Position numbers and translations under genes: made by a program
Origin: Octopus vulgaris
Lineage: Eukaryota
Direction of reading: 5' to 3'
Assembly (NCBI GenBank): GCA_951406725.2
Contig: OX597818.1
Span: 31,744,001 to 31,808,000 of the forward strand
Length of the DNA stretch: 64,000 bases
In this document: positions 1 to 64,000 of the stretch, piece after piece
Layout of the letters: every line of letters starts with the position of its first letter
Numbering within the stretch: the first letter of the stretch is position 1
The notes under the pieces: generated by a model
Seen by the model: only the letters and a program-made list of their open reading frames with translations
Told to the model about the DNA's origin: nothing
Database searches by the model: none

Positions 1-184
1 TCTGAAAACAAAGTGCGAAAAAGCTAGAGTTTGCCAAATTTCTTACAGATCTTACCAATATACACTTGCACGCGCGCACAAACGGACACACACACACACA
101 CACATGTAGATCCATCCATACATATATGTGCACAGACACATATGTATATGCATTTACAAGCAGACATACATATATACATATATG

Positions 185-326
185 TAATCAAAATAAGCAA
201 CAAGGATATCCTTGTTGCTTATTTTGATTATAATCAACCCATTTTGAATTATATGGATAATACCATACTAAATTCTGGTGCCTTTAACTTAAGTACCATA
301 TTCATCTGAATCTAAATTTTAATGAA

Positions 327-328
<2 letters not shown>
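185..328. mobile_element. Penelope-pLTR-like fold-back remnant starting with a perfect 46-bp palindrome
   Basis: 185-230 is a perfect palindrome centred on GATATC; 208-310 is the reverse complement of the unit at 11357-11465; followed by (TA)n. Confidence 0.6.

Positions 329-397
<69 letters not shown>
329..397. repeat. (TA)n microsatellite (one of dozens; others e.g. 548-600, 5343-5455, 7030-7165, 9788-9900, 13088-13151, 16753-16809)
   Basis: Directly visible. Confidence 0.99.
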
Positions 398-401
<4 letters not shown>

Positions 402-543
402 AGGATAGGACTACACAGCCACAGCAAGAAATGTAACACGAAATAAAATATAACAGCCGGACTAGACCTAGAAAAAAAAAAAAAAAAAAAAATGCGCAAC
501 TCCATTGTCTCCCGAGACAGAAAGGATGCTAATACAATACAAT

Positions 544-604
<61 letters not shown>

Positions 605-2379
605 GTGTCGTGAGTGTGCTTGTATGTATGTATGTATGTACGTGTGTATATATGTATTAATGTATGTTTACATCGATGTGTGTATGCGAGTGTGGGTGTG
701 TTGACTGAGATTTACTGAAGAGAAAGTAGAAAACTAAGATATTCCTATCTTCTCTACCGGGCATGAAGCTATTCCAGCCTAGAATCCAAACCAGGTCATG
801 ATTTCATTTATCGCAAATTTAGCAGCACACAATACAACAACGCTCTATAATACTACACAGAATAACACTATACAACTTCAGTTTATTTCTTTCCAACAAT
901 AAATGTTAAGAATGAATGGAAACGAATTTCTCGTTGTATTAAAAACTTGAGAATTATCTCCGCTGCCGCCCACAAACATAAAATAGGGTTTTGCTATTGA
1001 AGAAGTATTGTTCCGTAGATTATAGAGAAATTTCAGTAAATACAGACAGTGTTTTATATCGGCCGTAAGTAAATTGTTGGTGTTGATAGGTCCACTAACT
1101 TGACAACTTAACACGTTACCCTTTCGCATAGGGCGGAGAACTTTCATGGATATTTGATACCGTTTTAACGGTGCTAATGAACATACTAGCTTTTGTATGC
1201 ATACAGTTGTTGTATAGGGCTCCGAAGAATAGTCGTCCTCACATAGAAAAAATGTATTCTCCTGTTAGACGGTTATATATGAATGAATGAAAAATAAACA
1301 AAGTAAATGACGTGTTAGAAAGCAAGAAAATAGAGTGACTTGTTTATTTAAACAAGGTCGGCAACTTGAGAGGAGTTTCTTTTCTTTAAGTAAACCACCT
1401 GCGAGATGTGATAAAGCTAAAAGATCTGTAGCAATTAGTGTCCATCTGAATGCAAATAAATTATATTGACTTATTGACTTAGTATGCTATTGCTTTTGTA
1501 GTTATGTATCTCACATCAACTCTGTCAGCAAATCTAGAACACACTGAACAGTTGACTGGAAGAAGCAAACAAACTAATATCTGAGTTTCTACTGGTAAAG
1601 TTATCTCTTTAGTGACACTATTTTTGGAAGTTGTTTCAAAATTTAAAACTACAACTTGTTCTCAGTTCTAAACTGGTATAGCCATTTACTAAGATTTGAC
1701 TGTTAAATAGAGTATGTCGACTATATTCTTTAAAGGACCCTCTCTGTCGTGTAGTCTCATTGTGTTGTTGTTTAATCTAGCTCCATCCTGATAGATCAGT
1801 TTATGACCGTCCATCATTTTAGTTTCATACAGACGTAAACACGCCACACACACACCATAGAAACCACACATACGCCATAGAAACCAAGATACTGGGAAAC
1901 CTGACCCATGAACCTGGCTAGGCTTTAAAAGAGCGAGAGAGACATCTACTATTTACAAATGAGGAAAATACTGTTCTTGCTCGCATCATTTCTAGATCAC
2001 CTTATATTAGTATAAAGTAAAGGTAAGATAACTAAATTGATATTCGAGTTAGGGTACTACTTAAGGTGCCGTTACTAGTGAAATGGTCTCACAAAAACAT
2101 TAACTCCTGTACTGATATATTCGTGCCAAATTTGACTGCTTTAATGTAGCTCAATAATGCATTCCATAGGTTTATTCACACACACGAAAACACACCACAC
2201 ATACACACACACGCCACACACACTCACACATTCACACACACATATATACATACATACATACATACATACATACATACTCAAATACGTACACGCTCGTGTG
2301 TGTAAGTATATGCGTCCGTTTGTCTGTCTCTCCTCTCTTTCTTTCTTTCTCTCTCACTCTCTCTTTCTCTCTCTCTCTG

Positions 2380-2432
<53 letters not shown>

Positions 2433-2436
<4 letters not shown>

Positions 2437-2846
2437 GTGAGGAAAGACAAACAATAAGGCAAGCCATGACAAGGACATTTAATTTCATTTAATTCAATCT
2501 AATTTAGATAAATAACGAATGGTAAAATAGTAAATAATAGTTAAAAAAATTTTTTTAATTATTTTACCATTACTTTACCATTTACTATTTTACCATTCGT
2601 TATGTAGCTAAATTAGATTGTGTTAAATGAATTTAAATGCCTTCCCTAATTGTTTGCCTTTCCTGACTGCTTTAACCTAAATCTACTGACTCAAAGATAA
2701 GCCACCGTTAGCAGTTTTCAACAAGACAATCACAAAACCTCAACCTCAACTGCTGTTCAAACAGGAATTTTGGTGGCATACGTATTTGAGCATTGGAAAC
2801 GCATACCTATTAGTTTGAGCCATCCTGACAAAAACTCCCCGTATCC

Positions 2847-2850
<4 letters not shown>
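2433..2850. mobile_element. Fold-back unit between (TA)n tracts (arms ~2433-2535 / 2580-2671 plus one-sided extension), probable truncated Penelope-like insertion
   Basis: Imperfect ~95-bp inverted arms (e.g. ATAACGAATGGTAAAATAGTAAAT / ATTTACTATTTTACCATTCGTTAT); same layout as 11357-11697 and 35382-35790. Confidence 0.5.
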
Positions 2851-2923
<73 letters not shown>

Positions 2924-5326
2924 ATGTATAATTAAGAGAAATAACCTCTATTAAGTAACTCAATAGCGAAAGACATTATCCATATTATATAGAAAAACTC
3001 TAAATATACTATAATAAATATTCAAATAAATTACTAAACTGAATAAACATTATACAGATATATTATATATTTTGGAATTTGATTTAGAATTGGTAAATTG
3101 AATTTTTCCCTGTAAGTTTGCTATTATATTCCCTACTATTATTATCATATATACATACATACATACATACATACATACATACATACATACATACATACAT
3201 ACATACACACACAAACAGACACACACACACATATATATGTGTGTATGTATATAGTTGAAAAAAGCTTACAGATTAAAATTACGGTTAAAAAAGCAAAGTT
3301 GGAAAAGGCACAAACGTATATTTTAGAGAATGTTTAATAGTTTTGTTATAGTGAGTATGTTAAAATATAACCAGTTTCTCTGTATCCATCTTATCAAATT
3401 TCAAAAAGAATCTTTTTGAAAGACAAAGAGAAAAAAATTGGTGGTTAGCAGTTTTTACCCATGTTTTAAATTTAGTGCATAGTGAAATTTTACTTTGGAG
3501 TCACTTCTTATATATTTTTTGTCTATGTCAGGTTTGAGGTGGGGCTCACGAGTTCAAGTTTCAGGAATTCTATTGAAAACAAATCTTTTGAATTGAATAG
3601 GCAGTTTCTGTTCCAGGTATGGCCAGCTTTTTGTGTATGTGTGTTATTTTGGAATATATTGTCAGAACATTTTTCCTTTTTTCTATTGAGAGAATATGGT
3701 CAGTGGTTAAGTGGCGTTTTTAAGGATAGTCATTCAATGGATGGGTAATGTTTTGTGTATGTGTGTTTGTGTGTATGCGTATGTGTGTGTGTGTATGTGT
3801 GACAGATCCTTATTGTGGGTGTTTAGAGATTTAATCGTGGTTCAAATTTGCTAAAGAATTTGGTGTGTGTGTGTGTTTGTTTGTATTTTGTAGTGTGTGT
3901 GATGTTTTGTTTGGTATATGTGTGTGGTGTGTATGTATGTGGCGTATATGTGAGTGTGTATATGTGGTGGATATGTATATGCGTGTATGTAGTATTTTTA
4001 ATGGTATATATGTTTTGTTTGATGGTGTATGTGTGTGCATATATGTTTTTGTTTTTTGGAAATATGTTCTGTAACTTGTGGTGTGTGGGTTTATTTTGTG
4101 TGTGTTTGGTTTTATGGGAATGTTATGTGTGTGTGTGTGTGTGTGTGTTATTGTGACATGTGTGCTAGTATGGTGTGTGTGTTTTATTGCGGTATGATGT
4201 GATAATATTTCATTAGTGCCTGTGTTATCAATAACTGATTGCTGGAAATAATATCAATAATGGAGGTACCTGAATCCCACAGGATAAAGCAATAGTTAGA
4301 TATGGGTTACCATTTATTCCTAAGAATTCTTCACCACCTTGTATTTACTATATAAAGATTTTAGAATTTTAACATTAGCAAGGACTCTCAGACGTTCTTC
4401 ATTACAATTTATGTTAGTTTTGACTATAGTAGTTTTATCTGATTTTTTATGACTATGCTAGTCATAGTTTTTTATGACTATGCTAGTTTTTCAACAAGGA
4501 TATTTGCAACATATAAGAAATGGTTACAACTAGAAATCAAAAACAATTGCCTGAGATGGTTAAAACAGGAGCTAACCAAAAGCGCAAGGGGCGCCAGTCA
4601 AAAGTTCTACATTTATGTCTTTGGAGTGAATAATTTCAGCATTAACGGGTAATTGGTTTATTCATTTAGTGATCAAAGTATCACCGAAGGACAACAATCT
4701 TCACTGCTTTACTGTTAACAACAGTGATAAAGAGAAAACTGTATTATAAGGTAACGAAGGCTCCAGTTTGATTCAAATGCAAGAATATATCGACTAAGAT
4801 ACTGAAGACAAGTTCAACACAAATATGATTATCTTTAAAATAAAAGAATTAATTAAAGCATCGAGTCTCTGAAGTATTAAGCTTTTCAAACGAAAGTAAT
4901 TAGAATTCTCACTGAAGTAATTACAATTCACACTAAAGCAACCAAGTGGGAAATTAATTTCTATGAATGAAGGGAGGGAAAGGGAAAGGGAAAAAAAAGA
5001 AGAAAAAATAACGTAAAGAAATGTAAAAGAAAATATGGAAACTTACTAGGAGTTAGTTGAAGTGAAATAAAAAAATAAAAAAAATACACTGGGATCGTTT
5101 TACATTTGATTATAAGAAGATATTGGTTGCATTTTGAAAATCATTAAGTAAAGACAAGTAATGTTGAAAATCTGTCAAAACTTCACAACATATGGTGGAA
5201 ATCACATTGCATAAAATTTACTGCTGACGTATCACGCGCTAGGCACACATACTTCCTTAAATACACACAGACACGCATACATATACGAGCTTACACATGC
5301 ACACACTACACATGAAATTCCATATG

Positions 5327-5465
<139 letters not shown>

Positions 5466-6341
5466 TTGTGTGTCCGTGTTTGTGTGCGTGTATAAATATG
5501 TGCGTTTATATGAAATAAAGACGGAGAAGTAGGAAGGGTCGGTGTAACATGTTTGAATAAATCAGGCATTGAATTTACAAAATCCTTTTTAATATCAACT
5601 AGTTGTATTAACCAAAGAAACTCTCAATGCTTTGCATGCACTATACGTTCGAAGATTTCCCACCTACTCTGATTTGTACGAAAAATCCCATATTGTAAGT
5701 ATTGTCCAAGATTCGTGTCAAGGAGATGCCGCTGTCTCGTTAGAGAAAAACTGAATACTTCGCGCTTGATCAACCGCGTTCAATAACGTTACGAAATATG
5801 TCATTCATTATGGATAGCTCATCTGACACGGGTTTATCTTTTATTTATCTGTCCTTTTCATTTCTTATTATATTTTTCATTTAGACCACTCACTGTCATC
5901 TCAAATCTTGTGAATGTTTAATCCTCGAAACATAAAAAGAGAAAAAATCAGAAAGATTGTTGGTACAAATTGCTATACTACAGCAATAAGTGCGATCAAT
6001 ATATTTCTCTTTCTCAGAATGCTAATCTTGCATCAAGAGGGATAACATTGAAGCATTTAAATCATGAACAAGGATAATATAATTTTCATTGAGTGCAATG
6101 TTTAGAGTGCTAATATGTAATACATACTTACATGCGTAACTATTTCTGGAAGCAAAATCGCTGCTGAGTTTTCGCCGGACCTATAGGATTTTCCTCAGAA
6201 TATATTCCGCCTAGTTGAATAATGCATCAGGAAAAATTTGAAATCCCAGTGAAAAGTCATTTGGCAAATAAGTATTGAGTAGGGAGATCCCGATCATTGA
6301 AAATAACAGCCTAAAATTCATTTTAGCACACACAGGCGCGC

Positions 6342-6390
<49 letters not shown>

Positions 6391-6396
<6 letters not shown>

Positions 6397-6660
6397 CGAA
6401 TATTCCTAGAAATATCACCACCAGTGGCCTAGCATGTATAAATAATCAATGGACAACATATTCTTAATATATTTTATTTATATTCTTTATAATATTGATG
6501 TAGAATATAGAATATATAGTATAAATAATATATATATAGTAAAATGAAATGAAGTATTGATTGTCTTATTGAATAGATGAAATGTTGAATATAAAATATT
6601 GAGGGACGAGTATACTTTCTTGCAATATAGCAGTCTTCAAGATCCCAGGTTGTGACATAT
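6391..6660. mobile_element. Microsatellite-embedded dispersed repeat
   Basis: 6472-6660 closely matches 31969-32156; 6391-6450 matches the reverse complement of 40266-40330; all copies abut (TA)n/(TG)n. Confidence 0.7.
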
Positions 6661-6720
6661 ATATATATATATATACCCATGGGTATGAGTAAGTATCTCA
6701 TTTATTTCTTTTGCCACATG

Positions 6721-6778
6721 TATCACTGACGAAGAGAGGGCTCTTAGTAGCTAACTCTGGAATCGGTCCAATATGATA
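6721..6778 (+). ncRNA. Degenerate minimal hammerhead ribozyme motif in a (TA)n-embedded pLTR-like unit (6676-7030)
   Basis: TATCA-CTGACGA-AGAG...CTCT-GGAA-TCGGTC...TGATA; GAAA box altered to GGAA. Confidence 0.45.
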
Positions 6779-7027
6779 ATAATGGAATTTTTTAGAAATT
6801 TCTGTCGACCTTTTTTCGAGTAGCGTGCATATTGTGAAAAAATTATATGGTTAATGGACAATATGTCCAATTTCTCGGCATATTTGGCATTAGAATTTTT
6901 TTCCTTTGCCTTCATTTATGAATTGTTCATAAATTTAACCGTTAAAGGTATTTTTTAATATGCTGGCCATTGATAAAATTTTTTTCGAGAAAATATTTGT
7001 TTTCGAAAAGAATTTTATCCTCACATT

Positions 7028-7168
<141 letters not shown>

Positions 7169-7266
7169 TGCACTGATATATATGTGTACATATATATCAG
7201 CGGGCTTTTTTAATCCGATATCTTCACGCTCTTTCTGATCAGCCGTTAGAACGAATTATCTACATA

Positions 7267-7476
7267 CAGGGGTGGGTGTTGAAACGTTCCTGGGCTTGGG
7301 TAAAAGAAAATAGAGGAGGATCAATTAATTTTGATTTTATTCAATTCTCAGATTTTCACATTTATTGCAGCGGTCCTTCAATTTTTCTCAGCCCTGTAAA
7401 AGAACTCGGAATGCTGAGCCTTCAATCAAGCATTTCGTGATACCCCTAAAAGAAGGAACTCTTCAAAGCCCCCTCG
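7267..7476 (-). mobile_element. mariner-derived MITE (family also at 13429-13628 and 63839-64000)
   Basis: TA-flanked degenerate TIRs (CAGGGGTGGGTGTTGAAACGTTCC / GGAACTCTTCAAAGCCCCCTCG); interior homologous to the other two copies. Confidence 0.8.
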
Positions 7477-7481
7477 TATAT

Positions 7482-8295
7482 GAAAGGTGCTGTGAATAAA
7501 CTGTCGTCTAAATTGCGCAAAAATGAAAATAACACTGACATCTCATTTTTACAGATATATTTGTCAAAATTACATTAAAATATCTTAAAATACTAAAGAG
7601 TAAATTTATTCAATTAGCTTCAACTACGGCCTCCAGACGACTTCGGAATCTCCTGCAACACTTCTGGGTGGTCTTCTTGTTTAAGTTGGTGAATGCTACC
7701 ATAATCCTTGTCTTCAGTTCATCTTTGGTGTTACAAGGAGTTTTGTTGGTCCCTCGCTCAACTGCGTTCCTCATATAATAATCAAGTAGTTTATAATAAT
7801 CTGGAGAGTTAGGTGGCCAGGTGTTAGGGATGATGTGGTCGCAGAAATTGTCTGACAACCTTGACTTAGTTCTCCTGCAAGTGTGGCATGGTGCAGAGTC
7901 CTGTTGCCAGACATAGGGTCTTCCAGCAGCTACCCTATTAACCCAGTACAGTACTACCCCCCCCAGGTACTTGATGTAGACCAGCCGCGTGGCAGATGAT
8001 TGGAGGCATAACGACGCCATCATTAATGATCACTCCAAACACCATGATGTTGACTGGATGTTTGATTTTTATCATTTTCAGCACGATTTTTATCACTTCT
8101 GGCACGAATGTCAAGTAGTACGGCATGTCGATTCCAGATTTCTGGCAGAATGAATTGCATCATGATGCTGTTTTTCTCATACACGGTGCCCAACTAACCC
8201 TATGATGCTATGTAGTTGACAAAATAAAAAAAATAATAATCTCCATGCACGAAATTAAAACTGTAAAAGGGCGAAAATTTATCCATCGTACACTG
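7482..8295 (-). mobile_element. Internally deleted Tc1/mariner-superfamily (DD37D/maT-like) transposon with transposase pseudogene
   Basis: Minus-strand KHPVNIMVFGVI...YVWQQDSAPCH...WPPNSPD..LDYY...RFRSRLEAVVEAN; left end TACAGTGTACGATGGATAAATTTTCGCC has a degenerate counterpart near 7482-7510. Confidence 0.85.
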
Positions 8296-8370
8296 TATGT
8301 GTGTGTGGATTTATTTATTTATTTTTTATTTTATCTAGTTTCAGCTCACGAGCTGTGGCCATATATATAT

Positions 8371-8433
<63 letters not shown>

Positions 8434-8434
<1 letters not shown>

Positions 8435-8676
8435 GGATATGGACACGTCGCCCGACTCACCGATAATCGGTGGACGCACGCAGTTGTCGAGTGGTACCCG
8501 CGTGAGCGGAAAAGACCACCCGGAAGACCTCCACGACGGTGGAGTTACGATTTCAAGAGGGTGATTGAGATCACGTGGATGAGAAAGGCGCGATCCAGAG
8601 AGGAGTGGACGGCGTGCTGTGACCAGCGGTGTCAAATGGACGCCTGACGGACTGGTCGGTCAAGGTGATCAAGATG
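8434..8676 (+). mobile_element. RTE-clade LINE 3' end (5'-truncated) between (TA)n tracts
   Basis: Translates GYGHVARLTDNRWTHAVVEWYPRERKRPPGRPPRRWSYDF...REEW, the typical RTE C-terminus; short repeat tail. Confidence 0.85.
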
Positions 8677-8691
8677 ATATATATATATAAA

Positions 8692-8854
8692 ATCCAAATT
8701 TCTGGCAGAATGAATTGCGCCATAGGGCTGTTTTTCTCATACACGGTGCCCAACTAACCCTACGATACTGTGTAGTTGGCAAAACCCAAAACAAACAATG
8801 TGCATGCACGAAATTAAAACTATAAAAGGGCGAAAATTTATCCATCGCACCCTG
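8692..8854 (-). mobile_element. Second copy of the left end of the DD37D-like transposon
   Basis: Highly similar to 8132-8295; ends ...TTTATCCATCGCACCCTG-TA; minus strand contains a putative transposase start MAQFILPEIW. Confidence 0.8.
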
Positions 8855-8986
8855 TATATGTGTCTGTTTGCGTTTGTGCATATGTATTATACATATACGC
8901 GTGTGTGTATATATATTATATATATATGCATGAGTGTGAGTGTGCGTGTGTGTGTATGTGTGTGTGTGTGTGCACATACAATTAAA

Positions 8987-9270
8987 TCTTTTTGGTTGTT
9001 TGTCCCTAAGGGCCGGTTTCCCGGTTTCCTTGGCGTATAGGTTCCCCACCTGGACGGGACGCAGGTCCGTCGCAGGTGAGCTGCAAGACGAAAGAGTGAG
9101 AGAAAGTTGTGGCGAAAACCTCAGCAGAAGTTCGCCATTATCTTCTGCCGAAGACGCGTGGAGCTAATGTGGTTCACTCATAAACACACGCATCACCCGG
9201 TCTGAGATTCGAACCCGCGATCCCTCGACCGCGAGTCCGCTGCTCTAACCACTGGGCCATGTGCCTCCAC
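8987..9270 (-). mobile_element. tRNA-derived SINE family C, near full length
   Basis: Minus strand: A box TGGCCCAGTGG, B box GGTTCGAATCT, then body and tail; partial copies at 26571-26735 (+) and 25662-25745 (-). Confidence 0.85.
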
Positions 9271-9468
9271 ATACAATTTAATTCATCTAATTTAACCTCA
9301 TTTTTCCGTCGAAGCTGTGATCATCATTCTGAAGTGCGGTTAGCACCTCTATACAATTCGCGGTCTACACAGTTTCGTAGCGTGAAAGAAGTATAATGTT
9401 ACATCAGCCGTCTTTTTTCTCTCACCTTCTCTCACTGTCCCTTTCTCTCTCCTTCTCTCACTGTCCCT

Positions 9469-9512
<44 letters not shown>

Positions 9513-9783
9513 CTCTCTCTTGCTATGTCTATCTTGATTGTTTTATGTTTGTATGTGTGTGCGTGTGCGAGCGCGCCTGTCTGTTCGCGCGTGTGTGTGG
9601 TTTAGAAACAATTTTATCCCACACACAAAGTAGAGATGACGGTTTTTTTCTAATATGTTGAAGTGCTATTCCGAGTTGCACTTGTGTGTGTTGTATATGT
9701 ATATACATATAAATATACATACATTTATGCGTATATATATATATATATGTATGTGTGTGTATATTTATGTATATATATATATG

Positions 9784-9903
<120 letters not shown>

Positions 9904-10513
9904 TATATATATATATATGTATGTATTTATATGTGTATATATATAGACATATATATACACATACACATAAACACACACCTCTCTCTTTCTATATATAAAT
10001 ATCTGTGTGTGTATCTGTATGTGAGCGTATCTGTGTGTGTATGTGTGTGTGTGTATTGTGCTCTCGTGTGCTCGTCTATATAAGTGTAACAGACATACTG
10101 TATACAAGTGTGGTCGCGTCTATAAGCATTCATATCAGAAAATTTGTTTTCGCCAATTTTCTATTAATAGAAAGATTAATCATAAATATTTGCTTTCTTA
10201 ATATCTTCAAGCGAAAGTTAAATGTTTGCTCTAAACATCAAGTTACTATTTTGGTTATCTTTTCTAAAAATTATTGCTGTTCAGCTTAAATGGCCTACGG
10301 ATTCAATGAACTTCTCATATGGATTAACAACAAATTTTGCACATGCGTAGAATCCAGTCAAAACATTAAGCAAACATCGAGCATTTCACTAAATTTGTAG
10401 GTAAAGAATAGTACATTGCCATTACAGGATTCAAACCGGAGGGTATCTAAGTAGATATTGATTTCAAATATTGGCACAAGGCCAGAAATTTCGGGAAGGG
10501 TATGAGTCGATGA

Positions 10514-10890
10514 CATCATCATCATCATCATCATTGTTCGACCGTGGTCGAGACAATGGAATTTACCATGCTACGCCAGACTTCACGGTCCATCATTGCA
10601 TTACGGAGGTCCTGTTGCTGGATGCCTGTATCCCTGGAGATTACATGAGGGTAGGAGAGTGTGCGTCCTCTGGTATTGCGAGTAGATGGCTTCCAGAGGA
10701 GAAGAGTAGAAATTACCTCTTTTTCAGCTCTACAACAATGTCCAGCAAACTGGACTCTCTTACCTTTCACAAGAGATGACACAGGTGGTAGTTTCCCATA
10801 TATTTGCATTTTGGTTGGATGGTGCTTCGTTGAGAGATTTTGACATCAACCCTTGCACTCAATACCTGATCTGAGCATCCCATCATTCGA
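10514..10890 (-). mobile_element. RTE/RTEX-like LINE 3' end with (TGA)n tail, abutting a SINE-B tail fragment (10461-10517)
   Basis: ORF QIYGKLPPVSSLVKGKRVQFAGHCCRAEKEVISTLLLWKP...AMMDREVWR followed directly by (TGA)n. Confidence 0.85.
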
Positions 10891-11024
10891 AAAGTATTCA
10901 GGACTAGATTATCCAATGCTCCTTTCCTAGCTTAAGATGGAAATTTGTATTTTGAAAACGAAAAAACAAAAAACAAAAACAAAAAAACATTGCGGCTAAC
11001 ATCGGAAACGTCAGTCCAAATATT

Positions 11025-11180
11025 GGTTTCAAATTTTGACACAAGGCCAGTACTTTCAAGGGATGTGGTAAGTCAATTACATCGACCCCAGTGAACAATT
11101 GATACTTATTTTATCGATTCCGAAACGATGAAAGACAGAGTTGACTCCGGCAGAATTTGAATTAACGATTCCGCCAGCTA
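11025..11180 (-). mobile_element. SINE family B (Meta-domain-like), degenerate
   Basis: Homologous to copies at 30330-30718 and 47119-47330. Confidence 0.75.
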
Positions 11181-11326
11181 TCGACATTCTTTCATTATAT
11201 GCTTGCATTTTTGTGCGTGTGTGTGTGCATGTATGTATGTATGTATGTATGTATGTATGTATGTATGTATGTATGTATGTATGTATCTATCCATCTATCT
11301 ACCTATCTATTTTTCTATCTCTGTAT

Positions 11327-11356
<30 letters not shown>

Positions 11357-11359
<3 letters not shown>

Positions 11360-11695
11360 CAGATGAATATGGTACTTAAGTTGAGGCACCGGAATTTAGT
11401 AAGGTATTATCCATACAATTTCAAAATAAGGTGATTAAAATCAAAATAAGCAACAAGGATATCCAGAAGTAATGCAGTACGATCGTTTCAAGGAACTCCA
11501 TTTAATTGAACAATGCAATCATTACATCAATTTAATTAATTAAACTAAGTTTAATTAATTTACTTAAATTCTATATCTTTATGCACCCGAGGATTGCTTT
11601 GCATTTAAATTGATGTAATGTTTGCATTGTTCAATTAAACGGTGTTGCTTGAAACGATCGTACTGCATTACCTCTGGGTACCCTTGATACTTATT

Positions 11696-11697
<2 letters not shown>
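11357..11697. mobile_element. Penelope-pLTR-like fold-back unit between (TA)n tracts; arms ~11444-11535 / 11606-11697
   Basis: ~90-bp inverted arms; one arm carries an extension shared with 231-310; contains a hammerhead motif. Confidence 0.7.
11581..11668 (+). ncRNA. Hammerhead ribozyme-like motif with long stem II region and palindromic stem III (core U4 altered to C)
   Basis: ATGCAC-CCGAGGA-...-GAAAC-GATC-GTA-CTGCAT; stem I ATGCA/TGCAT; ACGATCGT is self-complementary as in Penelope minimal hammerheads. Confidence 0.55.
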
Positions 11698-11780
<83 letters not shown>

Positions 11781-12447
11781 ATATATTATATATACACATA
11801 CATATACATATATCATTATAAGAATTAAAACTACACTGGTATTCTTTTACTTCTTTATTTTCTGTTAGTCCTTTGCTATTATTTAACTAATTAACTGAAC
11901 AAAAAATGTTTCACCACACGGGATTACATAACGTATCTTGCAAATAAACTCAAAATCTATTAATAATACTTTCTTTAAAATTGAGATAACATCATAAATT
12001 CACTTCACATACACAATACTGTGGTGTAACACCGAATAAACAAGGCAATAACGGTATTTCTATGTGACTGCTCGATCTACTTAGAAAAAAAGGAAACCAA
12101 ATGTTTCTCAAATAACATTCTATGAATTTAAAAACGAGGACCTACAAGAGAATGTATGCTGTCATAAATGATGTCTGAGAAGACACAAAAGTACCGACTG
12201 GCGTGTCATTGTTCTTTGGTTTGAACTGAGTTTAAACAACAGTAACAAGACCTAGCCTAGGTTTCATTTGAAAGTTCTGGATTATGTCTAGTATGTTTGC
12301 TTAGTAATGTGAATTTGATTTTAATCTAATTTTGCCGAGAAAATTTCGTGGAAATTGTGTTCAAGCGATACGCAAGTTGTCCTGAGTCCGTATTTATCAT
12401 TATAAATACTTACGTACGCTCATACATACATAATACATACATACCTT

Positions 12448-12576
12448 CCTACCTACCTACCTACCTACCTACCTACCTACCTACCTACCTACCTACCTAC
12501 CTACCTACCTACCTACCTACCTACCCACCTACCTACCTACCTACATACATACATACATACATACATACATACATAC
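12448..12576. repeat. (CTAC)n then (ATAC)n tetranucleotide repeats
   Basis: Directly visible. Confidence 0.97.
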
Positions 12577-13087
12577 TTAATATAACATAACATAACATAA
12601 CTTAACATAAAGCTGAAGATCAGCGAAAAAGAAAATACCTATGCTGAACTATTGAGGATTCTACAGCTACTCTAACCAGATTACAAGTTCAGGTTTATAC
12701 CTGTAATTATCGGGGCACTGCAATATGTAACACACTACCGAAATACCAATCTTGAGAAATTATGTTTCTCAAAACCAGGAAGGAGAAAGCTGATATGAAA
12801 ACTAGAGATCCAAGTCATCACTGGAACTGTAAAAATATGTAAAACTTTCCAGAAGTTTATTATTTAAGTATATATGAGCATGTCTAGACATGCATATATA
12901 TGCATGAGAATACATACATAAAGCAAAAACATACAAATCTGCACATATACAAACATACAAAAACACCCTGTTGATGTTGAAATTCCAAAGAAAGGGCCTT
13001 GGATTTAAGTTAGAGTCCGGCTCTTTCTCTATTGGCAAGAAATCTTGAAATAAAACTGAACAATGACATACATACAAACGTGCATAC

Positions 13088-13154
<67 letters not shown>

Positions 13155-13428
13155 TATATATTATACATGTATTTATTTGTGTGTATGTATGTATGTACAT
13201 ATGTATGTATGTATGTATGTATATATATACGTACGTACTTAGTTTTGCCCACTACCTTACTTGAGCTATATTTTGCTGTCTTTGATTTTCATATTCGTAA
13301 TATTGTCATGAAATCCAAGGTGAGGGAAATAATGTCGGCAGGCGATTAATAGCCATTCTTTCGCCACCACTGTGAAATTCCTGTGCGTTATTTACTGAAA
13401 ACCATACTATGTTTTGTATGTGAAGATA

Positions 13429-13628
13429 CGATGGGATGCTGAAAATTTCCTGGCCCTAAGGGTGTAGTGGGAAGCCTGGGTGAGGACCCAACGTTCCGTG
13501 TTCTTTTACAGGGCTTTGAAAAACTGATGGACCACTGCAACAAGTGTGTGAATCTGACAGGGAAATATGTTGAGTAAAATCCTGTATTTTCATTTACCCA
13601 AACCGAGGGACCATTCCGCACCCCCTCG
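13429..13628 (+). mobile_element. mariner-derived MITE retaining the transposase C-terminus
   Basis: TA-flanked TIRs; interior translates QGFEKLMDHCNKCVNLTGKYVE*, the mariner C-terminal motif. Confidence 0.85.
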
Positions 13629-14249
13629 TATTTATGCCTTTCTCAACTTCTTATAAATTCCTCACAGAATTTATTAAAGAGCTTCATTTCCTCGTTCCCG
13701 TCACATACTTTTTAATGCTTTATGGCATTAAATTCTTCTTATAAATGTGTATATGCTATTTTACTATTTATCTAATTCATTTAATTCTGTCTTATATAAG
13801 TTACGAACGAAGTTATTACAAAAATAAATTTGTTTTCGTCTCTCTCTTATAAAAGTTTAAAATACGCAACAACTTCACGTTGTGTCATGAACTAATTATA
13901 TAAGTTATTTCACTCTTTCCATCTTTCTTATATAGTTTTAAATGTTAATTCATTGATTCTTTTTACTTTTGCTTTCAATTATGATGAAAATATTTAATAA
14001 AAATAGAGAGACTACTTTGTACGTGCTATTTGCTGCGGAAAGTCTAGGCTACTATGTGTGGCTTCTTACAAAATGTGTGATTGTATGTTTGTATGTGGTT
14101 GACAAGTAAAAGCGTAAGATTAAAGCGAGGAATTATTTTCATGAAAAGCGAAATGCTACATGTGATGCGATATAATTAGTTTAGATATAAATTTAGAATT
14201 TATGACCTGTAGCAGTTTCGTCACAACAAAATCTAGTAAAATAATGAAT

Positions 14250-14455
14250 ATTATCATCATCATCGTCATTATCATCACCACTACCACCACCACCACCACC
14301 GCCACCACCACTATGATCATCATCACCACCAGCATCACCGCCACCATCACCACCATCAACAACAACAACACCATCGACAACATCATCGCCATCACCATCA
14401 TCATCGTCATCATCATCATCATCATCATCATCATGATCGTTGTTGTGGTTGTTAT
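14250..14455. repeat. Mixed trinucleotide repeat (CAT/CAC/CAA)
   Basis: Directly visible. Confidence 0.95.
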
Positions 14456-15169
14456 TGCGGTTGAATTAGAAAAATTATAGTTTCAATGAAATAGAATTGA
14501 AATCTACTGAATTAGCGACGACATTTTTATTATTTTTTTTAATTATTGAATCAGAATTAAAATTTAAATGTCAAGTCAGTGAGAAAAATTAATTTCAGTC
14601 CATTGTAAATTAATTTCGAATTTATTATCTTCCTATGCCAGCTGAGATTGCTGCTTTTGTAACTCACACAGCTGTAGGCCACTTGGATATCACTATTCAC
14701 GAAAATAAATGCTGATTTCCAAGAGATTCGTGAGTTGCGCCATCCATATGAACGTCTGCTTTATGTGCAAACGTTGGATTTTAAGTTTCTCGGGAAGAGA
14801 TAAACGACTGAGCACTTTGACCCCCTTAAATTACAGTTATCGTCTTCATGTGGCACATGCACAATGTGCGAAAAATGCCCAGTCAAAAATTGAACGCAAT
14901 TGTTTCACTTGAAGAAATAAAAAGCACAATCCAACCATAATATAAATAGGAAATACCAGGGTACGTTTGGTAGTGTAACTGAAGTAAAGTGAGTCTATAC
15001 AGGTTAGTGAAGTATTTTTTTTCCTCAAGCCTTCTTAGAGCATCTAGAATTCGACTGACTGTGCGCTGAGCTGCCAATCCCTCAAATTTTTCCTATCCAA
15101 TTGCAAACAACTGATAATAAAGATCCTAAAATTTATCTTAATCTTAGTGACGGAGATAGCTAAGATATA

Positions 15170-16431
15170 CAAGGGTTGGACAAAATAATGGAAACACCTG
15201 AAAATTTCAAACAAAATTATTTCAGTATACAGTAGGACAATCTTTGGCAGTAATTGAGCTCGAATTCTACGAGGTGTAGACTCATACAAAGTTTGAATTG
15301 TTTCCAAAGGAATTTTTGTCTATTCTTCAGCTAAAACAAACTCCAATTCTTGTAGTGATGATGGTGGAAGATATCAACTCCTTAATTGTTTTTCTAAAAT
15401 GCACTATAAATGTTCAATAATATTGAGATCTGGAGACTGTGGTGACCAGATAAGATGTTCATCTTCACTAGAATGTCCCTTGTGCCATTCAGTAACAAAT
15501 TTAGCTGTGTGAATTGGTGCATTATCATCCTGAATGATTACGTTTCCCTCCGGAAACAGTTCCGCAACCACAGGATGAATTTGATCTGATAAAATGCATA
15601 AATAGTCCTTAATATTAATTCTTCCATGAAGGGAAACCATTGGACAGGCGGATTTCCAAGATAAAGCTCCTCAATTCATCACACATCCTTCTGCGTGTTT
15701 AACAGTTGGAAGAAGGAAAATACTTCTTTTGACTGTCTACACACGCATACTCGCCAGGTGGTCGGAAATAAGTTAAAGGATGACTAGTCCGATAAAATAA
15801 CATTTTCCCACTGCTCTAGGGACCAATTCTGTAGGTTTATACTCCACTCTAAATGCTTTGCAACGTTTCTTTTTGAAAGTAGTGGTTTTCTGATTGCAGC
15901 CCTTCCGTGAAATCCGGCTTTGTGCAGCTCTCGGCAAACGGTTTTTGTGGAAACTGGGTTCTCGAGGTGGCCATTAAGCTGTGCTGTAATTTTAGGAGCT
16001 GTAGTTTTGTGACCCTTTCTAACAATTCGCATAAGAGCCCGACGCTCCTTATCTGAAAGTTATGGTTTTCTTCTGGAGTTTTGTTTCGACGAGGAGGTTT
16101 TCTCTCTTTCTCAAAGCTGTCATTATTTTCAATGCAGTACTTCTTGATACACCAAACACTTCGGCCGTTTTTCGTTACGCTAGCGCCTGCCATACGATCA
16201 CCAACAATTTGATCTACTTGAAAGTCTGATAAATCTGTCATTTTAATGAATTTTAATTATCTTTTTCTGATGATATCTGAAAAAGAAACAGCAATGTTAG
16301 TAAAACACATTAGGCAACACTAATTATAAATCAAATAACGTAAAAATAAACAAGCTTTTGGCGGTTTTATAGATATTTCAAAATTATGGTGTTATGATGC
16401 TAGGTATTTCCACTATTTTGTCCAACCCCTA
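15170..16431 (-). mobile_element. Full-length-sized Tc1 (DD34E) transposon with frameshifted transposase pseudogene
   Basis: ~30-bp TIRs CAAGGGTTGGACAAAATAATGGAAACACCT / AGGTATTTCCACTATTTTGTCCAACCCCTA, TA flanks; fragments MTDLSDFQVDQIVG.., VSTKTVCRELHKAGFHGRAAIRKPLL..W..VILSD, IQDDNAPIH..WSPQSPDLNIIEHL. Confidence 0.93.
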
Positions 16432-16749
16432 TATATACTAATGAAGAAAATACAAGACTGTCCAGAGCAAATCATATGTAACAGAGAAAAGGTACTTAGA
16501 AATGACTTAGAAAGATATATCACTCGGTATAGCAATGAAACTTGGCATTAGAAAGAAAAAGAGATATTTTACCTTTTTCAAAACAAACAGAAATGACTAG
16601 TATTACAGTCTGAAGAGCAATAGCAGAGGAATTTGACTATATTTTGTCAGACACGAGAAAATTAACATATTGTGGAGTGAACGTCTGATACTGTGCGCTA
16701 AATTTCCCTCACAACGAAACTTGTCATCTATTAATGAAAGGATATAGTG

Positions 16750-16819
<70 letters not shown>

Positions 16820-17000
16820 GTGTGTGTGTGTGTGTGAGTGTGTGTGTGTGTGTGTGGTTTGATTCTTTTATTCTTTTACTTCTCTCAACAACCGATCTTA
16901 GGCAATGATGGTGATAGCGCCTGTATAGTTATTTTAACTCTGGCACTTATTCTAACATATCCTTTCGCACGATTGCAACCAGTTGCAAAAAGTCTCTCTT

Positions 17001-17032
<32 letters not shown>

Positions 17033-17195
17033 ACCTATTTATGTGCGACAGTGTACCTTACTCAACCAAAGACACGTACAAAACAGAATAGTTAGTCTAA
17101 GGTTATAGGAAAAGAATGTGCCCAAGCAGCATGCAGTGGAATTGAACCCAAAACGACGTACTTGCGTAACTAATCTCTCACCATTCCTAGTGTAT

Positions 17196-17242
<47 letters not shown>

Positions 17243-17423
17243 CAGTGAGTCAATCTATCTATCTCTGTATATACATACATATATGCATATATATGTATTG
17301 AGATGCAATTTTACATTTCTAATTATTAATTTGTAATTGATTGAGTTAAGGTTACAGAAGATTTTCACAATGTGTAAATAAATTGAATCTTATCAGTTGA
17401 AACTCTCCAGTTTCTCCTTATAT

Positions 17424-17501
<78 letters not shown>

Positions 17502-19072
17502 TGCATGTATATACTCGTATATAAATAAGTTTATACATGTATGTAGATATATTTTGCATATGCGTACACATATCTATATATGCTTGCACAAATTCATATT
17601 GAAACATCTCTCAACATCTCTGCTTTTCACTTCGGCACTTGCGACTACACCAATGTAAATAACTTAATATGCATTATACACCCTGCCCTGTTCGTTGTAA
17701 TGCATTGGAATAAATTGACTGTTGCAAGGAAACGAAAGAAGTGTATATTCTCCTCTACACCACCCACTAATCCACACTCATTCATTTTGGCAAACGTGCC
17801 GGAGTGGTTTATCTAAGTAACTATGCTCACTCCTATGCAGATAAGCTAGACTTCATTAAACGGTCATTGTATTGAATATCTGAAAGGAAACATTCCATTA
17901 TGGCTCCAATCTTGGTTTTCTTCGATCGCTACTCAACTAGTTGTCCCAATAAACAGACCAGCACAATCAAATCTGTAGCTGGATTCTCAGTAAAAGAAAC
18001 ATTGGCTTTTCTCCTGTCCACTATCTACGGATAAACAAAATCTTCCCTTCCACCACCATTGAGCTTTAACCGAACGTTGTTATTTTTAATTTCTATAATT
18101 ATATTTCCATTCGAACGGATCAGAAGAGACCATTCAACTTCGGACCTCACTTGCCTGCTTCTGGATTCTTCTAAAAACATTGCAGCAGCGGGGTCAACGA
18201 TAAGAAAATTAACATAACACTGTAGTGATTTAATAATGTTGATATATCCTGCCAAATTTACCAATATTACCTGAGTAATATTTTGATAAATTAACTTAAT
18301 TCAATAACTACAGTCCGTTCGTTAATTATTGCTCAGTAGAATTGGCGGACGAAAATAGAAAAATAAATTGCTAAATTTCGCATCATAAAATTGCTTCTTT
18401 CTATTTGCAAATAGACATGAGCATAAATAAAAGTGCTTCATTTCATTATACACCAATGATTTCTTTTATTAAAGACGCAAGATGTTCCAGAACTATTAGT
18501 TAAGAGTTAACTTGGCGTATTTGCAGTTAGAGATTTAGAATATTACTGATGGTTTGTATACAGAGTAAATCCGGCAACTCAACCAAGATTTAAAGGAAGT
18601 GCTGAGGTTGATAGTGTTTCATATTATTGGACTTTGGGTAGTTAATGCACATTCCTTTAGATGATCTGATAGGTTTCTAGTCCTTCTTTTATACGTATTA
18701 ATTCTTTTTGTCTAACATCAGACTAGCTTTGATTAATCAGATTTATATTTAACCATTTTAAAGTTTTTCATGTTGAGTTATAAAAGAAATATGGCTTCCA
18801 ATCATGCAATTTCAGAGACAGTTCAAAGGTTCCTTCACTTACTCGCACCAACAGATAAGCTCACCTAACTGTCGTATACCAAATGCATAATATAGTTTCA
18901 GTAAAATATAATAGTATCTATTATAAATTTGTGTGTAAAAACATTGTATCTTTGTTAAACTATCATAATATAGTAAAAAATAATTGTATTCGTCATAAAC
19001 TATTGTGACAGACGAATATCTCTTACTGACTCTATTACGAAATAATAGAGCAACTACCACTTCTATATAATC

Positions 19073-19262
19073 CTTTTAAATTTTGGCACAAGGCTAGCAA
19101 TTTTAGTGTGGTGGGGGGGACTAGTCGATCAGACTTAACCCTGTGTTGAACTGGTACATATATCATTCATCCCAAAAGGATGAATGGCAAAATAGATTTC
19201 AGAATATAGCGTCAGAATTTATCGCGTCTGACGTATGAACGACTCTGCCAGCTCGCTGCTGG
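19073..19262 (-). mobile_element. SINE family B, degenerate
   Basis: GGCACAAGG tail, GGATGAATGGCAAA core and TGCCAGCTCGC head remnants. Confidence 0.7.
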
Positions 19263-20544
19263 CTTATTGCTTCTATATACAAATGTTTTAAGCAAGCGGA
19301 CAGTACGACACAATTGTCTCAATTGTACTTCTTGTTTCATATACGCTAATGACTAAGAATGTACTATTGTGAAAAGGTTGTATCGCAATTAGACAACCCG
19401 AAGGTAGGCAAATATACGTCCACCCTACAAATGCTGTACACAAATTGACTTCACTGAAGTTATTAGAGAAAATTTATCGAATGGTGGAATTAGCTAATCT
19501 GAATTATTTACCAGTCTAAATGAGTTTGCCAATGTTAAAAATCAAATAAATAAACAACGGGAATTTCGAAGCAGTTTTTGATCAAAAATAATACTTTGAA
19601 TGGTAGCATAAAATACAAATAATTCAACCACGGTAGTGGTTGAATATATTCTTAAGCCCACTATTTCGTCAGTCGCAGCAAATTCCAAGCTTCACCACTA
19701 ATTTAGTTCTCAACTAAACTGTTACTCTGGCACAAATAGTTTGAGAATTGGTTCAGTAGAAAACAAGTTCCAAATATATGAGGTTTAAAGGGGGGAGTAA
19801 GGCACCTATTATTCTTCAATTAACATAATTTTTAAAAATCTTAAAATAAAAGTATACTTTTCTTAGGCTTAAATGATAGAACAATGCATGAGGAATTCAG
19901 AATCGTTAGTCACATTGATCAAAAATTAGTAAAAAAATAAGCTATGAGGTAAAATGTCATGAAATTTCATGTCAGCACGTGAGGCAGTAAGCAACGTTCC
20001 AAGCAATAATGTTAAGATAAGAATATATTACTAAAATAAATGCTTACGTTCTAACGCGGCGAGTTGGCAGAAACGTTAGAATATTACTTTTTCATGCTCG
20101 TATTTTTCCATGTAATAATAGTTACGCTAGTTTCTTAGTAAATTTTAAATAGTATAATAAAAGTGTGTGATATGTGCTTGTATGTATGTGATTGTTTTTG
20201 TATGTGCATGTGTGTCCCGATGAGCATACGCCGGGGAACATTATTTACTTGGATAGGTCGATAAATAGATAAATAGATAGATAGATGGATAGACAGAGAT
20301 AACCAGATAGAGGCATTCATAAATATATATATTTGTTTGCAGTTATACATATGCAGATTAACCTATATGATCATTAAAATCAGATTATGCAAACAGAACA
20401 CATATGATACTTGAATCTATGGTATATTTAAGGTAATGCAATAAGCCTAATCTGCCCTCGGAAAGATTTAACCGCACTGATTTACTAATTTTCATTTCTC
20501 AGCTTACGTACTTTCAGATAAGTTTGTGTATGTGCACTCAGATG

Positions 20545-20768
20545 TTTGAATCTTTCGATACAAACCTGGCTGAGGCCGCTCCTAGTTCTAGGATAAAGAC
20601 TTCCTTTTTAGAGTGATCTAAATTAAAAGCTTCCATCAACATTTCATATAAATGTTACAAACATCAGTTTAATAATGATGAGCTTATTCTATTAAATTCT
20701 TCATTATGTTCAAAATCATTGAAGCAAATACATACTAATTCAACAGAAATAAGGTAACAAAGAGTTAA
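20545..20768. mobile_element. Degenerate MITE with TTAA-type ends (piggyBac-like)
   Basis: Ends TGAATCTTTCGATAC / GTAACAAAGAGTTAA form imperfect TIRs; a similarly ended unit lies at ~45845-46059. Confidence 0.4.
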
Positions 20769-20894
20769 TTTTATTTGCTTATTATCATTTTGTCTTTGTT
20801 TTAATTTCTCTGAGTTGTACTGAAGTCTATACCCTAGATGCCAAAAAGCAATGTCTTGGCATCTAAAGATGCCAGCAGGTTAAATACTTTGTAA

Positions 20895-21055
20895 TTCTTT
20901 TCTACGCTAGGCACAAGGCCCGAAATTTTGAAGAATGGGGCAAGTCGATTAGATTGACCCCCAGCAAGCAACTGGTACTTAATTTATCGACCCCGAAGGG
21001 ATGAAAGGCAAAGTCGACCTCGATGGAATTTCAACTCAGAACGTAGCGGCAGACA
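20895..21055 (-). mobile_element. SINE family B, 5'-truncated
   Basis: Clear match to the family core AACTGGTACTTAATTTATCGACCCCGAA-GGATGAAAGGCAAAGTCGACCTCG. Confidence 0.9.
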
Positions 21056-21154
21056 AAAACAATATCTTGTAATTGAAAAACTAATGACTGTATGTTATCA
21101 AAGAATAATTTATTTTCATAAAATGTATAATAAAACTGAATAAATAAGATTGTA

Positions 21155-21780
21155 TTTAGATGGGAAGGAATTTCTGTAAAATCTATGAGATATCCTTAAG
21201 TATGATCTTTTGCAATTCACTTATTTGGGACTGCCAGGCATTTGGTCAGTATATTCTTTGCTTCTTTTGATATCATTCCAAGTGCCCCAAATCCTTATGT
21301 TTGTTCAAGTTCCCAAATGTTTTCAGATATGTTTTAGTCATGTCAAGCACTAACCTCCATAAGACATGTTTTTTTCAGCCTGATTTTTTCACGTCGATGT
21401 CTTGTTGTTTAGCCTGAATTTCCAGAACCTTCTGAATACTGAGATTTCAAAGGATTAGAGATTCAGCATTCTTCATAACTTGTGGTGGTTTATGTTCCTT
21501 GCATATTGAGCAGGTATGTACTGAGCTGTCTTGTCATGTATTTGCAAGTACTCAGCTGGTACTAGTCAGTCGCATCCAGAGATTATGTTGTCTCGATGTT
21601 TTCCGCATGCATGACATGGAGGGCTTCTATCGTGTTTCAGAAGATTAAACGTGTGCTTCCTAGTTAGAAAGCACTGATTCTGAGGAGCGATAATATAGAA
21701 ATATTACAGTATAGCGTCTTCGAAAACTTGTGACTTTGAAATTATTTGTGTCACATGTTTAGCAATAGTATATTTCAGTT
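21155..21780 (-). mobile_element. Highly decayed R4/Dong-like non-LTR retrotransposon 3' region (CCHC finger plus RLE endonuclease)
   Basis: Ordered minus-strand fragments IIAPQNQCFLTR, PPCHACG, DNIISGCD*LVPAEYLQIHDKTAQYI, GALGMI, ELQKIIL with many frameshifts. Confidence 0.7.
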
Positions 21781-22455
21781 TCATGTCTGTGTATCAACAA
21801 CAATTTGTCCTCGTTTGGTGAAAAGGATATTTTCTTAATATTACGGAAAGATATTACTGCAAATCGGATATTTTGTCGGCATGTGTCAGTTAACAGTACT
21901 ATAATGAATGTGATTCAATTGAAAATAATCATTCTGTCACGAAACCCGTAAACGTTGTTCAAATTTAAACAAAAATAGGGATGATGGGATTTAGAGTTCT
22001 GCAAATTAAATTGTCAAAACATATTCGCAAGTTTTGAGTTAACTTATAACTCAATCACTGAGACATTTTCACTCTTTTCTCATCTGCCCGTTAACAGGTA
22101 GAGAGAAAAAGACAAATGTCCCAACGTATAGCATACTGGATAACTAATTCATCGTTTGTGTTGCATGCATATCCTTGGTAAAATAATCTATTCTCTGTGG
22201 CTCTTAGAAGCAGGTAGTAGATCATTGGGGATTGTAATCTGTGCTACGCAGTGGATGGCTTAACTGATCTCCGCTTTACACACTGAAATTAGACGTGAAC
22301 GCTGGCTCCTGCGCTTATGAGACATACATTTATATTATGCTACGGACACGTCTGTATAAATAACTATATCCTCTTCCTGCACGCGTTACGTACCAACGAT
22401 GAGTGGCACACAAGAGCTGGTTTTCCTTTTCAATTAATCAGTGTGATGCGAAATA

Positions 22456-22698
22456 CAGGGTGGCCCAAAAGTAGGTTTATAGTTATCAATTAGGCAATTA
22501 GGTACTTTAAATTTATTTTAAAACATTTTATTATATTTAAATTTCTATCTTATAAACTGAAAAGGGAGCTTGAAAAAATCAACTAAATTAGCATAGAATA
22601 ATGGTTTCATACATTTTTATAATTAAGATCTAAACCGTTGATATATGAATGCGGAAGAGATAGTTGAATAACTGTAAACCTATTTTTGGGCCACCCTG
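22456..22698. mobile_element. Tc1/mariner MITE, 243 bp
   Basis: 31-bp TIRs CAGGGTGGCCCAAAAGTAGGTTTATAGTTAT (2 mismatches), TA on both sides, AT-rich interior. Confidence 0.93.
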
Positions 22699-23335
22699 TA
22701 CAGTCAGCAAGTATGAAAATATGTTGTCAATCTGTAACATAGAAGACACAGCCTTCTTTGTCCCAATAATTCTTTATCAAAATTTCTGGTAACTGAATAT
22801 TTTGTGTTTGCTAAATTGCACTTCTATATCGTTAGCATACAGAGATAGCATTGACCAAGTGAGTACCATGTTTACACACGGTTTCGCCCACCAAATTCAC
22901 TCACAGCCAAGGCAATAGCAGAAGACACTTGTCCAAGGGCCTGAACCCGAGATCATGTTATTTCAAAAGCTAGCTTATAAGCCACACAGCCATGCCTGAG
23001 TCTAAAGTTACGAAATTTTATCTAAATTATTTTAGGCGCCAGCTAGACATATAATATGTCCAAAACTAGAAGCAATACATATTTGGTTCATCCAGTTTAC
23101 ACAAATTATAGTAAGTTAATAAATATCAATATATTTACCCCTTCTTCAAACATTTTGGCTGATCTTTCTGTGTAGTAAAACTAAAGTATTACTTTGTGAT
23201 ATTGTAAACAAAATAACGTCCACGCACAGGCGCTCATACACACACAAAGATACACAGAGACATACACACACACAGACACACACACACACACACATACACA
23301 CAAAGACACACACAGACACACAGACACACACACAC

Positions 23336-23369
<34 letters not shown>

Positions 23370-24223
23370 GTACGCGCACACGTACTTACCCATATACAAA
23401 CATACAAAACTTCTGCAATAATGAGACAACGATAAAAAATAATCAAATATCAATGTTTATGTGTTAGTCCTTTGTATTTAGTTGTTTTCGTTGATGCTAG
23501 TGGTGGAGATGGTTGGTGTCTTAACCAAGATTCATTTGAATATAGAAAAAAAATGAACCAATCAACATAATTGAAAACAAATATAACCGCAAAAAAAGAA
23601 AAAGAAATATATATATACATATAGAACTAAATGGAAGCTAACAATGCCATCCAAAGTTCTGTGTATTTAAACAGTAGTTAATCTAATTTTATAATCAACC
23701 AGAAAATTGTGGTGACTGATTCTATCGATATTGGTGGAAGCACAGATGCCGGCACGAGGAAAACGGGGAGAGAAATTTCCCATTGACCTAAAGTATTGGC
23801 TTGAGGTGGAATCGAACGGACTAAATGCTGAGTCAAGCAGGATGGATCGCTTGGCTTTGTTATTGTAAACCATGGATCGATATTAGTCATCACTTTCGGT
23901 AATGAATGTCTCGATGTGTGTATGCAAATATAGGCGTGGGTTTATTCATAAATACTTATGTACAAACACACTGACACGCACGCACAGCCACCCACCTACC
24001 TAAATACCCCCCATATATATACATACATACATACATACTTACATACATATATATATATATACACATATACATACATACATATATATATTTATATATATAT
24101 ATATATATATAATTATATACATACATACGTATATATATGTAATGATGTATATGTATGTGCGGGTGTTTATATCTACGTATGTATGTGTGCATCTATGTGG
24201 ATATGTGTGTGTGTGTGTGTGTT

Positions 24224-24286
<63 letters not shown>

Positions 24287-24423
24287 GTATGTATATACAT
24301 ACATATACATATATGTATATACGTATATATGTATATATGTAATAATGTATATGTATGTGCGGATTTTTATATGTACGTATGTGCGTGTGTAAGTGTATAT
24401 ATTTATTTATATTATATGTGTGC

Positions 24424-24482
<59 letters not shown>

Positions 24483-25422
24483 TATGCATGTGCCTGCAAT
24501 AGTCCATGCGTCAATATCAATATTGGAATGATATTTACGCGTATGATTGTGTATGAATTCAAATATGCGCCAATTTCTGTGTATGTATGTATGTGTGTAT
24601 GTATGTAGGCTCCAGACACTTGTATGCGGATGTGTGTCCGTATGAATGAGCGTGAGTGCATCTATGCATGCTTTATTCTGAATGTGCGTATGTGTGTACT
24701 GTGTTTATGTGTTGTGCGTGTGTGTCTGTCTGTACTACGCTTCCTCTTGACGGATGAACATGTGTCAAGTTGTAGCTTCATATACATATGTATATATGCC
24801 AATAGAAATGTATATTTGCGGAAATGATTTTACGTGTATGAATCAGCGATAGTGAAGACATATATATTGATATAATCTGTCTGTATGCATTTATAGATGT
24901 GAATTCAATCATGCGTTTACGTGTGAATGGCTATGAACGTTTCAATGCGTGGGCTCACATGCTAGGGCGTTTGTGTATATGTATGTGTGTATATGTGTGT
25001 GTGTGTTGTTCCTGTGTGCTGACGTGTGTATGAATCTTAATGTATGTTTGTCTAGAAGATTTTATATGTAAATCTGTACCAAGTCGCGCATAATAGATAG
25101 AGAGGTGGCAAATGTTAGACGAATCATTGCACATTGAGCATATATTTATGTTAGACAGAGACGGATGGGGAAATAGAGAGACAGGGAGGAGAGAGAGTGA
25201 GGAGGAGACAGAGAGAAAAAAATGAGGGCGAGATGAACAAAAGAAAGGGCAGCAAAGAAAGCTGTCACTGACAGAAAAACTGATGATTCACTAAATCGTT
25301 ACTCAGAGTTTCACGATATGAATGACATACATTGCGACTTGAGTAATCATACATAGCGAGAAATAATGAGTAATGACGGAGTATTTACTCCCTATCTTGT
25401 TTTGTCTTAACTAGTTTTACTC

Positions 25423-25494
<72 letters not shown>

Positions 25495-25529
25495 CTTAAC
25501 TTTTTCCAGGATTCATGTATTTTAATAAC

Positions 25530-25745
25530 CCGTTCTACTATAAGCACAAGGCCTGAAATTTTGGGGGAGGGGTTAGTCGATTAAATCTACCCCATTACGT
25601 AACTGGTACTTATTTAATCGCCCCCGAAAGGATGAAAAGCAAAGTCGACCTCCGCGGAGTTTCGTGGAGCTTTAAGTGTTTTCACTCAATAAATACTCAC
25701 AACGCCTAGTCTGTGAATCGAAACCGCGATCCTACGACCTCGTGT
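25530..25745 (-). mobile_element. SINE-B 3' part joined to a SINE-C head fragment
   Basis: 25530-25661 matches family B; 25662-25745 matches family C. Confidence 0.75.
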
Positions 25746-26064
25746 ATTCTGCCACCACAGTAGCATAATAATGACACCAAGTCAAGAATAGCACTGTACC
25801 AACAGCGTATACGAACACAGACGCATATTTAATATATATATAAATGCAGATTTGGCCTACTAACTGCATACACATGCTCATGAACAGCTTGATCGTCACC
25901 GAGAAGACGGAACAAAAGAAGTGTTAAATTTTGGATTTAAATTTTTATTCACCTGAGAAAACTTATTTTTCATGCTGCCAATGTTCATCGTGTTCCTCAA
26001 TGAAAAAAACGCGTCTGCAACAGTTGTACTGAACCTATATATTTGGCTTCCTCTGCTGACTCAC

Positions 26065-26163
26065 CATCGGGAGGGTATTACGGTTCAGGTTAGAAACACC
26101 CGATGAACGTTGGATACCGTTTGATGATTTCAGTTCCTCATGGGCAAAGCTCCATTCACTTTG
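26065..26163 (-). CDS. Candidate internal coding exon (99 nt, phase 0-0): QSEWSFAHEELKSSNGIQRSSGVSNLNRNTLPM; product unknown
   Basis: Acceptor TGCTTTTTCCATTCAG and donor ATG|GTGAGT bound exactly 33 codons; only one frame is open; non-repetitive sequence. Confidence 0.45.
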
Positions 26164-26324
26164 CTGAATGGAAAAAGCACTTTATAATAGGTGTTATTAA
26201 CATCATGATTGACCGCTGGCCCATAAAGCTTTTTTTATTCTCTCTCTGTTTATTTCCTCGTGTTCCTTTCTGTTGAACAGTCTAGGCTCGAAACGTAAAT
26301 GACTTTTGTGTTTCTAGAAGGATT

Positions 26325-26385
<61 letters not shown>

Positions 26386-26570
26386 GTGTAGATTTATATT
26401 TTTAAAATAAACCTCCCATATATTGCAATCCCATAAAAGAATACTTTTATGGATACAAACAGCTGCTTGAATGCTTTGGGTTGCTGTAAGTAACTTATTA
26501 AATCAAATATTTGAGATGGCATTGTTACATTGAAATTCTGTTCAACATTCAGTTCAGTATAATAAAGTAT

Positions 26571-26735
26571 GTGGGGGCTCAATGACCCAGTGGTTAGGGT
26601 AGCGGACTCGCGGTCGGAGGATCGCGGTTTCGATTCTCAGACAGGGCGCTGTGTGTGTTTGTGAGCGAAAACACCTAAAGCCCCACGAGGCTTCGGCATG
26701 GGTTAGTGGCGACCCCTATTGTTCTCTTTCGCCCA
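26571..26735 (+). mobile_element. SINE family C, 5' half
   Basis: tRNA-like head homologous to 9170-9270. Confidence 0.8.
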
Positions 26736-26828
26736 TTCTCGAAACAGGGAACAGCCCCAAATATCTGCCACAGATTGAAAGTACTATAGGAAACTAATGG
26801 CTAAGTGGTATTGTTAAACCAAAAAGCA

Positions 26829-26928
<100 letters not shown>

Positions 26929-27476
26929 GTCTGTCTGTCTGTCTATCTAGCCATCTATCTGTCTGTCTGTCTCTCTATCTATCTCCCTCTCCCTCTCTCT
27001 CTCTCTTTCTGCGCGCACACACACACAAACACATTATAATGCATACGCTACCATGAAGTATTATGCGATATTACATTAGACTTGTTGGGTAAGGCCGAAG
27101 AATGCGCGATGAGGCATAAAGCAAAATACAAAAATAAAACTGCAAATTTGGCCTTTTGTATTTTACATTTCTATATCTTGGCGTAGACTCCTTCTTCACG
27201 ACATTTGAACAAGCGGAGGACGAACAAAGGTCGTTCCTGAGACGTGTTGGGGAGGAAGGTGTCATTCCTAGGTTTGTGTCGCTATAGCAACCCGTCCGGG
27301 TCTGGCAGCTTTGTAGGTGTTTTTTGATCGAAGTGTCTGTGCACATATGTTTCTTGATTCGAACGTACAGTTTCCTGGTGATTATCTGAATGTGGGGGAA
27401 AAGGAGAGATAAAAAAATTCCTCAAATTTAGCCCGAACGTCTTGTATATCCTAGATAGAGCCAGGTTAGGACAAAT

Positions 27477-27521
27477 GCTGTGCGGATGAAGGCTGTTGTG
27501 GCAGAAACACTTGTTGACAGT
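27477..27521 (+). ncRNA. Degenerate minimal hammerhead motif
   Basis: GCTGTG-CGGATGA-AGGC-TGTTGTG-GCA-GAAAC-ACTTGTT-GACAGT; a few substitutions from a canonical type I core. Confidence 0.45.
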
Positions 27522-28286
27522 TGATGTCTTGTCTTTCTTTACTATAATATTAATAGTGGAGAATTCTTGATTATTGAGAATACCCTCGTTTTCCATCAGA
27601 AATTGGTTGCAACTCCCACCAGGACTTAATTTACAGTCTCAAAATTTGAGTAATTTCGAAATATCACGAATTTTTCTTGTCTGAATTATTCTTCATTGTT
27701 CTCACTATTGCTTTAATTAAATGGGTTTGTTTGTGTCTGCGTGTTTTTATGTATGTCTGTGTGTGTCTGAGTTGTGTGTTTGTTTGCTTTTAGCTTAAAG
27801 AATAATATACATTTCTGAAGAGACGATGCACTTTTACAAGTTATATTTCAAACAAAAGAGAAAGCAATAGTCTCCTGTATGTAGGTGAATAGAGAGTGAA
27901 TGTCCTTATAACTCCAGCCAATATAGCCCGCATTGTGTTTTCTCTTCAGTTCTCATACGTGGCTAATTAGCCTTCTCTGATATTGCTCTCTAAGATATGC
28001 CAAGATGTAGAGTCGGCGTTTTCCCAACATTCCATAAGACATTGCATTGTTATGCTATGATCCTATATTTTTTTTTTGTGTGTGATTACAATACATACTC
28101 ATAATACATACGCGCATATAGACAGAAATACACGTATTTATATCCATAAAAATGCATGTATTTTCCTTATTTCATTATATAAATAAATGAACTAAATTAG
28201 TTATTATTCTGAAGTGTGGGAAATATACCGCAAATAAATATTATTCTTACGTTACCTCTGTGAATCTTGCCTCATTACCGCATACT

Positions 28287-28287
28287 G

Positions 28288-28366
<79 letters not shown>

Positions 28367-28571
28367 GTCTATCTATCTATCTGTTTGTCTGTCTGTCTGT
28401 TTGTGTATCTTTCTATCTGTCTGTCTATCTGTCTATCTGTCTATCTGTCTGTCTGTCTGTTTGTTTGTCTATCTATCTGTCTGTCTGTTTGTCTGTGCGT
28501 CCATGTATCTAAATATCTATCTATCTGTCTGCCTGTCTGTCTATCTATCTATCTGTCTGTCTGTCTGCCTA

Positions 28572-28602
<31 letters not shown>

Positions 28603-28685
28603 ATCTATCTGTCTGTCTGTTTGTCTGCTTGTCCGTCCATCTATCTAAATATCTATCTATCTATTTATCTGTCTGTCTGTCTGTC
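28287..28685. repeat. (CTAT)n/(CTGT)n compound microsatellite (similar arrays at 26326-26384, 26829-26945, 46598-46705, 51020-51160)
   Basis: Directly visible. Confidence 0.97.
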
Positions 28686-29088
28686 TTTGTCCCCCCTCTC
28701 TCTCTCATTGAATGTTTGTCTGTATGTCTCAATGTATGCTATTTAATACTCAAGCTCCCTCTCCAGCTATCGTATCTATGCATTTTCCTTTTTTCTTAAT
28801 TTTAGGATTAATAGATTTTGTTCTTTGCCGTGATTTGCATCCGTTGCCATATTTGTTTGCACATTTTCCCCCTTTGTATCAAGTTTTAATTTTACTTTTC
28901 ATTATCTTCTTTCTGTCAAAGATATATTCAGTAAGACTATGCTCCGTTTTGTATGATGCACCGATTCAATTTTTTTACAACACCATTGATTTGATTTTTA
29001 CAATACAACATTTAATCGATATATAGACGAAGCGGAATATGCTAGAAAAGCAATCAGGGAAAATAACAGCTACACAAACACGCACACA

Positions 29089-29123
<35 letters not shown>

Positions 29124-29559
29124 ATGCATGTATAAATATATAGCTGATGAGGGAAAAAAAATACATGAAAAGTAAAATATATTTTGACTCAAGATACAGA
29201 ATGTAAACAAGCATGGACAAATAGAACTAAACAGCGAAATCAGCATGTCACCTAATTAAACGAAAACAACAGAACATAGCAATTAGTAAGGTGCAATGAG
29301 GAGATGTCGGCATAGTAAATAGTGCAAAGCTGTGAATATTGTTTGTGCAAAAAAGAGACCAGCCTAATGAGGACTAATAAATAAGCAATGGCCTACATTC
29401 GTGATACACCCACACGCATGCACACACGCACACACACACACACACACACATACACCAGATGCATTCAGAGATATACACACACACACACTCTCGCAAACAC
29501 ATGCATGCATATGTTGCGTTACATTCGTACGTTTATTCATTCATGCATACACTTTGACA

Positions 29560-29805
29560 TACAAACGAGCTGCGCTTACCAACAGCTGCAAAGACAACTA
29601 TTACAAGAAAACACAGCAAGACCTAAAGGTATTGATAAGCAGAAGGGTTCCGTTAGCAACGACCGAAACAACCAAAGAAAGAAACAAAAGGGTGCATATC
29701 AACAAAACAGTACATACCAGAATTGTTAGCAACGTCTTTAAGACTGTAAGACACCCAGTCAGAATTGGCAGTAACATATCTTTTATGTCATACGTGAAGG
29801 TTTAA
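29560..29805 (+). mobile_element. Possible decayed Penelope RT thumb/linker fragment
   Basis: KRAALTNSCKDNYYKKTQQDLKVL...ISFMSYVK resembles the RA..I..E..L / LPYVKG segment seen at 39030-39205. Confidence 0.35.
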
Positions 29806-29878
29806 ATCAGGGGTCGGCGAAAATTTTATAACCAATTACCCCAAATATATTTATTTACGCCGACGTTACTCCCTTGAT

Positions 29879-30225
29879 TGCAGCTACGTTCTGAGTTCAA
29901 ATTCCGCCGAGGTCGACTTTGCCTTTCATCCTTTCGGGGTCGATAAATAAAGTACCAGTTACGCACTGGTTTCGATGTAATCGGCTTAATCTGTTTGTCT
30001 GTCCTTGTTTGTCTCCTCTGTATGTAGCCCTTTGTGGGCAGTAAAGAAACAGGTATTTCGTCTGCCGCTAAGTTCTGAGTTCAAATTCCGCCGAAGTCGA
30101 CTTTGCCTTTCATCCTTTCGGGGTCGATTAAATAAGTACCAGATACGCACTGGGGTCGATATAATCGACTTAATCCGTTTGTCTGTCCTGGTTTGTCCCC
30201 TTTGTGTCTAGGCCTTTGTGGGTAG
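29879..30225 (+). mobile_element. SINE family B, head-less tandem dimer
   Basis: Two ~180-bp tandem units, each with B box GAGTTCAAATTCC, Meta-like core and CCTTTGTGGG tail. Confidence 0.9.
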
Positions 30226-30329
30226 TTATAGGTTCATTTAGTAAAGTAGCTTTAAATATATTATGCCTGAGGAACCGCTACATTAACGCTCGTTCTGCTA
30301 AAATACAGGAATAAGTTTCCATTATATAC

Positions 30330-30718
30330 ATTCTTTTCTACTCTAGGCACAAGGCCCGAAATTTTTTTGAGGGAGAGTCAGTCGATTAGATCGACTCCAG
30401 TACGCAACTGGTACTTAATTTATCGACCCCAAAAGGATGAAAGGCAAAGTCGACCTCGGCGGAATTTGAACTCAGAACGTAAAGGTAGACGAAATACTAC
30501 CCACAAGGGCTAAACACAGAGAGGACAAACAAGGACAGACAAAGGGATGAATTCGATTACGTCGACCCCAGTGCGTAACTGGTACTTAATTTATCGACCC
30601 CGAAAAGATGAAAGGCAAAGTTGACCTCTGCGTAATTTGAACTCAGAACGTAGCGACATATGGAATACCACTAAGCATTTCGCCCGGCGTGCTAACGGTT
30701 CTGCCAGCTCGCCGCCTT
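30330..30718 (-). mobile_element. SINE family B, dimer with complete head and two different tails
   Basis: Head AAGGCGGCGAGCTGGCAGAACCGTTAG, core, tail 1 (CCCTTGTGGG), second core, tail 2 (GGGCCTTGTGCCTAGAGTAGAAAAG). Confidence 0.92.
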
Positions 30719-30960
30719 CCATTATATATAATTACCTTCTTAAAGGAAGCAAGCATGCTTGTGAAATACTGTTCCAGGTAATCAAAATAATGGGATGGTC
30801 ATGGCTGGAATATCTTTAAACCAAAGTCTACTTGATCAAAGTTGACTTTGGCGTTAAAGACCAACTACAATATCGAGCTAAATCACACCAAGGTACAATC
30901 TAAAACATACGAACATGGAGATGTCTCAAGCGATGCTTGACATATATATAGACATATATA

Positions 30961-31123
30961 CGACGGGCTTCCTTCAGTTTCCGTCTACTAAATCTACTCA
31001 CAAGGCTTTGGTCGGTCCGAGGCTACAGTTGAAGACACTTGCCCAAGGTGCCACGCAGTGGGAATGAATCCGGAACCATGTGGTTGGTAAGCAAGGTACT
31101 TACCACACAACCACTCCAGCGCC
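30961..31123 (-). mobile_element. SINE family A, 5' half
   Basis: Matches 59663-59826. Confidence 0.9.
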
Positions 31124-31669
31124 TATACGTATGAACTTTTGAGGAAGCATAGACATCAGGGTCGATAGTTCCCAACCCTTACAATATATTCAGGATAAAA
31201 ATCTCACTCCAAACGATACACAGACACCATTCCCGCCGAGCATACAATGTATACAACTATGTAGAGACTATGTGCGAGAAAATCAAGTGACATCTGTAAG
31301 AGGCTAATGTCACTGTAGACATATACCAGCCTATCGAGTTGAGCCTTTAGGAAAGATGTGTTTGTGTGAGTATGTACCAGTGAATGTGTGTGCCTGTGTG
31401 TGTATGAGGGAGGCTCTGTGTGTTTGTGTGTATGCATATATATATATATATATATATATACATACACACAATTATTCTACCAATTATATACGTTTTTATA
31501 AATTTTTTGCAATTTACTTAATCTTTGGTATTTTATTGTTATTTCTATTATATGTAATTTATATGTAATTTTATATGTTATTTCTAATATATGTAATTTA
31601 TATGTAATTTTCTAGATGGTGTAATTTAATTGTTCATTTTGAATTGATAAAAGGTGTTTTTTTCTAATC

Positions 31670-31700
<31 letters not shown>

Positions 31701-31774
31701 TATATTGTGTGAGATTTGATTTAGTATTTCTAAATTGAATTTTTTACCTGTAAGTTAGGATTAATATTCCGTCA

Positions 31775-31901
<127 letters not shown>

Positions 31902-32153
31902 GGGTTTGTATGATTGTGTATAGAGGGATATATATTATTCAAAGAAATTCCAACTCTGTTTGTTTATGTTTTATTTATATTCTTTATGATATTAACGTAG
32001 AATATAGAATATATAGTATAAATAATATATATATAGTAAAATGAAATGAAGTATTGATTGTCTTATTGAATAGATGAAATACTGAATATCAAATATTTAG
32101 GGACTAGTATACTTTCTTGCATTATAGAAGTCTTCAAGGTCCCAGGTTGTAAC

Positions 32154-32212
<59 letters not shown>

Positions 32213-33224
32213 CATGTATGTGTGTGTGTATGCATGTATGTGTGTGTGTCTCACGCATTCACTTCGACCTGGTTGACCACTAACCTATTACTTACTGGCT
32301 GACGCTATCACGTATCCATAAATACATAGAGACAATGAAAAGTAGAAAGGATTAAACGTATAAGGAATTTTAAATAACAAATAACGAGAACTTAAACTAT
32401 AAACAAGTAGTATAATAGAACAGAATGGACCAGAAATAAGGAGCAAACATAATGCCACTTCGTTGTGACCTTTAATTGAAATGAGCCACGTGGTTAGAAG
32501 GCGTAAAATATATATACAAACAATAAGCGTAATAGTTTGTTGTGTAGATTTATAGTAGCCTGTAAGATTATCTCAATTTGAACTATAAACAACACCGCCC
32601 ACCGCCACTACAAATGCCTAGTGTTATATATTCCTATTTCATCTGTTAACTGGGGTATTTTGTTTTAGATAAATACTGGTGTATCAAATAGCATACAACT
32701 TGAATTCTTGTTTTATTAATTAATCAAAATTATCTCCGTCCCCGAAGAATGTATATAGTTGAATTTTATCATTTGGAATAAAAATTAAATGGGGTTTCTC
32801 TTGGTGACTGTGACACTTTGGCAATATCTACTGAAGAAGCATAGAGTTTGTCTAAGAATTGTCAGTAGGTGTACGAACAGAAGGTGATTAATCCCCTTAA
32901 TTCCCTTTATCCAGCTTTAGGTGTTTGGTATTGAAAATTCAAATGGAAATCCTCAGATAGGCTGTAAAGGCAATTAGTGTTTACAGAACGATAAAAGGGT
33001 GTATGAGTGAACGGGTGACAGAAAGTGAGTGGGACACGAGTCAAAGGGGGATATTTAGAAACTGTGAATGAATTAAAAATCCAGATATGAATGAGAGAGG
33101 AAGAGAGAGAGAGAGAGAGAGAGAGAAACAGAGAGAGACAGAGAAAGAGAGTGAGAGTGAGTGAGAGAGGAAGAGAGCGAGGGAGAAAGAAATCAAAAGC
33201 AATTTATTTTATAGAAATGAGTAG

Positions 33225-33560
33225 TTTGTTGCATCTAACCATATCAGGGAAGCGCTCCAACTAGAACCACTACTTCTCAGAATTAAGAGAGCACAGTTCA
33301 GATACAACGGTCGTATGGAAAGAATGTTGCAGATAAGGGTCGCTAGACTAGTTTTACGTGCAAAACCAACGGGCAAGACACCTAAAAGTAGACCACGGAA
33401 AAGATGGCTGGATAACCTCCATAAGTTCGGTTGGTCTCGCATGGAAAACCATCTGGAACTGGAGTCGGTTCCTTCAAACAAAACCCGATGAAAGGCGTAC
33501 TTGAGGACTCTGTCCCCAACGACGCTCTAAGGAATAAGTGAGCAAACAAGATGAGATGAG
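33225..33560 (+). mobile_element. RTE-clade (Rex3/Expander-like) LINE 3' end, decayed
   Basis: SNHIREALQLEPLLLRIKRAQFRYNGRMERM...ARLVLRAKPTGKTPKSRPRKRWLDNL. Confidence 0.8.
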
Positions 33561-34096
33561 TAGCTTATATTTTTAAAGGAAAGGACACAAGAACAGTGAG
33601 GTTCATATACACATTTTATGTTTACGGACCAACTGAGCTTTATGAAATTAATTCAGTAGAATAATGAACTGGCCCTTTAAGATGACCGTTGAAATCCTGG
33701 ACTCAAGAAACTAAAGATACCAGACAAGCATCGTATTCGATTACAAATCGGCTGTTCGCCCTCCTACATGTTCGAATCTTGTCCCTGTAAAAGAAATTAA
33801 TTTTTCAAAATATTTTTTCAGACCTAGTTGATAAAAGATGTTCAGGTTTTCTATTTCTTCCAGCCATATCACCCTTCCTCTTCACACTTTCCATTTCTCA
33901 GTGTAACTGTCTGTTTATCGCTTCACCTATCTCTTATTGCGTCCTTCCTTCCTTGGTTTCCTGTTTCCTCGTTTCGTTTCATATTTTCAATGAAATAGGA
34001 TTTAAAACATTTTATATAAATTTAAAAAATTTTATTTTCTCATTTTTGGTATTTTTCGGTTATGTTTATAAAAGTTAAGGCCACACACAAAACGCA

Positions 34097-34164
<68 letters not shown>

Positions 34165-34997
34165 TAATAATAATAGTAACACTAATAATAATGAGAAGAA
34201 GCAGAAAAAGAGAAATAATGCCAAATGCCAAATTGGAAGTCAATTTCACAAACAAAACAGAAATAAAAATACAAAAAATGGAAAGGAATAAAGCCACCAG
34301 AGAGATGACTCGAGGTGAAATTCTACAGTAACAAAATCCTACTTCATCTGTTAGCAAATCTGATGCCTAAGCTGACTAGACTGCGTTGACATTTCAAAGA
34401 TGCCGACTTGACTTGATTGTGTGCTTTTTTTTTTTTGTTTCTGTGGGACTGGAGATATTAAATATATTCTGGTGAATAAATGAGGTTGATAAATTTAATA
34501 TTTTGTTTAGGTTTTGAGGTGTAACTTCGCAAAATTACTTCATCTGTCAGTTGTAGAATAATATCAACAGGGAGCAAAAGGTTGAGGTAAAGACAGACAC
34601 TAATGATTTCTTATAAATCTTGATGTCGTGTGTGTGTGTGGGTGTGTGTGTGTGTGTGATGTGGCCAGGGAGTGAGAGCTGAAAGTTATGGCACTTATAG
34701 AATTTCTAATTACATTTATGCAGTTAGGTAAAACCATACCCAATAGGGAATCGAAATCGAGTTGCGGACTTCATTGCCGACCAATCAACTGCCTGTCATG
34801 CCATGTCTGTCTGTCTGCCTGTCTGCCTGTCTGCCTGTCTGTATGTTTGTCTGTCTGTCTGTCTGTCTGTCAGTCTGTCTATCTATCTATCTATATATAT
34901 ATATATATATATACACATACTCGTTTTGAGTTCTATTTTTCCTGTTTACGTTGTCAAACCAGTATATATACATGCATACATATACATACATACATAT

Positions 34998-35050
<53 letters not shown>

Positions 35051-35125
35051 AATATATATAATTATATATATATATGTATTTATATGAAATATATATAATT
35101 ATATAATTATATATATTTTTTCCCT

Positions 35126-35370
35126 CTAGTTTCAGCTCAGAGCTGCGGCCATGCTGATGCACCGCCGTTTTGTGCTACACTGTTATTACTAAGAACCTCC
35201 TCTAATATGTGGCACTTGGTGAAGAATGGAGTTTGATATAGCTACTCTCATTTGTACCTCTTGCCGTGAGGTAGGTTCATCTGGGACTCTTGACAGGAAG
35301 ATGTCCAGCTTTGATTTAAAAACCGCTACATCTACTTTGTGCAAGTTCCTCAGACTCTTTGGGAGAATAT
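35126..35370 (-). mobile_element. CR1-group LINE 3' end with complete 3' UTR
   Basis: ILPKSLRNLHKVDVAVFKSKLDIFLSRVPDEPTSRQEVQMRVAISNSILHQ...*; a second copy lies at 51625-51795 (+). Confidence 0.8.
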
Positions 35371-35381
35371 TATATATATAT

Positions 35382-35789
35382 AATTATAATTTAGGGTATT
35401 TAAGAGGTACCACCACGCTGGAAATAACAGCCAAAACTTGACTCTAAAACCACATTAAATGTTCACACAGCACCTGAGTACATTCGACTGATGAAGGCAA
35501 AGCGCTTCTTTATGCAGAACCAGAAATCCAGAATCTAGAATTATCCAGCATTTTTTTTTTTTTTTTGCTTGCTTATTTTGTCTCTTGTCTTCTTTCCTGG
35601 TGCTGTATGAACATTTAATGTGGTTTTAGAGTCATGTTTTGACTGCTATTTCCAGCGTGTGGGTATCTCTTAGATACCCTAAATTATAATTTTAATAATA
35701 ATTATTACCTTTGAAGGTTTTTATTCCGATGCTGGCCACCTGATAAGATCGGTATTTAAATAACGATCTTATCCTTATTTGTATAAATT

Positions 35790-35790
<1 letters not shown>
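35382..35790. mobile_element. Penelope-pLTR-like fold-back unit between (TA)n tracts; arms 35382-35474 / 35599-35691
   Basis: ~93-bp inverted arms, one-sided extension, CTGATGAAGG...CCAGAAA hammerhead-like remnant in the spacer (from 35488). Confidence 0.65.
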
Positions 35791-35825
<35 letters not shown>

Positions 35826-35896
35826 ATTATATATTAACAGATACATATGTTTGTTATGTCTATATGTTTGTATATGTCTATTTGTATATATATATG

Positions 35897-35946
<50 letters not shown>

Positions 35947-36592
35947 TTTGCATTCCTTTCAATAGGCTCAATTCCTAAAAGACTGGAAATCGAAATGTCT
36001 ATGATCCACCTACATTGTATTTTTTATTGACGTTATGCATCTAGAAACAGAGTTTCTATATTGGAACTGAAACTGATTTCAGAATTTGACATACATGGAA
36101 CTAATTTCTCACTTAAGTTCTTATACACCTTATACTCCTTAATTTGGGTATCATGTGTAAAACTTACACGAACGAAGTATTCGCAAGCAACAAACCGTCA
36201 GTTGAACAATTGAAAAATCCAGTCAATTGTTTCCAAATCACGTGCTCCGTATTTAATTCAGGAAGTAAGTGTTGTATAAAGTAATCTTGATCCTCCAGCA
36301 TGGCCGCAGTCAAATGACTGAAAAGTGTAAAAGAATTAAGGAATACGAAAAGATGAACACGGGTAGAATAACTACTTGAAGCACTGAAATCTACTTAAAT
36401 GTTTTTTTAAGGCTAAGTTCTTTTGCATAGCCCAAGTCCACTTATGTCATACCGAACTGTACTATCAAATTATGGACAACTTCAGCCTTACATATGAAAG
36501 TCTTTATCAACATAAAGAGATTCTCCCAAATTATGGAGCCCAATTTCATGATTACAAATTTCACTTATTTTTGATATTTTCCTATGAATCTT

Positions 36593-36792
36593 AGGCGGCG
36601 AGCAGGGAGAGTCGTTGGCACGCCGGACAAAATGCTTAGCAGCATTTCGTCTTCGTTCTGCACTTTAATTTCCCCGAGGTCCACTTTATCATCTTTTCGG
36701 AAGATAAAATAAGTACCAGTTGAAAAGTAGGGTCGATGTAATCGACTTAATCCCTCTCCTGAAATTTTCGGCTTGCTGCCAAAATTTGAAAC
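36593..36792 (+). mobile_element. SINE family B, degenerate full length
   Basis: Head, core and GCCAAAATTTGAAA tail. Confidence 0.8.
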
Positions 36793-37249
36793 TACAAATT
36801 ATCGCTGTTAAGGAATTTTAATGCAGTCTTTTTTCTGCACTAAAACAGCAAGCGGACAGTCATTGTAGAAATAAAGAATTAAGGTGTTTTTCCTCACCAT
36901 ATTTTGATTATTATGGAACTGGAGTTGCATTCAGTGGAATTTTGGCTACTTTTATGGAAACTTGATGAACATTGTGTCTTACAGTAAGGTGCCGCTTGTT
37001 TTGTTTCAGCCCTGGTATGTCGAATTCTGCATATGTTCCATTTGCCAGAAACAAGGAGAAGGTATAAGAATATATTTTTTAGAACTAATGCACATAAAAT
37101 AACGTGGTGGGGTGAAGATTGATTTAGTCCAACTAGATTAGCCTCTGACCTGTGGACTCTGTCCATAAGTGCAAACAGTCGGAATAACCAATAATCCATA
37201 CCTAATGAGGATAACATTACAAATTATCAATTAATATGGTAATTATTGT

Positions 37250-37450
37250 TAAGGCAGAATCGATACCGCGCTGGGCAAAATGCTAAGCGGCATTTCGTCC
37301 GTCTTTACGTTCTGAGTTCAAATTCCACCGAGGTCAACTTTACTTTCATCTTTTTGGGGTCGATAAAATAAGTACCACTTGAGCACTGGGGTCGACGTAA
37401 TCGACTTACGCTCTCCCTGAAATTGTTGGCCTTGAAATAAAATTTGGAAC
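37250..37450 (+). mobile_element. SINE family B
   Basis: B box GAGTTCAAATTCC, core and tail. Confidence 0.85.
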
Positions 37451-38089
37451 TAATATGATATTTAGTGTAATAGAGTTGTTGTATGCGTTCGTAGATTAAT
37501 ATATATTTTAATATAGTTATTAATAATAATACTCACGTATCACTGTATTTTATTATTTGGAATATATTATACCCTATATTTGTTCATAGTGATGAAATGC
37601 ATCTGGAATTATTGCTAGCTACAGCAGGGGCGATACTTCGAGTCCCTCCGAAGCATATTGAGCAGAACGTCTATACCGAAATAGACTAAAACCGAAATCG
37701 CGTGGCTGTCATTCACATTATTCACATACGTAAAAACATACATAATTACATATATACATACATATATTTATTTATTTATTTATTTTCACACACACACGCA
37801 CTCACGTATGTATGCATATATATATATACATATGTGTATGTGTGTATGTATGTATGTGTATGTGTGAATATATTTATGCGTGTGTTTGTGAATATATCTT
37901 ATGTGTGTGTGTCTATGTGTCTGTGTTTGTCCCCCACGTCCCCGTAACTTAGCGGTTGGGCAAAGATAACTACAGAATAAGAACCAGGCTTGAAAAAATG
38001 TTCTGACGTCGATTCAATCAACTAAAATTTCTTCAAAGCGATGTCCCAAGATAGCTGCAGTCTCAGACAAGTAAAGCATAAAAGATACC

Positions 38090-38176
<87 letters not shown>

Positions 38177-38497
38177 TTATATATTAACAGTCACACACAC
38201 TCGAATCTCCTGCAAATTAACATGGGTTCCCATGACGACAATTTAAGCTTCTTTTGATTACGGTATCTTTGACCTAACGAGTAGCTAGCGGATTATCCCT
38301 CGTTCCGGTAATTACTACCTCCGTGGTTCTGCTAGCGAAGAAACATATGTAACCTGGATTTTATCTACACCGTTCCTTAATTTTGGGTTTCTATTCGCAT
38401 ACACTACAGCCCCAGCTGCTAACCGTAAACTATAAAACAATTTTATCAGCTTATCGAACTTCGCTATGGGAAAAAAATTACAACATTCTACGTGAAA

Positions 38498-39250
38498 ATT
38501 ATTTACATTATTTACATTATTTACATTTGACGATATTTGTCCTCATCTTGTTTGGACGCACTAGTATACCAATAAAAAGTTGATGGAAATGTTGGCCTTC
38601 TGTGTAGAAACTACCTATTTCAGTATAGACACTGATATATATCGACAAGAAGAGGGTTTAACTATGGGTTCGCCATTATCACCGATAATAGCCAATGTAT
38701 ACATGGCATACGTTGAGAATTTGGCTTTAGGATGAACACCACTAAAACCAACTGCTGCGATATGTTGATGACACCTTTATTCTCTGGCCTCACCAGGAAG
38801 ATGTCCAAGTGCTGTTAGATCATGTGAACTCAATAAAGACATCCATACATTTCACAATGGAAAAGGAAAAAGGCAATGAGCTAGCATTCCTGGACGTATT
38901 AATAACACGCACCAAGAATGGATTCAGGTCATCCATATACCGCAAGCCGACCTTCATTGGACGATACCTTAACTCCAACTCACACCATCCATACAGTGTA
39001 AAGAGAGGAATTGCTCAGTGCCTAAAACTTCGAGCAATGAATATAAGTAATGATCAAGATACCCACCACGAAGAAATGATCAAGCTCAGTAACAATCTAT
39101 TAAGCAACAACTACCCCCAAAAACATACTATCTACTCCAATTATGAAGAAAAGAGGGGATGAAACCGATAAACAGTCCACAGTTTGTCTACCCTATGTGA
39201 AAGGCCTCTCCGAAAAGATACAAAAGATATGCGGCTCATATGACATCAGC
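38498..39250 (+). mobile_element. Penelope-like element (Poseidon-type) remnant: inverted terminal segment (38498-38554) fused to a 5'-truncated RT pseudogene (38555-39250)
   Basis: RTSIPIK/LMEMLAFCVETTYF..YRQEEGLTMGSPLSPIIANVYM, LRYVDDTF, IHFTMEKE..LAFLDVLI, IYRKPT..RYLNSNSHHP, VCLPYVKGLSEKI; stops and frameshifts; GIY-YIG part missing. Confidence 0.92.
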
Positions 39251-39277
39251 CAAGTAAAAGAATAGAATATATATATA

Positions 39278-40180
39278 CAAAGTGGATGGAAAAACAGTCA
39301 TTAGAAGTTGCTTATAAAATTTTAAATATTACAGGAAGTCATGACGAAAGCATTTTTTAAACAGACAACTCTAATGGGGATATTTTTAATTTTCTTATTT
39401 TAACTTATTTCTTATTTTTTATTCTTCAGATGGCCAGTCGCTTGACTCTTTTGGGTGCGAGCTGAGACAGTAGCACGCTATGAAGTGTGGAATTCCATTA
39501 TTTTGGTTCAGAGATGGTGGCCTGCATGGAGCGTTAAGCATGCAACACTACGTCATGTGACAATAAAAAGTTGTCATGGAAAGCAGATGACCACGGGCTC
39601 TGTGACCGATGCAAGAAGTGGTCGTCCAACCACATCCCGATCAACGGAGAACGTGGTAACTGTTCAGGAAATGTTTAATCACAGTCCGCAAGAATCAACA
39701 GATCAAGCACCACGTGAAAGTGGACTAACAAAATACACAAAATCGAACTGTGTTGCATTAAGAATTGTATTTTCGTCCATGGGAAACCCATTACATGCTG
39801 GAGTTAAAATCTGAAGACTGTGACTGCAGAGGTTTAGGAATCCAGAACTCTAAGAAGTCCAGATCTCATTCTATGTGATTTTTACCTGTGGGGTTACATA
39901 AAAGAGGTGTACAAGACAAACTCGCACACTGGAGGACTTGCAGACACGGATTCAGGAGGTTCTCAATGATATCCCAGACGACATCTTTCAGAATGTTATT
40001 CATTTCATCCCTGGCCGTTTGAGGAAACTGGTTGACACCAACGGAGCTGACGTTGAAATATGAAGATTTACTTTCATTTTCCCATGTAATAAGGAACATG
40101 TATAATTTATTTCAATAAATTTTAAAAAGAAATATGGATTTTATTACAAATTTTCAATGCCTACATACTTTTTATCCACC

Positions 40181-40183
<3 letters not shown>
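39278..40183 (+). mobile_element. Internally deleted Tc1/mariner-superfamily element (DUF4817-type HTH, DD41D-like)
   Basis: N-terminal ...TTGSVTDARSGRPTTSRSTENV...SPQEST; C-terminal RSPDL../DFYLWGYIKE; degenerate TIRs TACAAAGTGGAT / ATCCACCCTGTA. Confidence 0.8.
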
Positions 40184-40230
<47 letters not shown>

Positions 40231-41045
40231 AGTGTACACTGTATTTATATGAATAATATATAGCCTATTGACTAATTTTTCTACACGCTAGGCCACTGGT
40301 AGTAAAAATTTCTAAAATTTTTCTTACCCTGATATTATTAATTATATATGTGTGTGTGTTTGTGTGTGCGTGCGTATATATATATATATATAATGCCACC
40401 AGCCTACAACCACGCACCAGCTTACACGCACACGTATCCACACACATAGCCCCTACACGTGCATACATAGCAGACACACTAATCAACGCATTCATACAAG
40501 CAAACACAGACACACACGCACATATATGTATATATGTATATACATATGTGTGTGTGTGCGTGCGATATGTGTGTCTGTGTGTATACAAACACGCATACAG
40601 TAACATCGGCTTATAAAACGTGGGTGGGGTTTGGAAGTGCTAGAGAAAGAGAAAGTAGTGAAATAGATACAGATAAGAAATAGAAGGGAAGAGAAATGGA
40701 TTAGAATGTAACTATGGGAGAGTAAAAGAAGAGCAGAGAATACAGAAAGCTTTGGAAGTTGGAGTGGAAGAGGAGAGGGGGGCTTAACATTTTGTAACAT
40801 AGTGTAATAGATGGCTTTTTCGACCAGAAAATCAAATTTAAAATGAAATAATCGCTATAAAGCAAAAAGCGATATGAGATTTTAGTTTAACCCTATATTT
40901 AATCTCTTCGCCAAATGCTGTCCCATTAGTTGAAACTTTTAAAATTTAATTTAAGCCTTGTTCGAATCTTTTATATAATTTAACTTCATATTTGCAATCA
41001 TTGTTCATCTTATTGTTGCTGTAAGTGACAGTGGATTCTTCATAC

Positions 41046-41072
41046 CTTGCCCCCTTTCCTTGGCTTTCTCAT
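41046..41072 (-). CDS. Speculative first coding exon MRKPRKGGK (phase 0)
   Basis: GAA-ATG followed by 9 codons and donor AAG|GTATGA; phase-compatible with 26065-26163. Confidence 0.2.
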
Positions 41073-41770
41073 TTCAGTTTTGTATATTTTTTGTATGAGT
41101 GTTTTTTCTTTCTTTCTATCTTTTGCTCTTTTTGTCTTTCGCTTGATTTTCCAATTCCATTTTAACGTACTGATGAGAAGGATAGTAATAAAATTATCGC
41201 CGAATTCTGATTTCTGCAAAGGAAGCTTTTGTGTCACCAAAGATTTGTTCTCTTAAATAACAGAAATAACAAGACGACATCGCAAAGCCCCCTACCTTCC
41301 ACAGTAGCCGTCATATCTTTCAAAATTTGAAAAGAAAAAGGAAAAAATATGGAAGAATTGGATGAAAGTTTAACCGTCCAACTTCCACTGGGAATAGCCA
41401 AATTTCATAGATGACATGATGGAATTTCTTTCCTCTACAACAATTTAGATTTTCTTCTTAATATTTGAAAATTTATCTTATTTTATTTTGTATATCGAAT
41501 ATAATTTTTAGAAACATCAACAAAATAAAACGAAAAATGTCCAGATAGTTCCAAACTATTTTAATCCTTAACAAAATATCATGATTAGACCTAATACAAA
41601 TTTAATCGTTTCTTAACTTCTTCCATTGCTTCTTTTAATATTTTTTGTCTTCTTTTTAGTTTTAGATTTTTTAAAAACGTCATATCAAAAACTATTTCAC
41701 ATCTTTCAGTCGCTCGTTCTCTCATTCGGTTACACTCTCATACACACAAAAACAAATAAACACACACACA

Positions 41771-41817
<47 letters not shown>

Positions 41818-42454
41818 GCTTTCTTTTTCTCTTCCTTTCTTCCTTATTCAGTCTCGGTAATTTTTTACTTTCTTCCACTCAACCTCTTCATCATTCTTCT
41901 CGTTAAATCTGTCTTACGATTCAAACATGTCTTTCAAATGAAATTCTTCATTTAAATTTAAATTTCATTAAGGGCCATTTTTGAAATATTTCTGGTGCGT
42001 TCTTTGGAACCAAGTAAAAAAATAAAAATGCCTGAGATTAGTCTGGAAATTTTGGTATTATTTGTATTAAAAATTCAATAGTGGGGCACTTTATAATCTT
42101 CTAAAATCAAGAAATGGCCTGTATAATCTAGCTAACGATGGCCACCAATAAATAAACGATTCAGTGACAATTGATCAAGAAGTGTGTAAACATTTAAAGA
42201 TAAAGACACACTCCCGCATTCGTATGCACACATGCACTCATACAAACCATATAAACACACATATACACACGTATCCGTGTATCTCCTTGTAGTCAGCTAT
42301 TTCAAATGCTAGTGTCATCTTTAACTTTTCTGTTGGTACAAGTTTCTTGTTAAAGTTACGCCATTGGCAACGTGTTCCGTCTTGGTAGAAACTTAACTCT
42401 CCAGTCAAGTTTATTGTAAACAGTTGATGCAATGCATTGTGTGAAGTGTATTAT

Positions 42455-42607
42455 TGATGGTCGTGTGTTTAAGAAGCTTGCTTTACAATTACGTGGTTTG
42501 GAGATCAGTCCCACTACACGGTGCCTTCAGCAAATGTCTTCTTTTAAAGCCCCGGGCCAACAAATGAGTTGTGAGGGAATTTAGTTGACGGAAACTGCGT
42601 AGAAACG

Positions 42608-42656
<49 letters not shown>

Positions 42657-42890
42657 TGTGTGTGTGTATGTACATATGTATGTGTGTGTCTTCGTATTTA
42701 TGTTTGTCCGTCCTACGGCTTGACAAACGGTATCGGTTTGTTTACATCCCCGTAACATAGCGGCTCGATAAAACAGGCCAATAAAAATATATGCCAGACT
42801 TAAAAAAAGAAAGAAATCATTTCTTAGGTCGATTTCTTAGGCGGCACCTCAGTATGCTTCAATATCCAATGACTAAAACAAAGTAACAGG
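42455..42890 (+). mobile_element. SINE family A, old degenerate copy
   Basis: Head, internal (TA)n(TG)n, CCCCGTAAC block and tail remnants. Confidence 0.75.
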
Positions 42891-44002
42891 TAATTAAGTA
42901 AAATAAAGCCGGTTTAAATATTTGATAAATAACTCAAAGGGAAGATTATTCTGGCCTTACCTCTGTTTTCTACAAAAATCACAGTAAAAGCATGCTATTT
43001 TATGTATTTAAATTTGAAACTAATTTTTCCCAAATGTTAGAGGAATATAATATTTTATATCAGCCTTGGAAATGAGAAAAACTTTAAAATCCTTTCAGAT
43101 TAGCTGTCATAAAACTTTCCAGTTTCCATGGCTTTGTATTTGAAGAATATTTTACATTTTGTAGATGATACTTTTTATCTTGTTAGGAAAATATTTCAAG
43201 ACCTATATTGGCTTCCTTTTCATTTTCAGGTTTAAATTATTCTTTTGGCAGTTTTATTCGGATCTTTTTTTTATGATAATCACTAATGGAATTATCTTTT
43301 AGAGTTTCTCTATCCTCTGACGTGAATTCTTTTCGCTTCTGACTTGAAGCTTTTTCATGATGGAGTCAATAGACTGACCGTGGTCACAGGTGTTAGAATC
43401 TTACTGCCATTTCTCAATTAATATAAATGTTACGGCCAACCCACGAGTTATTCTATGAGGATTTTTCGTAAGATACTTATCCTGTGTCTGGTACTGTTTT
43501 ATATAGTGAATCCCTGACAATGAATTTAGATGAAGATCCATTGTTAGCTTGCTAGAAAATATGATACTTAAATGGCTTATATCAAGTGCTATAAAGTTTA
43601 CAATTCACATACTTGCATCAGAATTCATAAAATATATCAGCCACAACAAGGTTATTCACCGGTTTGCAGACATGTTGTCTTTGGTCGATGACGTTTTTTA
43701 AATGATATTTTAGATTTGATGTTATCTTATTTAACCGTTTTCGTCATTAAATTTACTTTTTGAAAACGGAGTGATTTACAAAATCATCTGTGCTAGATGG
43801 GGCCCGAAGGTTGATCGAAAGACTTGAAATTCAACGTTAGATTCAGCAGCTAGTTAAACATTCTAATTTCGTATCTATAATAATCATTTTCGTTAGAATT
43901 TTTTTAGACATATTAAAACCAGTCAGTTGAATAAAATAAATAATCATATTACTTCAAATCATCTGGAATCGTGGAATGTCTACGTGCGTGCTTGTGTATG
44001 TA

Positions 44003-44063
<61 letters not shown>

Positions 44064-46597
44064 ATATGCATTTATATACTTGAAATGTTGCACGATGTAT
44101 CTAGAAATATTGCTGCTACTAATATTGAATTTTGAATACTTTTCTGTCGGCCTTCAGGCTTCAACAAGAACAGTTTATTTTAAAAAATCATTTAATTTTT
44201 GAGAATTACTTTTCCTGCTTAAGAATTTAAAGAAGAAAAAATGTATCTGTTTATTTACTCTGTTACTTTTGGCTTCTTTACTGTTTAATTTATTTTCCAA
44301 CGTGATTAGTGCTGGTCTATGATTGGATATAAGGCATGCTTGTTGTAAGTTTTATGAGTTTTATGAAGAAAAATAGATATTCGTCTCTCCTACATATAGG
44401 GTGCATTTCTTTCATGTTCAAAACTCTGTTTGTGGTTTCTTTGTTTTGATGTTTCTGTTGTTGTTGCCTCAGGTCAAACCTGATTAAGCAGACGGTTGAT
44501 TAAGTCACTCAGAACTTCTACCATTCTATTCAATTTCCAAAAATATAATAATATTGAAAATTTAGTTGCTGATTCTGGCTGGTCAAATAAATATTTCGTT
44601 CCTTCGGATTCTTTACTTCTGTCTAGTTTTGCAACAGTGATTTATCTTGTATTGAATTATTTGTTTCCGTATTGTATGATTTTGTTGCTTAATTTATTTG
44701 AAACATATTAAAAGCTATTAGTTCAGTTTACAATGATGATTTTGTTGACGAGATCTAAGACCCTTTTCTGTATTATGGTTTTGTAGCTCATAAATTTAGA
44801 TAAATTGACATCCAGTGGGTTGGGGTATGAGAGACATCTCTGAGGTTTCAGCTTCTGATTTCATTGTATAATTTTTGCTCGCAAAAACTAAATCGAGTTT
44901 CTTTAGATTCTGCTGCTTTTGAACTTTATATCCGAAGTTTTATATTTACTGTTCTTTGCGTGAGAATCGGGGTTTTTAAGTATCAGTTTGCATTCGCTTC
45001 TATTCACGTGTACATTCACATACTCAACATATGGGCATCCATTCGTCTTTTCTCGAAATGCAGCTACAAGAACGAGCATGTTAATCTTGCTTGCCTCGGT
45101 TCTGCTGTGGATGTATATCCAAAATAAGGATTACCTTTTAACCTAAGAAGTTTAACTATAAGAATAAAATCTGCATTATGCTCACATTCGTCTTTCCAGT
45201 AGACTCGAAAATATCGTAGCAATTACAAACGAAAACCAATCAGGAGATAATCTGAGATAAGTCTGAAGTTATGGTAATGAGTGTGTTGAACTGAAGGTAG
45301 CAATACTTCTGAAAATCGATTTGATTTATCTACCCTGATTCCTGATGTAGGTGTCAGATCAATCATATCCACTTGATGAACCATGGACGTAATTTTGGTC
45401 ACGTCGTTCTATTAACATGAAAAACGCCTATTGAAAGATATGGCTGCGCGTGACTTTTATATATTATGTGATTATATATAAAGTAATTGATATGAGATAT
45501 TGTTACCGAGAATATTGTATAGATATAGATTTACATTGGTGGAGGTTTAAGCATGTAATAATTTCATATAGATAATGCTCCGTTATAAAACAATAGAACA
45601 AATGCTAAATTCGTAGGATTAATAGAATATTTTGTGGTGTTTGTTTCCACTCATCGTGCTCTCATTTCAAATGACACCAGGGCCAATAAATAAAGAACAA
45701 ACAGGGTGATAGATTGATGAAATTGTTAGATGAACAGTCGGACTGGTCGACTGTTCTGTCTTTGGGTATCTGGAGTTAAAATCCCTACTTCTGTCACCGA
45801 AAATGCTGACGCTTTACATGATAATCAAAGGTAAAAAATACACTCTAGTATCTAAACCGTCTATATCCAGCAAAAATATTCCACCCATTTTATTCTCAAA
45901 AATGGGTCAGATCAGGCCTCTCACACCAAGCCGACATTCTAAAAATAACAGTCACATCATTAATATCCAACCGAATCAAGATAATGCATAATTAATTCAA
46001 AATGGTGTATATAAATAAGCAATACATTTGACAAAGTAATGTGAATTCTAACGAGCTAAACACTTCGATAGGCTGGCTGGCACTTAAGACATATTTGTCA
46101 GATAATATTGAACGACTATCGCTTTCATGTGTGGGTTGGAGTTTGAATATTTGCAAAAAGGTGATTGACGGCAAGAAGCAGAACAATTTGTGTCTCCACG
46201 CGATGCAGCAATTTGTTACCTAATACGATTGTAAACTATAAATCACCACAAACTTTCAGTTTATGTCAGTCGTACATTTAGTAAATTAAAACCTCGTTTA
46301 AATTGACATTCATCTTGGCTTTATTCACACTTCACTGTTGTTGCTAGTCTTGTCAATTTTTTTTAAAAACCTGCAACGTTGTTTTAATCAAGTGATTAAT
46401 AAATAACCAGCTGGTCGTATTGTAAACGTGGTTGTTATGTATTTATTTGTCGTTGTTAAGAAAGAGGACGGTCAAATCTATATAGCTGTTATAATTATAT
46501 CATTTCATTACTCTATCAAATTGTTCCCTCGTGTATATATATATATATATATATACAAAGAGAGAGAAAGAGAGAGAGAGAGAGAGTGAGAGAGAGC

Positions 46598-46706
<109 letters not shown>

Positions 46707-46991
46707 ACATGGATAAAACTTACTTGGAAATGGATGCGTCGCGTTCAATCATATAATAATGTAAATACGATAAATAAATAAATAAAATATAAATATATAT
46801 GCATGCACACATATATGTACATACATATATATGTTTATACACATGCATATATGGGCACAGGACACCACAAAACGTGAGCAACATGAAATACGAAAGCAAC
46901 GTAATATACGAAATACGAAAACATGGAATACGAGCTTTTTTTGCTAACAATGGAAGAGACAAACGGAAAACAAGACATATATATGTATGTA

Positions 46992-47041
<50 letters not shown>

Positions 47042-47067
47042 CATATATATTTATATTATATTATATC

Positions 47068-47110
<43 letters not shown>

Positions 47111-47118
47111 ATATATAT

Positions 47119-47330
47119 TTCTTGCCCACAAGGGGCTAGACATAGAGGGGGACACACAAGGACAGACAAAGGGATTAAGTCGATTACATCGACCCCAGTG
47201 CGTAACTGGTACTTATTTAATCGACCCCGAAAGGATGAAAGGCGAAGTCGACCTCGGCGGAATTTGAACTCAGAACGTACCGCTAAGCATTTCGCTCGGC
47301 GTGCAAACGGTTCTGCCAGCTCGCCGCCTT
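47119..47330 (-). mobile_element. SINE family B, young full-length-like copy
   Basis: Head to CCCCTTGTGGGCAAGAAA tail, little decay. Confidence 0.92.
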
Positions 47331-48158
47331 ATGTATATAGAATTGATATTCTACTGCCGCTCATGTTAAGGCTGAATATTCTTCTTCAAATATTGTTCCT
47401 TGTGCTGCCTTTTTCCTTGTCATTTTTCTAAGTATTATTTTTCTAGATGCTGGTTATATATTTTCTTTATTGCATTGTTACTGTTATTTCAATCTCCGTG
47501 TAATCTCCGTGCTACTTGTTTTTCATTTTCTCCGGTTTTTGTTAGAAATTTAAGGAAATTGGCCGTGTTATTTTATCCACTAAACACAGATTTGATTAAC
47601 TTTGATAACAGATAATACTATGCAATCCCAAACGTACCGTGGATGTCAATTATCTGACAGCATACATTTGATCACAGAGACAACATACGTGTAAACAATC
47701 ACGAAAAACAGAGATAACATTTGAAACAGCTGCACATCCATTAATGGAAATAATATAAAAATAAAGACAATATTTACTTTCACAAACATCACAGAAACGG
47801 AACAGCTAAGCTGAACTGCTATCTATTTAGTATAGTAACCAAATTTTTGTGGAGAGAATTCTTAACGTCTTTAAGATGGAAGTTCCGTGTTTAAAATCCT
47901 GAATCTTAGGACAACATGGTTTATAAATAAGATACTCCTGCTACATTTAGAAAGGTCAATGGAATGTTCCAATCGATCACCTTTCAAATAACTGATTGGA
48001 ATTGACCGACAACAGTAATATCAAAGTATGCGAATAACACAACCAAAGCATCGAACTCTCACTCCTTCCCCCTTGTCTCTCTCTCTCTTTCTCATTCAAA
48101 CACTCACATTCATCCAGACACACTCATTCACAGACACGCTCACACATTCACACACACA

Positions 48159-48201
<43 letters not shown>

Positions 48202-48319
48202 TCAAACAAACAAGTAAATTTATGTTCTGTGTAAGAATACGTATGTTGTACAATATATAAATACACGGATACACACACGAATATTCACACTTATAAGTCA
48301 TACACAAATATAGGTACAG

Positions 48320-48393
<74 letters not shown>

Positions 48394-48547
48394 GCACACA
48401 CATACACATTTTATAATTCTGAAGACATGCAAATTTAACCATAACATGCAGATTCTGTTCATAGCTTTCTCTTTCAATTTATAATAAAGATGCACATGAA
48501 ATCCTAGTACTTCATGCATTTTGGTAAAATGCAATACATTCAACGCG

Positions 48548-49412
<865 letters not shown>

Positions 49413-50110
49413 CATGTATTTATGAATGCATGCACGTATAATGATCTCTCTGAAACCGGTCGGTGATAGCAACACTGTTAAATACATCCCCAAGGAGAAA
49501 TGGAAGCTGACAGCCACAGGTTAAAAAACAAAGAGGTCAGAGCGAAGTTTCCGAGGCTGACGTTCTCCTGAAGATATTAATTGTAACGTTCATTGAAGGG
49601 TGGAATCAATATATATATATGAGAGCAGAACACGAGCAAGCAGTAGAATCCAAATAGCGATTGTACGAAAACGGCGTAAAATATGAGAACAGATTTTTTC
49701 GGTAGCTAGAAAATGATTGAGAGAGCGAGAGAAGATAATATGCTTGGACAAGATAAAATCTGATTTAAAGGGCAGCATAGATGGTGACGTCAAACACGTT
49801 CTAATGGTCAGCTACTAACAGCACATAATAGCATAATAACACTAAACTATATTTCGTATTTGTATTTGGTTTGCAAGATTCTTTATGTGAATTCGTGTGT
49901 TTAAACATGTTTTATTGTGTCATTCTCTTTTAGTGCCTTATTATTTAACACACTCACCGGTACGATTTCCATTCAATTAGTTATTTTTTTTTTTCTGAAA
50001 TTTTCGTTGCTTCTTATCAATAGCTCGTTATCAGAGGTGCGTTGTTTTCGTTTGTTTGTTTGTGCGCATGCGTCAGTGTGCATGTGTATACACATATGTA
50101 TGTGTGTGTA

Positions 50111-50179
<69 letters not shown>

Positions 50180-50188
50180 ATATGTATA

Positions 50189-50221
<33 letters not shown>

Positions 50222-50234
50222 GCATATATGTATG

Positions 50235-50272
<38 letters not shown>

Positions 50273-50310
50273 TATATATACACATATATATACACACATA
50301 TATATATATA

Positions 50311-50460
50311 GGCGTAGGAGTGGTTGTGTGGTAAGTAGCTTGCTTACCAGCCACATGGTTCCGGGTTCAGTCCCTTGGGCAAGTATCTCCCACTATAGCC
50401 TCGGGCCGACCAAAGCCTTGTAAGTGGATTTGGTAGACGGAAACTGAAAGAGGTCTGTCG
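50311..50460 (+). mobile_element. SINE family A, 5' half
   Basis: GGCGTAGGAGTGGTTGTGTGGTAAG...GGTTCAGTCC...CCTTGGGCAAG. Confidence 0.9.
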
Positions 50461-50479
50461 TATATATGTATATATATAT

Positions 50480-50511
<32 letters not shown>

Positions 50512-50513
50512 GT

Positions 50514-50575
<62 letters not shown>

Positions 50576-50704
50576 ATTTGTATGTATGCATATATGTATG
50601 TTTTCTGCATATTCATGAGTTTGTGTTCATATTTGTGTGTTTGTATGAATGTGTGTATTTGTGTGTGTGTACATGTTTGAATGTGTCTATGTGTATGGGT
50701 TTGT

Positions 50705-50991
50705 GTGACTATGTAGTTGCGTCTGTTATGTATGGATGTGTGTCTCCATATGTGTCCTTATGTGTGTGTGTGAAGTGTGCATCTGTGTATATGGTCATGT
50801 GTTTCAGTCTTCATCAGTGTATGCGTGTATGCGTGTATGCGTGTGCGTGACTATGTAGTTGCGTCTGTTATGTATGGATGTGTGTCTCCATATGTGTCCT
50901 TATGTGTGTGTGTGAAGTGTGCATCTGTGTATATGGTCATGTGTTTCAGTCTTCATCAGTGTATGCGTGTATGCGTGTATGCGTGTGCGTG
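50705..50991. repeat. Exact tandem duplication, 142-bp unit x2
   Basis: Units start at 50705 and 50847 and appear identical. Confidence 0.95.
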
Positions 50992-51020
50992 CTTGTCTGT
51001 CTGCATTATCTATGTACCTC

Positions 51021-51069
<49 letters not shown>

Positions 51070-51075
51070 TTATTT

Positions 51076-51140
<65 letters not shown>

Positions 51141-51412
51141 TTATCTGTCTATCTATCTATCTGTTTGCTTACATATCCATTTACGTACACACACACACGA
51201 GCTTACATACACACACACACATATACGTCTACATAACAAGCTACTAACAACTCTACCTGTGTATATATAAACTTTGATGCAACGAAAATTTTAGAAAAAA
51301 ATAAATAACTAAATGAGTGGAAATCGAACCGGTGAGTGCGATCAAATAATAAGGCACTAAAAAAGGAATATATACACAATATATTTGAATAAACTGTCTC
51401 TGTGATGACATA

Positions 51413-51467
51413 TTATTGATGTACCTGAAGAGACCCAGAATGGGTCGAAACGTGTTGTACCCAATAA
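51413..51467 (+). ncRNA. Minimal type I hammerhead ribozyme with intact core
   Basis: TTATTG.GTAC-CTGAAGA-GACCCA-GAA-TGGGTC-GAAAC-GT-GTT-GTAC.CAATAA; 6-bp stem II, extended stem I, overlapping AATAAA. Confidence 0.75.
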
Positions 51468-51624
51468 ACTTTATTACATATTCTATCTCCGATTTTATTA
51501 ATATTGTTGCCCCAACCGCTACTACGAAGTTCCTGCAGTAAATCTACGGATAACCATAGGTGCTTTACTCGTCATCCATTTATACATTTTGCACAATTAC
51601 TCCATTATGCACAATTTCTCCATA

Positions 51625-51795
51625 TTACGAAGTAGATGCAGGCGTTTTTAAATCAAAGCTGGACATCTTTCTGTCGAGAGTCGCAGATGAACCTACCTCA
51701 CGGTAAGAGGTGCAAATGAGGGTAGCTACATCAAACTCCATTCTTCAGCAAGTGCCACGTATTGGAGGAGGCTCTCGGTAATAACAGTGTAGTAA
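51625..51795 (+). mobile_element. CR1-group LINE 3' fragment
   Basis: VDAGVFKSKLDIFLSRVADEPTSR*EVQMRVATSNSILQQ; homologous to 35175-35340. Confidence 0.8.
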
Positions 51796-51843
51796 AATGA
51801 AGGAGACTAGAGAGAGAAAAATACACACACACATACATACATA

Positions 51844-51891
<48 letters not shown>

Positions 51892-52089
51892 AAGATAGAT
51901 AGATAAATACAGATACAGAGAGGTGGACATACGTATACTTAGATATATATACATGCTTATATATGCATATCTATGCATATGCATCATATACATGAAGCTT
52001 TATGTATATACAAATGTGCGTGTACATATGTATATACATTATATACATATATATATGTATGTATATATAGATATGTGTGTGTATCTATG

Positions 52090-52140
<51 letters not shown>

Positions 52141-52196
52141 ATGTGTGTGTGTGTACATATATATATACAGATATATATATATATATATTCATATAC

Positions 52197-52236
<40 letters not shown>

Positions 52237-52685
52237 GCATGCGTAAACGCATATATATGCATATAGTATCCATTCAACTGGAAGGACAAGGCCATATATA
52301 TGCAAATAATATCAAGTATATATTATGTATTACATAAACGCATACATACATACATACATACATACATACATACATACATACATGCATACATACATATATA
52401 AACATCTTCAATTATTCATGCATGTTTTCTGAGTAATTCCAACTTGTGGCAAAATGTAACCAGAGCCTAAGTGATTCTAGTATGCATTGCATAGTCTGGA
52501 CGCGTGCCACTCTCTACAGACTTCTGGCAACATGACTCACCTATTAAGAGGCACAAACAGCAAAGTTAGAAATCGTTGCACTTTCTTCACACGAAGACAT
52601 CAATACGCCATTAGTGGGGATAGAAGTTTAATATCTTATACATAACCCGACACATTTTAGAATATGCATGCATAAAGTTTTATAA

Positions 52686-52726
<41 letters not shown>

Positions 52727-52737
52727 TGTGTGTGTGT

Positions 52738-52800
<63 letters not shown>

Positions 52801-52882
52801 TATATACATATATATATATACATATATAGATATATACATACATACATATATATACACACGCACACTCACATATATATACACA

Positions 52883-52924
<42 letters not shown>

Positions 52925-53854
52925 AACATTCACACACACATATACATACATGTATGCACACAGACATGCATATATGTATATTAAAACACACATACACAAA
53001 CCTTCATATAAATATATGCATGTGTATATGTTTGACTTTATGCATATATATATATATATACATGTCTGGGTGTGTCACTGCGTTCATGCGTTCGCGTGCG
53101 TGTCTATGTATATATAATGGACATAGAATGTACGAGTAAATGAAAGATTGCCTATATATGCAGTGATGAGTGAGTGTACAACATCTGTAACTTATTGGCT
53201 TTCCCTAGTTTCGACTGCCTCATGCATTTTCATGGTAATTCGAACTGATAATCTGCGCTTTGTATGTGTCTTAATCTGAAGTTAACGACTTCGATTGTTT
53301 AAAATGGCTTGGTAAGGCGTGGGGCAATCTGATGTTGTGTGGCGAGGTGAAGTTCTATGCGAGTTTGTGTGCCGAATGTTTGAATCTTCTGCTATCAGTT
53401 TGTGCTGAATCGATATCAGTGACTTCTAATTCTGAATGCGGCATAACCTTTATTGGAAAATAAATTAATTTAGGCAAAATCTGTGATATTATTGTACATA
53501 TGGGGCTAAATTTATCAGATATTCTTTAAGAATATGGCAGCAAGGGTCGTGAACTAAAATATGCTAGTCAGCCAGATAAAATATCACTGAGTTGGAAAAT
53601 ATTGTTGCAGCTTCTAATCATTAAAGAGAAACCCTGACATAAATGCAGATTATCGATGTGACTCAGAGAATAATGTGCAACGGATTAACTTGTTGCAACT
53701 TAGATGTAATCGGAAACATATTTTAGCGACGTCATAGATGTACTAGAAATGTCTGTTATTGTTAGAAATCTTTAATATCTTCAGGGCTCTTTTACTAAGT
53801 TAAAATGACCGAAGGAATGGAATACGTTGCAAAAATACATTACTGAAATATTTG

Positions 53855-54531
53855 CTCTTTAACTTGTTTCAGTCATTTTACTGCGGCCATGCTGGAGCAC
53901 CGCCTTTTAGTCGAGCAAATCTACCCCAGGACTTATTCTTTGTAAGCCTAGTACTTAGTCCATCGGTCTCTTTTGCCGAACCACTAAGTTACGGGGACGT
54001 AGACACACCACCATCGGTTGTCAAGCGATGTTGGGGGAACAAACACAGACACACAAACATATACATACACACATACATACATACATACCTACATACATAC
54101 ATACATACATACATACCTACCTACATACATACATACATACATACATACATACATACATACATACATACACACACATACATACATACATACATACATACAT
54201 ACATACATACATACATACATACATACATGTATATAAAATTACAAAATGGGACAAGAACGCAAAACATTAAAATAGACGATACAAAAAACACGGACGGATC
54301 ATTCGAACCATCTAATCTTCAGTCAAGAACCGGATCATCCTCGCAATTTCGGCTGATATACATATATACGACGGGCTTCTTTCAGTGTTCGTCTACCAAA
54401 TCCACTCACAAGGCTATAGTCAGCCCGAGGCTATAGTAGAAGACACTTTCCTAAGGTGTCACGCAGTGGGACCGAACCCGTAACCATGTGTTTGGTAAGC
54501 AAGCTACTTACCACACAGCCACTCCTACGCC
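53855..54531 (-). mobile_element. SINE family A, full length, with expanded internal microsatellite interrupted by an unrelated ~125-bp insert (54234-54358)
   Basis: Both halves match 59663-60148. Confidence 0.92.
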
Positions 54532-54789
54532 TATTTAGTCAAAATCCTGTCTGAAATTTGGTTTACATTTAATTATGCATAGATTTACATCTTAGGCGTA
54601 CAGCACCAAACATTTTGGTGAAATTCTGGCGTAGGTCCTGCCGGAATGAACTGCAAATTCGACTCCAGTGAGATATGAACTCAAAACATTAACAAACGTA
54701 TTTAAATTCCACGTAATTTTTATCCTCTGCTTTAATGATTCTCTCAGTTCACTAGACTATGTAGCTATACTAAATTTATAAATTCCTTT

Positions 54790-55001
54790 AAGGCTGCGAG
54801 CTTTCAAACTCGTTAGTACGTCGAGCAAAACGTTTAGCGGTGTTTCGTATGTCTTAAAGGCGTTGAGTTCAAATTCCGCCGACGTCAAGTTTGCCTTTCA
54901 TCCTTTCGGTGTTGATAAAATAAGACCCATTTGAACACTGACATCGATGTAATCGACTTACCCCTCCCCCAGAATTGCAGGCATTATTTCATAATTTGAA
55001 G
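54790..55001 (+). mobile_element. SINE family B, degenerate
   Basis: Head, B box, TTTGCCTTTCATCCTTTCGG core. Confidence 0.85.
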
Positions 55002-55193
55002 CCGAAATCAAATTCCTTTGTGAGTAACTAGTTGACCACCGAGCTATGGTATCACAAATACTGTGAGTACGGAAGGAAATATATTAAATCCAGCTTGAAG
55101 CCGAGATATACTCCACCTTTTACCTAAATATCTCACAAAGTCTCTGAAGATTAGAAGCTGGACAGAAAAGAAAAAAATACAAGTTAAATTGCT

Positions 55194-55380
55194 ACAGTTC
55201 TATATTTAAGAGATGAGGAATTATGTTCATTATTTACATTATTTACATTCGACAGATATTTGTCCTCATCTTGTTTGTTGTTAACACAACATTTCGGCTG
55301 ATATTCCCTCCAGCCTTCTTCAGGTGTCTTGGGGGGGGGGGATTTCGAACCTGGGTTCTCATTCCTAAGGTATTTTTCGA

Positions 55381-55419
<39 letters not shown>

Positions 55420-55510
55420 GATTATTATTATTATTGTTCAGGTCACTGATTGGACCGGAACTCGGAATCTTGGTGTTAGTAGCTCGCGCTCTTAACCACT
55501 ACACCATATG
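55194..55510 (-). mobile_element. tRNA-headed SINE (family D) with internal (AAT)n, hammerhead ribozyme and Penelope-derived 3' end
   Basis: A box TGGTGTAGTGG, degenerate B box GAGTTCCGGTCC, (AAT)n, hammerhead at 55283-55328; 55229-55277 matches 38507-38554. Confidence 0.8.
55283..55328 (-). ncRNA. Minimal type I hammerhead ribozyme
   Basis: GACAC-CTGAAGA-A-GGCTG-(10 nt)-CAGCC-GAAA-TGTT-GTGTT; stem I GACAC/GTGTT, stem II GGCTG/CAGCC; GAAAT probably a CpG transition from GAAACGTT. Confidence 0.75.
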
Positions 55511-55559
55511 TAGCACTAAATTATTTAAGTTCATTTCGGCAAAAGGCTACCAAGGATAA

Positions 55560-55577
55560 ACCTCCTCCTCCTCCTTC

Positions 55578-55631
<54 letters not shown>

Positions 55632-55734
55632 CCACCACCACCACCACCACCATCGCCATTGTCATCATCATCATCACCATCATCAATAGCAACAGCAACA
55701 ACGTCGTCGTCGCCGCCACCACTACAATGATGAC

Positions 55735-55773
<39 letters not shown>

Positions 55774-56111
55774 AATGATGATGATGTTGATGTTGACGAC
55801 GACGATGGCGATGACGACGATCATGATCATGATAATGATGATGATAATAATACTGCTGCTGCTTCTGATGATGATGATGTCGATTATGTCATGATGATAA
55901 TCATCATCACCATCATTGTCAACATGGTGTGTTTTGATGGTTGTAGTTAAGGTGGTGAATAAACGGTGGCGGGGTGATGGTGTAGCAGCGATGATTATAA
56001 GGAAGATTGTATGAAGAGAGGATGAGACACTAACAGGAGAAAAGTGGAGGAAGTGGGGGTGTACTGAAGTCGACATCGACGATAAACGATGATGATGATG
56101 ATGATGATGAC

Positions 56112-56160
<49 letters not shown>

Positions 56161-56196
56161 GTGATGATGACGATGATGATGATGATGATGATGATA

Positions 56197-56258
<62 letters not shown>

Positions 56259-56758
56259 GACGATGATGATGATGAGGAGGAGGAAGATGATGACGCTGAT
56301 GACGACGATGATGATGATGACGATGATGATGATGATAATGACGATGATGATGATGATGATGATGTTGGGAATGATGATGATGATGATGATGAATGTGATG
56401 TTGGTGGTGTTGGTGGTGGTTTTGGTAGCGGATGTGGAGGAGCTTGCTTTGTATTGGTTGTGATGTCTATGCATCAATTAACTGTGGAGTGGCGGTTGAA
56501 GAAATATAACCATACAACTAATTCCAGTCCGTGAGACATAGAAAGACTCTCAAAATGGCCACCACCAAATCCACCACCACCACCACCACCACCACCACCA
56601 CCACCATCACCACCACCACCACCGCCGCCACGGCCACCACCACTGCTACCGCCGCCGCCGCCGCCGCTGCCGTCACCGCCATCACCACCAATTCCACCAC
56701 CATTATTACTACTAATAATACCATCACACATGCCACCACCATTAACACTAACACGATA

Positions 56759-56832
<74 letters not shown>

Positions 56833-57005
56833 AACTACTACCACACTAACATGATAATAACTACTACTACAACAACCACCTGAACTACCACCACCACCAT
56901 CACTAACATCACTACTACTACTACTATCACACTAACATCATGATAACTACTACTACCACTACCGCCTGTACTACCTCCACCACCATCACTAACATCACTA
57001 CTACA

Positions 57006-57037
<32 letters not shown>

Positions 57038-57532
57038 CGATAGTTAATTTTCCACAATGTGCAGCAGGACATGTAACACTTTTTCTCCCAGATAACAAAA
57101 TACAAATTTTTAAAAAAATGAAACAAAAATTACGAAAATGAATAAATAAATAAATAAATAAATAAATACGCATAAAGAATATTGAAGTAGCAAAATATTC
57201 AAGCAAAACTGCTTCTAACGTTACATCTACCTTTCTTTCATTCTTTCCTCTTCTGGTTTTACAGAATTTCTTTTCTCTAATTCTTTCCTCTTCTCGTACT
57301 TCTCTTTGCCTTTCTCTTCTCCCACTTCTCTCTCTCTCCCTCTCTCTCGTTCTTCTCTTTCTGTCTTTCTTTCACTTACAATAAAAAACAATTATCCTTT
57401 ACTCAATCCTACTTCAGACATCACATTACTATAACTTCTTATTTTCGTTCTTCCTCTTCACGATCTCGCTCTTCTTTTTTTTTTCATCATATTTCCATCT
57501 TTTACTTGCTTTGGTTGTTGTTATTGTTGTTG

Positions 57533-57591
<59 letters not shown>

Positions 57592-57615
57592 GTTATAATT
57601 ATTATTATCATCATC

Positions 57616-57647
<32 letters not shown>

Positions 57648-57679
57648 TGTTATAATTATTATTATCATCATCATCATTG

Positions 57680-57729
<50 letters not shown>

Positions 57730-57816
57730 GTTATAATTATCATCATCATCATCATTATCATTATTATTATTATCATTATTATTATTATTATTGTTATAAT
57801 CATTATTATCATCATC

Positions 57817-57848
<32 letters not shown>

Positions 57849-57885
57849 TAATATTATTTTTATTGTTATAATTATTATTATCATC

Positions 57886-57923
<38 letters not shown>

Positions 57924-58048
57924 TGTTATAATTATTATTATCATCATCATCATTATCATTATTATTATTATTATTAATATTATTATTATTATTATGATTA
58001 TTATGATTATTATTATTATTGTTATAATTATTATTATCATCATCATCA

Positions 58049-58097
<49 letters not shown>

Positions 58098-58755
58098 CAT
58101 TATTACTATTGGTGCTGTTGTAGTTGCTGTTATTGTTGTCGTATCGTTATTGTTGGTATCATCATCATCATCAGCATCAGCATCATTAGCATCGTCATCA
58201 TCATTATCATCATCATAATTATTATTGACTACCAGCCTCTTCAGACGTGCTTTCAAATCATTTTTGAGACCATTGAAGTCTTAGAACACACACCAAAAAA
58301 GAAAAATAAAAAAAAAAAAAAAGAAAATTTAAATTGTTTCCAACGGAATTATTTTCAAACAAGAACGTATTTGAACATGCAGAATTTTCTTCACATAGTG
58401 TCCAAATCGCAAAAGTCTCTTCTAAGACATTTTTTTATTATTATTATTATTTTATTTTGTCTCATGATGTTTAAGTTTGCACTTCTATGGATATTTTTTC
58501 CTCATATTTAAGCAGGTCGAAATATCACAAAGACACTCCATCGATCTATTGCTTGTATCAGTGTGTGGGTGTCTCCCTCAATGCTTAACTATACGATAAT
58601 GTGTACGTAAGAGTGGTCGTAATTTTTGTCTTAAATCCCTCTCTTCGTTATACATCGTCCTTTAAATGGTAGAAAAGCAGAACGAAATGACTTTAGCCGC
58701 CTACAAGTAAAAATACCATCACCCATGCCACCACCATTGACACTAACACGATCAT

Positions 58756-58842
<87 letters not shown>

Positions 58843-58907
58843 AACAACAACAACAACAACTACTACTACTACTACTACTACTACCACTACCACTACTACT
58901 GCTGCTG

Positions 58908-58980
<73 letters not shown>

Positions 58981-59270
58981 AGCTGCTGCTGCTGCTGCTG
59001 CTGCTGCTACAGTTGCTGCTGCTGCTGCTGCCACTGCCACTACTACTGTTGCTGCTGCTGCTGCTGCTACTACTACTACTACTACTACTACTACAACTAC
59101 TACAACTACTACTACCACTACTACCACTACAACTACTACTGCTGCTGCTACTATTACTACTACTACTACCACCACTACCACTACTACTGCTGCTGCTGCT
59201 ACTACTACTACTACTACTACCTGCTACTGCTGCTGCTGCTGCTACTACTACTACTACTACTACCACGCTA
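55560..59270. repeat. ~3.7-kb cluster of mixed trinucleotide arrays (CAT/GAT, CAC, TAC, ATT, CTG)
   Basis: Blocks at 55560-56420, 56560-57036, 57512-58225, 58725-59265. Confidence 0.97.
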
Positions 59271-59662
59271 ACATCCAATAGTAAATGGAAAAGCATCGTA
59301 ATACTAAATTCCTACAAAATGAAGACAACACCTCGAACAAGATATATATATTTAGACCCTTGATAAGACATGCGTGAGAAATCTGACAACGAAAAGAAAT
59401 TTATAGGGTTGCAAAAAACACTAGTTTCATCAGTCCCAAAACAATACAAATGCGCAGACAAAAAAAATGAAGTCCATTGCGATCTCTTTCCCTACGCCAT
59501 AGCTTTTCTCTTTTTCTCATTTCTCTCCCATATATTTCTTTCCTACATAACACATTCTGTTCACTCAGAAGTTAATGTTTTCCTATTTCTAACTATATAA
59601 CCAAGCTTAATTTTGTGCAAAATATATTTTTACTCGATTTGAAACAAATACATACATAAATG

Positions 59663-59841
59663 GGCGTAGTAGTGGCTGTGGCGTAAGTAGCTTGCTTACG
59701 AACCACATGGTTCCAGGTTCAGTCCCACCGCATGGCACCTTGAGCAAGTGTCTTCTACTATAGCCTCGGACCGACCAAAGCCTTGTGAGTGGATTTGGTA
59801 GACAGAAACTGAAAGAAGCCGGTCGTATATATGTATATATG

Positions 59842-59889
<48 letters not shown>

Positions 59890-60148
59890 TGTGTGTGTGT
59901 GTGTGTGTCTGTGTCTGTGTCTTTGTGTGTTTGTGTATGTTTGTGTGTTTGTGTTTGTCCACCCAACATCACTTGACAACCGCTGCTGGTTTGTTTACGT
60001 CCCCGTAACTTAGCGGTTCGGCAATAGAGATCGATAGAATAAGTACTAGGCTTACAAAGAATAAGTCCTGGGATCAAATTGCTTGACTAAAGGTGGTGCT
60101 CCAGCATGGCCACAGTCAACTGACTGAAACAAGTAAAAGAGTAAAAGA
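59663..60148 (+). mobile_element. SINE family A (tRNA head, CORE-like block, internal microsatellite, CR1-like tail), full length
   Basis: TGGCTGTGGCGTAAG...GGTTCAGTCCC...CCTTGAGCAAGTGTCTT...(TA)n(TG)n...CAGCATGGCCACAGTCAACTGACTGAAAC-(AGTAAAAG)n. Confidence 0.93.
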
Positions 60149-60179
60149 TAGATACGTACGTATATACATACACAAACAC

Positions 60180-60210
<31 letters not shown>

Positions 60211-60401
60211 TACATATTTAGCTATGAGCACACTGAGCAAGTAGCCCAGGGACCTCATGTGTCTAAGGGTCCAATTTTGATCTATGTATTCTGTGGCTTG
60301 TTGTGTCGGTAAGTAAATAAACTAGAACCGAATGTACTTATTGTCCGGAACCTATAGTGCTGCTAAAACGCCCCTGTGTGTATGTGCGTATGCATATATA
60401 C

Positions 60402-60556
60402 CAATGCCTGAATACACACTAAAATTTGATATATCGGTGACGGGGGAATTGGCTGTTATGTCTAACTGGGCGTCTGTCTCTAACAAGCCAAAGATAGAGC
60501 GAAATGATGTGATCTGATAGTTCCGGCGGCCGTAGCGGATGGTTATCGCCTTTGGG
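60402..60556 (-). CDS. Candidate exon, product unknown (PKAITIRYGRRNYQITSFRSIFGLLETDAQLDITANSPVTDISNFSVYSGI)
   Basis: Strong acceptor TCTTTTATTCTTCTATGTGTTTCAG, GC-richer unique sequence, one frame open throughout; donor G|GTATAT is weak. Confidence 0.3.
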
Positions 60557-61687
60557 CTGAAACACATAGAAGAATAAAAGAGGATATGTGTGTGTGTGTG
60601 TGTGTGTGTGTATGTAACGTCTCATGTACTGCGCCAACATTTTATTAAATATTTTTTTCTATTCCCTACTGATTGCTATTCTAAGCAATTCATGTCAAAT
60701 ATAATATAATATGGAATAATATATGTGCTAAATCCTCTGAAATACGTTGCACCGAAAGAAACACTGCTGTAATTGAAATAAAATAAAATATATAAATGTG
60801 AATACACACACACACACGCACAAACATATTATATACATATGTGTAGGCATGTATGGATCATATTTAGTGCAAATATACATCATTGACTGTTCTTCTTGCA
60901 ATATTCATCCAAAGATTAAATCTCTTACGGGCAGTAGAGGCCAGAGAGAACACTATATGCATTTATGGATTTTTGAAGCCTTTTCAACGACGTGTACTCA
61001 CAGCTACCCACAAACCTAGGCGAGAATTCGTCGCCTCCTATATGAGAAGCAGAGAATAAAAATTCACTGATGCGGCGAATTGACGCCCGATTGAGTAAAA
61101 TTATGATATGGGCAATTGAGGCAATATTATATCAAAATAGCCACCTATGTATCATATTCAATGCATATACACCGTTGAAACGTTAGATACAGTAGTATTT
61201 ATTAAGATGGCATCTCTTATAGACGTACACTGTTAAAAACATAAATATCTGAAGATATGAACAATTCGTGGCCTGTGAGAACGCGAGATACATTTATAAT
61301 TTTTTTACCTTTTTAATGATGATTAGTCACAGCCAGTCACCTACTTGGACAGGAATTCGTCGCTTCGGAAATAGAAAACAGTAACTAAAACGATCATTGA
61401 TGTGAATAGCTGTCCGGCTAGATAAAAATCCACACATATCTACAGGTCTGGTTTGTTAATGAGTACCTTTTCCCCTTCAACAAGCAATGTTCGTACAAGC
61501 TATCAAGGCTCGAAAACTTACCCAAAAACTTCGAGGCAACTGTACTTGTATAAGCGCCAAGAGAGCATCATTTTTGTTCGTTTGTTCCGTTTGTAGCAAT
61601 GCACAACATACCATACATCACAAAATCTAAGATAAATTTTAAATAGGTAAACTAACTTTGGAGCCTTTCGCTGCTGATGTATAATCA

Positions 61688-61985
61688 TCATATCTATAAA
61701 AGGGAGGATGTGTGTGCGTGTGTGTGTGTGTGTGTATGTGATTGTAATTTATGCACGTCCACAAATTAGCAAGCATGTCGCTCCAATTTTAGGAGGACAT
61801 TTGTCAACTAATTTTTTTCCTCGAGGCACCTGTGGGTAGCGTAAATATCTATTTTCAGACATAGCTTTTAGCCACGGAAAATATCAGCTTTGGCTTTTTT
61901 GATGGCGTCTAACAAAAAAAAAAAAACGATAAAGAAAAGTGGAAGAAGGAGGTAGAGAGTTTTACGTGAAAGACAAAGTGACAGA

Positions 61986-62036
<51 letters not shown>

Positions 62037-62429
62037 AGTTATGACGTTCATAAAAAATAAAATGTAAAATGTTTTGTTTTTTGTTTTTGAAAGACACTAT
62101 ATTTTATAATCATAGTATATATACTTTAGTGAAAATCGTGCGAGTGTTAATCTACAAATTTAAGAACATTTTTTCCAGTCATTTCTGTTTATGAACATGT
62201 ATACGTGCACAAAACATGCAATAGGTGTACGTACGTATGTGTGTATATGAGTGTTCGTGTCTGTTGCCCATATATATTATATTATATTATATATATATAA
62301 AATATAACTAATTTCAACGGATTTCGCCCAAATTTGACGTCTATATTACTTAGTTTGGTTTAAAATAAAGAACTTGATTAGCTTAATAATCGTAACTTAA
62401 TCCCGGGCAAGGCCGAGTTATACTGCTAG
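61688..62429 (+). mobile_element. Non-autonomous Helitron
   Basis: 5' A|TCATATCTATAAAA followed by (TG)n; 3' hairpin CCCGGGCAAGGCCGAG then CTAG|T. The 5' base is uncertain by a few nt. Confidence 0.7.
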
Positions 62430-62727
62430 TATGTGTATATATCCCAAATTTGCTAACGCACGAGATATTGTGGTTTAGATATTTATAAGTGAATTAGACA
62501 GGCGACGATGTAAGTTTGCATAGTAATTACAATTATCAGGTCATTATTTTACTTTATCTCAACAAAACACAACCTCCATAATATTTTTGTGTGAAAAGAG
62601 AGTATAAAAATGTATTGACGCCTGTTCAACTTTCTAGAGTAAAATGCTTAAAAGCTGCAGTTTAACTGCTTTGAAATTATACGCATGTATGTATGTATGT
62701 ATGTATGTATGTATGTATGTATGTATG

Positions 62728-62758
<31 letters not shown>

Positions 62759-62947
62759 GTATGTATGTATGTATGTACGTATGAATGTATGTATGTATGT
62801 ATGTGTGAGTATGTGCATGTGTGAATATGTGGGTGTGTGTATGTATGTATGAGCATATGTATGTATCTATGTATGTATGTATGTATGTATGTATGTATGT
62901 ATGTATGTATGTATGTATGTATGTATATACATGTACGTATATATATA

Positions 62948-63440
62948 GCCGCATGTGTGGCTGTGCGGTATGAAACTTGCTTCTCAACCATATAGTTCCG
63001 GGTTCAGTCCCACTGCGTAGCACCTTGGACAAGTATCTTCTACTATAGACTCGAGGTCGACAATGGCCTTGGAAGTGAATTTGGTAGACGGAAAATGAAA
63101 GAAGCCCGTCGTGATATATATATATTTATATATGTGTGTGTGTGTGTGTTCGTGTGTCTGTGTTTGTCTCCACCACCATCACTTGACAACCGATGATGGT
63201 ATTTTTACGTCCACGTAACTTAGTAGTTCGATAGAAGTAGTTATTACTACTTCTATCGAACTACTAAGTTACGTGGACGTAAAAATACCATCATCGGTTG
63301 TCAAGTGATGGTGGTGGAGACAAACACAGACACACGAACACACAAAGGCTTACAAAGAATAAGTCTTGGGGTCGATTTGTTCGACTCAAAGCGGTGCTTT
63401 ATCATGGCCGCAGTCAAATGATTGAAACAAGTAAAAGAAT
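62948..63440 (+). mobile_element. SINE family A containing a perfect internal inverted duplication (63143-63344)
   Basis: Matches 59663-60148 apart from the hairpin insert. Confidence 0.93.
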
Positions 63441-63477
63441 ATATATATATACATAATGCATATATATGTGCCTGTAA

Positions 63478-63800
63478 AGGGGCATAACTAAGTGGTTAGG
63501 GCGTTGGGCTCATAATCATGAGTTAGTGAGTTCAATTCCAGGACCAGGCTGCGTGTTGTATTTTTGAGCACGACTTTTCTTTTTACGTTGCTCCAGTTCA
63601 CTCAGCTGTAGAAATGAGTTACGAAGTTACTGGTGCCAAAGTGTATTGGGCTGTGCCTTTCCCTTGGATAACATCTGTGGCGCGGAGAGAGGAAGCTGGT
63701 ATGCATAGTCGACTGCTGGTCTCCCAAAACCAACCTTAACCGCACTCGAGTATCTTTCTATGAGCAATCTCGTGGTCATTCATGACCAAAAGGGATTTCT
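63478..63800 (+). mobile_element. tRNA-derived CORE-like SINE (family E)
   Basis: A-box remnant TAACTAAGTGGTTAG, B box GAGTTCAATTCC, TTGAGCACGAC...CTCCAGTTCACTCAGCTGTA block. Confidence 0.7.
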
Positions 63801-63838
63801 CTCTCACTTTCTCTCTAATGTATATACACACACACACA

Positions 63839-64000
63839 CGAGGGTATGCTGAAAAGTTCCTAGTTTTGGTTAAAAGAAAATTATGATTTTATTCAACAAA
63901 TTCCCCTCTCAGATTCACATACTTATTGCAGAGTTCCTTCAGTTTTTATGTCCTGTAAAAAAAACCTCGGAATTTTGGGCCTCCAACCAGGCAGGCCTTT
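63839..64000 (-). mobile_element. mariner-derived MITE, runs off the window end
   Basis: CGAGGGTATGCTGAAAAGTTCC TIR; interior homologous to 7267-7476. Confidence 0.8.

Follow-up and report, generated by a model that had tools for sequence, protein, structure and literature searches.

Penelope-like elements and short repeats with ribozymes

The closest described systems are Penelope-like elements (PLEs) of the Penelope/Poseidon type, such as rotifer Pen2a_Av, anole PAc and D. virilis Penelope, which are cited here, like the other published systems below, from extracts of the respective accounts. They join an RT to a C-terminal endonuclease (EN) and have no Zn-finger linker. Their pLTR is characterized by a hammerhead, an optional tail of 30-40 nt and an inverted, 5′-truncated copy at the 5′ end. 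The tail of rotifer Pen2a encodes the first residues of the ORF. In the anole element PAc, the ORF starts at helix II of the hammerhead and the enzyme cuts ATT sites (PMC11167929). Its reverse transcription starts in a stem-loop, 111-118 nt after helix II, the tail lies between two such start sites, and cleavage was unnecessary for insertion in an in vitro assay (PMC11167929). PLE endonucleases carry a C-x-C motif followed by later histidines, and an extra finger in the linker belongs to Neptune and Nematis (PMC8557442).

Hammerheads also occur in short repeats. Minimal hammerheads cleave poorly and as a dimer (PMC4209133), and tRNA-related repeats of schistosomes bear hammerheads (PMC6765202, PMC2770079). 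Mobilisation of retrozymes by PLEs has been proposed, and mobilisation of ribozyme repeats by Penelope has been argued from their co-occurrence and from likeness to the pLTR (bioRxiv 10.64898/2026.07.22.740005; PMC7761336).

The window analysed here, the whole 64-kb stretch of octopus DNA, is rich in microsatellites and contains a Penelope-like RT fragment preceded by a short segment, which recurs at the 3′ end of a small element near 55 kb. In all likelihood, positions 38497-39249 represent the Penelope arrangement with an inverted, tail-less 5′ pLTR, and the shared sequence is the pLTR end of this family. The octopus family is like the Penelope/Poseidon elements in its RT with C-terminal EN, in the absence of a Zn-finger linker, and in a pLTR with a predicted hammerhead, an apparently optional tail and an inverted, 5′-truncated 5′ copy; as in rotifer Pen2a, the tail appears to encode first residues of the ORF. 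It differs from them in that the tail is 25-26 nt long, in that the inverted piece measures only 58 nt and is joined directly to the RT with no direct pLTR between, and in the decay of the octopus copy, of which the 3′ half is missing.

The 55-kb element has partial counterparts of its own. Like Sm-alpha and Sj-alpha of schistosomes, it appears to be a tRNA-related, Pol III-type short repeat with a hammerhead. The schistosome repeats, however, often stand in tandem and have canonical hammerheads, whereas the octopus element is a single unit with a minimal one; furthermore, its terminal tail can be traced to a particular autonomous family, while the extracts name no partner enzyme for Sm-alpha. 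With the non-LTR retrozymes and the non-autonomous derivatives of Chlamys/Penelope it has in common that it is non-coding, related to a pLTR and proposed to be moved by PLEs. It contrasts with the tandem arrays of retrozymes, which are said to lack promoters, in being a monomer with a tRNA-like head, and the Chlamys derivatives differ in having no canonical hammerheads. SINEs are usually tied to LINEs. Classical SINE-LINE pairs show, as does the octopus pair, a tRNA-like head and a 3′ end common to an autonomous retroelement, but here the shared end would come from a Penelope pLTR, and neither poly(A) nor a simple repeat forms a 3′ tail.

An inverted, probably terminal segment abuts the RT

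Positions 38497-38554 (58 nt, minus strand) align to 55219-55277 on the same strand. In this alignment 55 of 59 letters agree (E 1.5e-19 for a search of the window), and each stretch is the sole strong second match of the other in 64 kb. The segment contains three 9-mer units and lacks both the hammerhead and the 25-nt end piece of the 55-kb element. On this identity and on joints to RT at two other positions (see below), it is taken as an inverted, 5′-truncated and tail-less pLTR end. Its inversion, with the 3′ end pointing outward as a sequence-only reading of this DNA had proposed, follows from the 55-kb element lying on the minus strand while the RT lies on the plus strand. The RT also starts immediately after the segment, as that reading had it: from the segment to the first RT position, 38556, the gap is 0-1 nt. 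This value is set by the upstream RT consensus, according to which 38554 fits both sides of the junction and 38555 neither. The consensus comes from 8 contigs of run X2 (agreement 0.9) that have a loose end before 38556; ahead of R-T, they extend the family RT by K-L-V-T-D-T-H-L-K-E.

Two details of the earlier description needed correction. The peptides RTSIPIK and LMEMLAFCVETTYF had been quoted together as RT homology; they sit in different frames, with a frameshift near 38575. Similarly, the extension held to be absent from the segment is absent, but it measures 25-26 nt and not ~35: the part that 38497-38554 lacks is 55218-55194, that is 25 nt, or 26 with the next A. A length of 36 nt results only when measuring from the last perfect 9-mer, and four letters of the extension as formerly quoted are actually common to the segment.

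When upstream RT was looked for to the left of 38497-38554, none was found. This speaks against insertion of a SINE into the RT, in which case the segment would have RT sequence on both sides. The left flank (38200-38496, no strand assigned) is an unrelated, older multi-copy repeat, found in many contigs of all four public runs described below, and would have been the host of the Penelope insertion at an A/T-rich site. In 27 contigs of run X3 the sequence runs past 38475 with different letters, and the second half of this repeat was not found in the window. Contigs of the public runs also contain several opposite-strand joints between the repeat's own parts.

The RT fragment and its relatives

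The fragment at 38556-39249 (plus strand) is a decayed Penelope-like ORF that spans the RT core, the thumb and the start of the RT-EN linker and is truncated at both ends, as judged from homologs, a tree and a weak RVT_1 match. It consists of at least four pieces, with breaks near 38575, 38733, 38753 and 39114-39160. RVT_1 is the only domain that Pfam names in it, at E 0.0015 and 0.029, below the cut-off. Homologs of the window RT comprise 91 longer proteins and 130 of similar length, the best being 60-78% identical, and the fragment begins at residue 437 of the 806-aa relative P0098. In a tree of 23 rows and 88 columns, which contained no named PLE reference, the window RT pairs with P0202 of Octopus sinensis, its closest named protein (76% over 87 columns), with a support of 99/96 and apart from the sister families.

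RT homology stops at 39249, where 55-66 contigs per run go on into the RT-EN linker; this copy has therefore lost its 3′ half. The GIY-YIG domain that the sequence-only reading had expected of the family is seen in P0202, which runs on into an EN domain of this type (recognized by its motif; Pfam did not name the domain), and the loose end behind 39249 translates to the next residues of this same protein. Full-length homologs, such as P0098, have a C-terminal domain with C-x-C and later histidines. Inspection of P0098, P0018 and P0202 revealed a CCHH motif in the EN and no CX2-5CxxC finger in the RT-EN linker. Judged from these sequences, the family, as distinct from this copy, would match the EN+ PLEs of the Penelope/Poseidon clade, with an RT followed by a C-terminal GIY-YIG EN.

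The Penelope copy is cut off at 39250-39270 (plus strand), a 3′-end scrap of another short repeat that is 84% identical over 37 letters to 63428-63461 and more weakly similar to 60130-60154. Further on, an element of ~920 nt (39266-40190) has imperfect inverted ends in TA repeats and broken frames. A motif in these frames resembles one of Tc1/mariner transposases; Pfam gave no support for a transposase-like remnant at 39266-40190.

Joints and end points in public runs

Contigs from four public runs (four organisms, three studies) were aligned to 38200-39300 at 80% likeness. Run X1 provided two further joints between segment and RT, 38554 -> 38694 and 38554 -> 38761, among the 12 of 33 rows listed. 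In these joints, 5 and 20 letters between the segment and the RT continue the repeat towards the hammerhead; the joints therefore belong to separate insertions, which broke at other points and kept a little more of the inverted repeat, and their orientation is that of the window. Both family-specific joints come from this one run, none being among the rows listed for the other three. Neither joins of the segment's other end to RT nor opposite-strand joins of segment and RT were present among the rows listed (15 of 84; 12 of 33). The window's own 38554/38556 junction is not among the pieces listed from the runs, which has no bearing on its presence there. One joint, 39106 -> 38600, first resembled pLTR letters and was set aside when it aligned by eye to 38561-38599 as an RT duplication.

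The repeat has two discrete end points, 25-26 nt apart, in all four runs, and the window segment stops at the inner one. Among the loose ends listed (24 of 1842 rows), the tail precedes 38497 in 114-134 contigs per run in the four runs. Unrelated A/T-rich flanks precede 38498 in 83-108 contigs per run, in four of four runs (agreement 0.43-0.45, rows listed); in such tail-less ends an inverted 5′ end and a plain 3′ end are indistinguishable, and contig counts are not frequencies. Behind 38554, the listed loose ends of the four runs continue into the hammerhead side of the repeat, with the core side intact.

Chance contacts of segment and RT are not rare in principle, because the segment is far deeper than the RT in the runs (0.3-1.5 million versus 3-263 thousand, depth not being copy number). 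Fusions of this kind do occur at the locus, since the RT fragment also abuts a piece of a different repeat at its 3′ end. It could thus be asked whether the segment is a scrap of a very abundant repeat, placed next to the RT by independent insertion or later deletion, with the Penelope family having another pLTR. This account is highly improbable, given two more joints at the same segment end and in the same orientation, no RT on the segment's far side, a repeat with the anatomy of a Penelope pLTR, and sister families that show the same fusion with their own versions.

Inverted repeats fused to ORFs in sister families

Among 308 RT-related proteins, eight have at their N-terminus a terminal repeat read in antisense, which runs directly into the ORF, with fusion points at residues 15, 279, 370, 427, 483, 507, 512 and 549 of P0098. 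All eight chimeric proteins belong to sister families, the pLTR of which is related to but different from that of the window (~50-60% alike in translation). Two of the eight, P0258 and P0317, are included on the strength of a match confined to the portion of the sister repeat that precedes the hammerhead. P0192 covers a whole small insertion, composed of the inverted repeat, an RT piece and then the sense tail peptide, and so gives an indirect view of a direct pLTR in a sister family. Another protein of this screen, P0147, had entered via the translation of a different repeat and was dropped.

In P0271 the sister repeat, read in its sense frame, finishes with A-S-S-Q-K-F-R-Q-L, residues 15-23 of the P0098 ORF are T-S-S-Q-K-Y-R-Q-L, and the window tail reads N-S-S-S-L-K-Y-R-T-V. 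With the sense frame of the repeat, none of 13 candidate proteins links the repeat to an ORF. The antisense frame yielded 19 protein matches, none with ORF homology; by eye, 18 of these represent the sister family's repeat and one (P0270) that of the window family. In P0124, the inverted repeat includes tail sequence, at least as far as the codons for K-F-R, and inverted ends are therefore not always tail-less in the sister family. Separately, in the spurious translations P0262-P0280 two or three units of the sister hammerhead repeat follow one another head-to-tail, and head-to-head pairs also occur (P0271, P0276), like short retrozymes.

The three known junctions of the window family all use this version of the repeat and the sister RTs use theirs, a pattern most simply explained by inversion of each family's own end. 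An account in which the inverted piece was copied from SINE RNA or sister-family RNA bound by the same enzyme is accordingly highly unlikely, although the segment seems to be present in more non-autonomous copies than there are copies of the RT, and Penelope enzymes act in trans on pLTR-bearing RNAs in the rotifer case, as far as the extracts describe it. The family's own pLTR may then differ somewhat, with the enzyme still being the partner.

The inverted, tail-less pLTR put forward by the sequence-only reading is thus supported by the two additional joints, the two end points in four runs, the sister-family fusions and the absence of RT on the far side. If 38497-38554 is the inverted end of an insertion, then what the two loci share is the end of the pLTR that belongs to the window's RT family. 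Positions 38497-39249 would then constitute the 5′ part of one Penelope/Poseidon-type insertion. By analogy with the anole element, reverse transcription would be initiated inside the stem-loop, which follows the pLTR hammerhead at a distance of ~100-125 nt, and could begin at one or the other of two sites ~25 nt apart. One cDNA would have begun at the inner, tail-less site and run only 58 nt, while the other would have run from the 3′ end of the element back into the RT gene. The truncated 5′ ends of the two cDNAs would have been joined head-to-head with an overlap of 0-1 nt; the structure is observed, and from it we infer the two-cDNA mechanism. The 3′ half of the copy would have been lost afterwards.

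Anatomy of the 55-kb element

The 55-kb element (55516-55194, 323 nt) lies on the minus strand, as do all its parts, and is organized into a tRNA-like head, (AAT)n, a linker, a minimal hammerhead, a stem-loop and a 25-nt end piece. The head (55441-55516) has A-box-like (55506-55496) and B-box-like (55463-55452) motifs, assigned by eye with the box consensus sequences; ARAGORN found no tRNA match at 55441-55516 and Rfam none in 55150-55560. An (AAT)n spacer (55383-55435; 17.7 copies by Tandem Repeats Finder) separates the head from the pLTR-derived part. Within the latter, a second B-box-like motif, again by consensus, is located just upstream of the hammerhead (55351-55340).

The predicted minimum-energy fold of 55283-55328 fits a minimal type I hammerhead, with a 5-bp helix I, a CUGAAGA core, an unpaired A and a 7-bp helix II, and without helix III. 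The fold of 55332-55278 is not much better than those of shuffled sequences (z -1.76; 13 of 200 shuffles do equally well). At 55291, T replaces the C of other copies. Rfam gave no hammerhead match at 55150-55560 and, at the gathering score, no match to any family in the whole window. The hammerhead unit stands singly at this locus, with no tandem. The hammerhead may be a passenger for insertion, because insertion in the anole assay did not need cleavage.

A stem-loop around the 9-mer units (55208-55272; 8-bp stem in the centroid fold) is a candidate RT initiation site, a role suggested by the anole element; as a fold it is no better than shuffles (z -1.17; 23 of 200). Translation of the optional 25-nt tail (55194-55218) gives S-S-L-K-Y-R-T-V, which resembles the start of related ORFs; between 114 and 134 contigs of each run contain the tail consensus. 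The tail peptide aligns to the sister-repeat peptide in P0271 with a score of 50 and weakly to residues 4-21 of P0098, the latter score being reached by 27 of 2000 shuffles for the first 40 residues and by 149 of 2000 for the whole protein. The distance from the start of helix II to the end of the tail is 123 nt, as compared with 111-118 nt to the RT start in the anole element.

A possible SINE paired with a Penelope family

The 3′ end of the 55-kb element is common to an autonomous retroelement, as seen in the 55 of 59 letters and the joints to the RT family. On sequence grounds, 55516-55194 was most likely inserted by the RT/EN of the window family, because its end coincides with the outer site, the one with the tail, and a tail of the LINE type is missing. 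By ending exactly at this site it would carry the family's cis signal, and the tRNA-like head would supply a Pol III promoter. These features incline us, by a modest degree, to an abundant family of tRNA-headed octopus SINEs that is mobilised by a Penelope-like element and not by a LINE, having captured the pLTR hammerhead, the RT-initiation stem-loop and the tail. Insertion of this family with the two end points typical of Penelope is part of the same reading and shares its modest standing.

The label SINE rests on the single headed copy in the window. It is conceivable, though rather less than probable, that the element is not a SINE family and that a short tRNA-derived repeat received, in its (AAT)n tail, an insertion of a solo pLTR or of a non-autonomous Penelope copy without a head. 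Penelope-type enzymes favour ATT sites and microsatellites in the published extracts, the run search and alignment covered the 3′ part only, and the sister-family repeats occur as headless tandem units (P0262-P0280). Against this chance landing, the head and the pLTR part occur once each in 64 kb, adjacent and on one strand, and a 6-nt direct repeat flanks the whole of 55516-55194, 3 nt off the 3′ end (ends picked by eye; 61 of 3000 random pairs are as good). The composite of head, (AAT)n and pLTR is presumably a common octopus repeat. Its 3′ part (55190-55385), the part that was queried, is present in 22 of 24 listed runs from 13 studies; the runs with a small share (termite gut, X20-X23) are given no weight as evidence. 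A 21-nt pattern from the shared segment had no matches in metagenome, genome and viral contigs.

Octopus SINEs named OK, OR1 and OR2 were reportedly described by Ohshima and Okada in 1994. Extracts of two later papers refer to that work (PMC4758252, PMC10886601). In O. vulgaris, SINEs account for 11.6% of the genome and the most recently active families are unclassified (PMC13282606). SINEs and Penelopes appear as separate entries in two surveys of octopus repeats (PMC13282606, PMC8967140), and the extracts of the first mention neither hammerheads nor ribozymes in the text and neither hammerhead nor pLTR in the supplement. The octopus literature covered here contained no tRNA-headed SINE ending in a Penelope pLTR; subscription papers and Repbase/Dfam were beyond its scope, and the element may already be catalogued.

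The inverted end is textbook Penelope anatomy, and the value of the locus lies in the pairing of SINE and Penelope. A headed short element whose end coincides precisely with the cis signal of a family that can be named would be a natural enzyme-substrate pair for an in vitro Penelope assay, and many genomic ends are available for mapping the two initiation sites. If the Penelope-driven reading is true, a large share of octopus SINE DNA could be the product of a Penelope enzyme, and part of the octopus SINE fraction could be reassigned.

Other repeats in the window

A second, unrelated minimal type I hammerhead is predicted by its fold at 51421-51460 (plus strand), where Rfam Hammerhead_1 scores 23 bits (E 0.0021), below the gathering score of 34. 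It is probably the solo pLTR of another Penelope family. At 29879-30226, a tandem of 1.9 copies of a 184-nt unit has a tRNA-like start, with a related copy, found by eye, near 54800-55040; it probably represents two adjacent copies of another SINE. Finally, 50691-50991 contains a 142-nt unit repeated 2.1 times at 98% identity, which is either a recent local duplication or an assembly artefact.

What the first reader, a model, noticed from the sequence alone, without database searches (positions are those of the whole stretch)
55194..55510. Candidate Penelope-dependent SINE: tRNA/Pol III head + (AAT)n + hammerhead ribozyme + Penelope pLTR tail
Seen: on the minus strand a tRNA-like head (A box TGGTGTAGTGG, degenerate B box) is followed by (AAT)n, a minimal hammerhead (CTGAAGA, GGCTG/CAGCC stem II, GAAA, GACAC/GTGTT stem I) and a tail CAAACAAGATGAGGACAAATATC..AATGTAAATAATGTAAATAAT. 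The same tail occurs at 38498-38554, fused in inverted orientation to a Penelope RT. Known: SINEs normally take their 3' end from a LINE partner, Penelope pLTRs carry minimal hammerheads, and schistosome Sm-alpha repeats combine Pol III boxes with a hammerhead. Inference: this is a Pol III, ribozyme-bearing non-autonomous element mobilised by a Poseidon-type Penelope RT/GIY-YIG enzyme. I do not know of such a SINE-Penelope pair being described in cephalopods, but cannot check.
Basis: partly seen in the sequence, partly recalled or inferred. Interest (0 to 1): 0.9.

Follow-up and report, generated by a model that had tools for sequence, protein, structure and literature searches.

The report
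Penelope retrotransposon with built-in tRNA promoter
This stretch is not a separate SINE but the terminal repeat of a protein-coding Penelope retrotransposon, which carries a piece of an arginine tRNA gene exactly where most of its copies begin, so it likely uses a tRNA-type promoter to shed over ten thousand short, SINE-like, ribozyme-bearing copies of its own end.

Summary
In detail: tRNA-like head, (AAT)n, minimal hammerhead and tail are linked in many copies. But the head is not SINE-specific. In 20 of 29 RT-selected loci the Penelope ORF runs through RT and GIY-YIG to a stop about 30 nt before the same head. The 'tail' is the first 54 codons of that ORF, with the hammerhead in frame. Short and ORF-linked copies have the same majority sequence and share both subfamilies. 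So 55194-55510 is a solo pseudo-LTR of an autonomous Penelope/Poseidon-type family. The unusual part is the head. It derives from tRNA-Arg (44/73 ungapped; 0 of 5000 shuffles), keeps consensus A and B boxes while its stems have decayed, and marks a sharp 5' boundary: 77 of 91 head-bearing places begin there, and copy number falls about sixfold across 58 nt. None of 17 hammerhead-bearing distant relatives has such boxes. Most likely the head is an internal Pol III promoter at the element's transcription start (inferred; RNA-seq was uninformative). Rival: a reverse-transcription fold-back hotspot. I found no description in my paper searches; Repbase, Dfam and SINEBase could not be checked. New variant of a known kind.

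The parts
55194..55510 (-). Solo pseudo-LTR (pLTR) copy of an autonomous Penelope-like family; subfamily with CUGAAGA core
55437..55510 (-). tRNA-Arg-derived head; this copy starts 2 nt inside the usual head start
55496..55506 (-). A box (one CpG-type change from the family majority)
55452..55461 (-). B box, degenerate in this copy (3 of 10 changed); canonical in the family majority, so this copy is likely not transcribed from it
55381..55436 (-). (AAT)n spacer
55360..55362 (-). Likely start codon of the Penelope ORF (frame broken just downstream in this copy by a C-run expansion)
55283..55328 (-). Minimal type I hammerhead, overlapping the ORF in frame; predicted cut between 55288 and 55287; stem III palindrome decayed here
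55194..55228 (-). About 35-nt PLE 'tail', present on one arm only in most two-arm insertions; continues into the ORF body in full-length copies
38497..38554 (-). Inverted, tail-less pLTR piece of the same family at the 5' junction of an RT fragment
38555..39250 (+). Broken RT fragment of the same family (stop and frameshifts; no endonuclease part or 3' pLTR follows)

Best explanation
[quoted passage not shown] Shown: full-length layout is [head-(AAT)n-ATG/hammerhead-tail]-ORF(RT, GIY-YIG)-[head-(AAT)n-hammerhead-(tail)]; most copies begin at the head. Inferred: RNA starts about 7-8 nt before the head, 13-14 nt before the A box. The element's RT/endonuclease primes at the tail and copies back to that RNA 5' end, giving a complete 260-330-nt unit. 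The template is either a short transcript from any pLTR (SINE-like, in trans) or the 5' pLTR of the long RNA (in cis). Fold-back of the cDNA end on the small hairpin at the RNA start, and template jumps, would give the frequent inverted arms. The hammerhead is predicted to work only as a dimer, and cutting would separate the start codon from the ORF.
For: ORF end followed by the head in 20 of 29 RT-selected loci, through to hammerhead/tail in 19. L046 has an open 569-codon frame ending about 30 nt before the head. The tail runs on into the ORF body, and the hammerhead translates in frame like homolog P0004. 5' ends: 77 of 91 head-selected places end within -8..+15 of the head start, 52 within -8..-1; 9 continue into the ORF; 5 end at -13..-22. 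Corrected 21-mer counts are about 30,500 (tail), 12,900 (head), 2,100 (just upstream) and 440 (RT); loss per 100 nt is 0.46, 3.1 and 0.18. All 7 body-bearing copies that reach the head start stop there. Head versus G000's tRNA-Arg(TCG): 44/73 ungapped, 0 of 5000 shuffles. Stems decayed (2/7, 1/4, 3/5, 3/5 pairs) while A and B boxes stay consensus. No T4 run on the sense strand of the pLTR majority or at any site shared by 15% or more of copies over 2,393 nt of ORF; 1 of 41 long frames of relatives lacks T4. Inverted arm in 60 of 91 places; exactly one arm has the tail in 37 of 41 classable two-arm places.
Against: No transcript start was seen: RNA-seq reads lay equally in both directions with no sharp starts or ends. 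The T4 absence is weak (P 0.07 dinucleotide, 0.10 synonymous shuffle), G4 runs are also absent, and a majority is being compared with single copies. The 5' pile-up coincides with a small hairpin, so fold-back could make it without a promoter. The spacer is longer in short copies (median 62 nt, n=121) than in ORF-linked 3' pLTRs (22 nt, n=57; P 5e-9; not significant within the head-selected set, P 0.11), which may mean some separate propagation. One body-bearing locus (L225) extends upstream of the head. How an uncapped Pol III RNA would be translated is unexplained.
Confidence: 0.6

Rival explanations
1. The head is a passive tRNA relic in the 3' UTR. Short copies are ordinary 5'-truncated Penelope copies that pile up where the cDNA folds back on the hairpin at -8..+3.
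For: The commonest called end is -8 (20 of 91), mostly in head-to-head palindromes; inverted arms in 60 of 91; long and short copies are indistinguishable.
Against: The hairpin is only 4-5 bp, yet loss there is 7-17 times faster than on either side, including across the 6-bp hammerhead stem. Ends at -7/-8 also occur without a palindrome (L144, L178, L280, L290). The boxes are kept while the stems decay.
Confidence: 0.2
2. Transcription does start at the head but by Pol II, as for the internal promoter of Drosophila Penelope; the tRNA piece only opens chromatin or binds TFIIIC. Short copies come from priming at the 5' pLTR of the mRNA.
For: D. virilis Penelope has a LINE-like internal promoter in its pLTR (PMC2377424, passages). 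The ORF needs translation. Body-bearing copies stop at the same boundary.
Against: Start position and A/B spacing are those of a tRNA gene; no T4 on the sense strand (weak).
Confidence: 0.1
3. An independent SINE lineage: short masters propagate on their own over many generations, using the Penelope enzyme.
For: Head-starting units outnumber ORF-linked ones about five to one; their spacer is longer.
Against: The head is part of the partner. Identical majorities and shared haplotypes: GTCA 15 long/34 short, AACG 5 long/13 short, among 54 long and 114 short. The only short-only linked variants (6 copies) match the pattern expected from mis-aligned inverted arms (my reading).
Confidence: 0.1

Closest known systems
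EN+ Penelope-like elements, Penelope/Poseidon type (PMC8557442 passages; PMC4209133 parts 1-2 of 4)
   Same: RT plus C-terminal GIY-YIG, pLTRs, inverted 5'-truncated arms, 30-40-nt tail on one end, minimal hammerhead with bulged nucleotide after A9 and palindromic 15.2-16.2; most hammerheads dispersed as truncated copies.
   Different: pLTR holds a tRNA-derived A/B-box module at the copy-start boundary; hammerhead overlaps the ORF start in frame (0 of 8 relatives with a 5' hammerhead showed an open frame across it).
Helenus, Ajax, Cassandra (TRIMp3; PMC10886601 passages)
   Same: Small-RNA-derived Pol III promoter inside a terminal repeat, with boxes kept and RNA structure lost.
   Different: Those are non-autonomous LTR elements with PBS, PPT and TSDs; that paper argues their autonomous partners must use Pol II and are unlikely to share long LTR sequence. 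Here the autonomous element itself carries the module.
Metazoan non-LTR retrozymes as pLTR-derived non-autonomous PLEs (bioRxiv 10.64898/2026.07.22.740005, parts 1-3 of 5; PMC7761336 passages)
   Same: Non-coding, hammerhead-bearing, pLTR-derived, dependent on PLE enzymes.
   Different: Defined as tandem arrays with a ribozyme per unit; here dispersed monomers and inverted pairs that begin at a tRNA head. No tRNA head is mentioned in the parts read.
Schistosome Sm-alpha / Sj-alpha SINE-like repeats (PMC6765202 passages)
   Same: Promoter followed by a hammerhead in a short repeat.
   Different: Not tied to a Penelope ORF in the passages read; sequence homology not tested.
Octopus OK/OR1/OR2 SINEs (Ohshima and Okada 1994; paper not held)
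   Same: tRNA-derived heads; a tRNA-Arg origin of OR1/OR2 is recalled, not checked.
   Different: OR1 or OR2 is cited as a CORE-SINE (PMC4824008, PMC4758252 passages); this unit has no room for a central domain between head and ORF start. Sequences could not be compared.

Membership tests
EN+ Penelope-like element | Single ORF with RT and C-terminal GIY-YIG | tested here: met
   P0001 hits RVT_1 (E 2.7e-6, just under the cut-off) and has no Pfam GIY-YIG hit itself. It aligns end to end at 40% with P0070, whose C-terminal part passes the GIY-YIG cut-off.
EN+ Penelope-like element | Direct pLTRs from partial tandems | tested here: met
   Same repeat before the ORF and after it.
EN+ Penelope-like element | Inverted 5'-truncated arm and 30-40-nt tail on one end | tested here: met
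   60 of 91 with an inverted arm; 37 of 41 with the tail on exactly one arm.
EN+ Penelope-like element | Minimal hammerhead in the pLTR | tested here: met
   Majority fits the descriptor; only core position 7 varies between subfamilies; 51 of 211 copies keep core, G10.1-C11.1 and palindrome. Cleavage itself untested.
Penelope/Poseidon clade | [quoted passage not shown] | tested here: met
   By eye in alignment A1, criterion from PMC8557442.
Penelope/Poseidon clade | Placement in an RT tree with named references | not tested
   No named reference sequences were held.
tRNA-derived SINE | tRNA-derived head with A and B boxes | tested here: met
   Rfam tRNA score is only 10.8 bits, E 8.4; ARAGORN finds 0 genes in 60 loci.
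tRNA-derived SINE | Pol III transcription | not testable with these tools
   Standard RNA-seq showed no starts.
tRNA-derived SINE | 3' end shared with an autonomous partner | tested here: met
tRNA-derived SINE | Composite with a head foreign to the partner, evolving as its own lineage | tested here: not met
   Head is in the partner; shared majorities and haplotypes.
Non-LTR retrozyme | Head-to-tail tandem array with a hammerhead in each unit | tested here: not met
   Monomers and inverted pairs in 91 places; the one tandem (L159) repeats units that stop before the ribozyme.
TRIMp3 (Helenus/Ajax/Cassandra) | Two LTRs around a non-coding core with PBS, PPT and TSD | tested here: not met
   The repeats flank a Penelope ORF; no direct TSD at the window copy (flanks).

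The most novel reading that the evidence does not exclude
An autonomous, protein-coding retrotransposon captured a tRNA gene promoter and is transcribed end to end by RNA polymerase III (no TTTT over about 2.7 kb of sense strand). It acts as its own SINE through the same promoter in every pLTR, and an in-frame hammerhead decides whether the RNA keeps its start codon.
Probability: 0.2. Interest if true: 0.85.

Novelty: new variant of a known kind. Interest (0 to 1): 0.58.

Why it matters
How Penelope-like elements are transcribed, where their RT primes and what their hammerheads do are open questions. This family gives sharp, countable boundaries (RNA start at a tRNA head, two 3' ends 35 nt apart) and a promoter whose polymerase can be tested in one in vitro experiment. 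If Pol III drives it, it blurs the SINE/autonomous divide and shows one route by which a SINE can be born from inside its partner. In practice, over ten thousand such units would be mis-annotated as tRNA-SINEs, and Penelope counts would be understated.

Tried and rejected
Rfam on the window region gave only simple-repeat noise and no hammerhead; L010 gave only a palindrome-driven miRNA hit. ARAGORN found nothing in the window or in 60 loci. The look-up of sequencing runs: no RNA holder listed; 20 rows in six organism labels hold part of the stretch, of which only X15 was laid. Laying three raw RNA runs and one contig set: 9,614, 7,571 and 6,768 reads laid, both directions equal, 80-83% running on into unlike sequence, no sharp ends, no splice or circular joint among the rows shown. 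I read this as passenger transcription or unstranded libraries, uninformative on Pol III; these runs may be from a related species. Contig depth also rises at the head but is not a copy number, so it was not used. A supposed second B box after the (AAT)n is coding sequence. Six short-only linked variants were rejected as an alignment artefact of an imperfect palindrome in the head. Searches misclassified long copies through poor references and were superseded; one search timed out and was redone. Earlier-findings look-ups returned nothing. Ohshima and Okada 1994, Albertin 2015 and Lunse 2016 were not held. Only 50 of the 70 tail-to-body junctions were analysed.

Full report
Observation. This copy is decayed: three B-box positions differ from the family majority and the stem III palindrome has a C-to-T change. 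The piece at 38497-38554 is 93% identical to the tail and sits inverted against a broken RT fragment. The window lies in G000, a 2.8-Gb assembly in 227 contigs. I did not identify the organism.

It is a large family. Exact 21-mers occur 10,433 times (tail), 3,681 (head), 935 (just upstream of the head) and 170 (RT), with reversed controls at 0. Corrected by the exact-match rate in loci not selected on each word (102/298, 37/130, 29/66, 22/57), these give about 30,500, 12,900, 2,100 and 440 arms. An independent estimate from a 44-mer gave about 20,000 heads. These count arms, not insertions, and are probably low because the sampled loci are the best-scoring ones.

The head belongs to the autonomous element. 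Of 29 loci chosen only for RT similarity, 20 run from RT through the endonuclease region to the head, and 19 go on through (AAT)n to hammerhead and tail. Two jump to the tail without the head, and 7 lack the 3' end. L046 holds an open 569-codon frame (P0001) that stops about 30 nt before the head. P0001 hits RVT_1 and aligns at 40% over its length with P0070, which carries a Pfam GIY-YIG domain. No linker Zn finger is visible, which points to the Penelope/Poseidon type by the criterion in PMC8557442 (passages); no tree was built. At the other end, the tail continues into the ORF body. The ORF's likely start codon lies inside the repeat (window 55362), and the hammerhead is read in frame, matching the N-terminus of homolog P0004. 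So the whole finding is the pseudo-LTR. The 3' ends are bimodal, about 35 nt apart; 60 of 91 places have an inverted arm, and in 37 of 41 classable two-arm places exactly one arm has the tail. These are the PLE hallmarks described in PMC8557442. The second site in the window is the same kind of inverted junction.

No separate SINE lineage was found. Majorities of 54 ORF-linked and 114 short copies are identical, both main haplotypes occur in both classes, and divergence is about 5% in each. The sites that differed were CpG sites inside the selecting motif. Six short-only linked variants fit mis-aligned inverted arms. Against this, the spacer is longer in short copies (median 62 versus 22 nt; not significant within the head-selected set). 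5' pLTRs of body-bearing copies lie in between (P 0.03 against 3' pLTRs, 0.11 against short copies).

What is unusual. The head aligns without gaps to G000's own tRNA-Arg(TCG) at 44 of 73 positions, the best of the tRNAs fetched, against a maximum of 37 in 5,000 shuffles. Its stems are broken (2/7, 1/4, 3/5, 3/5 pairs versus 7/7, 4/4, 5/5, 5/5), but the A box and B box are consensus and at tRNA spacing. Copies begin there: of 91 places chosen by an internal 44-mer, 77 end within -8..+15 of the head start (52 within -8..-1), 5 at -13..-22, and 9 continue into the ORF (three loci called short were moved to the long class). Loss per 100 nt is 3.1 across the boundary against 0.46 downstream and 0.18 upstream. 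Seven body-bearing copies that reach the head start also stop there, though L225 extends further. As a control, 17 of 80 distant relatives from metagenome contigs carry the same kind of hammerhead, and none has an A/B-box pair before it; a looser scan of 16 of them found no B box. The sense strand has no shared T4 run over the pLTR and 2,393 nt of ORF, whereas 40 of 41 long frames of relatives have some. This is weak evidence: P is 0.01-0.10 by null model, and G4 runs are absent too.

Mechanism. Shown: the anatomy, the boundaries, the tRNA origin and the shared ancestry of short and long copies. Inferred: RNA starts at about -7/-8, a purine after a pyrimidine 13-14 nt before the A box, as expected for a tRNA-type Pol III promoter (established knowledge, recalled). 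The Penelope enzyme primes at the tail and copies to the RNA's 5' end. The template may be a short transcript from any pLTR or the 5' pLTR of the long RNA; my data do not separate these. Fold-back on the 4-5-bp hairpin at the RNA start and template jumps give the inverted arms. The hammerhead has the architecture that PMC4209133 (parts 1-2 of 4) reports to cleave weakly and only as a dimer; only core position 7 varies between subfamilies, and 51 of 211 copies keep an intact core. RNA-seq did not help: reads were abundant, strand-symmetric and without sharp ends. Confidence is about 0.95 that this is the pLTR of an autonomous PLE and about 0.6 for the full Pol III-start model. Rivals are a fold-back hotspot (0.2), a Pol II start (0.1) and an independent SINE (0.1).

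Comparison and novelty. PLE pLTRs with minimal hammerheads, dispersed truncated copies and pLTR-derived non-autonomous retrozymes are known (PMC4209133; PMC8557442; PMC6765202 and PMC7761336 passages; bioRxiv 10.64898/2026.07.22.740005 parts 1-3 of 5, supplements not seen). D. virilis Penelope has an internal, LINE-like promoter in its pLTR (PMC2377424 passages). Pol III modules in terminal repeats are known for non-autonomous LTR elements (PMC10886601 passages). I found no report of a tRNA-derived promoter in the pLTR of an autonomous PLE in nine full-text searches, judged from the listings and from the papers opened. Two cephalopod repeat surveys (PMC13282606 parts 1-2 of 3; PMC8967140 passages) list Penelope and SINE classes without such a description; their supplements and libraries were not seen and may hold this family. 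Subscription papers, Repbase, Dfam and SINEBase could not be checked. Verdict: it works like a Penelope-dependent SINE but is a member of the Penelope family itself; new variant of a known kind; interest 0.58.

Noticed in passing
L097, L103, L105, L119, L126, L129, L135, L143, L161, L168 (downstream of the head): The (AAT)n spacer is a landing pad. 3' ends of LINEs with a CCHC knuckle and a PD..D-type nuclease (Dong/R4-like, name recalled) and a roughly 580-nt non-coding AAT-flanked element sit inside it; L103 and L143 resume the pLTR after the insert. This explains part of the 17 of 91 heads with no tail downstream.
   Followed up: partly
P0001, P0002, P0003, P0004, P0006: The second motif of the GIY-YIG domain reads YKG instead of YIG in this subgroup.
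   Followed up: no
window 55190-55195 and 55510-55515: Six bases at the 5' junction are the reverse complement of six at the 3' junction; possibly a tiny inverted arm, possibly chance (flanks).
   Followed up: no
L159: Short tandem array of three partial units (head to just before the ribozyme) followed by one full unit.
   Followed up: no
L321 (metagenome contig): The relative with the highest-identity long match (48%) also lacks T4 runs in its ORF but has a T-rich 3' UTR and no A/B boxes before its hammerhead.
   Followed up: partly
window, e.g. 29879-30733, 47123-47344, 54789-55003 and 53851-54537, 59644-60214, 62728-63455: At least two other interspersed repeat families recur many times in the window; neither shares this head.
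   Followed up: no
L181-L210: Many top tRNA hits in G000 are slightly varied tRNA-Lys(TTT) copies, perhaps a pseudogene or SINE expansion.
   Followed up: no
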